Translations under genes and position numbers: made by a program
Notes under the pieces: generated by a model
The model's input: the letters and a program-made list of their open reading frames with translations, nothing else
Database searches by the model: none
What the model was told of the DNA's origin: nothing
In this document: piece by piece, positions 1 through 64,000 of the stretch
How positions within the stretch are numbered: position 1 is the stretch's first letter
How the letters are laid out: every line of letters starts with the position of its first letter
From: Raja brachyura
Lineage: Eukaryota
Direction of reading: 5' to 3'
Assembly: GCA_963514005.1 (NCBI GenBank)
Contig: OY740813.1
Coordinates: 8,370,001 to 8,434,000, forward strand
DNA length: 64,000 nt

Positions 1-260
1 TTTTGTGTCTATCTTAGATAAACAACTTTATGTCCCGTTTCATTGCCTCGGCCACTGAAGTGCTTTTGAAGGGTAGTAACAATTTGATACATGAAATGCA
101 GTAGCAAGATCTCTAAAATAGTCATAAATTAACCAGATGAACATCAGTGTTGGTGGACACAGGTGAGGAGGGCGGATTGGTTGGAACAAAGGCCAGTGAT
201 TGAAACGGGTGTGAGACAGATGGAAGGGGGAGTTGAAAATTGTGAAGACAGAGGAAGGAA

Positions 261-500
261 TGTGGGACCCAAAGTGCTGGAGTAACATCACGGTTCAGGC
301 AGCATCTCTGGCGAACATTGATGGGTGACATTTTTAGTCGGGACCTATGGAAGGGGAGGGGAAAATGGTGGGAGTCCTGAAAGAGCACAGAGGAGGGGGG
401 AGAGATAGGGAGGGAATGGCGGAAAAAGGGGGGGACTGTTAGATGTTCCTTAAACTTGGAGATTTCGATGTTCATTCCGCAAGATTGTAAGCTACCCATG
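261..500 (-). mobile_element. Penelope-like element 3' remnant (end of GIY-YIG endonuclease plus terminal repeat)
   Basis: Minus strand reads GSLQSCGMNIEISKF (Penelope GIY-YIG end, typically LGxLQPxGxNIEFxxF), followed by the gatgctgcctga...gttactccagcac terminal motif. Confidence 0.65.
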
Positions 501-2029
501 ACGAGGGTTCATAAGCTGGAGGCACAATGGCAGCATAACTGAGAACATTCTGCCTGGGCACTCCTGAACATTGGAGGGACTTTGAGCCTCTATCTGTCAG
601 GCAGCTGCTCACTGGGCCTCTGACGCCCTCGACTGGTGTTGAGTGGAACTGCGGCAGGACCAAAAGTTCCAACCACATTTCACAACAAAGATCCTATAGC
701 TCCGCTATAGGATCTTTGTTTCACAGTAAACACCATCTTTGGTAAACAGCACCCAGAAACATCTCTCTTGCTCTTACCCCATGTGACTCTCTGTTAATCG
801 TTCCTTCTCTACCTCTATTTCTCTGACTATTTGTCTGCCTCGATCTCTATCTTTTTCTACTTCTGGTTTGTAGAGTACTAAGATTCATTGATATTTCAAA
901 AGTCTTTAAACAACTGGAGGTTCTAACCAAATGAATGCATCTTTTACAAGTTCGGTGCATGAGAAATAATATTGGGGAATGAGGAGAGGGTAGGAAATTA
1001 AATACTTTTTGTGAAAATAAATATTGCAATGAACATCCACACTTCCATCGTCCTTGTTGGTACCAGGTTCCAGGTCATTACCAAAGATTATACATCCTCT
1101 ATAATCTTTGGTCATTACCACTCGCTGCGTAAGAAATCATTTTCACGTTTCTGCCGCATATTTAACTTGGTGTCCCTTAAACCATTACTGTAATTTAACA
1201 GCAGCAGTTGTTCCTTGTCTACCATATCCAAACTTTTCTCAATAACCTTGTTCACTCCAAAGAAAACAACTTCAGCTTCACCAACCTAATGTTGTAGCTA
1301 AAATCCTTTCTGCCTCCTATGGATTTTCACATCTTTTCCCCTCATGATCTTACAGGTCTCAAACCTTTGTGAAGACAGAACCAAAGTATTTCTTCAGATG
1401 TTGCCATTATAAACTCCTGTTCAGTTCAGTTTAGTGTATAGTCACGTGTACCAAGGTACAATGAAAAGCTTAAGCCACTATACAGAGCTTCCATCCTTTA
1501 CTGAGGGTGAACAAACTGTGTTTGATGCAAAGCTTTAAAACCCATGTCACATAAAAGTAAATGCACAGTTAACATACCACAATAATGTTTACATCTGTAA
1601 CTCCCCCCCCCCCCCCCCACCCCACGGGAAATCTTTATTTGTCATTAACTTGTTTTCCTTTGGGCCAATTTGAAATGGCACTTCTTGCAATGGATTCAAT
1701 AGAGTTCAAAATAATTAATTTAGTATTTGTTTTAGCTTTATCGATACAGGATGAAGACGGGCCCTTTGGTCCACTGAGTCCACTTTGGAACATATCAACA
1801 GTGCATTTGTGCAAAAATCAAATTGCTGGAGGAACTCAGTGGGTCAGGCAGCATTGGTGGAGAGAAATGGGCAGGCGACTGCCTGATTCACGGAGTTCCT
1901 CCAGCAGACTGGTTATCGCTCAAGATTCTGATTTTGCATTGACAGTGTGGGTCTTCTCCGGGTGCTCGGTTTATTCCCACATTCCAAAGATGTACAGGTT
2001 TGTTGGGTAATTGGCCTAAGTAATGACAC

Positions 2030-2303
2030 ACTGATCAACCTGAGGAGCACCTTCAGCAACACACTGGTTCCACCAAGATGCAGGACAGAACGCCGCATCA
2101 GATCCTTCTTCTCTGTGGCTATCAAACTGTACAACTCCTCCCCCTTCTGTCATGGAGTAGACTAACTCCCCCTCCTCGATCTTTGAACATACCCAACTTT
2201 TTCCACTCGTCACTTTAATTTCATATTTCATGTATTTTGTGTTTTATGACTGTTGGTGAAGTCAATTTCTTTCCTGGGATAAATAAAGTTATATGGTATC
2301 GTA
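2030..2303 (+). mobile_element. Rex1/Babar-like LINE 3' fragment
   Basis: Reads STFSNTLVPPRCRTERRIRSFFSVAIKLYN, then a 3' UTR with AATAAA. Confidence 0.65.
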
Positions 2304-2306
2304 ACA

Positions 2307-2475
2307 TGGAAACATAGAAAATAGGTGCAGGAGTAGGCAATTCGGCCCCTCGAGCCAGCACCGCAATTCAATGTGACCATGGCTGATCATCCACAATCAG
2401 TACCCCGTTCCTGCTTTCTCCCCATACCCCTTGATTCTGATAGCCCTGAGAGCTCTATCTAACTCTCTCTTTTAA
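2307..2475 (-). mobile_element. CR1 (HER1-type) LINE 3' end
   Basis: gaaacatagaaaataggtgcaggagtagg... tail shared with the other CR1 copies in the window. Confidence 0.8.
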
Positions 2476-2544
2476 ACATCATATAATAAATAGACTTTCA
2501 GAAAGCTTTTAGTAAATAGACTTTCAAAAAACATCGTATAGTAT

Positions 2545-3725
2545 CTAGACTTTCAGAAAGCCTTTGATGTATCTAGCCTTTCAAAAAGCCTTTGATAAGG
2601 TCCCACACGGGTAACTGGTGACTAAAATTAGAGCACATGGTATTGAGGGTAGGGTGTTGGCATGGATAGAAAATTGGTTGACAGACCGGAAGCAAAGAGT
2701 AGGAGTGAACGGGTCCTTTTCAGAATGGCAGGCAGTGGCGAGTGGAGTGCCGCAAGGCTTGGTGTTGGGGCCGCAACTGTTTACCATATATATTAATGAT
2801 TTGGAAGAGTGAATTAGGAGCAACACTAGCAAGTTTGTGGATGACATAAAGCTTGGTGGCAGTGTGAACTGTGAAGAGGATGTTAGGAGGTTGCAGGGTG
2901 ACCTGGACCGGTTGAATGAGTGGGCAGATGCGTGGCAGATGCAGTATAATATAGATAAATGTGAGGTTATCCAAGGGGGCCGATTATTATCTCAATAGGG
3001 TTAGGTTAGGTAAGGGGGAGGTGCAGCGAGATCTGGGCGTCCTTGTCACTGAAAGTTGGCTTACAGGTCCAGCAGGCAGTGAAGAAAGCTAATGGAATGT
3101 TGGTCTTCATAACAAGAGGATTTCAGTATAGGAGTAAAGAGGTTCTTCTGCAGTTGTATAGGGCTCTGGTGAGACCACATCTGGAGTATTGCATACAGTT
3201 TTGGTCTCCTAATTTGAGGAAGGACATCCTTGTGATTGAGGCACTGCAGCGTAGGTTCACGACATTGATCCCTGGGATGGCGGGACTGTCAGATGAGGAA
3301 AGATTGAAAAGACTAGGCTTGTATTCACTGGAGTTTAGAAGGATGAGGGGGGATCTTATAGAAACATATAAAATTATAAAAGGACTGGACAAGCTAGATG
3401 CAGGAAAATGTTCCCAATGTTGGGCGAGTCCAGAACCAGGGGCCACAGTCTTAGAATAAAGGGGAGGTCATTTAAGACTGAGAAATAACTTTTTCACCCA
3501 GAGAATTGTGAATTTTTGGAATTCCCTGCCACAGAGGGCAGTGGAGGCCAAATCACTGGATGGATTTAAAAGAGAGTTAGATAGAACACGAGGGGCTAGT
3601 GGAGTCAAGGGATATGGGGAGAAGGCAGGCATTGATAGGGGACGATCAGCCATGATCACAATGAATGGCGGTGCTGGCTCGAAGGGCCGAATGGCCTCCT
3701 CCTGCACCTATTTTCTATGTTTCTA
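2545..3725 (+). mobile_element. 5'-truncated CR1 (HER1-type) LINE with frameshifted RT
   Basis: [60 protein letters not shown]; ends ctatgtttcta. Confidence 0.92.
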
Positions 3726-3794
3726 AATACTTCAAGAGGAGACGTGGGGCGGAGACCAAGGGCACTAGCTCCTGCTCTGAGCCAAGATATCAGG

Positions 3795-4617
3795 CCAAGT
3801 TACAAGGTTAATTCCCGGGATGGCGGGACTGTCATATGCTGAGAGAATGGAGCAGCTGGGCTTGTACACTCTGGAGTTTAGAAGGATGAGAGGGAATCTC
3901 ATTTAAACATATAAGATTGTTAAGGGCTTAGAAACATAGAAAAATAGGTGCAGGAGTAGGCCATTCGGCCCTTCGAGCCTGCACCGCCATTCAATGTGAT
4001 CATGGCTGATCATCCAACTCAGTATCCCGTACCTGCCTTCTCTCCATACCCCCTGATTCCTTTAGCCACAAGTGCCACATCTAACGCCCTCTTAAATATA
4101 GCCAATGAACTGGCCTCAACTACCTTCTGTGGCAGAGAATTCCAGAGACTCACCACTCTCTGTGTAAAGAATGTTTTCCTCATCTCGGTCCTAAAGGAAT
4201 TCCCCCTTATCCTTAGACTGTGACCCCCTGTTCTGGACTCCCCCAACATCGGGAACAATGTTTGGACATGTTTGGCTTGGACATGCTAGAGGCAGGAAAC
4301 ATGTTCCTGATGTTGGGGGAGTCCAGAACCAGGGCCCATAGTTTAAGAATAAGGAGTAAGCCATTTAGAACGGAGGCGAGGAAACACTTTTTCTCACAGA
4401 GAGTGGTGAGTCTGTGGAATTCTCTACCTCAGAGGGCGGTGGAGGCTGGTTCTATGGATACTTTCAAGAGAGAGCTAGATAGGGCTCTTAAAAATAGCGG
4501 AGTCAGGGGATATGGGGAGAAGGCAGGAACGGGGAACTGATTGGGGATGATCAGCCGTGATCAGGTTGAATGGCGGTGCTGGCTCAAAGGGCCGAATGGC
4601 CTACTCCTGCACCTATT
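3795..4617 (+). mobile_element. CR1 LINE 3' fragment interrupted by an antisense CR1 at 3930-4260
   Basis: LIPGMAGL...YKIVKG sequence breaks at 3930 and resumes ggcttggacatgctagaggcagg near 4274. Confidence 0.85.
3930..4260 (-). mobile_element. Nested CR1 LINE 3' end
   Basis: Minus strand FPMLGESRTGGHSLRIRG...FFTQRVVSLWNSLPQ plus CR1 tail. Confidence 0.88.
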
Positions 4618-4989
4618 AATGTTTTATTATTAATAATGTTTAGTGTTTTCTGAGTCATTCGTAACTGTCATATTGTTAGTTGTGGGCGGAGCACGCAGGC
4701 AAATTCCTTGTATGTGAATATTTGGCCAATAAACTTACTTACTAACTACTTCTGCACCTATTGTCCATTGTCTATTGTCCATTGACATGACATTTATGAC
4801 TTCGTGCTTCACTTCGGCTAATTCCGTCACGGAAACGCCGAAGTCTTCGAGCGCCGACTTTGCTTAAAAATATGGTGCCCTCATAATTTGACGATCTTGT
4901 ACCAAACACTCGTGTAAATAGTTTGCAGAGAAAACAAAAAAAAAACAAATACCTTTTCTGGAAAGATCTTTCCCTTCGTTTGGGAATGG

Positions 4990-5135
4990 TGGGTGGGGGG
5001 GGGGGGGTGATGACGCCACGACGCCGGGCGTGCGCAACGTCACGACGTACCCGACGACGGGCGACCCGCGACGTAAACCCGGCGCGTGACGTCACGATGT
5101 ACACGTCGCCGCTTGGCGAGTGAAGATGGCGCCGG
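4990..5135 (+). promoter_or_regulatory. CpG-island promoter of SEC16A with CRE/ACGT-core cluster and YY1-like motif
   Basis: Very CpG-dense segment. Perfect CRE palindrome CGTGACGTCACG at 5085-5096, TGACGCCACG at 5011-5020, ACGTCAC at 5037-5043, AAGATGGCG at 5123-5131. Followed by a splice donor at 5200. Confidence 0.75.
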
Positions 5136-5199
5136 TTGTCCGCTCGGTCGGCTCAGTAACGGCGCGGAGCGGAGCCGCTCGATCCCAGGGCTGGACCAG
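5100..5199 (+). other. SEC16A: Probable first (5' UTR) exon of SEC16A; start approximate
   Basis: GC-rich segment ending in CAG|GTGAGG (5199/5200). A matching acceptor ctctctcccccacAG ends at 18422, 78 nt upstream of the ATG. Confidence 0.65.
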
Positions 5200-5593
5200 G
5201 TGAGGACGCGCCCCTCCTGTATCGGTGTGTCTAAGGGCGAGCGCAGGAGGCGGCGGTCAGACTGATGACATCTCGATTGAGGTGGTGGGAGGCTGCCATG
5301 TGTAGGCCCGGTGGGGAGGGTGGAAGCCGGGGGTTCGGCGGCCAACATCGAAGGGATTTACAGGAGTCGCTGTCTCAAAAAGGAAGGCAGCCAGCATCAT
5401 CAGAGACCCACACCACCCACCCTGACCATACACTCATTTCACCATTGCCATCGGGAAGAAGGTACAGGAGCCCGCAAACTGCTACGTCCGGGTTCAGGAA
5501 CAGCTTCTTCCCCACAGCCATCAGGCTCCAACGACCTCCAAATAAGCTCATAAATACATACACTTGCTGGCATTGGTTTTGTCATTTTGCAGT

Positions 5594-6020
5594 NNNNNNN
5601 NNNNNNNNNNNNNNNNNNNNNNNNNNNNNNNNNNNNNNNNNNNNNNNNNNNNNNNNNNNNNNNNNNNNNNNNNNNNNNNNNNNNNNNNNNNNNNNNNNNN
5701 NNNNNNNNNNNNNNNNNNNNNNNNNNNNNNNNNNNNNNNNNNNNNNNNNNNNNNNNNNNNNNNNNNNNNNNNNNNNNNNNNNNNNNNNNNNNNNNNNNNN
5801 NNNNNNNNNNNNNNNNNNNNNNNNNNNNNNNNNNNNNNNNNNNNNNNNNNNNNNNNNNNNNNNNNNNNNNNNNNNNNNNNNNNNNNNNNNNNNNNNNNNN
5901 NNNNNNNNNNNNNNNNNNNNNNNNNNNNNNNNNNNNNNNNNNNNNNNNNNNNNNNNNNNNNNNNNNNNNNNNNNNNNNNNNNNNNNNNNNNNNNNNNNNN
6001 NNNNNNNNNNNNNNNNNNNN
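5594..6020. other. Assembly gap (427 N)
   Basis: Run of N. Confidence 1.
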
Positions 6021-6565
6021 TATGTGTGCGCATATATATATGTGCGCATATATATATGTGTGCGCATATATATATGTGTGCGCATATATATATGGGTGCG
6101 CATATATATATGGGTGCGCATATATATATGGGTGCGCATATATATATGGGTGCGCATATATATACGTGGGTGCGCATATATATACGTGGGTGCGCATATA
6201 TATACGTGGGTGCGCATATATATACGTGGGTGCGCATATATATACGTGGGTGCGCATATATATACGTGGGTGCGCATATATATACGTGGGTGCGCATATA
6301 TATACGCGTGGGTGCGCATATATATACGCGTGTGTGCGCATATATATACGCGTGTGTGCGCATATATATACGCGTGTGTGCGCATATATACACGCGTGTG
6401 TGCGCATATATACGCGTGTGTGCGCATATATACGCGTGTGCGTATATATACGCGTGTGTGCGTATATATGCGTGTAATGTGTGTGCGTATATATGCGTGT
6501 AATGTGTGTGCATATATATGCGTGTAATGTGTGTGCATGTGTGTGTATATGTGTGTGAGTGTATG
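6021..6565. repeat. Alternating purine-pyrimidine minisatellite (18-25 bp units around tgcgcatatata)
   Basis: Tandem units such as tatacgtgggtgcgcatata. Confidence 0.97.
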
Positions 6566-9500
6566 TCCACAACTTTTTCTTGTTTATACTGTTTACAGTG
6601 TACCATGTTTACATATTCTGTTGTGCTGCTGCAAGTAAGAATTTCATTATTCTATCTGGAACATATGGCAATAAAACACTCTTAACTCTTGACAGTGACC
6701 CAGGTCCCTCACTCATTCTCTCCCTGTGGGGATGACTGCCTGGTTTGTTGGAGGCGGTTGAAGGAGGTGGCCAACAGGGCAAAGGCTGATGTTAAAGGGC
6801 AAGGTCTGAACTAAATTAAGATTGGAAGTTGCAAAGCTTTAGGTGTTTTTGCAGGGGAGGGATGGTAGTTGGCCGTGAGTTACGTAGGTCTGACTGGGGA
6901 GTAAACAGAAAATGTTGAAAACATTCAACAAGTCGGCCAAGGGGAATAGTCTTCGACCTGAACGTTAACTGTTTCTCCTTCCACAGATGCAGCCTGACCT
7001 GCTGACTCTTTCGAGCATTTTCTGTTTTTATTTGAGATTTTCAGATTTTTACTTACTGTAATGGGGTGGAGATTTGGAAATTGGGGCTCAGATTGGTAGC
7101 TGCAGCCTCGGAAAATACTTGTTATCCTTTCATTTTATTTCACCTATTTTTCTCCCTACTGTCAGTCACTTTCTGCCACTGACCTGTTTTATGGGCTGTA
7201 TTAAAACTGTCTGCACACAGTTCAAACCTTTGAACATCGCACATTCTCTTGATCATGCATGCAGAGGCTATTTGATTCTCAACTGCAGCACAGTGAGTAG
7301 CATGTGAAGGGATTGCGAGTTTAAACGCAACTTTACAGATTTCTCATAATTCAAGATGATCTGCACTGCAGTGTTCAGGAAGCAGTGCACAATTGGGGCT
7401 AATATTTTTTGAAAAAAATTAAACCGAAGCCTGGATTGCACTCAGAGCAATGTAAAATATTTTATGATACCATTTGAAGGACTAGGAAGTTATCTTTGTC
7501 CTTGTGAATATTTATTCATCACACAACATCCTTTATTATTTATTAATTTTTATGATTCAGTGCCACGTAATTTTTTTTTTCTCCCAGCTGACTATTCATT
7601 GCTCATTGCGTTTCTTACAGATGAAAGGCATTTTTAACGTGTTATTGTGAGTTGTCAGTCTTTAACTGGCATTGATAGATGTTTAATTGTGACGTGGAAC
7701 TTTGGAAAAGTGAAAAGAGTTAATATATAATTAACTTTGACATTTCAATGGGCTTAAAACGCTGGCCAACGATTGTTTCTGATGCAGGAACAAACGTGTA
7801 CTTGAAGCAGGGGAAAGGGATGATCTTTAAGGTGAAATTTCGATCAGTCAGATGGAATCAGAGGAGTACAATGTTTTTATGTTTCTGTGATTATTAGTAT
7901 ATTTTACAGAATGCTGTGACTTGTAGTGGATTGAAATTGGTACTAGCAGCCCAGTTGTTGTGAACTGGGAGTGGGTTTCAGCTGGAGCAGGATATAAGAA
8001 TACAAACAAAAGCAGGAGAGAGCCATTAGACCCTTTAATCCCGTGTTGCTGTTGATTACCAATCTGCCCCATGTGCATATCTTATTCTAGCAGCATATGT
8101 TGAGAGCAGCAAAATTGTCTCTCTTTTTTCATTAATATATTTTTCACACTGATGTCACCTGTAACACCCTTAAATTGAGAGCTGCCAGCTCAGCACTGAC
8201 TGGATCGTCCTTGCCTGACTGGCTCAGTATTGCACAAGGCAGTGCACGCATCTCATTTTAAAAACATTTGTTTGGTATTAAAAACATGTTTGTCCATTTG
8301 TCAATTTCTAATTAATCTCTTTTAATCTGGGACTTTGGTTTAATATATTCTTGGGATATATGCATTGCTGGTAAAACCAGTTGTTTATTATCCATCCTGT
8401 AGTTGATCTGAAAAGGTGATAGTGATAGCCTTTTGAGGTGTGCTTGTATCACAATCTGCTAAACCATCCCCAAATCACCCAAGACCAAGCTGGATGTGCC
8501 CTGGTGTCATTTTATCACTTCACTTCAGTCTTGCAATTTTTAGTACTCTGACCACCAAGGTGACTGTTCTTTTGACTGCTCAGTTTGCAACAGGAGTAAA
8601 TTAATGCAAGGGAAGGAAATGTGTATTCATACAGATTTTTAATAACTTATGGGATTTGCAAGGGTGTTTTAGATATGAAGTACTTTTTCACTTTTTGAAG
8701 TGTCACTAATATTGTGGATAGCAAATCATTTCACTTAAAGTAAACTAAATTTCAGTCATACAGCATAGCAAAAGGCCACTTGGGCCACCATGTCTGTGCT
8801 GATCATCAATTACTGATCTATGCTAATCTCATTTGCCAGCACTTGGTCCATGGGCCTTTGATGCCTTTGCAATTCGTGCTCATCTATATACCATTTAAAT
8901 ACAAAGTATGTAATGAGGCATATACAATTAGGAGAGACATAAAATTCACACAGATACCCTCATTGCAAACCTATATCTAAGTGTTTTTAACACCTTTGCT
9001 ATGAGGAAAAGTTTCTTATTAACTCCCTTGTCTATGCCACACATCATTTTATATATCTCAATCCAGTCCCTCCTCATCCTCACCTGCTCCATGGAAAACA
9101 CAGCAGCCTGTCCAATGTCTCATTATGCAACACTCCATCACAGGTAGCATCTTGATGAATCTTCTCTGCAGTCACATCCTTTCTTTGTGCAGTAACCAGA
9201 ACTGCTCGGAGTATTCCAGTCATGGTCTAATCAATGTTTTATCAACTTGTACTATAACGTTGTATTCTGTGCCCTAGCTAATGGAGATCAGTATTATGTA
9301 CACTACCTTCATTACCGTGAGGATATTTGGACTCCTCAATGCTTTTTAGAACTACACTATTCATTATGTAAATGCAAGCACAGAAGGATACCATAAGCCA
9401 GTTTTGTCCTTTATTTCCTTTGTCTACCTTCTTGCATTCTCTTGCCTTTGGGATCATCTTCCAATATTGTCAAAGACTACTTCTGCACAGGCGTTTCTTC

Positions 9501-9589
9501 ATGGTATTGGCATGAGCATGGAGCTTAGTCTGTATGGTTGGGTGCTAGTGATGAAAGTGAGGCAAAGCTGGCTGATGGCATTACTAGAC

Positions 9590-10020
9590 ACTAGTTCAAT
9601 GGTGCTTTATTGTCACGTGCACTGCACAGTAAAATGCTTTTTGCTTAGATCATGCATGCACGAGTCTCGATATTTTAGCGCCGTTTACCAAAAGCCCAAA
9701 GTCTGGTCCACGTGCACTGTGTACTGGAGCGGCTCCCGATCCAGATAAACCTCAGGCTGTCGCAGTGCCTCCTCCGTCGCCCTTGACTGGCTCAGCCCAC
9801 AAACCAACGTGCCTCCTCACCCAACCACATCTGTGTCCTGAGGGCGCCTCCGGCAGCTGACCTCAAAGACACTAGAGGCGCGAATAACCCGGTCCTACCA
9901 GCCCACTTCTCCCGTCTGTCGTTTCCAGCAGCTCTCTCCTCCTCGACTCTCCGGTCTTTGGGGTCGACCCGGCGGGTCTTTTTTCGTTTGGCTCCATGGA
10001 GTGGTACATCCTGGGAGCCG
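9590..10020 (-). mobile_element. GC-rich non-autonomous retroelement with LINE-type 3' tail
   Basis: Minus-strand tail actgtgcagtgcacgtgacaataaagcaccattgaa; non-coding GC-rich body. Confidence 0.45.
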
Positions 10021-10929
10021 GGATCTAATTAGAAAGATCTAATTCTGGTTCCTTTGGGAAGTACATCAAGGCCTACTTGCGTTGCAAAGGAGATTTATTG
10101 GAATGGCTCCATAGTAAGTGATTTTAGATACCTGGTAAGATAGAAGAGTTGTGTGTTTTCCTTAAAGTATAGAATGTTCCCTGGCATTTTGATAGTGAAT
10201 AAGGAGAAATAGTTGCTGTCAGCAGGAGATTTTGGATAAGTTGCAAAAGGATTAGAGGGTAGATGGTATTTTCATTGTGTTGTCATCTTTGGCTCACTGT
10301 ATGAAATGATGGGAGCATATTAAAATTAACGTGCTGAAGGGAATTTTGTATAAATACTTGCAAAGATTGGGAGTAGGAGCAACTGAATATTTCCAGGAAA
10401 ACTGCTGGAATCATGTGAGGCTAAATGGTCTCCCGTGCGGAATGATTATGCTGTCAAATGAAGAGAAAGCTATGATTCTACAAATAGCTCACCAAGGGAA
10501 TGTTTGTTTGTGGATTCAGCAAAGGCTTAAATGAAATCAAATTGGGAATTGACTATCTGATCCAAATGTATCTTTCCTAAAATCTAAATCTAAATATACC
10601 ACCAAGAGGAAATTTGTACTAAATTTCCAATTTAGTGTTTTGCATTCACTTGAATCCAAATGGGAAATGCCTTTTAGTTTTAAATGCATCTTGCTTTTTG
10701 TTTCTGCACAGGATAGGCAGGATTTGACAAGAGGCTGTAACGAGTTTTCTATAAAGCCAAAATATTGCACAGCTTTGAAAATGTTCTGGTTTTAAGCTGC
10801 TATGTTGGTAAATGTGCTCCCGAGAGGAGTTTTGTACTGAAGATGACAGTGGGTAAGCTTGCATTTCCAATTTAGTGTTTTGCACTCACTGCTGAGGATG
10901 TGGTTGCCTCTATATTCAAGAAATAAAAT

Positions 10930-11660
10930 GCTGGCTGGGTGATTGCTTTGCAGAACACCTTTGTTTGGTCCACTGTTGTAACCCTCTGCTTTTAGTTGGC
11001 TGTCATTTTAATTCTCTATCCTGCTCCTACTTTGACCTATCAGTCTTTCGATTCCTGCACTGTTCCAATGAAAGGTTGAGGATCAGCACCTCTTCTTCTG
11101 CGTGGACATGTTGCAGTCTTTAAGACTTAATATTGAATTTAACAATTTAATGTACCTCGCATTCCTTGTTCATATTAGGACCACCAGTTATGTAAAGGCT
11201 ATCCATTTATGTTATGAACTCAATTTCTCTCTGCACTGATACTGACACGGACAAGTAATAAAATCAAAATAAATTAAAAAAAATCAAATACTTTCTGATC
11301 TGGGCATTTTCCATAACTTTGACTTGCCATTAGTGTGTTTATTTTATCTAACCCTTTATTAATCTGTTAACCACATGTTATCTGCATCATAATGCCTCAC
11401 TAATACTACCCCCACCCTATCATAATGCCTCACCAATCCTACCCCCACCCTTTCAAAGATTAATGGGGCCAAGAGAACGTCCTCTTTGCTTCCCCTCCCC
11501 CCCCCCCCCCCATTAAAAACAAGTTATCAGCTTTTTGCTTTTCCCCCAGTTCTGTGGAGGAGTCATCAACCAGCAATGTTATCTCTAGTTCTCTGTCTAT
11601 GGGTGCTGAGTGCCATTTGTTTTTTTCTCAGCTTCCGAATTTTTAATTTGTATTTCAGCA
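10930..11660 (+). mobile_element. Decayed Penelope-like element 3' end (GIY-YIG endonuclease plus degenerate hammerhead-bearing terminal repeat)
   Basis: LGDCFAEHL...VGCHFNS...DLSVFRFLHCSNE, frameshift, then EDQHLFF..MLQSLRLNIEFNN (10935-11150); degenerate terminal motif near 11550-11640. Confidence 0.75.
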
Positions 11661-12164
11661 ACAGAGAAGCTTAAATTGGTCTCATTGAGTGAATGGGTTT
11701 GTAAGTAAATTGGCCAAACTTGTCTTGTAATAAATAACTAATGACTGAGATCAGAATATGCCACACTGTAGAGGTTGTGTTGAAGATGGGATTGGACTCT
11801 GCTGTGATGCCGCTCATGGTAGAGAGATTTGAAACATTAACCATTTCTTTCCACAAGTGCATTTTGATAGGCTGGGTGTTTCCAGCATTTTCTGTTTTAT
11901 CATGGTTAGGTCATTGCCTCGGTATTTAGGCTTTCTATGCATTCAATAGATGAGTAAATGAATTAAACTACAGCCCTGTGTATAGCTATGTAGCATGTCT
12001 CTATGCTTTCCTTTTTTTATTTTAAGTTGCCCATTAGTCGCCAGTGTTAATATTTCTTTGTGATTCTGTGTCGTCAACTTGGTTCTTGTTTGGTGTTTTG
12101 CTTGTTCTGCTATATTACTTGCTCTTATAAACAAGAAATTTAGAGCGGAAGATGTAAACATTTG

Positions 12165-12343
12165 GAACACAAAGTGCTGGAGTAACTCTGTGGGTCAGGC
12201 AGCATCTGGATTGATAACTTTTCAGATCAAGACCCCTCTTCAAACTGATAAGCCTGAAGAAGCATCTCAACCTGAAGCGTACTCTATCCATGTCCTCCAG
12301 AGATGCAGCCTGACCTGCTGAATTGCTCCAGCAATTGGTGTCC
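12165..12343. mobile_element. Fold-back Penelope-derived element (degenerate hammerhead)
   Basis: Arm caaagtgctggagtaactc...ggcagcatctgga and its reverse complement flank cctgaagaagcatctcaacctgaag. Confidence 0.7.
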
Positions 12344-12373
12344 TATTGTGTATTAACAGTTTAGTTTATTATT

Positions 12374-12660
12374 GGGCGGCACAGTAGCATAGTGGCAGAG
12401 TTGCTGCCTTACAGCGCCAGAGACCCGGGTTCGATCCTGACTACGGGTGCTGTTTGTACCGAGTTTGTACACTCCCCCTGTGACCATTTGGGTTTTCTCC
12501 AGGTGCTCCAGTTTCCTCCAACATTCCAAAGACGTATAGGATTGTATGTTAATTGGCCTCTGTAAATTCTAAATTTACACCCTAGTGTTTAGGTTAATGC
12601 TATTGTACTGGGTGATCGTTGGTCGGTGTGGACACGGTGGGCTGAAGGGCCTGGTATCTC
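12374..12660 (+). mobile_element. HE1-type tRNA-derived V-SINE
   Basis: tRNA-like head with B box GGTTCGATCC (12428-12437), V-domain ggttttctcc...ttcctccaacattccaaagac, CR1-like tail gggctgaagggcctg. Confidence 0.85.
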
Positions 12661-12740
12661 CGAAGTATTGCCACGTGTATTGATATACAGTGGAAAGCGT
12701 TTTTGGTGCATGCTATCCAATCAGCGAAAAGCCAATCGAG

Positions 12741-12976
12741 CTGTGTAGGAAAGAACTGCAGATGCTGGTTTAAAACGAAGATAGACACAAAATGCTAGGG
12801 TACCTCAGCGGGAAAGGCAGCATCTCGAGAGAGAGAAGGAATGGGTAACGTTTCGTTTCGAGACCCTTCAGATATGAAATCGGTCTGAAGAAGGGTATCG
12901 ACCTGAAACGTCACCCATTCCTTCTCTCCAGAGATGCTGCCTGCCCCGCTGAGTTACTCCAGCATTTTGTGTCTAT
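12741..12976. mobile_element. Fold-back Penelope-derived element with near-intact minimal hammerhead
   Basis: About 95-bp inverted arms (12781-12873 and 12884-12976). Confidence 0.8.
12882..12915 (+). ncRNA. Minimal type-I hammerhead ribozyme motif
   Basis: GGT-CTGAAGA-A-GGGT(ATCG)ACCT-GAAA-C-GTC-ACC: both core boxes, stem II, GUC triplet, and stem I GGU/ACC. Confidence 0.65.
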
Positions 12977-13599
12977 TACAATTGAGCTGTACAGATACGG
13001 GATAAAGTTGGGACAATGTCTGTCTTCTAACATATAAACTAGGAATTAGATGAATATAGATATTTGACTTTTGTTGAAATCCAGTGCAAAAACCAGAGTT
13101 TTGAGCTAACCAGAACAATTATTGTAAGATACAACATATGTAGACTTAGTGAGAAAGATGTACCGATGAAGAATTTTGGCGCCTACGGGAGCACAGTTGC
13201 GTCTGTTGTGTAAATGACATGTGTCACATCAAGCCTTAAAATTCTTAAATTATTCATGGATGGTAAAATAATTTTTAACCCAGTGACTTGCTTTATTTAA
13301 TGGGAAGTACCTGGTTGCATACAGTGTAATCTGATTCGTCATAATGGTGCTACATATCAACCTGGATTGTATCATCTTAGTTTGTTTTCTTTTCACACAC
13401 TCTATCTATGCTGGGCTGAAACCCTGGCTGTGTTTACAATGCAGGATATCCGGGCAAGCCAGCAGTATGTAATAAATCGGTCAGGATGGGTGCAGCTCAG
13501 TGACGGCGTTTGATTATTTGAACAGTTGGCAGATTGTTTCTGCACTGGTAGATGCTTTGTTTTAGTTGTTGGACCTGTGTGAGAGCCAGGCTAGCGCAT

Positions 13600-14060
13600 A
13601 TGATTGCTCTTTCTCTTACTCAATCCTGTTTTCTTTCCCCTTTTTCTCCTCTTGTCCACACATCTTCCCCTTCATCTTTCTCTTGAACCCCCCCTCGCCA
13701 TCCTCTCCCCATCATCCTTCCTCTCGCACATCACCTTCATCTGTCTCTTGTGCCTTCCTTCTTCCTTGCCCTCTTTTCTTTATCTTCCCCACCTTGCTAT
13801 CCATTCTTTCTCTTGTTCCCCTCGTCGTCCTCTTTCGCTCTTGTTCCCCGTCCTTCCTCGCCATCCTATTTCTCTCGAACTCCCCCTCCACCGTCTCTTT
13901 TCTCCCCGTGATCCTTTCTTCTTGCACCCCCCTCGCCATCCTCTCTCTCTTTCTCACCCCCTCCCTCACCGTCCTTTCTCTCATGCCCTAACCTTTGCCG
14001 TCTTCTTTCTCTCACGTGCCCGCCAGCTCCTCGCTGTCATCTTTCTCCTGTGCTTCCATT
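13600..14060 (+). repeat. Polypyrimidine (CT-rich) low-complexity tract
   Basis: About 460 bp dominated by C/T. Confidence 0.9.
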
Positions 14061-15721
14061 TCATGGTGAGATTCATTGCCATGTAGCCCCTTGCTTGAAG
14101 TACTGCCATGTATTCTTGTGTGCAAATATGATCATTAATTTACCTGTTTGTTTTTTTACTCTGCATGTCAGCTGCATTTGTTGTTGCCCTTGAACTTAAA
14201 CCTGTAGTTGCCTATTCATTCAAAGTCCAATAGTAGTGGCCAGGGTTGGGTAGCCTGGCTTGGCTGCTGAGACAAACTGGAACCAACGTGCTTATTAACA
14301 AAATGGAATAACATACGTACTGGGATTTATTTCCAAAGATATCCACGTTCAAAACCAGGACTGGTCTAATTGCATGTGAAAATACTGACCCCGGAGATAA
14401 TGCATCAAAGATGTATGAGAATAATAGCTGAGGTCCAATTTAAAAAAAAAACAAACTATCAGGAAAGAGCGTACCTGTTGCTGCTTTCCTTGGAAAGGAG
14501 ATGACTTTTAAGAGACTCAATTGAAGTTTTAAGATTGTATAGAACATGAGGTAACCTTTTAGCTTGTAGATTCCAACACTGCCATAAAAATACGAGCAAA
14601 ATCTATTAGAAGTGAGAAAAATCATCTCTCACTGTTTTGGGCATGGAAAGAAGAAGGGTTAGGGTTGTTTTCAAAGCAATATAAATGTTTTCAGATGCGC
14701 TGAAAATAATTAGAAGAAATTGATTGAGGCTAGTGAGTTGTATCAATTTCACCACCACCCAGATGAACCTATTCTTCTCACAACTGCCCTTCCTGCTCCA
14801 CCTAGTTGTGTGCCATTTTGAGCCCTTTTCAGTTGGATGTCAGTGGGCACATCCTTTTAAAACACAGAGCATATATAAATATATGGAATTTTAGATTCAT
14901 GATGCTGCAAGCATTTCGTGGGGGGAAAAAGTATTTGCTACTTTGCAAGGACACATGAATATTTTAGGTTGTGAACTGATATGCTGTGCAGTAAATGGGA
15001 AGGAGAGAAGCCAGATTTACTAATAACATATATATATAACCCAAGTGAACAAGTAAATAGCCTAGCATCATTCATTGCGTATCAAGTGATGTCATGTGTT
15101 CAATTCTGAGCACGTTGGATTACACAGAAACGAGCGGTGTGGGAGAGGACTTCTCTGAGGATTGACATGGACTTGGTGGCTGAATGGCAGCATCTGTTGT
15201 AAGGAAACATGAAAATCTTTAAGGGTGTATTGGAGATGTATTGGAGTGAGGAGTTCAATCATGTGAACAGACCTTAGTGAAGGAGGACAATGTGAGCGTT
15301 AATTGTTCAAAATTGTGGGGTTTCTGTAATGTGAGAAAAAATGATGGTACTGGCAGGTGAGGTTGTAACCAAAGAGCCCGGATTTATAATAAGGAGCAGT
15401 GGGAAGGTGAACATTTTTTCACATTGCACCACTAAGGAAGGTATGTAGTTTATTTATATTGAGTTGTGGTGTTGAATGCACTGCCTGAGGTGTTTGAAGT
15501 AAAAGATCAGCCATGTTCTTGAACGTGAGGGAAGGTTTGGGAGAGTGATTTGCTTACTCCTGTTCCAAATTCTAATGTCGGTACATCCGTTTACATGTTA
15601 TTTTCTCAGTAAAAATTTATGTTCAAAAATTTAATATTCAAACATTTCTTTATGAAGATCCCTGACTCGTTAGTGAGAAAAATCCCACCACAAGGTGGAC
15701 AATTATTATCTTTCAATACCA

Positions 15722-16410
15722 GACAATACAATACAATAGTACTTTATTAGCCAAGTATGTTTTCAACACCGAAAAATTTCATTTGCCAAGTCAGTCATAC
15801 AAATAAAAAGCAACAGAACACATAAACATCCACCACAGTGATTCCTCCACATTCCTCACTGTGTCGGTCGGGGGGCCTCGAGCTTTCCGTTGCCGGGACG
15901 ATCTTACTCCCGTAGCCAGCGGTTGGGCCCTTTGCGTCGGGTTAATCAGCTCCTGCATCGGGGGGGAGGAATCTCAGCTCCCCGCACCGAGCGATCTACC
16001 CCGGGTCGGGGCTTGTCGAACCGTCTGCTTCGTTCGAGCACCCGACATCTACAGTCGCAACCCGAGACTGCGGGCTCTCAATGTAAAGTCCTCAGGGAAG
16101 CTTGGGGATCGGCCCCGATGGTAAGTCCATGCCCCGTGAGGGGCTCAATGTCAGTCCCGAGCGAGGCCTCCAGCTCCATGATGTTAGGCCGCAGAGCGAC
16201 CGGAGATACGACCCGGAAAACAATCGCATCTCCGGCAAGGTAAGAGATTGGAAAAAAAATGTTTCCCCCGACCCCCCCCCCCTCCCCCTTCCCCAACATA
16301 AAACAAACCAGAGAACATTAACACAAACTTTTAAAAACACTAAAAATAACAAAGATGAAAAAACAGACAGACTGTAGACGGGGCTGCCAATTGTGCGGTA
16401 CCCCTAGTGT
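15722..16410 (-). mobile_element. GC-rich non-autonomous retroelement (copy A)
   Basis: Minus strand: CACTAGGGG head, T-rich then G-rich block, hairpin, GC-rich body, tail catacttggctaataaag...(attgt)n. Confidence 0.7.
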
Positions 16411-17377
16411 TTCACCAGGGGCGCTGCACCCTGAACCCTATTATGATGAGATCGATTGTAAAATGCATTTTCCATTCCACCCCTGAGGTTTCAAAGAACA
16501 ATTGGGCTGTGTTGTTCCACTAGTGAGATCGCAGTACTGTGCTGTATTGCTTTGTTCTGAAATACACATTAACTGATGGAACTTATTTGGTGTATTTCAG
16601 TTTTGTAAAAAATTAATTCCATGGATGCTTTGAACAGTTGATTGATGTAAGAATGAGTCACTGGTTTCGATGGGTAAGCTGGCAGATTTTCATTGGTACA
16701 AAGTTGTATCCCTCTGCAGAGAGCAGAATGTAGTGGGCACTACACAACCCTGTAAGTTGTCTGTGCTGAAAATGTTTCTGATTCTGCAGTCCCAGATTCA
16801 TTTTGATCCTGTGGACTTATGGTAGTTTGGATTAATTTCTACACCATCATATTTGTGGCATCTTTAGTACTCGTAGCCGATAATGTTGAGTATACTCTTG
16901 GCAGCCAGTGTGATAAAAGTGGTTATTATTTTTTATTCACGTTCCAATTTAAACTTCTTGATTAGTGCAGGTTACGGGGAGATGGAAGGCGAATGAGGTT
17001 AAGAGGGAGAGATAGATCAGCCATGATTGAATGGAATAGTCGACTTGATGGGCCGAATGGTCTAATTCGGCTCCTATCACTTATGACTTTAAACGGGTAT
17101 TGTGTCTATCTTCAATTGATTGTCAATTGAATACTGGAGTAACTGCGGTTAGGCTGTATCTCGGGAGAAAATGGATCGGTGACGTGTGGGTCAGTGCCTG
17201 AGCCGCTGAATTATTCCAGCGTTTGTGTCTATCTTTAATATAAACCAGCATCTGCAGCTCCTTGTTATTACATTGTATATTGGAGTTGGTTGAAGGATGA
17301 ATATCAGATTCTGCAAAGGTTGATGGTATTGTGTGTGGTTTGAATGGAAGCATCAATTTAGAAAGACATCTTAAATA

Positions 17378-17765
17378 ATTGAGTCTTACAGCACAGGAAC
17401 AGGATGCCAACCATGATGCCCCATCTCTAAGCAAGTTCCACTTGCCCATCTTTGGCCCATATCTCTTTAACCATTTCCTATCCATGATCCTGTCCAAGTG
17501 TTTAAATGGTGTTATAGTACTTGTCTCAAATACCTCCTCTGGTGGCTCAATCCACATACCCGCCACCTCTGAGTGAAAAAGCTACCCTTGATTTAAAACT
17601 CTGCATTTATCCTGTCTATTCCCGGTGATTTTATACACCTCTTTAAGATCACCCGTTAGCTTTCTGCGCTCCAAGGTATAAAGTCGTAGCCTGCCAAACC
17701 TCTCCTTATTGCTCATGCCCTTGAGTCTTGGCAACATTCTCGTAAATCTCTGCACTCTTTCCAGC
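17378..17765 (-). mobile_element. Older CR1 LINE 3' fragment
   Basis: Minus strand LERVQRFTRMLPRL...LYTLERRKLTGDLKEVYKI. Confidence 0.75.
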
Positions 17766-17861
17766 ATGAGCGAATGGGCCAAATTAGCAAAGTATTTTAG
17801 ATCCGGTAAATTAAATAATTCAACGTAATTAAAATGACAGAACCGCTCACTTTCTGAACCA

Positions 17862-18090
17862 AAGCGCAGTGGCGCAGCTAGTAGAGCCCTTGCTCCTCAG
17901 CATCAGAGACTTGGGTTCGATCTTGACCTCGGGTACTATCTGTGGAGTTTGCACGATTTTCCTGAAACCACCGGATATTCCAGTTTCCTCCATATCCCAA
18001 AGATGTGTGCGTATGTGGCTTAATTGGGCTCTGTGATAACATTGACCTACTGTGAACGGGTGATCGGTGGTTGGCTTGGACCAGGTGGAC
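17862..18090 (+). mobile_element. HE1-type SINE
   Basis: gcagtggcgcagctagtagag A box, gggttcgatc B box, V-domain. Confidence 0.8.
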
Positions 18091-18500
18091 TGACATTTCA
18101 AGTCGGGAACATTCTGTCTGAAGAACATGTCACTGATATATTGATGACGTTGTCTGTTCTTTTCCTTCCCCGCGCTGCTTGATCCGCTGTTCCTCCAGCA
18201 TTTTGTTTGTGCTCAAGGTTCAGCATCTGCAACTTTTTGTGTCTCTTAAGTCTTGAGGTTGTGAGAATATTTTTCACATATTTAACTTGAACTTCATGTT
18301 CAGTTTCAAACTCCAGTTGGTGGCAGTTTTCAATTGAAAATCTCTGTACACATGAGAAGTAACGGCCTGTCTCTCTGAACCTGAAAAGTGACTCTCTCTC
18401 TGTTGATCTCTCTCCCCCACAGGCACTGAACGACTGACGCCCCTGCCACCCGCTGGAGAACAGGTTTTGAGCTGTGCCAGCCTTGCTGCAGAGCCTGGCC

Positions 18501-21500
18501 ATGCAGCCACCACCCTCGAGATTATCGCCAGGAGTCGCCAATGCTGCAGGAGCCCCACCAAGCGGGGGCGCCCCCAATGTCTTCCGCCGCAACGCCCCTT
18601 TCAGACGGCCCAACACGCCGCTCTCCGGAGCCCCGCTACCACCGGTCACCGATCCTTTTGGACTGAGTCGGCCCAATCAACCCGGTGACTTGGCAGCGCC
18701 GCACGGCGCCAACAGCGGGGGCCCGCTGCTCCCCCCACCTTTGTCGAGTCAGCAAGATGGGAGCCCCGCTCCACCTCGGTGGCCCGCAGACACTGTGCAC
18801 AACCCACAAGGGTCATTTCCCGGGCCGTCCACCGCCCCGGGCGAGCGGTCAGAACCATGTGGTGCACCGGCGCCTCTTGCCCCGATGTCACGCTTTGGCG
18901 ATGGCCAGTTCTTCCCCGCGTCCCCTCCTGACGCCGGGCAGGGCCTACCCCCCGAGCCCTCGTACTTCCACACGGGGCTAGGGCCAGATGGCGGCGAGTT
19001 TGGGCCACGTCACGGCGCGACCCCTTCCCAAGCAAGGAACTCCCACGGGCAAGAACCACTTCCTTTCCCTCCCGGCGCGCCGGCATTCTCACCTCAGCTC
19101 CAGCCAAGCACTTCCTCCCAGTGGGTGGCGAGTCATGGCAGTCGGCCTCCCTCCGTCCAAAACTACTTTCAACCCAGTGACCCCCAGACGCAGGGCTTCG
19201 GCAGTTACTACTCTCCAGTCCAGCTGCCACCTTTTCCAGCTCACCAAAACCAGGCTCCTGGCAGCTTTTGCCAGCAGCAGCATCCACCGCCAGAGTCTTT
19301 TGCCCAGTTCGCTGGAGGAGAGCGCAAGGACAGTAGTCGGCCACCTCCCTTCCACCACCCGGCCCAGCACCAACAAAACTCAGGCGCTGGCTTGGCCCAC
19401 CCAGAGGACTGGGCACACAGTTTCCCACGAGAACCATGCCCTCAGCAATCTCCCAGACCCGACAGTCTCCCCCCACAATCAGGCCACCCCCCAGACTCTG
19501 ACCCAACTACTGTTTCTATGTTTTTCAAAGGGGGCGAGGTAGAGAATAAAGAAACCCTGGCAAGCAACTTTCAGCGTGGAGCTGATGTTGCGACTGGAGA
19601 TGCCTTTCAGCCAAGTCAAGGGCTGTTCTTCAGTGGATTGCCCCCTCCAGAGTCGGGGCAGCAGGCAGTGGGTCGGGCATCTGGAGTTGAAGCCCATGGC
19701 TTCCTTCCCCCACCACCTGCCCCGTACGGTGTTTACAGCCAGGGTTCTGGAGGCCCTGCTGAGATCAAGGATCCCACTATGCCTCAGCGTGGCGGGGATG
19801 GGCTGACACTGGAAAATGACGAGAATGCTGAATTTGCACCGAACCAAGAAGTGTTGCCCAGTGAACCTGAAAGGATCTCTGTGGGATTCCAGCCCATGCC
19901 TGGCTTGGCAAACCAGGGACAGCATGTCACCAAAAATATTGCAGCAGCAGGCGGACCACCTGTGAATCAGGAGACCCCGGACGTGACACCTCACCCTCTG
20001 CGATCGGACAGCATCTCCTCGAACCACAGCAGCACCAGTCACAGCAGCGGCTCAAGTCTGCGGCGCTCCCAACTTCCGCCAAACACTTTCATCCAGCAGG
20101 AGATCGGGAAGCCACCGACCGATGCTGCCTCCTGCTTCTTTGAGCAGATAGACACTTCTCCGCTCTGTCAGGACCCCTCCTATCCGGGCAGGGAGGCGGC
20201 GAGCGCTGGGCGGACTATGTATTACAGCCAGTTGCCGCATCCCACCAATCCCACATCTCCAAAGCCGACGGCCACCTTCCAAGCCAGCGCCAACAGCTCG
20301 TTTGAGCCCGTGAGGTCACACGGACAGTTCGCAGTCAAGGGTGCGGAAGTGGATCAAGCAAACATCGTGATGGAGCTCGGCCAGGCTGCAGCCAGCACTG
20401 CGGGGCAGCAGCAAACTGCGTCAGATATCTCCCCAGGCAACCTAGAACAACCACCCGACAACTTGGAAAACATCACAGTCCCGCACACTCGCTCAAACCT
20501 CTATGCAGGCCCAGGGGCCCCTGAAAATATGTTGCCACCCATGCCAGAGATGTCAGAGAAGAGAACACCTTTGAGAATGCATGGCGCCCGTGCAAAAGCA
20601 GAGAGCCCAGCTGCCACCCTGTGGGCACAGAACGAGCTGCCGAACTTCACTGCTGGGATTGTGCTGGCGCTGGCTGCTCCAGCTGTGCCCACGGCAGTCA
20701 AGGAGCCCAGTGCTGAGGTTGGCCAACCTCCTCAAGATGGCAGCAAGGAGGCGAGCTACCCAGTGCTCGTGGGCAACATGGAGAATCCTCCCCAGGCACC
20801 TGAAGGTGTAGCCCCCAAAGGCCAGGCAAGTTCCAGCTACGCCACGCTGCTGATGCCATCTCTGGCTGCGCCAAACCCACCTGTGCTACTCGCTCGGCCT
20901 CTGCAGACCAGTTCCTCTGCTCCAAAGTCCAGCCCCGACCAGCCTCTGCGGGATCGGGGCGACGGCCAAAGCGTTTCCTTTACGAGCCCTGCACCGCCAG
21001 CTGCTGGCCTTGCCACTGCGCTCGGATCACCACCTGCCCAGGCACCACTCAATCTGGCTGCAGACGGTCACCTCGACCCAAGGTTTGCAGGTGGAGGACC
21101 ACCAACAAGGGACATGAGCACCCCTGCCAGCCCCCCCTCTAACCGAGTACCTGGCGCAACCATAATTGCCCCGACCTCCGCTCTTCAGCCACGCAGTGAC
21201 ATCAGTAAAGACGATGTAAGAAATCCAGGTTTTCATCCGCCTGAGTCATCTGCCAACTGTGAGCTGCTTGATTTCACGTTGCGTCGCTCTCCACCGAATC
21301 AGTCCATCGCCAATGCTAATCAACCTGCGTCCCTGCCACTTAATAATACCACACAGCACCTTCCTCCTTGCCAGACCTACGTGGCAGGGCTCGGCATTAA
21401 TGACAAACCAGGTTTCTATCTGCAGGTCACCAAAGATGTCCAACAGCAGCAACAGCCGATGGCCACAATGACGGGGCAACAGGCAGTCCCCCCGCCCCTC

Positions 21501-21887
21501 CCACCCATGGCTCATGACTCCGGCCAGCATCCGCCAGGCTCGGTGCCGGCCAGCAGTCATGGCGCACCTGTGGGCTACGGGTACCCAGAGTTGGCTTCTG
21601 CCCAGCCTGCCGCACAGCAGCAATCAGTGGCTCCGGCTCCTGTAACAACAGCAGCAGCCTCCCAGCTGCCCTCGCATCAAGAGGTGCCACTGCAGCACCC
21701 GTACCCTCAGGGGCTGCCGCAGGTGGGCTACACCTATCCCTATCCGTACCTGTATCAGGATTACAGCACGGATCCTCAGCAGGCATATGCAGTGCCTTAC
21801 CCATCCTACCCACCTGTGGATCCCAGAGTTGGTCAACAGATGCCTTATCCACCAATGAGTTCCAGAGGCAACCATCCATATTATCAG
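18501..21887 (+). CDS. SEC16A: SEC16A coding exon 1 (giant exon 18423-21887; N-terminal disordered region, 1129 codons)
   Basis: GCCATG start; MQPPP...PVTDPFG N-terminus and SEC16A motifs SMFF..EVEN.ETL, NQEVLPSEP, TFIQQE, FQASANSSFEPV, SPGNLEQPPDNLE, ESPAATLWAQ, FYLQVTKD. Donor CAG|GTAACT, phase 0. Confidence 0.96.
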
Positions 21888-22588
21888 GTAACTGAACGCT
21901 TGTCTTTTTTTATCATTATCCGGTTATCGCTTTATTCGGCAGTTAAATAAATTGCTCATAATCAAGGGAGGTGGTGGGGTAGGTTGGGGGCATGTTTATG
22001 TTTTATTTTATTCACCCCTGTAGCCTTTTATCCTCTGACTCCATCCACTCTTCTGCCGCACCCAGCACATGCTTCGTGGCACACTGGGCATCATATTAAA
22101 TTTGGCACTGGTACTTATGAAGAGGTGTTCAAAAAGCTTCATGAAACTGGAACATTTGGTGGCATCACAAATGAGAATTGAGGCAGCGTTTGGGAGATTC
22201 AAGAAGCAGCTTCAAGGTTGGGCAGTGTGGAGAAGCTACGACTATCAGTGATCGATCAAAGCATAGTCAGAAATGCTCACAGTGTTGATTTCTGAGGCCT
22301 ATAGAATAGAGGGTCGGGATTGAGATGAATGGGGCTAATAGAGGGAACTTGATTTACATACTGCCCATTGTGCCTTTAGGCACCTGTATGGCGGGACTTA
22401 AAATATGGGCATGTCATGATGAAGCAAACGGGTCAGTAAATTGCACAAACTAAATTCTGCCAGAACACTTGGAGATGCAGTCATTAACTGTTTTGTTGAT
22501 GTTGGTTGAAGGTTTTTGAAACTTGTTTTATTTTGTTACCTTTGATCGGTTGCCAGAACCCAGGTTTTAAATTGTGCTTGTTCTTCAG

Positions 22589-22725
22589 GGTGATCCATAC
22601 CGGCGTTACAACGTCCCGTATGCCAGGTACGATGCCAATAATGCAGGTTCCAAGGATCAAGAGAGGGAGAGGACCAGTCGACCCAGCTCCAGAACAAGTC
22701 AATCCTCTGACAGACCACCCTCTAG
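22589..22725 (+). CDS. SEC16A: SEC16A coding exon 2
   Basis: ttcttcAG acceptor; GDPYRRY...RPSSRTSQSSDRPPS(R); AG|GTATGT; 137 nt, phase 0 to 2. Confidence 0.93.
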
Positions 22726-22983
22726 GTATGTTCATTGTCACTTCATAACAGGGAGCCTTTTTATTATTCTTAGTAGTTTATGACAGCTTTTCAGTGGATG
22801 CATCTATCAGATTTCTTTAGGATTGTTTTAGAATGTTTTGATCTTCTTTGTTTTGCCCCTTCCCTAAAAATCTGATCTTTCCTCACCTCATGGATTATGA
22901 ATCTTGACAACCAAACGATGTATTAACACGTTTGACATTAACGATGTATCCACTGGGACATTGTAACTGAGCCCACCGCAGGT

Positions 22984-22987
<4 letters not shown>

Positions 22988-23029
<42 letters not shown>
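22988..23029. repeat. (TA)21 microsatellite within a Rex1-like tail
   Basis: Directly visible; followed by tail gacacatgacaataaactctcttgacttgacttga. Confidence 0.95.
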
Positions 23030-23033
<4 letters not shown>

Positions 23034-23689
23034 TTCATTGTCCGATCTGGGACACATGACAATAAACTCTCTTGACTTGACTTGATTTGATCTTTTGTTT
23101 GTGCACGTCGGGTTGATTGCATTAGTCGAAACAGGATGGACCACGTGAAGGTTGTGATCTTCCATCCCTGCAGGTTTATCTGATACCCATACAGGTTACT
23201 TTTGTTGCCTTGACTAGCTATGGCCTCCATTACCTAGAAGGATGAGCAGGCAGTTGGGATCATTTCCAAATCACTGAATAGTCATTAATTATTGCGCTCT
23301 CCAAACCTGGCATTCCTTCTCTGCACATCAATAAAGTCAACAGGGGTCCATTTTAACCAGAAAGCTTGGATGAATAGGGAGATTTGCTCTCTGCTAAAGG
23401 CCAGATCCCAGGCTTTCCAGAGCGGCCAAACTTGATCTCTGCAATGATATCCGGGATATCAAGGGAGAATTTCAAAACAGGTCAGAGGCTCTTGGTATCG
23501 TGTTTTGCACAGGCATGTGGGCTGAAGGGCCTGTTGCTGGGCTGTACTATTCTTTGTTCTGTGTGCTTTCATGACTTGCTGTGTACGTCTGGAAAGCAGC
23601 TGGTCTGGATGGAATCCCTGGGTTGGTTTTGAAATAATGTGCCAATCAACGGACCACCATCATCTTCAACCTATCACTTAATAATTTTC

Positions 23690-24155
23690 AGTTCCATCTG
23701 CTTCAAGGAAACCATCATTCCATTCCCCAAGAAAAATAAAGTGACCTGACTCAATGACTAACACCCTTCGCTCTAACATCGATCATAATGAAGTGCGTTG
23801 GAAGACTGGTAATGGTTCACATCTGTGTCAATTAAGTCCACTTGCAATCTGCATGTAAAATAGGCCGATAGAGAATGCCATCTCTCTGGCATTGCATTCA
23901 GCCTTGGATCAGCTTGATAATAAGAACGCCTATGACATTAGGCGATCTCCCTCAACATTGTTATGGCTGAATAACTCCTCTCCAAATTTCTGTAGGTTTG
24001 CCTTGAAGCATCCATCAGCAACTGCTGACTGGACTTTCTGACTAGCAGACCTCAGTCAGTTAGACATTTCCTTCACCCTGATCCTTCATGCTGGTGCCCC
24101 TCAGCGTTGTTACTTGTTCCTTTGCTCTACTCCCTGTGCACCCATGACTGTGGCC
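23690..24155 (+). mobile_element. Decayed Rex1-like RT fragment
   Basis: Reads PICFKETIIPFPKKNKVT.LND...IIMKC..RLV, then gctggtgcccctcag (GAPQ motif), with stops and frameshifts. Confidence 0.6.
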
Positions 24156-24531
24156 AAGTAGAGAGGGAGGAGAAATGGGTAACGTTTCAGGTCAAAGTCC
24201 CTTCGTCAAATTGATTGGATATTTTTCCTTGCTACCACCCTCCCCCATCTATGTTATGCATCTGCTCTCATTCTGTTAGGTACCCTTAATTTCACTTTTT
24301 TTAAAAATTCCAGTTTAACTTTGGGCAATTGGTTTTACAATCCTCTTAGCCCCTCATCTACCCCTCCATTTGTTGATCTGTGTGATGCTGCGGCAATGAA
24401 TGAGATCAATGTCTCAGCAACCTGTTGTCGGGAGCAGTTGTTTCTGCTGCCCTGATGTGAATCCTCAGTGTGGACTGGCAGCACATAAAAACTTTCAAAA
24501 ACATTTTCCCTCCGTTTGCTAATCTTCTCAG

Positions 24532-24629
24532 GCAAGGATACACTGAAGACCCCTACGGTGGAAGAAGTGGACGCGACGCTTATGCTGGTTATTATGCAGA
24601 TTATTATAATGGTCAATATCAATATCGAG
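24532..24629 (+). CDS. SEC16A: SEC16A coding exon 3
   Basis: cttctcAG; QGYTEDPYGGRSGRDAYAGYYADYYNGQYQYR; G|GTAAGA; 98 nt, phase 2 to 1. Confidence 0.92.
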
Positions 24630-26365
24630 GTAAGAAAAGGCCCCTTTTCTATTTTGTGGGAAAGCCTGTGTTGTTAGTGGGGTGGTCAGTGAAGTAGGAT
24701 GGCTGATAATGTAAACCTGCAGAAAGTTATTTTTGGTTGTGCGCCATGTTGTGACATGGTTAAACCTAGATTTTGAAAATTATCTATTTCTTCTCTTGGG
24801 AATATTATAATCAACTGGATCCTGTCCCTAAGAAAGATCTGGTGTTTTGAACGATATGATGTCAGCCTAAGCCACAAGACCAGATTACTAAAGTGCCACA
24901 AGGCCCTTTGAAGGGCAGTTCTTCAGTACCATCAGTATCATCTCAAAACTGAGAAATTCAAAAGGGAATTCAGAAGAAATGGTTTGATTGTACTCTATAA
25001 ATATTTTTAAGGGAGGCTAGTGAGGAAGGAGGGAATTAAGGACTATGTTGGTCCATGTAATTATGGTATGAGGCTAGAGTGGAGTAGGTGGTCCTGTTAA
25101 GCTAATTGGCTATTCTTTGGTCTAAGTGCAATGTAATATATTATGCAGGGGTATCTGTTAGCGCTTCAGGCCTAATAAAGAGTGTATTGGATTGCATAGC
25201 GTAGAAACGGACTAGTTAGGCTAGCAGGACGACTTACTTAAGGTTGTCACCACATCACTAAGGTGGGAGGATGCTCTTTCCTCTTTAGACTGAGCCTGTG
25301 ATTATAGTATATTGGTTATTTTACCAGACCAACATTTTGGACTCCCCAAGGATATTAGTTGAATTCCTGATGGCAGTGAGAGCATTTGAATGTTGTAAAA
25401 AAAAATAATCCAAATGTTTTATATTCTATTAAAAAGGTGATTGTCACTGAAAATATGTCAACTTCATTCCTGTTACCTTAGTGGCAGGAATGTGCCTTTG
25501 TTGATAGTCTGGTGTATACACAGTGTAGTTGATTCTGAAGCATCTGCTCAGTGTTGTGGCAATAAATGCTGACTTTGTACCAGGAAGTGCTGACTTTGCC
25601 ATTCTGCCCAAAACCAGAAAAGGAATTTGTAACCAAAACGAGTTAATATTTAACCCGGGTTGACTACTGTATGTGGCATTGACATTTGTAGAATGTTGCG
25701 AATAAAGCTGAGGTGTTTGAATCATTAGACCCACACTAGTGTTCATCCCATTAGCTCTCTCCATTTACTGTTAAATTATTCCACCTGATTCAATGCCGCC
25801 CAGTCGAATCCCACTCTGTTTCTGCAAGTTATTTTATTGCCTCAGTGAGACAAACAGAGGACTCTTGTTTGTAGAATTGCCTAATACTCCATAGTCTTAA
25901 CAGATGCCCCAAAGTGGCCTTCATTTGGTGCTGCTTGCCAGTTTTTATACAGCACTAGCTGACTTCGTGTCTTGCTGCTTGCTGGTAACTGAGCATGTTT
26001 TTGATGTTTCAGGTTTTTTTTAAACTCTGATGTGTTAATAATGACTCTCACAGTCTTATGCTAAGAATACTATTCAAGAAAATCAGTGTTTTCCTCACGA
26101 TCTCCTGGCCATTATTTATTTCTTGATCAAATTTAAACAAAAAGAATATCTGATTATTTTGTTATTTGCGGAAGATTGTGCTGGACAAATTGACAGCCAT
26201 GTTTCTTCTACAGTAGCAGTGACACAGCGAAAAGTAGTCCATGGTTGCAAAGCATTTTGAGGCATACTAAGCTAGTGATATGTTTCAAAATCATGAATTC
26301 TCAAAATGTGCCTGATGTGCCTTTTGTGTTTCACACTTTATGCTAATAAAGTATTTTCTTGTCAG

Positions 26366-26504
26366 ACCCAGCTCAGTGGGAGAGGTATGACCCGGCTGCC
26401 TACGATCCCAGATACAGAGACTATAGAGATTATGACCGTCCATACTGGTATTATGGATCTTATCAAGCACGGGAACCTTACTACCGGGAGCCCTACGGAG
26501 ACAG
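26366..26504 (+). CDS. SEC16A: SEC16A coding exon 4
   Basis: ttcttgtcAG; DPAQWERYDPAAYDPRYRDY...EPYGD(R); AG|GTGAAT; 139 nt, phase 1 to 2. Confidence 0.92.
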
Positions 26505-27277
26505 GTGAATATGAGATTCCTCTGATCCTCTTCTCCCATTGTTAGTTAATTTGGTGAAACTAGTGTATAGGGTAGAACTGGTGTACAGGTGATCGCTGGC
26601 CGGCGCGGACTCAGTGGGCCGGGAGGCCTGTTTCCATGCCGTATCACTAAACTAAACTAAATCTATAAAACAGATTTGTGTTCCTTTTGAAGTTTCTGTA
26701 TTTTTGTTCAATATGTGGGTTTTTTTCCAGCTGTGAAATACTAAGGGGATTTCCAAAATACTTCCAAAACATGAGGGGCAGTGGGATCCCTATATCCATT
26801 TGTCATTTAGCAATGTTCAGGTTAACAATAACATAATGTTTCATTTAATGACTGAGTGCTGTTTATGTTCCATTACTTTAATTATGGGGAGTGCTGGGAT
26901 CATTATTCGATAAAATGAAAGAATTATCCAAGTGCTTGCAGAGGGATACGGGCTTACTGCAGAAAATTGACATTTCTGGCTTGTAGATGCAGCGGCTTTG
27001 AATAGGCTTTGGGAACTGCCTGTATTTAGCTACTAGGATTTGAGTAACTTTGGAGCCTGTAATTGTACCACTCTGATAAGGGAATTGGGGTATGTGGAGA
27101 GTTGTACTTTAGAAAAAAAGTGTCTGATTTTTTTTTTTAGTTTTTGCCTTTAGTCTTGTCTCTTATAGATACTGACTTTGGAATTAGGAGCAGATCCCGG
27201 GTTGCATGGTGGTTTAATTCCCAAAACCCCATCCTCGTGCCCCCATTTCATTGTGCTGTGCAATGTGCACCAGGTTA

Positions 27278-27774
27278 AGGGGCTGTCCCACTGCGGTGAC
27301 CTAATTGGCGAGTTTAGAAGAGTTTGCCCTCGACTCGTACTCGCAGCATGGTCGACACGAGGTCTGAGGAGGTCTTTGTAACTCTCCTTCATGCTCGAGA
27401 GTAGTCCTCGTGTACTTGAGGCCTCAGCTGCGTATTTTTCAACGTGCTGAAAAATGCTCGCGAGTAAAAAAAGGTTGGCATGGAAAAAATCTTTTACTTG
27501 TAGGTTTAGTCGAAGTAGATTTTATTAGGTTGGCATGTTATTCGTAAGTAATCGAGGGTAGTCTAAGGTAAGCAAAGATAGTCAAAGGTAGTCGTAGATA
27601 GTCTTCAACATAGTCAAAGGAGGTCGTCTTCACTCTCCACTATTCGTTGTCCAATTTTCCCAAAGCTGGTCGAAGCTAGTCTTCTACGTAGTCGAAGGAG
27701 GTCTTCAACATGACTTTTCCATCTCTCCTAAACTCTTCACTCACCAATTGGGTCGCCGCAGTGGGACAGTCCCT
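27278..27774. mobile_element. PIF/Harbinger-type MITE
   Basis: About 30-bp TIRs AGGGGCTGTCCCACTGCGG...CCGCAGTGGGACAGTCCCT with TTA TSD on both sides (27275-27277, 27775-27777). Confidence 0.85.
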
Positions 27775-28204
27775 TTAGTCTTGTGCCTGGGTACATTCCT
27801 GTCTCGGGGCAACCTGCGTTTCTCTGGAGAAAGAGTTAAGATTTGCTGCTCTAATTCAACCTACTGCAGTCACAAAATTTATCTTGCTGATTATGCCTGC
27901 CCCACTTCATGGATGCCTGGGTTATTATGACTAGACCATTTCACTTCCCCTTCCCATAATTAAAATTAGTTCATGAGGTTAACAGTTCCTACGTCAACTG
28001 TTGACCTTCATTTATGTCGCTTTTCTTTGTCTTAGCCATGATCTAGTCCAGCTCCTGTCAATAAAATGAGCATAAACCAGGAATTGCACATGTGCTTGTC
28101 CAGTCACTGAAGCTTGGAATGCAGTGATAGACAATGGCTGCGGTTTCCTTACAGATCATCTTCCTTGGAATAAGGCATTAATCCGTATGCATTTTGTTTA
28201 CTAG

Positions 28205-28397
28205 GCGGAATGGCTATGAAGAGCTCTGGCAGTATGACCCTCGATATGACAGTAGTTTTGATGAAAGCAGTCGACGAGACCCGTACCCCGACGAATTTGA
28301 TCGGCGCAGTTCGCACAGCGAACATTCTGCTCACAGTGTGCTGAGCTCCCACAGTGTGAGGAGTCGGCGCAGCAGCTTCAGCTCCCAGTCCCAGCAG
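28205..28397 (+). CDS. SEC16A: SEC16A coding exon 5 (Arg/Ser-rich region)
   Basis: tttactAG; WQYDPRYDSSFDE...DEFDRRSSHSEHSAHSV...SRRSSFSSQSQQ; CAG|GTGAGT; 193 nt. Confidence 0.95.
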
Positions 28398-28524
28398 GTG
28401 AGTAGCATGGTTCAAGCAGGTAGTGTGGGGCTCCTGCCCTGCGGACTTGGAGAAGTGGCCGCCCGTTACAAATCTCAGTGGGAATGCTGTAGCCTCCAAT
28501 ACAGCTGTTCATCTTTGATTGAAA

Positions 28525-28825
28525 TATACAGCATAGAAGCAGGCCATTTGGCCCGCACAGTCCATGCCAACATTTGATCACCCATTCACAGTCGTTCTGT
28601 TATACCACTTTCACATATACTCCCTACACGCTAGGGGGAAATTTAGAGGCTGATTAATCTACAACTTCACGTCTTTGGGATGTGGGAGGAAATCTGTGCA
28701 CCCGGAGGAAACGCACACGATTACAGGGACAACGTGCAAACTTCAAACAGACTGCAGCAAGGGGGTCGGGGTCGAACCGGGTCTCTGACACTGTGAGACA
28801 GCATATCTTCTTGCTGCGTCAAGTG
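28525..28825 (-). mobile_element. HE1-type SINE
   Basis: Reverse complement of SINE head (cggttcgacc) and V-domain gtctttgggatgtgggaggaaa. Confidence 0.8.
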
Positions 28826-29296
28826 CTGTCATGAGGGGTTTGCGTTTGAGATGTGTTGATTTTTGCCTTCTGCACAACATTTTGTTTTATTTCCTCATTG
28901 GTAATGAATCCAGATGCAGGCTGCGTGCTTGACAATGAAAGTGTCTATTTCTCTCTCCCTCTCCAAGGGTTGCGCAACTCTTGTGCATTTGATGTTCGTC
29001 ACTTACTTTAATGAAAATAATTTTAAATATTAAAATAAGTTTTTGTTATATATACACCTGTTATTTATTATTATTCCTGCATTCACTGTTTTGCTGTAAG
29101 TGAGCCGTCTAGTGATTGCATTGCCACGTACTTTGGCAGGATGACAGAGTTGAAGCACGATGTGTTTGCACATCTTGTTTCCATTACGTTTCTGGACAGG
29201 AGACTTTATAGTGGGATTGCATGAAAATAAAACAATGCATGTCTGTAAAATAAGCAAATTACCCCTCACCCTCTAACTGGACTTTATCCTCTGTAG

Positions 29297-29471
29297 AGCC
29301 AGGTTTACAGGAGTCAACAGGATTTGGCTGTCCCATTTGAACAACCCAGTCAGACAACCATCGCTGCCAATTATACATATGGGCAATACTCAGAAAACAC
29401 TGTCCAACCTCACTATTCCGATTATCCGTTTGGATACCCCGCAGAGACAGGCTGGCAGCCTGTGGAGACGG
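29297..29471 (+). CDS. SEC16A: SEC16A coding exon 6
   Basis: cctctgtAG; SQVYRSQQD...YSDYPFGYPAETGWQPVET; G|GTATGT; 175 nt, phase 0 to 1. Confidence 0.93.
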
Positions 29472-29551
29472 GTATGTTCATCTACACTTAATCCTGTTTA
29501 ACAAATCTATACGTACAGTCGCGTAAAATCTTCAAGCAGGAACATAGTATA

Positions 29552-29975
29552 TCAAGAGTTTTATTGTCATGTGTCCCTGATAGGACAATGAAATTCATGC
29601 TTTGCTTTAGCATACCAGAACATAGTAGGCACGAATACTGAACAGATCAGTGTGTCCATATACCATTGCATAAATATATACACAACATGAATAATTAAAC
29701 TGATAAAGTGCAAATAAACGGATTATTGGCTATTAATGTTCAGAGTTTTGTCCGAGCCGAGTTTAATAGCCTGATGGCTGTGGGGAAGTAGCTGTTCCTG
29801 AACCTGGTCGTTGCAGTCTTCAGGCTCCTGTGCCTTCTACCTGAAGGTAGTGGAGAGATGAGTGTGTGGCCAGGATGGTGTGGGTCCTTGATGATGCTGC
29901 CAGCCTTTTTGAGGCAGCGACTGCGATAGATCTCCTCAATGGAAGGGAGGTCGGAGCCGATGATGGACTGGGCAG
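29552..29975 (-). mobile_element. Rex1-like LINE 3' fragment
   Basis: Minus strand KKAGSIIKDPHHPGHTLISTTFR.KAQEPEDC-type sequence (frameshifted) with RNSYFPTAIRL; tail gacaataaaactcttga. Confidence 0.8.
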
Positions 29976-30192
29976 AAATCTCAAAGTTGATGTATGGAGT
30001 GAAACTGAAGGAGTTTTATATGAAATGGTGGAACACCTGGGATTGGTGTAGGGTTAGTGACATATCTGGGGGTAAGTTATAGGCTACTATACCATTGGGA
30101 TGTCAGGGGCTGTAAATGGGGATAGCTACAGATGAGCCAATGTTTACTTGAGCCAATCCTCTGCATTAAAACTTTTTTTTTTCCCCCACCAG

Positions 30193-30335
30193 CTCCTCCA
30201 AGACCTGTGACCCCAGAGAAATTTACAGTTCCTCATCTTTGTGTCCGGTTTAGCCCTGGAGGGCAGTTGCTGAAAGTGTTGAGCAACCTGCCTTCGGAAG
30301 GCCAGCCGGCTCTGGTGGAAATACACAGCCTGGAG
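30193..30335 (+). CDS. SEC16A: SEC16A coding exon 7 (start of central conserved domain)
   Basis: T/C tract-AG; [47 protein letters not shown]; GAG|GTACAA; 143 nt. Confidence 0.96.
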
Positions 30336-31527
30336 GTACAATAGATTATACACAGCAGGGATCAGGACTCCTAACATTCATAATATCTTTTGTTTTGGAT
30401 GTTTCATTACTGCTCATACCTCTGGATCATCCAGCATGCGTGTTAATATTACATAATCGTGCTGGCTGTAAAACAGAAGGCACTGTTAATTGAGACTGGA
30501 GGTCTGAACTCGAAATGGAGAATGTTGGAGCTATTCAACAAATTGTCCAGCATTTGAGGAGGGAGACGAAAATGAATACTTGTTGATTGTAGCTGATCTG
30601 TCTGGAGTATTCACTATCTTAGATTACACCAACAGCGTATCTGTCACCTTGGTCAGCCTTCATCGGGCACTAACATTCCATTACTTTTCCCCACCTCTGC
30701 AACTCAAAAAGAGCTTGTTATTTTTATTACGATCTGATGAAAGACTTGAAATGTTAAGCTTCCCCCTTCACTGATGCAGATTTCCTTGCTGAGTATCTCC
30801 AGTGCTGATATTTTTCATTGATCATGCACAAGTAAGCTTGGACTGCAGATGTAAAGGTGTTGTTTTCTGCTATTGATAGGGTGGGTTTGTGTGGGGATCA
30901 GCAGGGAAGAACATGCCCCTCCTGTACCTTGCCCCTCTCTGCACTGGTTTTATCTCGGTTCTGACAAAGATTTGGGGAAACAATTGGGCATCCTTCGCTG
31001 ATCGTGTTGAGATGGCAGCATGCTCTTGTGATTATTCTATAACTTTTATACCATATTCAGGAGTTATTGAGATCAAAGCTCCTGGCTGTTTCTCAATTAG
31101 AACATGAACATTTAAATTCCCGTGGTAAAGGGTTAACAACTGAAGGTAAATGATAGAAATTTTCAGCATGCAAGAGAGATTGAAGTTTACATCCGAACCA
31201 AATCTGAATTTTTAATCTCTGAATCTGAAAGAAAGAGCCTGGTTTTCACCTGAGGTTTGAACCGAAGGGAGAGGAGGCAAGTATGTAATCCGGAGGGGAA
31301 AAAACACACACACTGGCCAGAAAAGCACCTTGTCCTCAGAGGAACTGAGAAAGAATATTTTTAGGTGGAGGTACCTGTGGCTGAAATGTCCTCTCCTAGA
31401 TTGAATGAGGAGAATAATAAGAGAGGAAATCCCAAAACCTTCATGGTCCTTGAACATGAGAGCGCGGATTAATAATAACATTGTTGGTCGTCCTGCGTGT
31501 CGCTGACTTGTATTGTTCTGCTTCCAG

Positions 31528-31589
31528 ACCATGTTGCAGCACATGCCTGAACAGGAGGAGTTAAGGAGCTTCCCAGGGCCATTAGCAAA
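31528..31589 (+). CDS. SEC16A: SEC16A coding exon 8
   Basis: cttccAG; TMLQHMPEQEELRSFPGPLA(K); AA|GTAAGT; 62 nt. Confidence 0.95.
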
Positions 31590-32344
31590 GTAAGTTCCTC
31601 GTCTCCACACCTCCCAGAGAGATTTTGGTTGTACACTGGTTCTGACACGGGACCAGCAATTGACAGAGTTGGTCAATTTGTCTGTGTATAATTAGCAGGT
31701 CTTCATAATGACCCAAGTCCCAGAAGTAAACGATTTTGAGGTATGGGAGAGACACAATATGACACAGTCTGTATTGTTTCACTTAAAATGAAGATTTGAA
31801 TTTAGTATAAAAAATTACAAATGCATGAATAACACCCTTTACTTAGGATTAACTCTTGTGACATTGATTTAATTTTGCAGTTTGATCATGGAGATAACTT
31901 TCCAGACTTTTTCCCTGTGCACCTTGCCTAAATGTCCTAAAAGTTGCTCTTCCAAATGTCCTTTTCATAATCTTACCTAATAATTCAAACCATTTGTAGA
32001 ATTAGTGTGAAGTGCTGTTTGAAATTTGCTTCTAAATGGGCTAACCCTAATATTAAACTTGTGCCCTTGGTTATGATTTTATTTTTTCCCCAAACAGGGT
32101 AACTACAGGGAAAAAAATTCCGTAATCATTTTAATTAGTTTGACTAGATCACCATCAACCGGCTAAACTTAAATACAAACCACATTTCTGTTGAGTCGTC
32201 TCGGTATGAGTTGTTGAAGATTAGCATCAGAATGATGGATTTGCATGTCTCTGTAACAAAGCTAATGTAGCACTGCTGAGGTGTTTGTGTTTGTCCTCAG
32301 TTGGGATTTGGGAGTGCCATGCTCCTGGCCCAGGTACTGAAACA

Positions 32345-32722
32345 AACATAAAAACATAGAAAATAGGTGCAGGAGTAGGCCATTCGGCCCTTCGAGCCTG
32401 CACCGACATTCAATATGATCATGGCTGATCATCCAACTCAGTATCCTGTACCTGCCTTCTCTCCATACCCCCTGATCCCTTTAGCCACAAGGGCCACATC
32501 TAACTCCTCTTAAATATAGCCAATGAATTGGCCTCAACTACCTTCTGTGGCAGAGAATTCCACAGATTCACCGCTCTCTGTGTGAAAAATGTTTTTCTCA
32601 TCTTGGTCCTAAAAGACTTCCCCCTTATCCTTAAACTGTGACCCCTTGTCCTGGACTTCCCCAACATCGGGAACAATCTTCCTGCATCTAGCCTGTCCAA
32701 CCCCTTAAGAATTTTGTAAGTT
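32345..32722 (-). mobile_element. Young CR1 LINE 3' end
   Basis: YKILKGLDRLDAGRLFPMLGKSRTRGHSLRIRG...WNSLPQ; near-identical to the copy at 44769. Confidence 0.9.
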
Positions 32723-33041
32723 ATGCCTATTTCAGTATGGTCACATTTGTGAGGCTTCTCTCTCTCTTTCCCCCCCCCCCCCCCCAGTCCTTCTAAGATA
32801 CATAACAATGGTTATAATTTTAGTAATGTTTTTATACTTGATGTTTTAGAGAGTTGCCACTTCCTCTCAATTCCTATTGCATAATTTGCTGGGTCTTCTA
32901 ACTTCAACTATACAATCTTTACAACACAACCTCGTACCTTTTATCCTAGTTTTTCACGTATGTAATGAAAAACTAGAACCCAAATCTCTGGAGAAGATAT
33001 CAGAGTACATCCTAATAATCTGAAAGCATTGGCTTTATACA

Positions 33042-33248
33042 CAATGTTTAAGAAGGAACTGCAGATGCTGGAAAATCGAAGGTAGACAAAAATGCTGGAT
33101 GAACTCGGCGGGTGAGGCAGCATCAGTGGAGCGAAGGAAATGGGCAAAGATTTGGGCCGAAAGAAAGGTTTTGGCTCAAAACGTTGCCTATTTCCTTCGC
33201 TCCATAGATGCTGCCTCACCCGCTGAGTTTCTCCAGCACTTTTGTCTG
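33042..33248. mobile_element. Fold-back Penelope-derived element
   Basis: tgtttaagaaggaactgcagatgctgg head; inverted arms around aagaaaggttttggctcaaaacgtt. Confidence 0.78.
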
Positions 33249-33399
33249 GCTTTATGTTGATTTGCCTCCACTTTTACACAATCCACGTCTCAAGGTTGCC
33301 TCTATTTTGTTGTACTCCTAAACTCCCTGCACTGCTCCTGATTGATTGCTGTGCTGAGTGATCTTTAAAGGTTGAAGGTTCAATCTGATTTTGTTTCAG

Positions 33400-33538
33400 G
33401 GAAGAGACTCATAAAGTTGATGTCATCAACTTTTCTCAAAATAAGGCCACAGAGTGCTTAAGAAATGAACAGCTACTGGATAAGGAGTCAGCCTTCTTGC
33501 TATGGGACCTGATTGTCCTGCTATGTAGGCAAAATGGG
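33400..33538 (+). CDS. SEC16A: SEC16A coding exon 9
   Basis: tttcAG; EETHKVDVINFSQNKA...DKESAFLLWDLIVLLCRQNG; GGG|GTGAGT; 139 nt. Confidence 0.96.
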
Positions 33539-34181
33539 GTGAGTTTCTGCATTTTATGAATTTTCCGGAATTGAAGCTACGTAATCTCACTTGCATTGGT
33601 TGCTTTATGCTTGATAAATGATTGCTTGGTTTGCATTTTAAGCCTCCACTGTGATGTGATCCTCTTAACTGGGTAGGACTAAGATTTCATTTCTTTCTGT
33701 GCATGCACCGATAATATACAAGGGATGGCAGTGGTATGCATAGACTGTACAACAATAGATGAGGATGAAATGTTTCCTGGTAATTCTCACATCCATCTGC
33801 AGAAATTAACAGATGTACTTCGAGACTTCCTAGTGTGGCAGATTAATATTTATGCCATAGCCAACATCTCTGAAACATTATTTTATCCAATAATTAATAC
33901 AGTGCATGAAATCTCGTGTGTGCAGGATTCTATGTACTGCATTAATTTGTTTGTAAATTGCCAATAGGGATGTTCTGAGTTTGGGAACATTTTTGATTGC
34001 TAAGTGTACATTTTATTTCCATTTCCCTCTTACTTCTAGGGAGTTGATGATATTGAATGCCCACTGGCTGCAGTTCCATAACCATTGAGTACCACAAAGA
34101 TCAAAGCTTAAAACAAGTTTTCTGTTTGCATTTGTTGGGATTGTAAATGAAAGTGTTTCTTGGCATCATTGTGCATTGCAG

Positions 34182-34421
34182 ACAGTGATTGGTACAGACA
34201 TTGCTGAGCTCCTGCTGCGGGAACACCGATCCGTCTGGCTTCCTGGCAAATCTCCAAATGAAGCCAATCTGATTGACTTCAACAACGACTTGGTTCCGCG
34301 CGCAGAGGATGAGTCCTGTGCCTCTCTCCTTACTGACAGCTTCCTTGACAACATTGTGACAGAGTGTACCAGCAAGGACACCGAGCGTTTCCGGGAATTG
34401 CTGCTCTTTGGCCGCAAGAAG
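34182..34421 (+). CDS. SEC16A: SEC16A coding exon 10
   Basis: ttgcAG; TVIGTDIAELLLREHRSVWLPGKSPNEANLIDF...TERFRELLLFGRKK; AAG|GTAAAT; 240 nt. Confidence 0.96.
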
Positions 34422-34560
34422 GTAAATTTCCAAATCAGATCTTCAAATCTCCTTGATGGGCTGCCACTGGTTCCAATGGGAATGTTGGAGGGGGGGGGGG
34501 GGGGGGGGAGAGGTTGGGAAATGTGGCATATATTCCTTGTTGACCGAGATGTGTTTGCAG

Positions 34561-34658
34561 GATGCCCTGGAATCTGCAATGAAGCATGGTCTGTGGGGTC
34601 ACGCTCTCTTACTGGCCAGTAAAATGGACAATCGGACGCATGCAAAGGTCATGACCAG
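34561..34658 (+). CDS. SEC16A: SEC16A coding exon 11
   Basis: tttgcAG; [32 protein letters not shown](R); AG|GTAGGG; 98 nt. Confidence 0.96.
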
Positions 34659-36115
34659 GTAGGGTCTCCGTTCAACATTGTCCAAAATTCCCATTTATCT
34701 TTGGTGCGTGAATAGATTTACAAAGCAGTAGTAGTAAAGCTAAATCTGTGTAGACCACGTTTGCAATACCATGAAGAGTTTTAGACTACTGGAAAAGGTG
34801 CTAGATGACTAACATTATTGGTCAAGTATGTATTTGAACAAACCTGCAGGACCTTAATTCCATACCATTCTCATAAGTGAATCCTTTACTAAAGCAATGT
34901 CAGCAAAAGCAGGGTTGGTACAGGAAACATACACCCCTCTTTGTCCAACAAGGGGACAGCCTAGGGGATAGTGCATCTCCTTGTTTAACCATCTCCTCCC
35001 ACTGGTAGGAATGGGATCCCTCAGTCACAGTTGTTGACGTAAGATAAACTCGCCTGGAAGTCCAATTAAATGTTTGTCCCAAAATGAATTAATAAACGTT
35101 TTGCCACACAGGATCAAAAGCATTGTACAATTCATAAAACAACTACGATTTTTACATCAAAAATATTTTAGTCCCTTTTCAACCTCCATTAATTATTTAA
35201 GATATTTTATATACCTGAGTGTCAGTATAAAAAACAGATGAATGTGATTGAAAGCAACTGCACCTGATAATCTTTGCTGAACTCTTAATGTAAGATGGCC
35301 TCGAGGTCAATATTTTGATACATTTTGGAAATAACACTGATCTACTTAATTTGCTGTCTGGCATTGTCTGTCCTCTTAATCAAACCGCCCGGGAGTGTCC
35401 AGCATCTTGCAGTCTATTTGTCTCTCTCAATATTTGTAATACTTTACATGGGCTTACTGGTGTCACCTCTTTAGCCTAACGCTGTTGTTAATTATCACAA
35501 TAAGCCCCAACTTGTGTAGAGTTTGATAAATGATAAACTGCCCCATGTTCAAGTCTTCCTCTCCTGCCTTCCATTCCCCTCCCTCTTTCCCAGTATTGTA
35601 GTGAAGCAAGACTACAAGTATATGATTGCTCAATCATATTTTATCGTCAGTTTCTTAGGAAGTAAATAGATGCTGTCAAGTCATTATGAACCTACAAGTA
35701 GTGGTACGAATAGACTTTGCCTGGTCCAGTGGATTCCTGGGCATTTGACAAAGTATTTTGCAGTGGAGAGGCAGAATCTACTAAGTGTTTATGCTCTAGA
35801 ATGGTATCCAGATCTCTGGTCATGGGTTGGGCTCAATGGTTATCCGCGAAGATGAGTAGTCTATTAACAGCCCTTGTCTGGGGTGAAGTCTTTGGTTGAT
35901 GCTGTATCACACGGTATATCGGAGCTTTTCAGGCTTAAGGAATGAAAGAACAGAATTATGTCCTCAATTGACCCTGCCCTGTCCTTCTGAACAGGGGAGC
36001 TGGAAATAAATTACACCTTGCCTTCTGTCATCTTGACATGCCCTGATGTTTTATTCTTAGGAAATCCTACCCAATACAATATACAGTCTAATAAGTTAAG
36101 CTTCGTTCTTTGTAG

Positions 36116-36197
36116 GTTTGCCAATAGCCTACCCATCAATGATCCTCTGCAGACAGTGTACCAGTTGATGTCGGGCCGCATGCCAGCTGCAGCCACG
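36116..36197 (+). CDS. SEC16A: SEC16A coding exon 12
   Basis: tttgtAG; FANSLPINDPLQTVYQLMSGRMPAAAT; ACG|GTGAGT; 82 nt. Confidence 0.96.
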
Positions 36198-36309
36198 GTG
36201 AGTCTGATTTGTGCTTTTCAATCTGCTTTTTTTTTAAAAACTATCAGCACTGACTCATCAAACACTTGGCACGGCAGTAGTGCACAGCTTATCTCTGGAG
36301 AAAGTAAGT

Positions 36310-37150
36310 TGTGTTTAGTTTACAATGCAGAAACAGCCCCTTCGGCCCACCAAGTCCGCACCGACCAGCGATCCCCGCACACTTGCATTATCCTACACAC
36401 ACTAGGGACAGTATACAATTAGACCAAGCCAATTATTTTACAAACCGTTAAGTCTTTGGGGTGTGGGAGGAAACCGGAGATCCCAGAGAAAACCCACGCA
36501 GGTCACGGGGAGAACTGACAACACTCGTAGTCAGGATTGAACCCAGAGACAGTGGAAATGTTGGAGACATTACAATTGGAGAGAATTAGATTTATCCTAA
36601 TGGATAAACCTGAGATTTTTGAACAAATATGGTCTCCATTCATTGATTATATGAAGGGGTAGCTGGGCTCAGCATAGAAACTCAATGAGTACACGGTGGA
36701 AAGATCAAACAAAAATGTTTAAGATCAGATTTATATACTTGTCTCTATATATTATAATTAGAAATTGTTCCACTCATTGATAAGTTGTATACCGTTTTCT
36801 TTTCCACAAGTATTTTTATTTTTATTTTTATTTTTTTGTTTTTTGTTTTTGTTTATTTTATTTTTTTTTCTTCTCTCTCTTCTTTATATTAATCAACTAT
36901 AATCATACTCTTATAATTATTCACTATTCTTTCTTTATACTTTTTTCACTCTATAAAAAAAAAGTGAGGCCAATATATATATTTTGTTAACATTTATATA
37001 ATTTTGGAAAGATGTATCAACTATATTTGGAAAAAAATGCTATATTATTTGTTATATGTATGGCCTCTAATAAAAATATATTCAAAAAAAAAAAGGATTG
37101 AACCCAGGTCTCTGGCGCTGGACGGCAGCAACTCTACCGCTGCGTCACCG
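36310..37150 (-). mobile_element. HE1-type SINE split by an L1 insertion
   Basis: SINE body 36310-36546 and head 37094-37150 rejoin at the duplicated AGGATTGAACCCAG. Confidence 0.85.
36547..37093 (+). mobile_element. 5'-truncated L1-clade LINE (ORF2 C-terminus, AT-rich 3' UTR, poly-A) with 14-bp TSD
   Basis: VEMLETLQLERIRFILMDKPEIFEQIWSPFIDYMKG-stop; AATAAA 37069-37074; A-tail; TSD 36533-36546 and 37094-37107. Confidence 0.85.
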
Positions 37151-37512
37151 TTGTCTTGTATCCAAATGTTTTCCTTCTTTTGATCCTTTAGTCATTTTGT
37201 TGTGTGGTCCTCCTTGATTTGATGCCCGTCTCATCCTTTAATCACTTTAGAATCAGACAATTTGATGTGGGGTTGAATTCTGATTACATGCTTGGACTAA
37301 GCAGTTTTGTGTTTTAAAAATGTAGACATTTAGGACATGACCTTTCCTTTAAGCAATTTAGTAATTATTTTTCTGGAAGAAAATTCTATTTTGTTTTCAA
37401 TTAATTCAATTTGGGTGCATTAGGATTTTCAAACAATCTAAATGCTCTAAGGTCCCTTCTTGTGCTAGTTTACCTCTGGGATTTATTTTTGAGTATCGTG
37501 GCATCTTAAATG

Positions 37513-37752
37513 TTTAAGAAGGAACTGCAGATGCTGGAAAATCAAAGGTAGACAATGCTGGAGAAACTCAGCAGGTGAGGCAGCATCTTTGGAGCGAAGG
37601 AAATAGGCGACGTTTCGGGTCGAGTCTGAAGAAGGGTCTCAACCCGAAACATGGCCCATTTCCTTCGCTCCATAGTTGCTGCCTCACTCGCTGAGTTTCT
37701 CCAGCATTTTTGTCTACCTTCGATTTTCCCGCATCTGCAGTTCCATCTTAAA
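37513..37752. mobile_element. Complete fold-back Penelope-derived element with hammerhead core and long TSD
   Basis: End-to-end inverted arms; CTGAAGA-A-GGGTCTCAACCC-GAAAC at 37626-37650; CGTGGCATCTTAAATG duplicated at 37497-37512 and 37753-37768. Confidence 0.85.
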
Positions 37753-38204
37753 CGTGGCATCTTAAATGGTCATTTCCAACACTGGGCTTTACATTCTCTG
37801 GATTTTCCAACATTACCCTGGTGTCATTTCCACAGCTGCAAAGTGCATGTCTGGCGGGAAAGTGCATTGGCGAAAAGGGCGTGATTAGCCTTGCTGGAGA
37901 TCCTTTTGGTAATCGAGTTCTCAGTCAGCACATTTGAAATCAATAGGACATACTTGGGACTGCTTTCAATGAAACGGCACAATGAAAAGTGAAATATTTT
38001 ATCATTGAGCGGTACTAAGAACTACCTATTGAAGAAAATATTATCGGCCTTCCATACTCCACCCACTTCCCAAGTCTTGTTTGCAGACCCACTGTAGTGC
38101 AGTACAGTTGTTCATAGAGTTGGCATGGAAGCAGGGATCTCAGTAACATTAAGACATTTCTAGCCTGTAACGTGCCTGTGTCTTGCTTATTTTTCACCTT
38201 TCAG

Positions 38205-38322
38205 TGTTGTGGAGATGAGAAGTGGGGAGACTGGCGGCCTCACCTTGCCATGGTGCTGTCCAACCTTTCCAACGGACCAGACTTGGACAGAAGAACCATC
38301 ACCACCATGGGAGATACGCTTG
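38205..38322 (+). CDS. SEC16A: SEC16A coding exon 13
   Basis: ctttcAG; CCGDEKWGDWRPHLAMVLSNL...TITTMGDTL; G|GTATGT; 118 nt. Confidence 0.96.
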
Positions 38323-38697
38323 GTATGTTCCAGCTCTACGAATATCTGAAAATAATGATGCTTAATTCCCCCTCCACCGTTTTCTCCTTTTTTCATGAGA
38401 GCCTCCTTTTTAATTGCTTCCTAAAAGTGATGTTTTTCAACCCTTTTGATGGTGATACGTAAAGTCAAAGAGTTAAGCCAGCCCAAGAATGAAAACTGTC
38501 CCAATAGTCCTTCCATGCTTGTAAACAAATCTAATAATTTTTATTTGAAGTGTGCAAAAATACTTTAATCCATTTAGTACATTTAATCAATTTTCGTACA
38601 AAATGTAGCAGAAATCTGGAATCCTCCTCAAAAAAAAGTTGTGAGGTTGGTGAGGGGGGTAATTGTAATGTTCATGGAGGTTTGTGGCTAAATCGCG

Positions 38698-38905
38698 ACA
38701 AAGAACCGCAGATGCTGTAAACTTGAGCAAAACACAAAGTACTGGAGGAAGTTGACGGGTCAGTCAGCATTTGTTGAAGGAACAGATAAATGATGTTTTG
38801 CGTCGAGAGTCTTCGGACTCTGAAGAAGGGTTCATGTACAAAACATCGCCTATCCGTTCGCTCCACAGATGTTGTCTGACTCGCTGAGTTCCTCCAGCAC
38901 TTTAT
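38698..38905. mobile_element. Fold-back Penelope-derived element (diverged)
   Basis: Inverted arms around ctgaagaagggttcatgtacaaaacatc. Confidence 0.7.
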
Positions 38906-39017
38906 ATTGTGGCGAAATGTAGATTGAGTGTATTCTCATGAAATGGCAAAGTAGGTTTCAGGGGCTGAATGAAGGTATGAAGACAATGTTAACAGCTGTG
39001 ATCCTCTTTCCTTGTAG

Positions 39018-39129
39018 CTGTCAAGGGATTATTAGATGCCTCTCATTTCTGTTACCTGATGGCACAGGTTGGATTTGGAGTCTACACTAGAAAATCCACA
39101 AAACTTGTTCTGATTGGTTCAAATCACAG
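39018..39129 (+). CDS. SEC16A: SEC16A coding exon 14
   Basis: cttgtAG; [36 protein letters not shown](S); AG|GTGAGC; 112 nt. Confidence 0.96.
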
Positions 39130-40311
39130 GTGAGCCTTGTATTTACTACCCAGGTAAGAAGCAACTCATTAACTTTAACGCCTTGGAATCCCAGACTGAG
39201 GTGTTCTCTTATAAATGTACTAGCCATCTTATGCATAGCAAATCGTAAGGGAAATTTAAAAAAAAAGAGAATAAGACTTGAGAGGATACGTTTTGGTGGC
39301 ATTTTGAGAAATGTTAGGCGGGAACCCCAGGGGCAATTTCCTTCTGCACTTCCAGCAAGGGGTGAGGGGGGTGGACCTTTCTTGTCCACCCCTTGCCACA
39401 AAGACTTCCACAGTTGAATCTCCTTCAGTATTACACAGGATTTGTTTGCCCCAATTGAGTTTAACTGCATGCTACAAATCAGCAGTTCCCGAATTCAGAG
39501 AAAAAAATGCTACAAGATGTGCCATATCTGGGCTGTAAGTGTGAAATCAAATCTGAAACCTGGTATTTTTGGCATGTGTAAGATTTCTGATATGGAGAAT
39601 AGCTTTGTCATGCTGACAAGAGAAGCCACCTGAGGAGAGCTAGATCTCCCGTTGGGACTTGGTGAGGCTTTGTTAGACAGTTGGTCGTATGCCCTGCGTA
39701 TAATCCCAGTTTCAACACAGTGCTCTTTCACTTGGCTGTGAAATCACTAGGCCACGAGTATTGGATGTCTTTTCAACTTGTCCGCTCTTCGCGGTAATAA
39801 ATACAGTACAGTTCTATGATTGTTATCCTGGTTCGCTGGCGCTTTATTGCAGATGAGCTTCACGTATTTATGTGGTGCTTCTCCTTGATGTCTGAGCCAT
39901 CAAGCCAATGAACATGGCAGCCAAATATACAGAGCAAGAACCAAAATGTAATCATCTTGGGTGGTTGAATGGTCTGGAAAAGAGCCCCCTTGCTGTTCCT
40001 CGGAATAGTCCGATGTGAGGACACGGCTTTCATTTAATTTATTTTACAAAAAGTGTGATCTTTCCCAATGGCGGCCGTATAGAGTGGCTGCAGCACTAGT
40101 GCACAACACTCCACTGCAAATCCAGGAGTGGGCTAGGATCTTCAGCATGCTTTTGTGTGGGATATTAACTGGTCCTGATAAGGATGGACATTTGCTTGGT
40201 GTTCAATTTTACGTCTGCAATGTGGCAGAACCAAAAACAGCAGTAATTTAATAATGACTACATCAAACGGCAGTTTTCAGATTATGTTCTGAAATTTGTT
40301 TTTACTTTCAG

Positions 40312-40417
40312 TTGGCCATTTCTGAAATTTGCTTCAAATGAAGCCATCCAGCGCACAGAGGCTTACGAGTATGCACAGGCTTTGGGCAGCCAAACGTGCT
40401 TCCTTCCCAACTTTCAG
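40312..40417 (+). CDS. SEC16A: SEC16A coding exon 15
   Basis: ctttcAG; WPFLKFASNEAIQRTEAYEYAQALGSQTCFLPNFQ; CAG|GTATGG; 106 nt. Confidence 0.96.
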
Positions 40418-40557
40418 GTATGGGAAATTCGAAGTCATGTTTATGCTGGCCCCCAAAATCCTCCCTCCCATACAAAGCTCCTTGTTACTTAAAAATGGCA
40501 ATTTGTCGTGGTTTGACTACTTGCTTTTGTAATGTGAACTTTGTTTCAACCTCTTAG

Positions 40558-40698
40558 GTGTTTAAATTCATTTACGCATGTCGACTGGCTGAGATGGGCT
40601 TGGCGGCACAAGCGTTTCACTATTGTGAAGTCATTTCAAGAACCATCCTCAGGAATCCAGCCTATTATTCACCCGTATTATTGGGGCAGCTCATTCAG
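40558..40698 (+). CDS. SEC16A: SEC16A coding exon 16
   Basis: ctcttAG; VFKFIYACRLAEMGLAAQAFHYCEVISRTI...LLGQLIQ; CAG|GTAGGA; 141 nt. Confidence 0.96.
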
Positions 40699-43104
40699 GT
40701 AGGATAATTGACTAGAATGTAAATATGTTTTTCAACAACATGGCTCTCCCAGAAGCCAAAGGGCCATGAATGTAAGATAAACACAATGAAACATTTGAGT
40801 GGCTCTTTACCGCAGAGAAGTGAAAATGCCCATGAGGCAAAAAAAATGGATGCATTTAAGGGGAAAATATATAAAACTAGAGAAACGAATGCAAGATTAT
40901 GCCAGTCATGTGATGTGCAGAAAGATGGGAATAGCTTGTAAAGGATAAACAACATGGCGACCCTGCGGAGCTGAATGATCATTTTCAGCGAAGTCCATGC
41001 AATTATAAGCAGCAGTGACCACAGCCCTTTCGTATGCTACTGACACAGATACCATCAACTCCACCTCTGCAAAATCTTCCATGGGAGGTTAAGTAATAAA
41101 TGAACATAAATGTTTCTCACTGGCCATTCATGGTGATGCATTATCTTGTGTTCCTTTTGGGAACATACAGAAGTTCAGTGCACCCAGTGGAAAGAGCAGC
41201 TTTCAGACCACCCACCCGGCATACGCATCACACACTACCTGCTGCACCTGTGGCTGAGACCACCGGATCATCCATATCATCAGCCACCTTAAAATCCAGA
41301 GACAAGCCAAATCACCCTCAATGCCATTAAGAAAGGAATTCTGAAAACGTAATACGTGCCACGGTGCAGCATTGTACCAATGGCGTGTACCGTGTGTGAT
41401 TGATGGAGGTCAACATGGGTAAGGATGTGCTTAGAGCTCTTGGTGAAGGGAGGGGATGAATACCAACCAGGGAGTTGCCACCTGCTACAGTTAGATGCAA
41501 TAAGCATTGTTGCGAGTTGGGGGCTTGGTATACTAAAGTGATGGAGACATAGAGTTTTGAAACGGGCACTGTGGCTCTCTGAAACTGCATTGACCATCAG
41601 CTACCATTTTACATAAATCATACATTAATTTCACTTTGTTCTATTCTCCCAATGTTTCCATCAACTTCCCCTAATTTTCCTATTTACTGGGGGCAATTTA
41701 CTGTAGTCAGTTAACTTACCCACCCACATATCTTGCGGGAGGAGCACCGGAGGAAAACAGCACAGGTACAGGGAGAATGCACAATCTCCACACAGGCAAT
41801 ACTCGAGGTTACAATCAAACCTTTCTCTTTGGGTCTATGAAGCAGGAGCTATACTATCTGTGCCACTGAGCCTCTTTTGTTTTTGGAAGGTCTCTTGCCC
41901 ATGCTGAAGTGACTCTTTCAATCTTAGAACAACGGAGTTGTTGGGAGCGATATCACTGCGATTTTGATGTCAAACTGGGTGGAGATGCAATCTGAAATGT
42001 TTGTGTGTTCTCGCTGTGGTGCTAGATCAAGTCAGGTGGGTGGGGGCTGGCATCTCCACGAGGGACAAAATAAATGCCCTGCAGACTAATGTGAGCGAGA
42101 TCTGGAATATGACAAGGGGCTGTGAAGGAGATTTCCATCCTATGGTCAGTAAACAATGTTTAGCCACGAGGAAAAGGTAGCTCTCCCCTTTTATATCGTG
42201 AGCTGATGGAGGTTGACCGGGAATGGGATAGAGCTATCCAAGCAGTTGGGATACCTGACCTTCGCGCACAGTATGTGATCAGATGATGCGAATAGGATTG
42301 ACCTTTGTCTTTGGTCATGTCTTTGGTCAGAGTCTTTTACCACGACTCTGCTCTTGAGCAATGTCGACCTGTGCTGCTAATGATTCTGGATCTGTTCCAT
42401 GTCAAGAATGTCTTCCTGACAGATGGAGAGATTCAATACAAGACGGTGTGTCAAGGAAAGTTAATCAGTAGCATTCAGTTGATTTGAATCATTCATGTTA
42501 CTACTAAATCTATTCCACCACGGTATGGTTGTGTTGGGCTTCCAAATCAAACAACTGAAAGGTTAGGAATTCACAATCTACTGTCGCCAATTACAACACA
42601 CTGTTCTCTAACCCGTGGCCTGGCAGCAGAAAAAAAGCTCTAAATGTGTGGCTGGTGAGCTACATTTTAGAACGCTAACGGCTGAGAGAAGGTCAGCAAA
42701 AGCCAGGGTGCAAACAAATGTGCAAGAACGAGAATTGTTCATGGAGCAGAGAAAGTTAAGGGAAAGCAATAAATTGATGGGAAACATGGTGCCACGATAA
42801 GATAAGCTCACCTGCCTGCACGTGATCGACATTCCTCAATTGCCTGCATTGTCACGTACCTATCTAAAAGCATTTTAAATGCCACGATTGTGTCTGCCAC
42901 CAGCACCCCTGGCAACGTGTTCCAGCCATCCATCGCCCTCAGTGTGTGGGGGGGGTGGGGAACTCGCCCTGCACATCTCCTTTAAACTTTGCCCCTCCAC
43001 TTTAAAGTTTAATACCCATGAAGTAAAAAGCAGCTATTCTTACCCAGTGCAGCCTACGGTTGACTCCAGTTTACACATGATTGGAAATGAAGCTCAGCAA
43101 ATCA

Positions 43105-43942
43105 GTTCAATACAAGATACATTTATTTGTCACGTGTGCCAATTGGCACAGTGAAATGAAATCGCCATACAGTCATACAGTAAAGATAAAGAACACAACA
43201 TAGCGTTGATAGAATTCAACATAAAACATCCCCACACAGCAGGATCAAAGTTTCCCACTGTGAGGGAAGGCGCCAAAGTCAGTCTCTTCCTCAGATGTTC
43301 CCCACTGTTCACCCGTGGTCGGGGCCTCCCCGAGCCCTCCACAGTCGCCGCTACGGGCGGCCCGATGTTCAGGCCCGCTCGCCGGGGTGATGTAAGTCCA
43401 TCGTCGGGGCTGGGGGAGGTCCTCAGCGGCCTGGAACACGAGTCGGCCCCCTCCTACCGGAGTCCGCAGCTCCCAAAGTCCGCAGGGCGCGTCAGGCAGA
43501 GATGCAACGCTGGCAGCCCTCGGCAAAGGGCCCCAGGACTCCACGATGATGGTTAGCGCCACCCGCGTTGGAAGCTCTCCAAACCAGAGCTCCACGGTGT
43601 TGGAGCAGTGGCCCAACGCTCCGGAGCTCCAAACGGCGACCCTGGTGGGCATTGCCCGCTCCGCGGTGAATCCAGCGCCGCGCCGCCGCTGTTGCAGCTC
43701 TGGTCCGGTTCCCGGTCCCCGGCACGAGGCGGCGCAGGGTGGGGGGCGAGGACGCGACTCTGAGAAACAGTCGCGTCCCCACCAGGAGGCGACTGGGAGT
43801 TAGTTTCCCCCGTACCCTGCCCCCCCCTCCCCCACATATTAAAGTTAAAGACTCCCCCACAAACAAACTTTAAACTGACTAAAATTTAAAAAAGATGGAA
43901 AAACAAACGGGCTGCAGGCAGAGTCAGTGCAGCGCCCCTAGT
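43105..43942 (-). mobile_element. GC-rich non-autonomous retroelement (copy B)
   Basis: Same architecture as 15722-16410: CACTAGGGGCGCTGCAC head, T-rich then G-rich block, hairpin, CpG-rich body, tail tgtgccaattggcaca...AATAAA. Confidence 0.72.
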
Positions 43943-44098
43943 GACTATCAATGGGAGATCATTTGAGATGAGCAGTTGCTACTCTGGTAGAAACCAAGAG
44001 CAGTTATATAACAGGATTTATTAATTATATTTTGATTATATTAATACTCATTTTTTTCTCTTCTCCCATCACTATTTGGTCTCATTGTGCTCCAATAG

Positions 44099-44212
44099 AT
44101 TTCGTCTCAGCTGAGATTCTCTGACCCTCAGTCAAAGGAAAGATCTGAACAGGAGTTGCATATGGAGCCAGATTGGATTCAACAGCTCAGACAAATTGAA
44201 ATCCAGATAAAG
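44099..44212 (+). CDS. SEC16A: SEC16A coding exon 17 (end of central conserved domain)
   Basis: caatAG; ISSQLRFSDPQSKERSEQELHMEPDWIQQLRQIEIQIK; AAG|GTGAGA; 114 nt. Confidence 0.94.
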
Positions 44213-44312
44213 GTGAGATTTGATTTTTGTGCACTGCTGGCACCTTTTTTTCCCCCCTAGTTCCCTGATCTTTCCGCTCACCAGATCTCTATCTTTTTTG
44301 TTCTTCCTCCAG

Positions 44313-44523
44313 GACGGTGGCTTTGCGTGTGGGTCAGGCAGAGCCACTCCCCAGCCGTTCTGCTCCAGCACCCCTAGTTCAGAGTATGATCAGATGCACC
44401 ATGCTGAAGAGCTTCCCACTGGCTCCCAGGAGGAGGTCACAAGAATGGAGAACCCACTGATGACATCTTTTGTACCAGATGCAGGATCGACAGAAGTGCC
44501 TGGAGTCCAGCTCATGCCAGCAG
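44313..44523 (+). CDS. SEC16A: SEC16A coding exon 18
   Basis: cttcctccAG; DGGFACGSGRATPQPFCSSTPSSEYDQ...ENPLMTS...GVQLMPA; G|GTATCT; 211 nt. Confidence 0.92.
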
Positions 44524-44768
44524 GTATCTGAAAAGTACAAAACATGGCCCATATTTTTCTACATTTCACCTACAAAATTACGTTGAACCCCTTTGTACTA
44601 GTATCAAAGCTGAATAAAAGTTGCTACCTGCTTCATTCACCTTGCACTTTCAACATCTCCTATCGTTCTGTCATCCTATTTAAATGCATCTTATACTATT
44701 TAATTTGCTTGCAAATTGCAGTGGTTAGCATGTTCACCTTAACTTTCCCTCAAAAGTTACATTATTTA

Positions 44769-45140
44769 TAGAAACATAGAAAATAGGTGCAGGAGTAGGC
44801 CATTCGGCCCTTCGAGCCTGCACCGCCATTCAATGTGATCATGGCTGATCATCCAACTCAGTATCCCATACCTGCCTTCTCTCCATACCCCCTGATCCCC
44901 TTAGCCACAAGGGCCACATCTAACTCCCTCTTAAATATAGCCAATTAACTGGCCTCAACTACCTTGTGTGGCAGAGAATTCCAGAGATTCGCCACTCTCT
45001 GCGTGAAAAATGTTTTTCTCATCTCGGTCCTAAAAGACTTCCCCCTTATCCTTAAACTGTGACCCCTTGCTCTGGACTTCCCCAACATTGGGAACAATCT
45101 TCCTGCATCTAGCTTCCTGCATCTGCACAATCTTCCTGCA
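44769..45140 (-). mobile_element. Young CR1 LINE 3' end
   Basis: LDAGRLFPMLGKSRARGHSLRIRGKSFRTEMRKTFFTQRV plus CR1 tail. Confidence 0.9.
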
Positions 45141-45784
45141 TCTGCATCCTACATGGCACTGTTTCGTTGTTGCTCCACAATCCTGGAGCTGCCTCCTTGA
45201 GAGACCACAGACTTCAGTGGTCTGAAGTCTACAGTCTTCACAGTGTAGACAGTAATAACATTGTGTTCGCCTCAAAGGACAATCGGACTTGGCCATGTCA
45301 TTCATCCCCTGCCAGTCGCCGAGCCTCAAGGAATTTCTCTCCGTGAGAGAACATATTTTGATTGCCTTGTATCTAAATAGCCTGTGATCATTGAAATTGA
45401 ATTGATGACCCCCAGCTTCAGAGAGATTCCTTGGGTGTGATAATGTATAAGATTTTCCACACTCGTGAAAATTTAAAATTGTCTCCCCCAAAATGATGTT
45501 AATAATGAATAAATCAGAACTGAGATTATGGATTTTTGTTCAGCAGAGTTTCATAAATTATAGGAGCAGAATTGGGCCCATCAAGTTTACGTCGTCATTC
45601 AATCATGGCTGATCTATCTTTCCATCTCAACGAGTTTATTACTGTTTGTGTGATCAAGGCAGGAAATGAAGTCATGAAGAATAAACTAGAATGATGTGCT
45701 CCTGTTCCTTTTGTTACAGCTTCCACATTGGATCATCCTTGCCTCTTCCTGTGTTTGCTCCTATTTGCTTTGTTTTTCTTGTAG

Positions 45785-46033
45785 CTCCTCATGCTATACT
45801 GGATGGGAGGTTGATGGCAGCCCCACCCTCACAGTCTGTAACTGATGGCACCGTTCCGCTGTATTCACCCACTCATAGTTCACCTGGCTTTCCAGGACAA
45901 TCGCCCAACTCCGCTTTCAGGCAACCTTGCGATCTGTCGAAAGGCCCCTTTTCTCCAGGATTGTCCGGGCCTCCGCCTGGACCCCCGGTAGAGCCACTGC
46001 CGACTGTGCAAGAACAGGTTCACGTCAATGCAG
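45785..46033 (+). CDS. SEC16A: SEC16A coding exon 19
   Basis: ttcttgtAG; PHAILDG...VPLYSP...EQVHVNA; G|GTTAGT; 249 nt, phase 1 to 1. Confidence 0.88.
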
Positions 46034-46067
46034 GTTAGTGCAAAGTGGCAGATATATGGGTGGGGGT

Positions 46068-46215
46068 AAACATAGAAACATAGAAAATAGGTGCAGGAGG
46101 AGGCCATTCGGCCCTTCGAGCCAGCACTGCCATTCATTGTGATCATGGCTGATCGTCCCCTATCAATAACCTGTGCCTGCCTTCTCCCTAAATCCCTTGA
46201 CTCCACTAGCCCCTA
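46068..46215 (-). mobile_element. Short CR1 3' end
   Basis: aaacatagaaacatagaaaataggtgcaggaggaggcc tail. Confidence 0.85.
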
Positions 46216-46514
46216 GGGTACTAGATTTGGAGCAGGTAATAGGGCATCTAAACTGCATTGGGAAATTAGTAACTTGACAGTACTCAGGATACAAGGTGCA
46301 TTTGTAGCCACTTTCACAACGTCACACCTAAATCATTTCCATGTAAATATTTATTGAAATGTAATTGTATTCGTCTAATGAAATGCTTCATCTAATTTAT
46401 GCGGGCAACTTCACCCCGACAAAACTTTAATGATTTGATCATCTAAAAATAGCATATCTGGACTATTTGGACAAGCAATGATTTCTTCTACCTTTGATGC
46501 TGAGAATTTAGCGT

Positions 46515-46770
46515 TACAACATGGAAACAGGCCCATCGGCCCACTAACCATTGATCACCCGTTCACACTAGTTGTGTGTTATTCCACTTTCTCATCCACT
46601 CCTTGCGCATTAGAGGCAATTTAGAGGCCAGTGAACTGACAAACTAGAGTACCTCCATGCGGTCACAGGGAGAACATGCAATCTCCACACAGACAGCACT
46701 TGAGGTTAAGTCAGTCAACCTGTGTTTCTGGCACGGCGGAGCAGCAGCTGTGCCATTGTGCTGCCAAGAT
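46515..46770 (-). mobile_element. Diverged HE1-type SINE (similar copies at 41620-41870, 55868-56145, 63830-64000)
   Basis: ggaaacaggccc tail, gtcacagggagaacatgcaatctccacacagacagcac core. Confidence 0.7.
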
Positions 46771-47204
46771 GGGGAATTTTCAATGCAAGCAATAGATTTG
46801 GATTTTTACTTGAAAAAACTGGTCTCGTGGTCAGTGAAAACCTTTTTTCTTTTAATAACTTTTGATTCACAGATGTCCTTCAGAGAAGCAAGTCTTCTAT
46901 CCTTACTATTATGCTTCCACACACAAATGTGGTTGATACATAATTTCCAGTGGCAGATTAAGGACTGGTAATAAGTGCTGTCCATACCTGAAATTTAAAA
47001 TTTAAAAATCTTGTTGGCGGATGGATGTTAACTCGACCATTAGGAACGAATTTGCTTTTTGAGATTTTTCAATTGAAGATTAATTTAGAGTTCTGAGAGC
47101 AAATGGCCTCTTGCGATTATTTCTATAGTTATCAAAGAAATCAAATCTTGATGGCATGATAAAACTTCCAACTTCCTGTGCAGTAATTTTCTCCCCTTTC
47201 TCAG

Positions 47205-47305
47205 GATCTCCAGACATGAATTCCATCAATCACCAAATATCGCCAAAAAGACACAGCTTCGGGGAAGCCGGGCAGCAGGATTTCTATGATCAAATGGCCA
47301 AAATG
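47205..47305 (+). CDS. SEC16A: SEC16A coding exon 20
   Basis: ctttctcAG; SPDMNSINHQISPKRHSFGEAGQQDFYDQMAKM; ATG|GTAAGG; 101 nt. Confidence 0.9.
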
Positions 47306-48433
47306 GTAAGGTAGCTAGGTTCTAATCACCAAATAATCATTTGTTTCAAATGTCACTGGGTAAATGCGCTGCGCTGGCCTTATCCTGTACTATTGAAGGT
47401 GTGGCATTGAACATTGTGAAAAACTCCCCTATTCTCCGTGTAGAAGACCACCTTATCTGATCCTTTTCCTAGCATTGTGTTGACAGTTTGTTTGCTGATT
47501 TTGAATGCATGTTTAGTGCTATTATCCTTGGAGTCTAGGGAAGAAGAATTAAAGCTGGCAGTTTATGATGCAGTACTGTGGAGTGTGCCCTGGACCTCAT
47601 GATTTGGAGCCATTCAGTTTGTTAGCATAATCTATCTTACTGAAAAAAAAAGTATTGCATTATTTTAAATAGTTGTTTTTTGCTAAATTCTCCCAGTAGT
47701 TGATGTCTGGTTACACACGAGTTGAGGGGGGACCAATATGGGCGTTGTCTATTCGGTCTGTCCTATTATTAGTCTCTGCCTACTCGCTCCTGCTCTTCTT
47801 TTCTGATTGGCCTATTGCAACTTCCTTTTATTAATGTTGGACTATCTAGTTTGTTGTGCCTCATCTTCTCTCTTGCTTTCGTCCTTTGATTTTTGAAGAG
47901 TGGTGACATATTCGCCACTTTCCATTCATGGGAACTGTTGAAAAGTCAGTGAATCCTTTGAAGATGACAACTATGTACATCTGCTATCTCCAGGGCCAGG
48001 TTTATTAAAACCTTGGGTGGTGTGAATGTGGAATTTGTTACTGTAGAGAGTAGTAGAGAAACTGCATTTAGGAGGGAGGAGGAAAAACAAGTTGCACTGC
48101 AACATTGAGGAAAGGCAGAAAGTGGCTCAAGTGGAGCATAAATACCGGCAAGGACTGTTTGGGCCAAATAGTCTTCTGCTCCCCATGTCTTCTAAAGGCT
48201 CTGAGATTTAGCCCACAGCCAGTGCTGTTCCGTTTCTAATGGCCATTTATCATGCAAGAAACTCAGCAAGTCTTTAACTGTGGAATGCACAATGTCCTCC
48301 AAGGTCATTAGCCATGTCCTGTCCCCATCAGTTGCAGTCCCAGTCATCATGTGAAGGGACCTGAATGTGAAGGTAAGCTTATCTCAATGTCCTTGTAGTG
48401 GTTAACACCGCTGAACGTTTGTGTCTGAAGCAG

Positions 48434-48481
48434 GCCCCGGGAAGAAGATCAAGGTCAGCGTCTCAGTCATCTTTGCACATG
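48434..48481 (+). CDS. SEC16A: SEC16A coding exon 21 (48-nt probable cassette exon)
   Basis: aagcAG; APGRRSRSASQSSLHM; ATG|GTACGC; symmetric phase 0-0. Confidence 0.75.
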
Positions 48482-49958
48482 GTACGCAATTCCTGACTCT
48501 CGGTGTTACGGTTCTGGTGCTTCTATTCCCACCTTAGACTGGTGCGTGCTTGGTGAAGGTTCTCTCTGCCTCGGCCACTCTCTTGTGCTCTGCCTTGTGC
48601 GTACGCTCTCCTGCGTACGTGCGAGCGTTCTCTTCCATCTATCCTTCAACACTTGAAGCCACAATCATTATTCCTTGGGTGACAAATCCACAATCCTTGG
48701 CTGTTGAAGCCACTTCCTTGGCTGACGAATCGTTGCTCGTAGATCTGATTGCAAGGCCAGTTTGGCACGCCAGTAATTTTGGCACATTGATTGATATACA
48801 GCCAGAAGTGGGCTAATCCCTCTGCTAAGTGAACATGTCTGGGACAGTGCTAGTTTCCATGCTGTGGTACAGCACCTCAATAACTTTGGTAGACCTGGCC
48901 CTTTTGACTGTTATGTTCCATTCCCTCGGATGGAATTATTAAATCCCAGGCAATTTATTATTAAATTCCAGCCAAACGGTGCAAAATTCCAAATGTCGCA
49001 ACAAAGAAATGCAGATGCTGGTTAATGCACCAAAGAACCCAAAGAGCAGGAGTAACTCAGCAGGTCAGGCAGCGTCTCTGGAGTACATGGATCTGTGATG
49101 TTTTGGGTCAATGCACCTCTACAGACCCACTGCTTCTCACTCTCTGGGAAGCATCACTAAATATTGAATGAGATCGGAGGTGAAAGCTACAATTCTTTAC
49201 TTTAGAGCTGAGTGAGGCAGGTATGAACAGGGCTGGTTGTAACCTTTTTAATAATTATCCATCTCTGACTGTTAGCAGCAGATTTGTGACAAACTGGATG
49301 ATTTCATTGCCCACACCAGCAAGCTTGGGGGTTTTGAAGATTAAATTGATGCTAAATGTTTGGCATGTAGTCTAAACACATTTCAGTCCAGTATTCCTGA
49401 TCAAATGCATGCAGGATTTATCCTGCCCCATCACAGCATTTCCTGAAGACCATACACACATTATACACATGTGATGTGATGATAAAGGAGTTTTTGTCTC
49501 GTCCTAGAGAGAGCAAGTTGTCTAAACTAAATCTAGACACTAGACGAGGAAAACAGTAATACAAAACTCCAAAGTTGGCCATTTTGGTTAATACCTCCAT
49601 GCACAATAAGCTGCTTGTTGATTGAGTGCTCTATAATGCTCTGCCTTTCCTCAGCAAACATCTATCAATCACATTCCAGTAGTTTTCACGCAACCCCCAA
49701 GACTTTCTCAAGGATATAGGAGAACAATTCCTGTTGTGAAGTGCAACGGAATGAGTTGAAGATGGACGGAGACCGATCATTGAAGCATTAGTCTGGCTTG
49801 CATTCAAACTGGGATGCCTCCAGGTTTGCCAGCTGAGTTGTGGATTGTTTCTGGTTTAGAAGGCAGGAGCACCATGCTGGGTTTCTATCTGGGTGAGGGC
49901 TGCCTAGTGTTTTTCCCCACGCCGCCTGCTGCTTTGACACTGGTCTGTCTTGTTTCAG

Positions 49959-50138
49959 CCATACGGGAGACGCTCGAGAACTACCTCCGAGTCATCCAAT
50001 CACAGCATGGGCCGGGAGAGGCATCGATCGGCGGCGAACCAGCCGACACTTCCACCCCAGCCAGAGGTTGTTGACAGCAACAGTCAGGAGGGCAAGAAGG
50101 AACCTAAACGGGAGCAACCAGAGGGCAAAAAAGGAAAG
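49959..50138 (+). CDS. SEC16A: SEC16A coding exon 22
   Basis: tgtttcAG; PYGRRSRTTSESSNHSMGRER...EGKKGK; AAG|GTAAAA; 180 nt. Confidence 0.9.
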
Positions 50139-51657
50139 GTAAAAAGATTACCGAGTCAGTTATATACTTTGACAAAAAAAAATACACTATGCTGGAGTAA
50201 CCCAACAGACCAGGAGGCATCTCTGATTTAAAAATGACACAATGCTGGAGTAACTCAACGGATTAGGCAGCATCTCTGGAGGACGTGGATAAGTGATGTG
50301 TCAGGTCAGGACCCTTCAGACTGATTGTAATATAGGGAGAAAGAGAAGCTACGACAAACTAGTCGATGGTCTAGAATGCATTGTGTCACCTAAACACACT
50401 TGATCTCCAAATAAACACAGACCTTCGACCCCTCTGCCCCTAACCCACTCTGCAACTAAAAATGCACATTTTCACACTTTTTCTGGTTCTGCTGCAGACA
50501 TTGACCTAAAACATATATTTCTCCACATCCTCCTGAATATCCCCAACAGTTTGTTTCCGTGGGTTGGAAGTGGCAAGGTTGGCATTGCAGTGCTCACAGC
50601 GGCCTCGATACCCTACAGTTCTTGCAGCAGCCATAGAGGAATTGCATGTTGTTCCCGAGAAGAAAATGTTGATGATTTTAATGGAACAAATAAAGGATAA
50701 ACTATTTCTACTAGTCGGAATCCAGAGGCTAGCTTGGAAGTTGCACAACTTATGTTCTGAAAATGTAGAAGATGCAAATGCAACTACTCTTTGACTGGAA
50801 AGGGCAGAGAGGTGGCAACAATGAGGCAGATGGTCACCACCAACAAAGGGCATTTATTTCCGGGTCGGAATGGGAGCATTGAGATGGTATCCTATTTATT
50901 TCTTTGTTGCATCGTCTTCACGGGTACATGTCTCAAGGTGGGGCGGGGGTGGTGGGTTGCAGGGAGAGGAGCCGCTGGTGAAGTGAGCTTGCTGTAGCCG
51001 GGGGAACTACAGGAGGATGGAGTGATCCTCCCTGCCATGCATGGCACCCTCTCTTAGTATTGCATTCAGTTGGCAAAAGGAATTATAGTATCTGTGAATA
51101 TGAATACTATTAAGATGGTCTACTCTTTCTTAGGGTCTTTTAATTGTAGGTTGCGGAGAATTGTGCCTGGGAATGGAACATTTTTGATTTCAGGAACCTG
51201 GAATTCAATCAAAAGTTCCTCATAGGGTACAGCAAAATGGAGTAGTGTTTCTTCTCCTTGCCTTCCCTCCTATAGTGCAAACTTCATGACCCGTACAAGA
51301 ATTGCATTTGCTTTCCACTTCCCTTCGCTACACTTCTTCGGTTGAACTGAATCCACAATGTGTTTGCATCGACGACAAGAGTTCAATAGCATTCTAATTT
51401 TGTACCAGTCTCAAAATGATCTGCTGGTGTGGGTGTTCATTGGGTCTAAGAATTGAACACTTGTTCGGGGGGAGAGGTGGCAGGTGTTGTGGTATCAACT
51501 GTTGCTATATTGGTATAAGGTTCTGGTCCTGCTTGCTGTCAAGTTAGGCAGTTAACTTTTCTAATTACCTTGAACGTAGGTTGACCCATGCCGGCTAGGG
51601 TCGTGAAGAAAATGCAGGCGTGTTTACTTGACGCAGTTGGTGAGACTGCAGCCTCTC

Positions 51658-52092
51658 CCTCAATTCAATTCAATCTTTAATTGTCATTGTGCAGTGTACA
51701 GTACAGAGACAACAAAATGCAGTTAGCATCTCCCCAGAAGAGTGATGATGAACGGTAAAATATATATATGTACAAACAGTATCAGTAGTGCAATTATACT
51801 GGGGGAAGGAGTGTCCGGGGGGGTGACTGGCAATCACCGAGGTGCAGAGTTAAGTATTGTAACAGCCGCAGGGAAGAAGCTGTTCCTGAACCTGCTGGTC
51901 CGGCAACGGAGGGACCTGTAGCGCCTCCCGGATGGGAGGAGGGTAAACAGTCTGTGGCTGGGGTGAGACCAGTCCTTGACGATGCTGCGCGCCCTTCGCA
52001 GACATCGCTTGCTATGGACAGACTCAATGGAGGGGAGTGAGGAACCGGTGATGCGTTGGGCAGTTTTCACCACCCTCTGCAGTGCTTTCTGG
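51658..52092 (-). mobile_element. Rex1-like LINE 3' fragment
   Basis: VKTAQRITGSSLPSIESVHSKRCLRRARSIVKDWSHPSHRLFTLLPSGRRYRS; (ttgaa)n tail. Confidence 0.88.
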
Positions 52093-52176
52093 GGTTAATT
52101 CCCTCCTCCTTAGGCAGGGAATTAAAAATAAATTCCTTTAAAAAGACACTCATTTTGGTTTTTTCCTGTGCCTCAG

Positions 52177-52248
52177 GGTGGGTGGCTAAGCTGGTTACGG
52201 ACCAGCAAGAAGAATGAAGCCCATTTACCAGATGACAAAAATAAATCG
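52177..52248 (+). CDS. SEC16A: SEC16A coding exon 23 (C-terminal conserved domain)
   Basis: cctcAG; GGWLSWLRTSKKNEAHLPDDKNKS; TCG|GTGAGT; 72 nt. Confidence 0.95.
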
Positions 52249-53195
52249 GTGAGTGCTTGTCCAGGCAGTGAAGTGGGGGGGGGGGGGGGGGGGAGGAGAG
52301 ATGGATGATGGCGATTCTGCTGAGGTCCTCTAGAAAAGGCCCTGATACTCTGGGTTAAGCAGCAGGTTTTGTGCGGTGCATCTTTTGGGATTGACATTGG
52401 TTGTGGCAAGGGCAATTATCTATAGGAAGGACCCATGCGGAGGTTAAGCTATAGAAGCTGGGAACGGCAGAGAGGGTATGTGAAAATTGAGAGGGGCTGA
52501 AAAAGGGAGTCGGCTGTCAAGGAGAGAGGGACGCGGATCGATGAGTGGGGAGACTGAGGCACCCGAAGAGGCTGACGGAGATGATTGGTGGGGGGGGACA
52601 GGGAAGAAGAGAGATGGAGGGGAACTGAGGAAAGGAATGTGTGCAAGAGTTTGTTAATAAGCATTCAGTGGATGGCCAGAGTGCACCAGTGTGTACTTGG
52701 TATGTGTCTGACTGTAGGTTTGCTAAGTCTGTGCATCTGTCTCCTATCATGGGCAGCCCTGCCATGGGACCAAGGTTTCACCCTCAAGACTGCTTGGCAG
52801 CTGGTTTGCAATGTCTATCGCAAGATATAAGAAATGGTGCACAAGTAGCCACTCTTCCTCAGTGAAAGCAATTCATCTTCTAACTTGAGAGACTGCCTTA
52901 GAAGATGGTCTTGAAGATGGTAGTGGTCTCTCTGAGGGAACATTCAACTGCTATTTGACTTGCTGACACATTTTTACAGTGTCGATTGTAGTTTTACGTT
53001 CTTCCACAAAACATCCTTTTTGCTTCGAATGTTTGTCAGTGTTGGGCAAGGACATGCGCATTTGAGCAGAATTCTCCACACCTAAACATGCCTGCTGGGT
53101 GTCAGATACACAAGGGGGGTTGTTTACCCTGTACTACAGTCAGCCTTGGGTTGGGACATGAGATCTGAACTATTTGCCTCCTATCTTATGCCTAG

Positions 53196-53252
53196 ATTGT
53201 GTGGGATGAGAAGAGGCAGCGATGGGTGAACATGAATGAACCAGAGGAAGAG
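53196..53252 (+). CDS. SEC16A: SEC16A coding exon 24
   Basis: gcctAG; IVWDEKRQRWVNMNEPEEE; GAG|GTAAGC; 57 nt. Confidence 0.96.
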
Positions 53253-53388
53253 GTAAGCATGCAGAAATTACCCTGCCGAGTACCTTTATTCAATTTTGTG
53301 ATGTGGGCATTGCTGCTGCCTTGCAATGCTGCTGATAGTTTTATTCAATGGTAGCTTCAGCAGGTAAGTAGAAATCAACCACAATGGT

Positions 53389-53549
53389 GTGTAGGAAAGG
53401 ACTGCAGTTGCTGGTTTAAATCGAAGGTAGACACAAAATGCTGGAGTAACTCAGCGGGACAGGCAACATCTCTGGAGAGATGGAATGGGTGACGTTTCGG
53501 GTCGAGACAGTAACTTCGGCTGAGTTACTCCAGCACTTTGTGTCTACCT
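53389..53549. mobile_element. Fold-back Penelope-derived element with internal deletion
   Basis: gtaggaaaggactgcag head; minus strand keeps gtctcgacccGAAACGTC; flanked by TCAACCACAAT duplication. Confidence 0.78.
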
Positions 53550-53561
53550 TCAACCACAATA

Positions 53562-54596
53562 TAGCAATGTTACAAAATTTTGAGATTTTAAAAATCAAGT
53601 CTGCAATTTAGCCCATCAGATAAAGCATAAAAATAAGTTTAATTTGACACCTAATTCACTTTCATATCTTCAGTATTAAAAAAGTTATGGCCGTTTTCCT
53701 ACTCGGAAATTAGCAACTTGCTTCCTATTGCTTTTCTATTGACTTAACACAAAAGTTGTGATCGAGGACAGTCAAAAGCCCATAACTTTCTTAAAAATTA
53801 AGAGAACTGAAAGAAATTTTCAGTTATTATAGATTGAAGTATTCTGAAACAAATATGAAATAATCTTACTTGGATGACCTGAAATTAAAGCATATAATTA
53901 GTTAGTTACCCAATTGTAGCCAATTACAAAATTCAATTACTAGATCTAAACGTCTATCCATTTCTTAAGAAAAAAATTTAAAGCCTAAGTGTCCAATTAA
54001 CATTCACACAATAATTCACAATATAACATGATTTTTAAATCTCATTGTCATTAATTTATATGCCAAATTGAAGGAATTTAGTGTTTAATGCCCATAAATG
54101 AATGGGCATTTTAAACAGCTTGCGAGTGGGATTTTCTGGAACGTGATGGATTAGAACGTTGCGGTGAATTTAAACCCAATATCGGCAGGAAAGATTCTGC
54201 CGGTTCGTATGGGGACTAAATCACCATTTCGCAACATTAAATCTTGATTAAGGTAATCTAAAAAAGCAGGTTTATATGTAAAAATAAACAGCTTTCACTT
54301 ACCTGTCCCCTACGTAAAATCCGTCCCCGTTGTCGGCATTCACGGCATTGGGAGCTAATTTTTATTTTACTCCAGCGCTGAAATAGCCGGGCTATTTATT
54401 TTTAAAAAATGAACTTACCGGCAGTCGAAACGAATCTCCAGAAATAGATCGCACTCCGAGGAAATATAGCTCCGGATGTCAAGGGGAAAACCGCATTTTA
54501 ACCCTGCGCCCCCACCCCCTTAAAGGCGTCAAAGTCGTGCACACGGCCAATGACAGAACTGCAGCACCGTTAAAGGTAAGTTTTGTAACATACCTA
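53562..54596. mobile_element. Non-autonomous DNA transposon with TAG...CTA termini and 7-bp TSD (hAT-like)
   Basis: TIRs TAGCAATGTTACAAAA / TTTTGTAACATACCTA (14/16 match); CACAATA at 53555-53561 and 54597-54603. Confidence 0.82.
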
Positions 54597-54791
54597 CACA
54601 ATAGTGTTGGATTGAAATCGTATGCCCACAGTTGGCAAGGATGGCAAGTAATCTTCCCTGCAGCTGTCAGTAATCTAGATGGGCTTTATGATACCGTTTA
54701 AATTGAATTCACACAGCTCGTGGTGTGATGTGAATGGATATTCAAACCATGTAGATGTTGAAGTCGTGGCTGAATGATCTGAGGGATGTTA

Positions 54792-54999
54792 AGGGCATGT
54801 CCCACTTTGCCATCATTTGCGCGTAATTTACACAACATCATTTACGCGTCATGACGCACGCGTCGTGACACGCACGTGATGCCGCATGGTGCGTGATGAC
54901 ATAGGCAGTGACGAGCGGAGTCGCTGGATTTTGTGGTGTACAAAATCTTTGCGCGCCAACTGCGTGAAGCGCAAATGACGGCCAAGTGGGACAGGCCCT
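54792..54999. mobile_element. PIF/Harbinger-type MITE (same TIR family as 27278)
   Basis: AGGGCATGTCCCACTT...AAGTGGGACAGGCCCT; TTA/TTG flanks. Confidence 0.8.
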
Positions 55000-55532
55000 T
55001 TGGTTTTTAATATTCACACTCTGCGGGAGGATATAGTGTGGGGAGCTTTCAACCAAGCCACGGGATGCTGGGTTAACTGGTCTTAAACCAGTGACGGTGG
55101 GTCATATTGCACTTGACTTCGTGTCAATGAGCCAGGGAAATGGAAAATCAAGCTGGGTCCTGCTCTTGTTGCCATTTAATGATGGTAGTTGAGTGCAGGA
55201 TATGGAAAGCGTCGATCCTGCTGACGATCACTATCCACAAACTGCAGAGTTTATTTACTCGAGGACGATCTGTCCTAAGATTTGTTGGACGCGGTTGAAA
55301 AAGGCCTTTGATGGCTGTGACCTGCCAAAGTCTATCGGTGCAGTATTGGGGGCAGGGCTTCAGGTTCTGACATCTGATGCCTGATCCGCTCCCAGAGTAG
55401 TCAGGAATTTGTTGAATCATATGGCACGGCCTAGAATGGAAGAACTAATTTAAACAATATTTCCCACACTTGGAGTTTGAAGCGAGTTGGAGGTTGCTAA
55501 TAATTAGCACTTCGTTACTTGTATTTTTGCAG

Positions 55533-55644
55533 AGGAAACCTCTCCTGCCGCCGCCAAGCCTACCCATGCCTGGCCTTCCCTCGGGTTCAAGTCCTTTGTC
55601 CTTCGGCAGCCATCCATCTGTCAACAGGTTCTCCAGGAAAGCAG
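55533..55644 (+). CDS. SEC16A: SEC16A coding exon 25
   Basis: ttttgcAG; RKPLLPPPSLP...PSVNRFSRKA; G|GTGAGA; 112 nt. Confidence 0.93.
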
Positions 55645-57060
55645 GTGAGATTTTGGGTGAGGAACTCTTTTCCACTGTCTTTGGCAAACTGAATTAGTTA
55701 ACTCCCATTTCTGCACAAAATATACTGTTCATTCAGATGCCGAACATACTTAACCAATGAAGCACTTTTGAAGTGTATTTGTTGATGCTATGCAAGAAAT
55801 CTGGCAGGCAATTTTGTCTAAATGGAGCCCCTGATGAGGGGTTCATTTTTGGACAGGGTAGGTAGAGACAGCACAGAAAGAAACTGTCCGAGTCCACACT
55901 GCCCATCAAACACCAATTTAGGCTAATCCTACCCTACCATGTTACTCTCTTCGCTTTCCCATCAACACCCCAGATTCTACCATCAGCTACTCACTAGTTG
56001 AGGCAATTTACAGCTCCAATTAACCTAACAATCTGCACAATTTTTAAACTGGGAGGAAACTGAAGTGTGCAAATGTCACACAGACAACAGTGGAGGTCGG
56101 GATCCAACCTGACTAAGACAGCAGCGCTGGTAGGTATGCTGCTCCTAAAGGGGAGAAAGGGATGCAGGATAATTCTCTGCCATGGGATCTTTCACATTTA
56201 AATAGCAGAAATTCTCTCAACCCACATTTATGTGGAATTGTGACTTTTTGACGCTGTCTTAATTCCACTGCTGGTATCATAGTGTCATTAGTTCAGTATG
56301 CATGTACCTCAGAATGTCCAAACCCGTGGTCCGTCCCCCCCCCCCCCCCCCCCCCATGCTAACAATGAACACCTGGTCGCTGTTCTTTTGGAAGACAGGA
56401 GGAAGAGGAAGCCGTTCACTGCTTTGCTTTCAGTTGCATTTGGTTTGATTTGAGGTTCAAATTCATTTGCCCATCTTTTTCTCTATATTCCTGGATTCTC
56501 GATAGTCCACTAACAACATTATCTCAGACTTGAAAGACTCAAAAGCACTCTGCATTTTAGAGATTTGGGATGCAGATTTTCACTATTATATATTTTGCCT
56601 CCTTGCTCTAATTCTGTTATACCTCTTGTGCTGCTCTCTTTCTGTACAACTGAACAACACTTCCTTGTTTCTCTATTCCATTCCTCTAACAGTAAATTCC
56701 ATCATAAGAACATAACATTGGAGAATTTCAACTGTTTCTCTGCACAATGCAGAGAATTGGTTATTTTGGTTCAGTGTAAATTTTTGTAAATTAAAAGCAA
56801 ATGTATGTAGTTCTGCAGTTCAATACTATCGTGGATGATTCCCCTCTCGCTCTCTATTAGTCAGTTTGTTTCTATTTCATTTCCTGGACACTTTTTAAAA
56901 ATATTTTATGTGAATCCCTAAAGTTCAAATTATGTGCTTCCACAGATCTGGATTTCTTGCTATTTAGAAAATGTTCCCATTATATTCAGAGAGGTATCTC
57001 TATTTGAACACTGCTCAATGAATTTTCTGCTTTCTTCCCTCTCTCCCTCCCCAACAATAG

Positions 57061-57195
57061 GTACAAAAGCTCGTTATGTGGATGTACTGAATCCCAGTGG
57101 AGCCCGAGCAAATGGGGGTCTCCCAGCTCCGATAGACCTCTTTGCCCCCCTCGCACCAATGCCTATCCCCACCAACTTGTTTGTGCCGGTACCAG
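57061..57195 (+). CDS. SEC16A: SEC16A coding exon 26
   Basis: pyrimidine tract-caatAG; GTKARYVDVLNPSG...DLFAPLAPMPIPTNLFVPVP; G|GTATGA; 135 nt. Confidence 0.96.
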
Positions 57196-57310
57196 GTATG
57201 ATACACTTCTATATTAATAATAATAATATCTTTTGTCATTACATATAAGTGCAACGACATTTGGTTTGCAACTTCCATCCGATGTCATAACTTAAACGAC
57301 TAATAAAATT

Positions 57311-57655
57311 TAAGGTTTAGATACCCCGAGAACAAGGTTTGTGAAAAGAACATTAGAACAGTAAAAGTCAAAACAGACTACAGTGCAGATGTGTCTGTGC
57401 GACGTGACCATGCGAGGGAGACAGTCCATGGGGGGGGGGGTGGGAGACACTCAGCAGGGCCGGTTCAGAGCCGCTATAGCTCTGGGAATGAAGCTGTTCC
57501 TGAGTCTGGAGGTGCGGGCGTAGAAGGCCTTGTAACGTCTGCCGGAAGGGAGTAGTTCAAACAGTCCATTACAAGGGTGTGAGGAGTCTTTATGGATGCT
57601 GACGGCCTTCCTGAGGCACCGTGTGTGGTAGATGCCCTCCAAGGCTGGTAGCGGT
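57311..57655 (-). mobile_element. Rex1-like LINE 3' fragment
   Basis: LPALEGIYHTRCLRKAVSIHKDSSHPCNGLFELLPSGRRY...RNSFIPRAI. Confidence 0.88.
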
Positions 57656-58309
57656 TGTATTCTTGTTACCGTTTGGATATTTTGGCTCTGCCTTTGCAGC
57701 CCTGAAATACTGGGGTTTCCCAATAAATGCTTGCATCTTTTCATGGCCTGGGACAGGTCAGCGATTTACAGCAAATAAAATAACTTGGTTATTGTTTGGT
57801 TGCAGTGTTCCTTGCATTAAATGTAGCAAATTCCAGAAACAAAAAAATAATAAACCAGTTTCTATTGTTGGTTGAGAGTTAAGTATTGGTCCAAGATATG
57901 ACAACTTGCCTACTTTACAATAAGAGTCCCATGGTATATTTTGCACCCATTTGACTACTACCTGCATTTCATATTTCTCCCTCAGCCCTGTCTAGCTCTG
58001 CTGCACAGGATAATCAACTTGAATCCTATATTGACTCTAATTTGATAATACTCCCCATACCCACTGTTGAGAAGTAGAATAGCTTGGAGAGTGTTTATTA
58101 ATTGTCAAAAATCAGTGTGTTGGAACAATCCTCTGAGGTATAAGGGTCCATGCATGAGATTCGTTGCTTCTACTTTCTTACTCGGCTACTAATATTCTGA
58201 TCTTTGGTTTGTTTCCACCCTGGCATTGTGGTTTAAACCACTCTTCAAACTATCTAGGCCACTGTGCTTGTCAGAACTAAATTAATGCCCTTGTTTGCCA
58301 TTTTTACAG

Positions 58310-58398
58310 GAGAGGGACCTCTGCCTCCTGAAGGAAGTCCAGCAGAGATTTCACAGTCCGTGGAGCAGATGAACTCTGAGGCTAATTTACAGGCCCAG
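58310..58398 (+). CDS. SEC16A: SEC16A coding exon 27
   Basis: tttttacAG; EGPLPPEGSPAEISQSVEQMNSEANLQAQ; CAG|GTACTA; 89 nt, restores phase 1 to 0. Confidence 0.88.
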
Positions 58399-58809
58399 GT
58401 ACTAAATTGAACTGGATTTATTGCTGATTATTAAAAAAAAACAATTTTTTGTCTTCTCAATCTGGGCAACCTTTCATAATTATTAAGATATTGATAAATT
58501 CATTATTTGTGTTCCATTACCATTAATAATTTGCATGCCCCCTCCCTCTCCATGTTTTGGGTACTTTGTCTCACTGTGGTATAGGCTCCTACTGAACCAG
58601 ATGTCTTCTCGTGGCTGTGAAGTGTGAACCTTGTCTCCTGGTGTGGTACAGTACCAGCGGGTGTTGAACCCATGGCGTTTTTGTTGGATGAGCGTAGCCC
58701 ACTGTAATTCTTCTCCCCATCCCAGCTAGTACCATTACAATCTGCGGCATGCCGGCTAATACAGCAGTGACTACACGTCAAAAGAAACTTAATTGGTTAC
58801 AACACTCTT

Positions 58810-59392
58810 CATAGAAACATAGAAAATAGGTCAGGAGGAGGTCATTCGGCCCTTCGAGCCTGCACCGCCATTCATTGCGAGCATGGCTGTTCGTCCCCAA
58901 ACAATAACCCATGCCTGCCTTCTCCCCGTATCCCTTGATTCCACTAGCCCCATGAGCTCTATCTAACTGTCTCTTAAATCCAGGGAATTCCATAAATTCA
59001 CAACTCTCTGGGTGAAAACGTTTTTTCTCGCCTCAGTCTTAAATTGCCTCCCCTTTATTCTCAGACTGTGGCCCCTGGTTCTGGACTTGCCCAACATTGG
59101 GAACATTTTTCCTGCATCTAGCTTGTCCAGTCCTTTTATAATTTTATAAGTTTCTATAAGATCTCTCCTCCCCCCCCCCCCCCCCCTCCCCCCATCCTTC
59201 TTAACTCCAGTGAATACAACGCTAGTCTTTTCAATCTTTCCTCACATGGCAGTCCCGCCATCCCAGGAATCAATCTCGTGAACCTACACTGCAATGCCTC
59301 AATCACAAGGATGTCCTTCCTCAAATTAGCAGACCAAAACTGTACGCAATACTCCAGATGTGGTCTTACCAGAGCCCTATACAACTGCGGAA
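58810..59392 (-). mobile_element. CR1 LINE 3' fragment
   Basis: LYRALVRPHLEYCVQFWS...LYSLELRRM plus CR1 tail. Confidence 0.9.
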
Positions 59393-59494
59393 GAATGGCT
59401 CTGTGGTGTACACCACTTCATGGTGTAGAGGCTGTGAGAAATGCTGGAATAATGCCTTTCTTTGCCATCTGTTTAATGTTGACCTGTTTTGCAG

Positions 59495-59566
59495 GTCCCT
59501 CCTCCTGCACAAGGAGGCTCTGCACAAGGAGCTGTTCAGTTTTACAACCCTGCTCAGTTTGCCCAA
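59495..59566 (+). CDS. SEC16A: SEC16A coding exon 28
   Basis: ttttgcAG; VPPPAQGGSAQGAVQFYNPAQFAQ; CAA|GTAAGT; 72 nt. Confidence 0.93.
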
Positions 59567-60717
59567 GTAAGTAGTTTGATTTGAGTTAATATAAGCTCTG
59601 CTTTGGACTATGGTTTAAACCTTGGTAATGTTGGTATAACGATGAACATGTGTTTTAGACCTGTAAAATATTCCATTGCCAATATTTAATGTTCAATTCC
59701 AAGAGAGCTGTGCTTTGAATTATCGAAGTTACTACAAAGGAAGCTATCACTCCATCATGACCAAAAGAGCCATCCAGCCCTTTCCCATTTTTCAGCCACA
59801 CCTCATGAACTATCCTTTAAAAGCATTAAGGGGTTCTGTGTTTCAAGGATTGCCATTTTCCGGGTGGGAGTGAGATGTGGAGAGGAGAAATCCTGTTGTT
59901 TCTTTAATAGTTAAACGATCACCATGTGTTGTTGCCCCCTGCTACTCTCCCTCCGTCTATCCTTCCCAGGTCTTTCATAATCTTATCCACCTCAGTAAGG
60001 CTTAGAGTGGTCTGGGCCAAACGTGGGCAAATGGGACTGACTTTGACTCTAAATCATTGCTCGGCCTCGTGTTCCAATGAAAAGACCTAGCCAGTCCAGC
60101 CATGCAATTAAAATTCTCCAGCCTTTGCCACATCTGATAAAACCTTTCTCCTCTCTAGTGCTATCACAACACTCCTGGACTGTGCACACACTGCATTTAG
60201 TGTTGCCTAACTACCTTTAGGCAGAGCTGACGTGGCAACCTACTCTTCCAAGTTTCAGCCAATGTAATTATACTGGGTCTTACGACTCTTATTTAAGTGA
60301 CAAGACCTTTAGACAGGCATATGGAAATGTTGGAAATGGATTGCCTGCAGGCAGAGGAGATTAACTTGGCATCATGGTTGGCACAGACACTGTGGGTCAA
60401 AGGGCCCGTTCCTTTGCTATGTTTTATCTTGTGGGATTTCTGCGCATGCAGTCCAAAATGCATTTATTAAGTCTTCCGAAATGTACCCCTATCCAACCCA
60501 TGCCGTACTTGCCCTGGGTTATTTGGTACAGTGTGGGAGAGGTCAAATGGAAGAAGAACTTGCTTGGCAGTATTTGATGGGTCAGTAAGGAAGTGTATTC
60601 TGCTTTGGATCGGTGATGTTTCTGCCCTGGGAAAGCTGCACCTGACGGAACCGTTTAACAGCATAATCCATTTTGATGCTTCTGTTACTAATTGATAATT
60701 TGACCTCTGATTTCCAG

Positions 60718-60777
60718 CCCACTGCAGCTTCTCGACCGGGACGGTTCGGGCAAAGAAAATATCCAACGCTGAAATAA
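60718..60777 (+). CDS. SEC16A: SEC16A terminal coding exon 29
   Basis: tttccAG; PTAASRPGRFGQRKYPTLK-TAA, matching the G-R-x-G-Q-R-K C-terminus of SEC16A. Confidence 0.93.
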   Translation, partial: PTAASRPGRFGQRKYPTLK

Positions 60778-61887
60778 AGAAATCTAAAACGAAACCTGGA
60801 ATAAATAATATTGTAAACCCTTCATAGGGATGGGTGCAGGTGATGTGTTCTGGGCAAATACAGGTGATTAAACCAGACCGATGTACGTTTAAAAACATTA
60901 AATTGTAAGGGCTCCATGACAGGACAATTTTTGAGCTGCAAACCTCATTGAGGTGCCTTGGGATTGAAAATGACCCTGTATAAAATACAATGTTTTTTCT
61001 AGACATTGGGAGGTGCTGTATGTGGAGGGCTTGCAGTCACATTGCATTGCGATTTAACAAGAAACGCGTCCCTTTGCATGTGACTGTAAACGTGAGAATG
61101 TCTACCGTGAAGTCAAAATGGCGCAAGCAGATAATGGCACACCCAGAAGAGCCCAGCTCAACATGTTAGGTCGGCGGTAGCATTTGTTTCAAAACAGCAA
61201 AAATGTACTTGAAGTTTTTTTCTTTGGAGGGGGGGATTTCCGAGGGAGGGTTAACAGATAGAAATAATTAAAATATTGACTCTGACCATTTGTATTTAGG
61301 TAATATATAAGGCTGTTGTAAAAGAGTACTGTATAGCCAGATCCACCTGTTGTACATTAATACTTTGAAATATCTGGAGTACTGTGTGAATAAATTTTAG
61401 AGATGTAATATAGAAGTTCTCTCTCTCGCTCTCTCTCTTATTCTGGAAAATGGCGCGACCGACATGGCAGGAGGTGGTTAGAAATGTCTAACTACTTGAA
61501 GGGAGTGGGGGGCAGGGGCCTCAAACTAAAAGCCCCTCAAATTCAACAGTATTCCGAAGGTGATATGCAAATTTGTATGTTAGGTAGCAACATACAAAAT
61601 CACCATGAAAATACAGTGCAATTTTGGAATCGTAATGTACAGAATGAAATCAGCTGATCTAATGCCCTTCAATGTGATTTTCTTCCCCCCCCTCCCCCCT
61701 TTCTTTACCCTCTTGCCTCCAACCTAACCCCCAGACCCACTGTCTTTAACTGTATCCCAATGTTGCTACTTTTTGATTCCAAAGAATTACTTTCTCTTGT
61801 GAAGACTGCACAGTATTTCAAATTCGGAGGCTTTCTTGCCTAAGGAGTTTATTTTCTTATGTTTTAAGGATGCACACTGTAAAATGA

Positions 61888-61893
61888 AATAAA
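61888..61893 (+). terminator. Candidate polyadenylation signal of SEC16A (alternatives at 60773, 60800, 61389, 62136)
   Basis: AATAAA at the end of a repeat-free AT-rich stretch after the stop codon, followed by T/GT-rich sequence. Confidence 0.45.
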
Positions 61894-62404
61894 ATATTTT
61901 GCGTTCTGGAACACTTTTAACCATTTGCTGGGACTGCATTTTGTTGTAAGACAGTGGCTGCACTTCCATCGATTCCCCATGTAAACCCAGCTGCCCTTGG
62001 AACAGCAGTACACATGCACAACGAAAGGTGCAGACCTCCTATTAGTTGCAATGTATTAACAGTGCAAAGCCCTGGAGAGAATTCAAGAGAAATTTACTAC
62101 AACCAGAGGATTTGGCTACGAGAAACTATGGTTCAAATAAATATCTTGTTCAGGAATGTATGAGGGACGATTCAAAATTGAGACCTTTATGACATAAAAA
62201 TCTAGTTCCAAACAGCTCCCGAATGAAGGAAAACTAATATGCACAAAAAAAAATCACCCTCTGTTGGATCTAGATGCTGGTGATGATAAGGAGTTAGATG
62301 ATGTAAAGGCTCTAAGAGGAGGTGCATACATATGAGGGCAGCATAGATGGTGCTCTTTGCAAACATTAAACCAAAGCAGTAACAATTCAGATCGATGTTA
62401 ATTA

Positions 62405-63140
62405 GTCATTGCCTCACTGAGTCAGAGGCCCAGGCTCAATCTTGACCTCAAGTGCAATGCTATTTTGTGTGTATTAATAAGTTTATTGGCTAAGTATGTA
62501 CACGTACAAGAAATTTGCCTTGGTGCACCACTCTCAAGTAACAAGGCGACATACAGTATACCATTAAGAATAAAATATAAAACATTAAGAATAAAACATT
62601 ATAGTTTAATCATGTGAATGATATAAAATACCAGAACAAAAGGAGGCTACGAACTTTTGGTTATTGAGTAGAGCTATTGCTCGTGGGGGGAAAAAAGCTG
62701 TTTTTATGTCTGGCTTTGACGGTCCGAAGTCGCCTTCCAGAGGGAAGTGCTTCAAAGAGTTTGTGGCCAGGGTCAGAGAAGTCAGTGATGATCTTATCCG
62801 CTCTCTTCATGGCAATTGCAGTGTACAGTTCGTCAATGGGGGGGGGGGGGGGGGGGCCCAACAACCTTCTCAGCTGATCGAACGATTCGCAGCAGCCTGT
62901 GGAGTTCGCATGTTCTCTCTGTGATCTCTCTGGTTTCATCCCACATCCTAAAGGCACGCAGGTTGATCGGCAAAATGGCCAGTGCAAATTGCGCTTACTG
63001 TGTAGGTGACTTGTAGCACCCTGAGAGCGGGAGACAAGAATGTGGAGCGAATACTAAGTGGGATTAATGAACGGGTTGCTTGATGGATGGTGCAGATTGG
63101 TGAGTTGGTGAGAAGCCTTCTTTTGAGTGCTGCATCTCTA
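62405..63140 (+). mobile_element. HE1-type SINE split by an antisense Rex1-like fragment (about 62475-62900)
   Basis: SINE head ends near 62460 and resumes tgtggagttcgcatgttctc near 62898; insert reads DPGHKLFEALPSGRRLRTVKA on the minus strand. Confidence 0.75.
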
Positions 63141-64000
63141 TAACTGAGATAAGAGGGGACAGATTAAATGACTATTATGCTTTGTGCTATTAATGTAAAT
63201 TACTTTGTGCGGTGGCTTTTGGTGGAATTTGTGTTGTATCTCTAGATGCAATACTTAAAAGTCTGAATATCAAACTGCAGATGCTGGAAAACCAAAACAA
63301 AATCAGAATGCTGGAAACACTCAGCATCAGTTGAAAGGAAGGTTGCAACATGTCCAGGTGCAGTATGAAGGAACATCATCTTAATTCCTGTCTGGCCACT
63401 TGAAGTCTTTCACACTTGATAGCAAATTCTCTAACATTAGCTGACTTGCATTCTCTATCTATCCAAAGTGGCCCGTCCTGCTGTAAGTCATCCATTTTTT
63501 TCCCTTCATAAGTGCATCTTAACTTGTTCAGCATGTCCCCCACACCCCTGCTGTGTGCAACACATTTTATCCCTGCCTCTCTCATTGAATGAAGGACCTA
63601 GATAACATACCACCTGGCAATCTGGGCCTTGCCTATTAGATTCACTTTTTTCCAATCTACCCTTCCTTCCCTCACACTCTCTGCAACTTGTCCAAATTTG
63701 TTTCACCCTCTTTCTTTCTGTTCCGAGTAAGGATCTGTCTCTCCTGCCCCAGAATGGCACCTGCATTTGTATTTCCACCATTTTGTTACAATTAAAAGTT
63801 GAGTCATTTTATATTTGCAATTTATTTTTCAAACAATCCCTTCCATCTCATTCCCAAGTTATTCTTGTAATCTATTCTCTTACATGAGTTGATCTACCAT
63901 GTTTCTAGCACCCACCTACTCTAGAGATAAATTACTAGTCATTTAACCTACGAATCATCTGTGGGTGGTGGAGGAAAACACAGAACCCACTGAAGTTTGT

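Follow-up and report, generated by a model that had tools for sequence, protein, structure and literature searches.

A head-to-head Penelope-like element insertion in Raja brachyura SEC16A carries a minimal hammerhead motif that is probably inert and predicted to be locked in a hairpin

Minimal hammerhead ribozymes (min-HHRs) were found in the pLTRs of metazoan Penelope-like elements (PLEs) with a relaxed RNAmotif search pattern (Cervera and De la Pena 2014, PMC4209133). According to that account, single motifs showed no cleavage and dimers low cleavage, and an extra nucleotide between A9 and G10.1 is one of the published features of the class. In EN+ PLEs, insertions follow a pattern of adjacent, inverted, 5'-truncated pLTRs with a tail of 30-40 bp on one side only (Craig 2021, bioRxiv 2021.04.23.441226; Arkhipova 2013, PMC3846280); the term 'tail' is defined in Craig 2021 and in Frangieh 2024 (PMC11167929). 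The latter reports that in the anole Poseidon element PAc the tail lies between two internal sites at which the RT starts, and that extension occurs on both strands of the target in vitro. The anole hammerhead cut only with its protein and was dispensable for insertion, and RNA-seq gave no reads with an end at the cut site (Frangieh 2024, PMC11167929). Non-LTR retrozymes are described as pLTR-derived, non-coding units with a type I hammerhead, arranged in head-to-tail tandems that allow cleavage as dimers (bioRxiv 10.64898/2026.07.22.740005).

We analysed a 64,000-nt stretch of the Raja brachyura genome (contig OY740813.1, positions 8,370,001 to 8,434,000; the window). At 12882-12915 its + strand reads GGT CTGAAGA A GGGT ATCG ACCT GAAAC GTC ACC, letter for letter as given in an earlier description of the locus (the original prediction). 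This minimal type I hammerhead motif comprises the CUGANGA box (12885-91), GAAAC (12905-09) and the GUC triplet (12910-12), so that C17 is 12912 and the putative cut falls after 12912. Stem I has 3 bp (12882-84/12913-15) and stem II (12893-96/12901-04) is closed by a G-U pair; this pair (G12893-T12904) and the extra A after A9 (12892) had both been foreseen and are both present. A search pattern that requires both boxes, 4 bp in stem II and 3 bp in stem I finds a single match in the window and none in any of 300 mononucleotide shuffles. As in the min-HHRs of metazoan PLE pLTRs (PMC4209133), the motif is of type I, has no real helix III, and combines CUGANGA, GAAA, a UH triplet and helix II with a palindromic 15.2-16.2 (ACGU) and the extra base between A9 and G10.1. 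Two min-HHR features are missing, namely the length of helix I, which is 3 bp here and 2 bp in the parent elements described below against the typical 4-5 bp (2 bp in D. virilis), and the conserved G10.1-C11.1 pair, which is replaced by G-U; the 4-bp helix II is listed as a further difference (PMC4209133). A scan of the locus against Rfam gave nine matches at E<=10, none of them to a hammerhead family, and the miRNA matches among them lie far below their gathering scores and reflect the hairpin. The same scan of one parent copy gave no hammerhead match.

The motif is embedded in an element that we regard, with high though not complete confidence, as one insertion at 12742-12976 made of two head-to-head ends of a Neptune-type PLE, likely through priming on two strands, and the motif in it is likely inert and predicted to be held in a hairpin. 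The element is flanked by a 12-bp target-site duplication (TSD; + strand), whose left copy (12733-12744) is identical at 11 of 12 positions to the right copy (12979-12990); the sole mismatch is a C/T difference at a CpG, and the last 3 nt of the left copy overlap the end of the tail. The 39-nt PLE tail (12742-12780, - strand) is found on the left arm only. It is followed by the left, inverted pLTR arm (12781-12870, - strand), which is a second, broken copy of the hammerhead motif, in which box 1 has lost 3 nt and stem II carries substitutions; tail counted, this side carries 11 substitutions in 127 aligned columns. An insertion-specific filler of 11 nt (12871-12881) separates it from the tail-less right arm (12883-12976, + strand), which has 3 substitutions in 92 columns and whose first 34 nt are the motif. 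The third stem I pair of this copy we assign to the junction-adjacent G at 12882, and its G-U pair to CpG decay. Inverted arms of about 95 bp had been described and are recovered as two paired segments, 12781-12834/12923-12976 (54 nt, 87%) and 12831-12869/12890-12928 (39 nt, 87%), but the motif does not sit in a central loop as its placement at the centre of the element had implied; as the start of the right arm it lies within the long hairpin stem. The whole element folds at -139.1 kcal/mol (z -15.3). No ADAR-type A>G scar was found in either arm of this copy.

By the features tested, the copy is a truncated, inverted EN+ PLE insertion with a min-HHR-type motif. It shares with the EN+ PLE units of Craig 2021 and Arkhipova 2013 the head-to-head arrangement, the tail at one end, the TSD, a tail that leads into the ORF start and, in its parents, the CX2-5CxxC linker. 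It differs from them in consisting only of two stumps of 95-135 nt without an ORF, and most stumps of the family stop within a few bases of the hammerhead C3, unlike the published units.

The host gene is identified by a + strand exon at 34134-34424 that matches Sec16A proteins (the best named hits, 91% and 88%, are from two sharks), so the motif lies on the SEC16A sense strand, as had been proposed. The segment 5200-18422 (+ strand) is likely the first intron of SEC16A, as suggested by sequence features: there is a CpG island (4751-5250), a donor-like site falls at 5199/5200, and an acceptor-like site (18422/18423) precedes the first ATG at 18501. Pfam searches with five ORFs of the window matched zero families, and a Sec16 family search across the genome gave zero matches. 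In DNA contigs from four runs, repeats predominate (about 300,000 repeat contigs per run); two contigs span the right junction of the insertion with an arm-side overlap of only 24 nt, below the threshold of 31.

The origin of the arms was traced through their parents. A GIY-YIG search of the genome returned two families, and in the second of these the arm lies behind the endonuclease C-terminus. A protein search then located 30 parent loci, 29 of which carry a same-strand arm about 90-410 nt behind the ORF match. In 27 of the 30, the core pattern stands behind the RT+GIY-YIG ORF, and this direct adjacency bears out the link to Penelope-like minimal hammerheads made in the original prediction. 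One member of the parent family matches RVT_1 at E 1e-4 (below the curated cut-off) and GIY-YIG at E 2.6e-6. An apparently intact ORF of 1203 aa (L237:2353-5961) contains DKG, CX4CxxC and YIGET and starts in the tail region; in intact parents the 39-nt tail extends towards the ORF start. We also observed a tandem array with a period of 3965 bp (L238:2249-9948) and direct partial tandems of the arm family (L105, L108 and L238). The arm is identified as the pLTR of a Neptune-type EN+ PLE, where 'Neptune-type' refers to linker and motifs (DKG, CX2-5CxxC and cysteines inside GIY-YIG) rather than to a tree, and the linker is common to Nematis. Craig 2021 (bioRxiv 2021.04.23.441226) assigns the CX2-5CxxC linker to Neptune and Nematis. 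The closest ORF-linked arms, with 86/92 matches to the right arm, lie 106-113 nt behind a decayed GIY-YIG C-terminus (L178 and L048). The young intact parents, with ORFs of about 1200 aa, belong to a sister subfamily (78/92 matches to the SEC16A copy), and no intact ORF was found for the exact subfamily of this copy. The parents have CAGT upstream of the core and GCCT or ACCY downstream, and their stem I is only 2 bp.

The other family from the GIY-YIG search, with an ORF of 760 aa, was rejected as the parent since the arm is absent from all 30 of its loci. It is a very young PLE with identical RT+GIY-YIG ORFs in tandem arrays, many of them near contig ends (L095, L096 and L097, also L065-L094). 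One of its loci (L095) has an unusual two-ORF layout, in which a 602-aa upstream ORF overlaps the 760-aa ORF, and 5 of its 30 loci contain a different CUGAUGA...GAAAC motif. Separately, L112:2242-4706 contains long ORFs that, judged by eye, resemble an RT/RNase H and tyrosine-recombinase (DIRS-type) retroelement.

The arm family is abundant. The window contains 21 arm matches; its + strand has 8 arms. We further sampled 132 ten-kb stretches (1.32 Mb) at round coordinates of the larger contigs, which is not a formal random draw, and detected 533 arms covering 3.8% of bases, against 0 in a shuffled control. Extrapolated from this sample, the genome would hold 1.09 +/- 0.15 million arms; distant subfamilies are under-counted in this figure, as the arm profile was built from 24 loci picked for their likeness to the SEC16A copy. 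Neighbouring arms form 108 head-to-head pairs (about 220,000 when extrapolated genome-wide), 18 tail-to-tail pairs and 37 direct pairs. Like min-HHRs, whose copies are mostly dispersed and truncated with pairs on opposite strands (PMC4209133), most arms are solo, and 216 of the 533 sit in head-to-head pairs. The copy numbers far exceed the 4,000-9,000 given for coelacanth and Xenopus (PMC4209133), with the caveat that the counting methods differ. We found no description of this PLE family in the literature on cartilaginous fish, although Repbase or Dfam may hold it, and the main text of a shark-and-ray genome preprint does not mention Penelope.

Tails and duplications were compared across copies. 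Per head-to-head pair (n=108), one tail was found in 65, none in 41 and two in only 2, where 11.0 were expected (P 8e-4); the tail-less calls depend on the chosen cut-off, and the 41 pairs without a tail, like the lack of a clear TSD in most pairs, partly reflect decay. By eye, the 24 best-matching loci have one tail in 23 cases and none in 1, and the tail may be on either side. Of 42 strong fold-backs, 14 have TSDs with 10 or more matches, compared with 0.5% of mismatched flanks (a 43rd fold-back lay at the edge of its locus and was left out). The 3-nt loss from the box 1 GAAGAA recurs: it is present in one arm each of 5 of the 24 top fold-backs (L001, L004, L010, L012 and L021) and may be due to slippage or to a broken source copy.

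About 220,000 pairs of similar size could be taken to mean that the fold-back is copied whole, as a non-autonomous mobile element in its own right, akin to MITEs or retrozymes. A minimal junction geometry is indeed common to 4 of 43 strong fold-backs, and retrozymes are reported to derive from pLTRs (bioRxiv 10.64898/2026.07.22.740005). A unit copied whole is nonetheless quite improbable: the junction geometry is different in 39 of the 43, the tail changes sides from one pair to another, and the majority of arms stand outside head-to-head pairs. The retrozyme layout, head-to-tail with a hammerhead in each unit (bioRxiv 10.64898/2026.07.22.740005), is also not what is seen at SEC16A, where the pair is inverted, the left core is broken and the inversion masks the motif.

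The reading as a single insertion with priming on two strands is more specific about how the pair arose. The PLE protein would nick both target strands, and one cDNA would be primed at the end of the tail and another about 35 nt further in, corresponding to the two internal start sites reported for the anole element (Frangieh 2024). Both cDNAs would extend for 100-135 nt until they reach the 5' end of an uncut RNA, which probably lies at the initiator-like TCAGT just before the core; microhomology or filler would then join them. The family here and PAc (PMC11167929) share a hammerhead close to the pLTR/ORF junction, a tail delimited by two 3' end points and an apparently uncut RNA template, but PAc belongs to the Poseidon clade and is described by in vitro data, whereas the family here has a Neptune-type linker and is known from sequence alone.

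A different source for the second arm would be snap-back self-priming of a single cDNA, or an antisense template. Self-priming has been proposed for head-to-head junctions (Arkhipova 2013, PMC3846280), and some junctions here are short palindromes. A further point in favour is that both arms belong to the same subfamily in 19 of the 25 classifiable pairs (of 53), against 36% expected, with an arm identity of 0.85 within elements versus 0.77 between them. On the other hand, solo arms end both at the tail and at the tail-less site (59 of 178 have the tail), so that the tail-less end looks like a priming site of its own. Many junctions hold 5-79 nt of filler or parent UTR, and the anole protein extends both strands in vitro (Frangieh 2024, PMC11167929). 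We therefore give snap-back or an antisense template an appreciable but clearly minor chance, and retain two-strand priming as the likely route.

The starts of the copies bear on the state of the template. Of the 533 arms, 285 score well; 187 of these reach the 5' edge of the core, while 3 start within 2 nt of the cut site, no more commonly than in the downstream background. The core start is intact in 185 arms: 40 of them extend into the parent UTR, 78 are solo and flanked by unique sequence, 62 belong to fold-backs and 5 abut other arm sequence. In the solo flanks (n=78), likeness to the parental TCAGT fades over positions -1 to -6. Arm starts pile up immediately 5' of C3 rather than at the cut site, which suggests that the templates were mostly uncut RNA that came to an end, or was given up, there. 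TCAGT, which directly precedes the core, is a sequence that we take to resemble a polymerase II initiator, and it also resembles a splice acceptor. An Inr-like TCACT is known in a rotifer pLTR (Arkhipova 2013, PMC3846280), and the Penelope element of D. virilis has an internal promoter and a 5' intron. In a check for a cap-derived G after AGT, position -4 is G in 6 of 13 non-C solo arms and in 9 of 11 fold-back arms, the latter being confounded by the opposite arm. A search for intron-less (spliced) copies gave 3 of 140 with weak ORF-end-like upstream sequence, none convincing. Four parent loci (L100, L105, L116 and L202) have a donor-like CAG/GTAG at the ORF stop, a pyrimidine tract of about 100 nt and an acceptor-like CAG/T just before C3. 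This suggests that, in one parent subfamily, the pLTR may contain an intron whose end lies at stem I, in line with the published case of D. virilis.

Whether the SEC16A motif could cleave was approached by folding. The original prediction of a self-cleaving intronic RNA in real competition with the hairpin is not supported: the hammerhead fold, when imposed, carries a penalty of 25.8 kcal/mol within the element and of 24.1 kcal/mol in nascent RNA, and its modelled share amounts to about 1e-17 at the point where the cut site has just emerged and to 7e-19 in the complete element. Nor is an intact same-strand partner found within the window, where the other 7 + strand arms have broken cores. In SEC16A pre-mRNA, the left, antisense arm would be transcribed first and would pair with the motif as it emerges; on this proposal, the intron would be spliced out uncut. 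Folding cannot prove the motif inert, since Mg2+, tertiary contacts and proteins have no place in the energy model, and since the parent's own motif also folds poorly in it (stem II share about 0.01).

The motif might still act as a conditional ribozyme, cutting SEC16A pre-mRNA once the hairpin opens or with help from a second copy or the PLE protein, and thereby tuning splicing or transcript level. For such activity speak the full set of invariant core bases, the palindromic ACGU, the 3-bp stem I, a hammerhead share of about 2% in the ensemble of the 43-nt core alone, and the protein-assisted hammerhead of the anole PLE (Frangieh 2024, PMC11167929). However, the share falls to 1.5e-7 in the construct 12860-12960 and to the values above in context, and a dimeric hammerhead structure reaches -8.3 kcal/mol versus -23.9 kcal/mol for the best cofold. 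Further points against it are the broken cores of the other + strand arms, the change of G10.1-C11.1 to G-U and the ordinariness of the core. Although every invariant base is kept, as in only 85 of the 533 arms (those with both boxes), 58 of these also keep stem II and 35 also the palindromic CG, which extrapolates (from 35/533) to roughly 70,000 equally complete cores genome-wide. Conditional cleavage is thus highly improbable, and we favour the hairpin-locked, inert motif. In the 35 complete cores, stem I is 2 bp in 27 and at least 3 bp in 2, and the closing pair is G-C in 34; among the 329 aligned arms it is G-C in 207. Its 3-bp stem I and G-U closing pair set the SEC16A copy apart. As a regulator of SEC16A, the element very probably does not matter. 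Were its motif to cut, intronic copies in the hundreds of thousands would be candidate switches, but this is not where the evidence points.

Conservation of the catalytic boxes above the level of the arms gave a mixed to negative picture. A13, A14, A15.1 and U16.1 are slightly better kept, a point against an inert motif: they are changed in 64/1290 cases (5.0%) against 450/6103 (7.4%) for comparable A/T columns of the arm (Fisher p 0.002), and 4.0% against 6.4% in a closer subset (p 0.011). G12 and box 1 are not: G12 is mutated in 102 of 322 arms, above other CpG guanines (24%), and box 1 mismatches (12.6%) are close to those at the free N7 (14.0%), with truncation inflating both values. A compensatory check of helix II found 4-5 A-T swaps per pair among 329 arms, near the level of independent mutation. 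The better-kept A13, A14, A15.1 and U16.1 would fit selection on source elements, with context effects as an alternative.

A broader interpretation is offered tentatively, and we rate it as possible rather than probable. The approximately one million stumps, about 4% of the genome, may be a fossil record of germ-line Penelope copying in a vertebrate, in which priming on both target strands by one dimer of the enzyme, at two fixed internal sites, would be followed by copying of uncut RNA out to its start 1-6 nt before C3 and by joining of the cDNAs. The hammerhead of this lineage might then be kept as a protein-binding or promoter element and not as a ribozyme, and some 220,000 by-product hairpins would load introns with dsRNA. 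Under this interpretation, stem I could not exceed 2-3 bp, because the RNA would begin so close to C3. The regularity of the copy ends offers a modest clue to the PLE mechanism. With young intact parents and very many regular-ended insertions, the family is test material on the formation of inverted PLE copies and on the role of the hammerhead.

The SEC16A span contains other traces of such elements. A decayed fragment of a PLE endonuclease domain lies in the same intron (window 10866-11143; 51-54% identity, E 2e-14). Five older head-to-head insertions of the same PLE family were observed at 12167-12358, 17130-17267, 33046-33259, 37512-37752 and 38703-38907, all five without an intact + strand core. 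Just upstream of the element, at about 12373-12660 of the window, is a high-copy repeat with very high depth in the DNA contigs, which we take to resemble a tRNA-derived SINE of sharks and rays.

Follow-up and report, generated by a model that had tools for sequence, protein, structure and literature searches.

A short palindrome of two inverted pseudo-LTRs is an ordinary insertion product of a Penelope-like element

Introduction

The published layout of insertions made by Penelope-like elements (PLEs) includes an inverted pseudo-LTR (pLTR), an optional tail of 30–40 bp, and a TSD (PMC3846280, PMC8557442). EN+ insertions of the Pen2a_Av type also carry pLTRs arranged head to head around a palindromic junction, with a tail that is usually present at one end and a TSD that encloses the whole unit. 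The origin of the inverted pLTRs and of the one-sided tails in PLEs is called unresolved (PMC8557442). The transcript start of PLEs lies in the pLTR (PMC6765202), and in vitro a PLE of the anole nicks and extends both strands, with two internal start sites that bound the tail (PMC11167929). PLE hammerhead motifs can occur in pairs, 100–700 bp apart on opposite strands; most are single motifs in truncated PLEs (PMC4209133).

Retrozymes are built of repeats in direct orientation, either tandem or LTR, from which circular RNAs arise. In L1 twin priming, the two nicks in the target each supply a primer for a single RNA, and the resulting cDNAs join by microhomology, a process that inverts sequence without duplicating it. 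A literature search found no paper on a stump form of PLE insertion or on twin priming by PLEs; Repbase, Dfam, and most subscription papers lay outside that search.

The palindrome described here lies in a stretch of DNA of 64,000 nucleotides that was analyzed as a whole (the window). Compared with EN+ PLE insertions that have an inverted pLTR, it has no ORF between its arms, it carries the tail at both ends rather than at the usual one, and its TSD is 14–16 bp long, whereas the rotifer examples have 8–10 bp (PMC3846280). This article presents the structure of the element, the family to which its arms belong, and the way in which such palindromes probably form.

Structure of the palindrome

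The element occupies window positions 37512–37753, and its 242 bases form one end-to-end inverted repeat, which bears out the first-pass annotation of a fully palindromic element of about 240 bp. Complementarity is 89% between the inner arms (37554–37624/37638–37708) and 93% between the outer arms (37512–37555/37710–37753). The element folds as a single hairpin of −180.7 kcal/mol (z −24.5), and none of 200 shuffles folded equally well. The exact long flanking duplication that had been reported is present as a 16-nt repeat (Table 1); its length is given as 14–16 bp because one base at each end could be the element's own. Against the subfamily majority, the left arm has 3 substitutions and one gap of 3 bp, and none of the variants from that majority is mirrored between the two arms. 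A 41-mer across the window copy's junction, itself slightly different, has 49 exact copies genome-wide.

Table 1. Parts of the palindromic element and its flanks, in window coordinates.
Feature	Coordinates	Strand	Remarks
TSD, left copy	37497–37512	+	exact 16-nt repeat; 14 bp certain; family mode 14–16 bp
TSD, right copy	37753–37768	+	exact 16-nt repeat
Left arm, inverted pLTR	37512–37624	−	profile positions 131 to 14; GAAACGTC kept; without CUGANGA box
Left 35-bp optional tail	37512–37546	−	arm positions 97–131; bimodal arm ends
Central junction	37622–37624	.	2-nt microhomology (AG); 3 nt counting a putative extra 5′ G
Right arm, complete 131-bp pLTR unit	37623–37753	+	8 differences in 130 vs subfamily majority
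Minimal hammerhead motif (CUGAAGA, helix II, GAAAC)	37626–37653	+	triplet decayed from GTC to ATG
Right 35-bp tail	37719–37753	+	tail at both ends is a rare form (2/41 unselected palindromes)

In each of four organisms, A (possibly the source), B, C, and E, contigs from the right flank reach 39–46 nt into the element, and those from the left flank enter it by 15–27 nt only, where the bridging rule is 31 nt; contigs of organism F extend 21 nt into the element, on the right side only. Because contigs of four organisms enter from the right flank, the insertion is probably common to several organisms. No empty site without the insert was seen in 8 of the 21 listed runs, in joint tables that were swamped by other copies.

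Directly upstream of the element, window 37085–37150 belongs to another high-copy repeat, as judged from very high contig depth. Downstream, window 38204–38322 is an exon-like stretch, the only part to be covered by long contigs in two runs presumed to contain RNA. Its translation has a likeness to SEC16 that neither Pfam (no match) nor PDB (matches mostly to designed repeat proteins) confirmed. The element may be intronic. Elsewhere in the window, nested long inverted repeats at 3479–4617 (244-nt arms at 76% and 75-nt arms at 95%) do not match the Penelope arm profile, and a TATA/GCGC-rich minisatellite at 6020–6550, beside a stretch of N, gives many sub-threshold matches to miRNA families.

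The hammerhead core

The central CTGAAGA...GAAAC core described in the first-pass annotation was located from 37626 on the plus strand, with a triplet (37651–37653) that does read ATG; the motif was assigned by eye against the description in PMC4209133. The element shares with minimal metazoan PLE hammerheads the arrangement CUGANGA-N-helix II-GAAA and a palindromic ACGU, but it has a decayed triplet and lacks the second core (PMC4209133). The window copy has no intact core with an NUH triplet. A motif scan of the minus strand of the element found no CTGANGA box, since the left arm ends 14 nt before the box; the sequence element claimed for the minus arm is kept there (GAAACGTC). The claim of a ribozyme on each strand therefore fails, as the copy holds one decayed core only and the minus-strand box is missing.

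Across the family, 42 of 92 unselected arms retain an intact hammerhead motif. An Rfam scan of the window returned no hammerhead match at E ≤ 1, which is uninformative for motifs this minimal, and core fragments folded in isolation did no better than shuffles. The predicted cost of forming the core is 5.7–7.3 kcal/mol in single arms, 16.6 kcal/mol in the window palindrome, and 39.7 kcal/mol in an intact symmetric palindrome. The core in the window is damaged and, in the predicted fold, base-paired within the hairpin; the ribozyme would be a passenger in this copy. Retrozymes are likewise short, non-coding, and hammerhead-bearing (PMC7229834), but the repeats of the window family are inverted and its unit boundaries do not fall at the cleavage site: only 2 of 294 arms start near the ribozyme cut site and none ends there.

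Identity of the arms

All genome-wide counts refer to a genome of 2.7 Gb. The unselected sample consists of 78 stretches of 10 kb, or 780 kb, cut from large contigs at round coordinates (of 80 requested, 2 were absent). The arm profile has 294 matches in this sample, at 216 loci covering 3.6% of the bases; a lone arm is present at 151 of these loci and a head-to-head pair at 52. The window itself contains 23 matches, including six head-to-head pairs with different centers. Among the 14 related places listed earlier, 13 have a profile match within about 100 bp; the one at 30490 has none, the nearest match being 30735–30803 (E 0.012). The two Penelope remnants reported to end in the same motif were each recovered in part. 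For the one placed at 10930–11660, a GIY-YIG remnant is present at 10866–11143 (tblastn E 3e-14), and its 3′ end shows no arm match with E ≤ 0.05. For the one at 261–500, an arm match (266–345, minus strand) is present and no ORF match was found by tblastn at E ≤ 0.01; the likeness to the last ORF residues is by eye only.

Sequence encoding a GIY-YIG C-terminus lies upstream of several single arms. In the subfamily of the window element, 30 of 147 exact arm matches were fetched and examined, and 17 of these 30 arms follow the end of a GIY-YIG ORF (of the remainder, 3 were called inverted, 2 more appeared so by eye, and the others are single). On account of this linkage, each arm is identified as the pLTR of an abundant GIY-YIG PLE, and the linkage, together with the head-to-head layout, agrees with the first-pass reading of the arms as Penelope terminal repeats in opposite orientation.

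The long copies of a younger sister subfamily have frames of about 830–1170 aa, and open frames of about 960–1170 aa are present in that subfamily. Pfam matches of its ORF to RVT_1 (E 2e-4) and GIY-YIG (E 1e-3) are both below the curated cut-offs, and a Cx4CxxC linker was recognized by eye before the GIY-YIG domain. A CX2-5CxxC linker is typical of Neptune/Nematis (PMC8557442), a type with which the sister-subfamily ORF may be placed by its linker. All 150 endonuclease segments scored in this subfamily (of 141,811 candidates) are 99–100% identical and without stops, several frames exceed 900 aa, and there are 20261 exact 50-mer arms. At L208:7200-7050 (minus strand), a short ATG frame begins just after the tail and ends near an AG/GTATG site that resembles a splice donor, so that an intron near the ORF start of the young element is possible.

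Arm ends, tails, and TSDs across the family

The 3′ ends of unselected arms are bimodal, with 112 of 294 at positions 91–100 and 114 of 294 at positions 121–131, about 35 bp apart. Both outer ends of palindromes match these two sites, which are also used by single copies. Of the 41 unselected palindromes, 35 are one-tailed, 4 are tailless, and 2 are tailed at both ends, which makes the window copy a rare form. Poseidon of Anolis (PAc), a PLE of a different clade, likewise has two start sites bounding the tail, a hammerhead at the element start, and no ends at the ribozyme cut site (PMC11167929).

The TSD sample comprised 89 of 100 selected palindromes, one duplicate and the broken-arm copies having been dropped. 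An exact flanking repeat of at least 9 bp is present in 56 of the 89 and absent from 33, against a control rate of 0.13% of 7832; the repeat is 14–17 bp long in 45 of the 89, with a mode of 14–16 bp. Family TSD lengths vary from 12 to 18 bp. The tabulation proposed in the first-pass annotation thus yields variable lengths rather than a fixed short one, and these figures support its argument that the long TSD fits retrotransposition and not a MITE. Two palindromes that lie 168 kb apart (L091 and L092) have an identical TSD and are probably a segmental duplication.

At the other end of the arm, 184 of the 294 unselected arms start at profile positions 1–5. Young arm starts were compared in 60 fetched loci, not all independent: 39 lie within 10 nt of a CAGTC motif, 2 lie at 11–300 nt, and 19 lie further upstream. 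This motif resembles an initiator consensus. An extra G is weakly enriched at arm starts (10/18 and 9/18; p 0.02 and 0.03), and a TATA-like box about 30 nt upstream is found in one subfamily only. The CAG before the core was also considered as a splice acceptor that sets the 5′ ends; this was rejected, as many short copies keep the CAG and up to 4 further bases.

Junctions and mirrored variants

Exact 16-mer arms no more than 30 nt apart occur at 2877 loci in the genome. The first 50 listed comprise 27 junction types, as sorted by eye, with 20 loci of a dominant geometry, 7 in three recurrent junctions, and 23 single. The dominant exact center, a microhomology center with a hammerhead core on both strands, is found at 522 of the 2877 loci. 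Unselected head-to-head pairs show 53 distinct geometries in 54 pairs, a count inflated by model-boundary noise. The comparison of centers suggested in the first-pass annotation thus goes largely against its reading of the palindrome as a separately mobile entity: there are 27 junction types in 50 loci (522 of 2877 still share one), 151 of 216 loci are single-armed, and the same layout occurs with kilobase arms. Copies with the window copy's junction belong to more than one subfamily, and relative to the tail this junction faces either way. For the dominant center, the central base is not significantly biased toward the arm that bears the tail (15 vs 8, p 0.21).

Seven insertions with arms of at least about 1 kb have the same layout, six being one-tailed and one two-tailed. 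In four of the seven, the two arms share variants absent from every other arm of the 43 compared, and one kilobase-arm pair is more divergent than 96% of between-copy pairs. The 57 of 84 short palindromes that are close to the young reference contain 24 mirrored variants, where permutation gave 2.1 on average and at most 13 in 5000 rounds; 12 of the 24 derive from three copies of another subfamily. The same 57 copies contain 47 asymmetric changes, none of them in more than 3 copies. In the old unselected set, its own partner is the best match of an arm in only 6 of 41 cases. Both arms likely come from one template. In L1 twin priming, sequence is inverted without duplication; here both arms cover the same sequence. 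One asymmetric change on the tailed arm occurs in 3 copies, two of which have the dominant center: L090, L227, and L241 carry an identical A-to-G at arm position 52, in a UAG context and on the tailed arm only, which could reflect recurrent mutation, editing, or a shared source.

A mirrored variant at position 45, which at first looked linked to a center, occurs in 4220 arms (17% of all arms) against 20261, and ORF-bearing, solo, and inverted copies all include examples of it. It was suspected of marking a lineage of palindromes, a reading that was rejected because the variant is family-wide. That it is shared with ORF-bearing copies favors formation anew from linear sources.

Formation of the palindrome

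The arm identity, the family layout, the ends at two fixed sites, and the TSD are direct observations, and from them the element is probably a minimal head-to-head pLTR insertion of a GIY-YIG PLE that was built anew and not re-mobilized as a unit. In the proposed mechanism, the RNA of the element would begin at CAGTC, immediately upstream of the hammerhead, a transcript start that is read from DNA only. The endonuclease would nick both target strands about 15 bp apart, and both 3′ ends would prime reverse transcription within the 5′ pLTR of the RNA, at one of two places, the end of the tail or 35 nt upstream of it. Each cDNA would extend about 100–130 nt, as far as the 5′ end of the RNA or close to it, and the two would join by 1–4 nt of microhomology, most often the self-complementary CAG-N-CTG; fill-in would then leave the palindrome and its TSD. 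The primer at the upstream site would run ahead of the other primer, and in the window copy both ends would have started at the tail site. Two loci (L304:1266-1958 and L279:1183-1650) hold tandem and inverted concatemers that start at CAGTC and run past the tail into the 5′ body; they are likely the result of repeated template jumps. Because their short units continue past the tail into the 5′ body, the 5′ part of the transcript does act as a template. The in vitro data for the anole come from Poseidon, in a different clade from the family of the window element (PMC11167929).

The second arm could also arise by fold-back self-priming of one cDNA, or by self-priming on an antisense template, as has been proposed (PMC3846280). 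Such an origin is unlikely, even though it suits the dominant center, which is a perfect hairpin around CAG-N-CTG, the mirrored variants, which fit a single template, and a copy with both tails like that in the window. A copied arm cannot hold a tail that is missing from the first arm, yet the tail is mostly on the arm that is shorter at the center, which fold-back would make a copy, and simple cDNA fold-back is disfavored for this reason. In the unselected set the tail is on the center-shorter arm in 16 copies and on the center-longer arm in 6, with 13 equal (p 0.05, borderline); at the window copy's junction the numbers are 28 vs 6 (p 2e-4), and in the long copies the center-shorter arm is tailed in 6/6, one by only 5 nt. 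The tail on the center-longer arm in 6/22 and 6/34 copies is what fold-back would allow; the untailed arm, however, ends where single-arm copies end. It is highly improbable that two separate insertions hit a single site, or that gene conversion afterwards equalized the arms. An unselected locus (L152:8613-9030) does hold two arms, from different subfamilies, at a distance of about 200 bp, and hairpin-driven conversion could conceivably mirror variants as well, but in 56 of 89 copies the two arms lie within a single TSD and the junctions of long copies are flush.

It has also to be considered that the palindrome is a non-autonomous retroelement, transcribed and re-inserted in trans by the Penelope protein, for which we see very little likelihood. 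In its favor are the 522 copies of one exact center with a hammerhead core on both strands, the 49 copies of the window copy's center, and the asymmetric change found in 3 copies; a perfectly symmetric master would, moreover, leave little trace. Against it stand the diversity of junctions and the continuum of sizes, and the occurrence of both the central base and the window junction in both orientations relative to the tail. The position-45 variant has much the same frequency in dominant-center copies (6 of about 27) as overall (17%) and is present in ORF-bearing copies too. By prediction the core would cost 17–40 kcal/mol to form in the hairpin, as opposed to 6–7 kcal/mol in a single arm, and the anole protein requires RNA downstream of the tail, which is absent here (PMC11167929). 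A MITE moved by a DNA transposase, suggested by an element that is short, non-coding, and palindromic, is scarcely credible: the arms are retroelement pLTRs linked to an ORF, the TSDs are variable (12–18 bp) and not fixed and short, and 35 of 41 unselected palindromes have asymmetric ends.

Significance

The window element is a real and ordinary Penelope insertion product of published layout rather than a demonstrated new family. There is a slight chance that the symmetric copies, with their 522 exact centers and a core on each strand, are themselves transcribed and re-inserted by the Penelope protein; if so, a hairpin parasite of a retrotransposon would be hidden among stumps made anew. The value of the element is that of a footprint, and the copies of the young family give testable rules. 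The tail position, the one-template arms, and the single start point favor two-ended priming over fold-back, and the common start point suggests that most short copies come from the 5′ end of the transcript.
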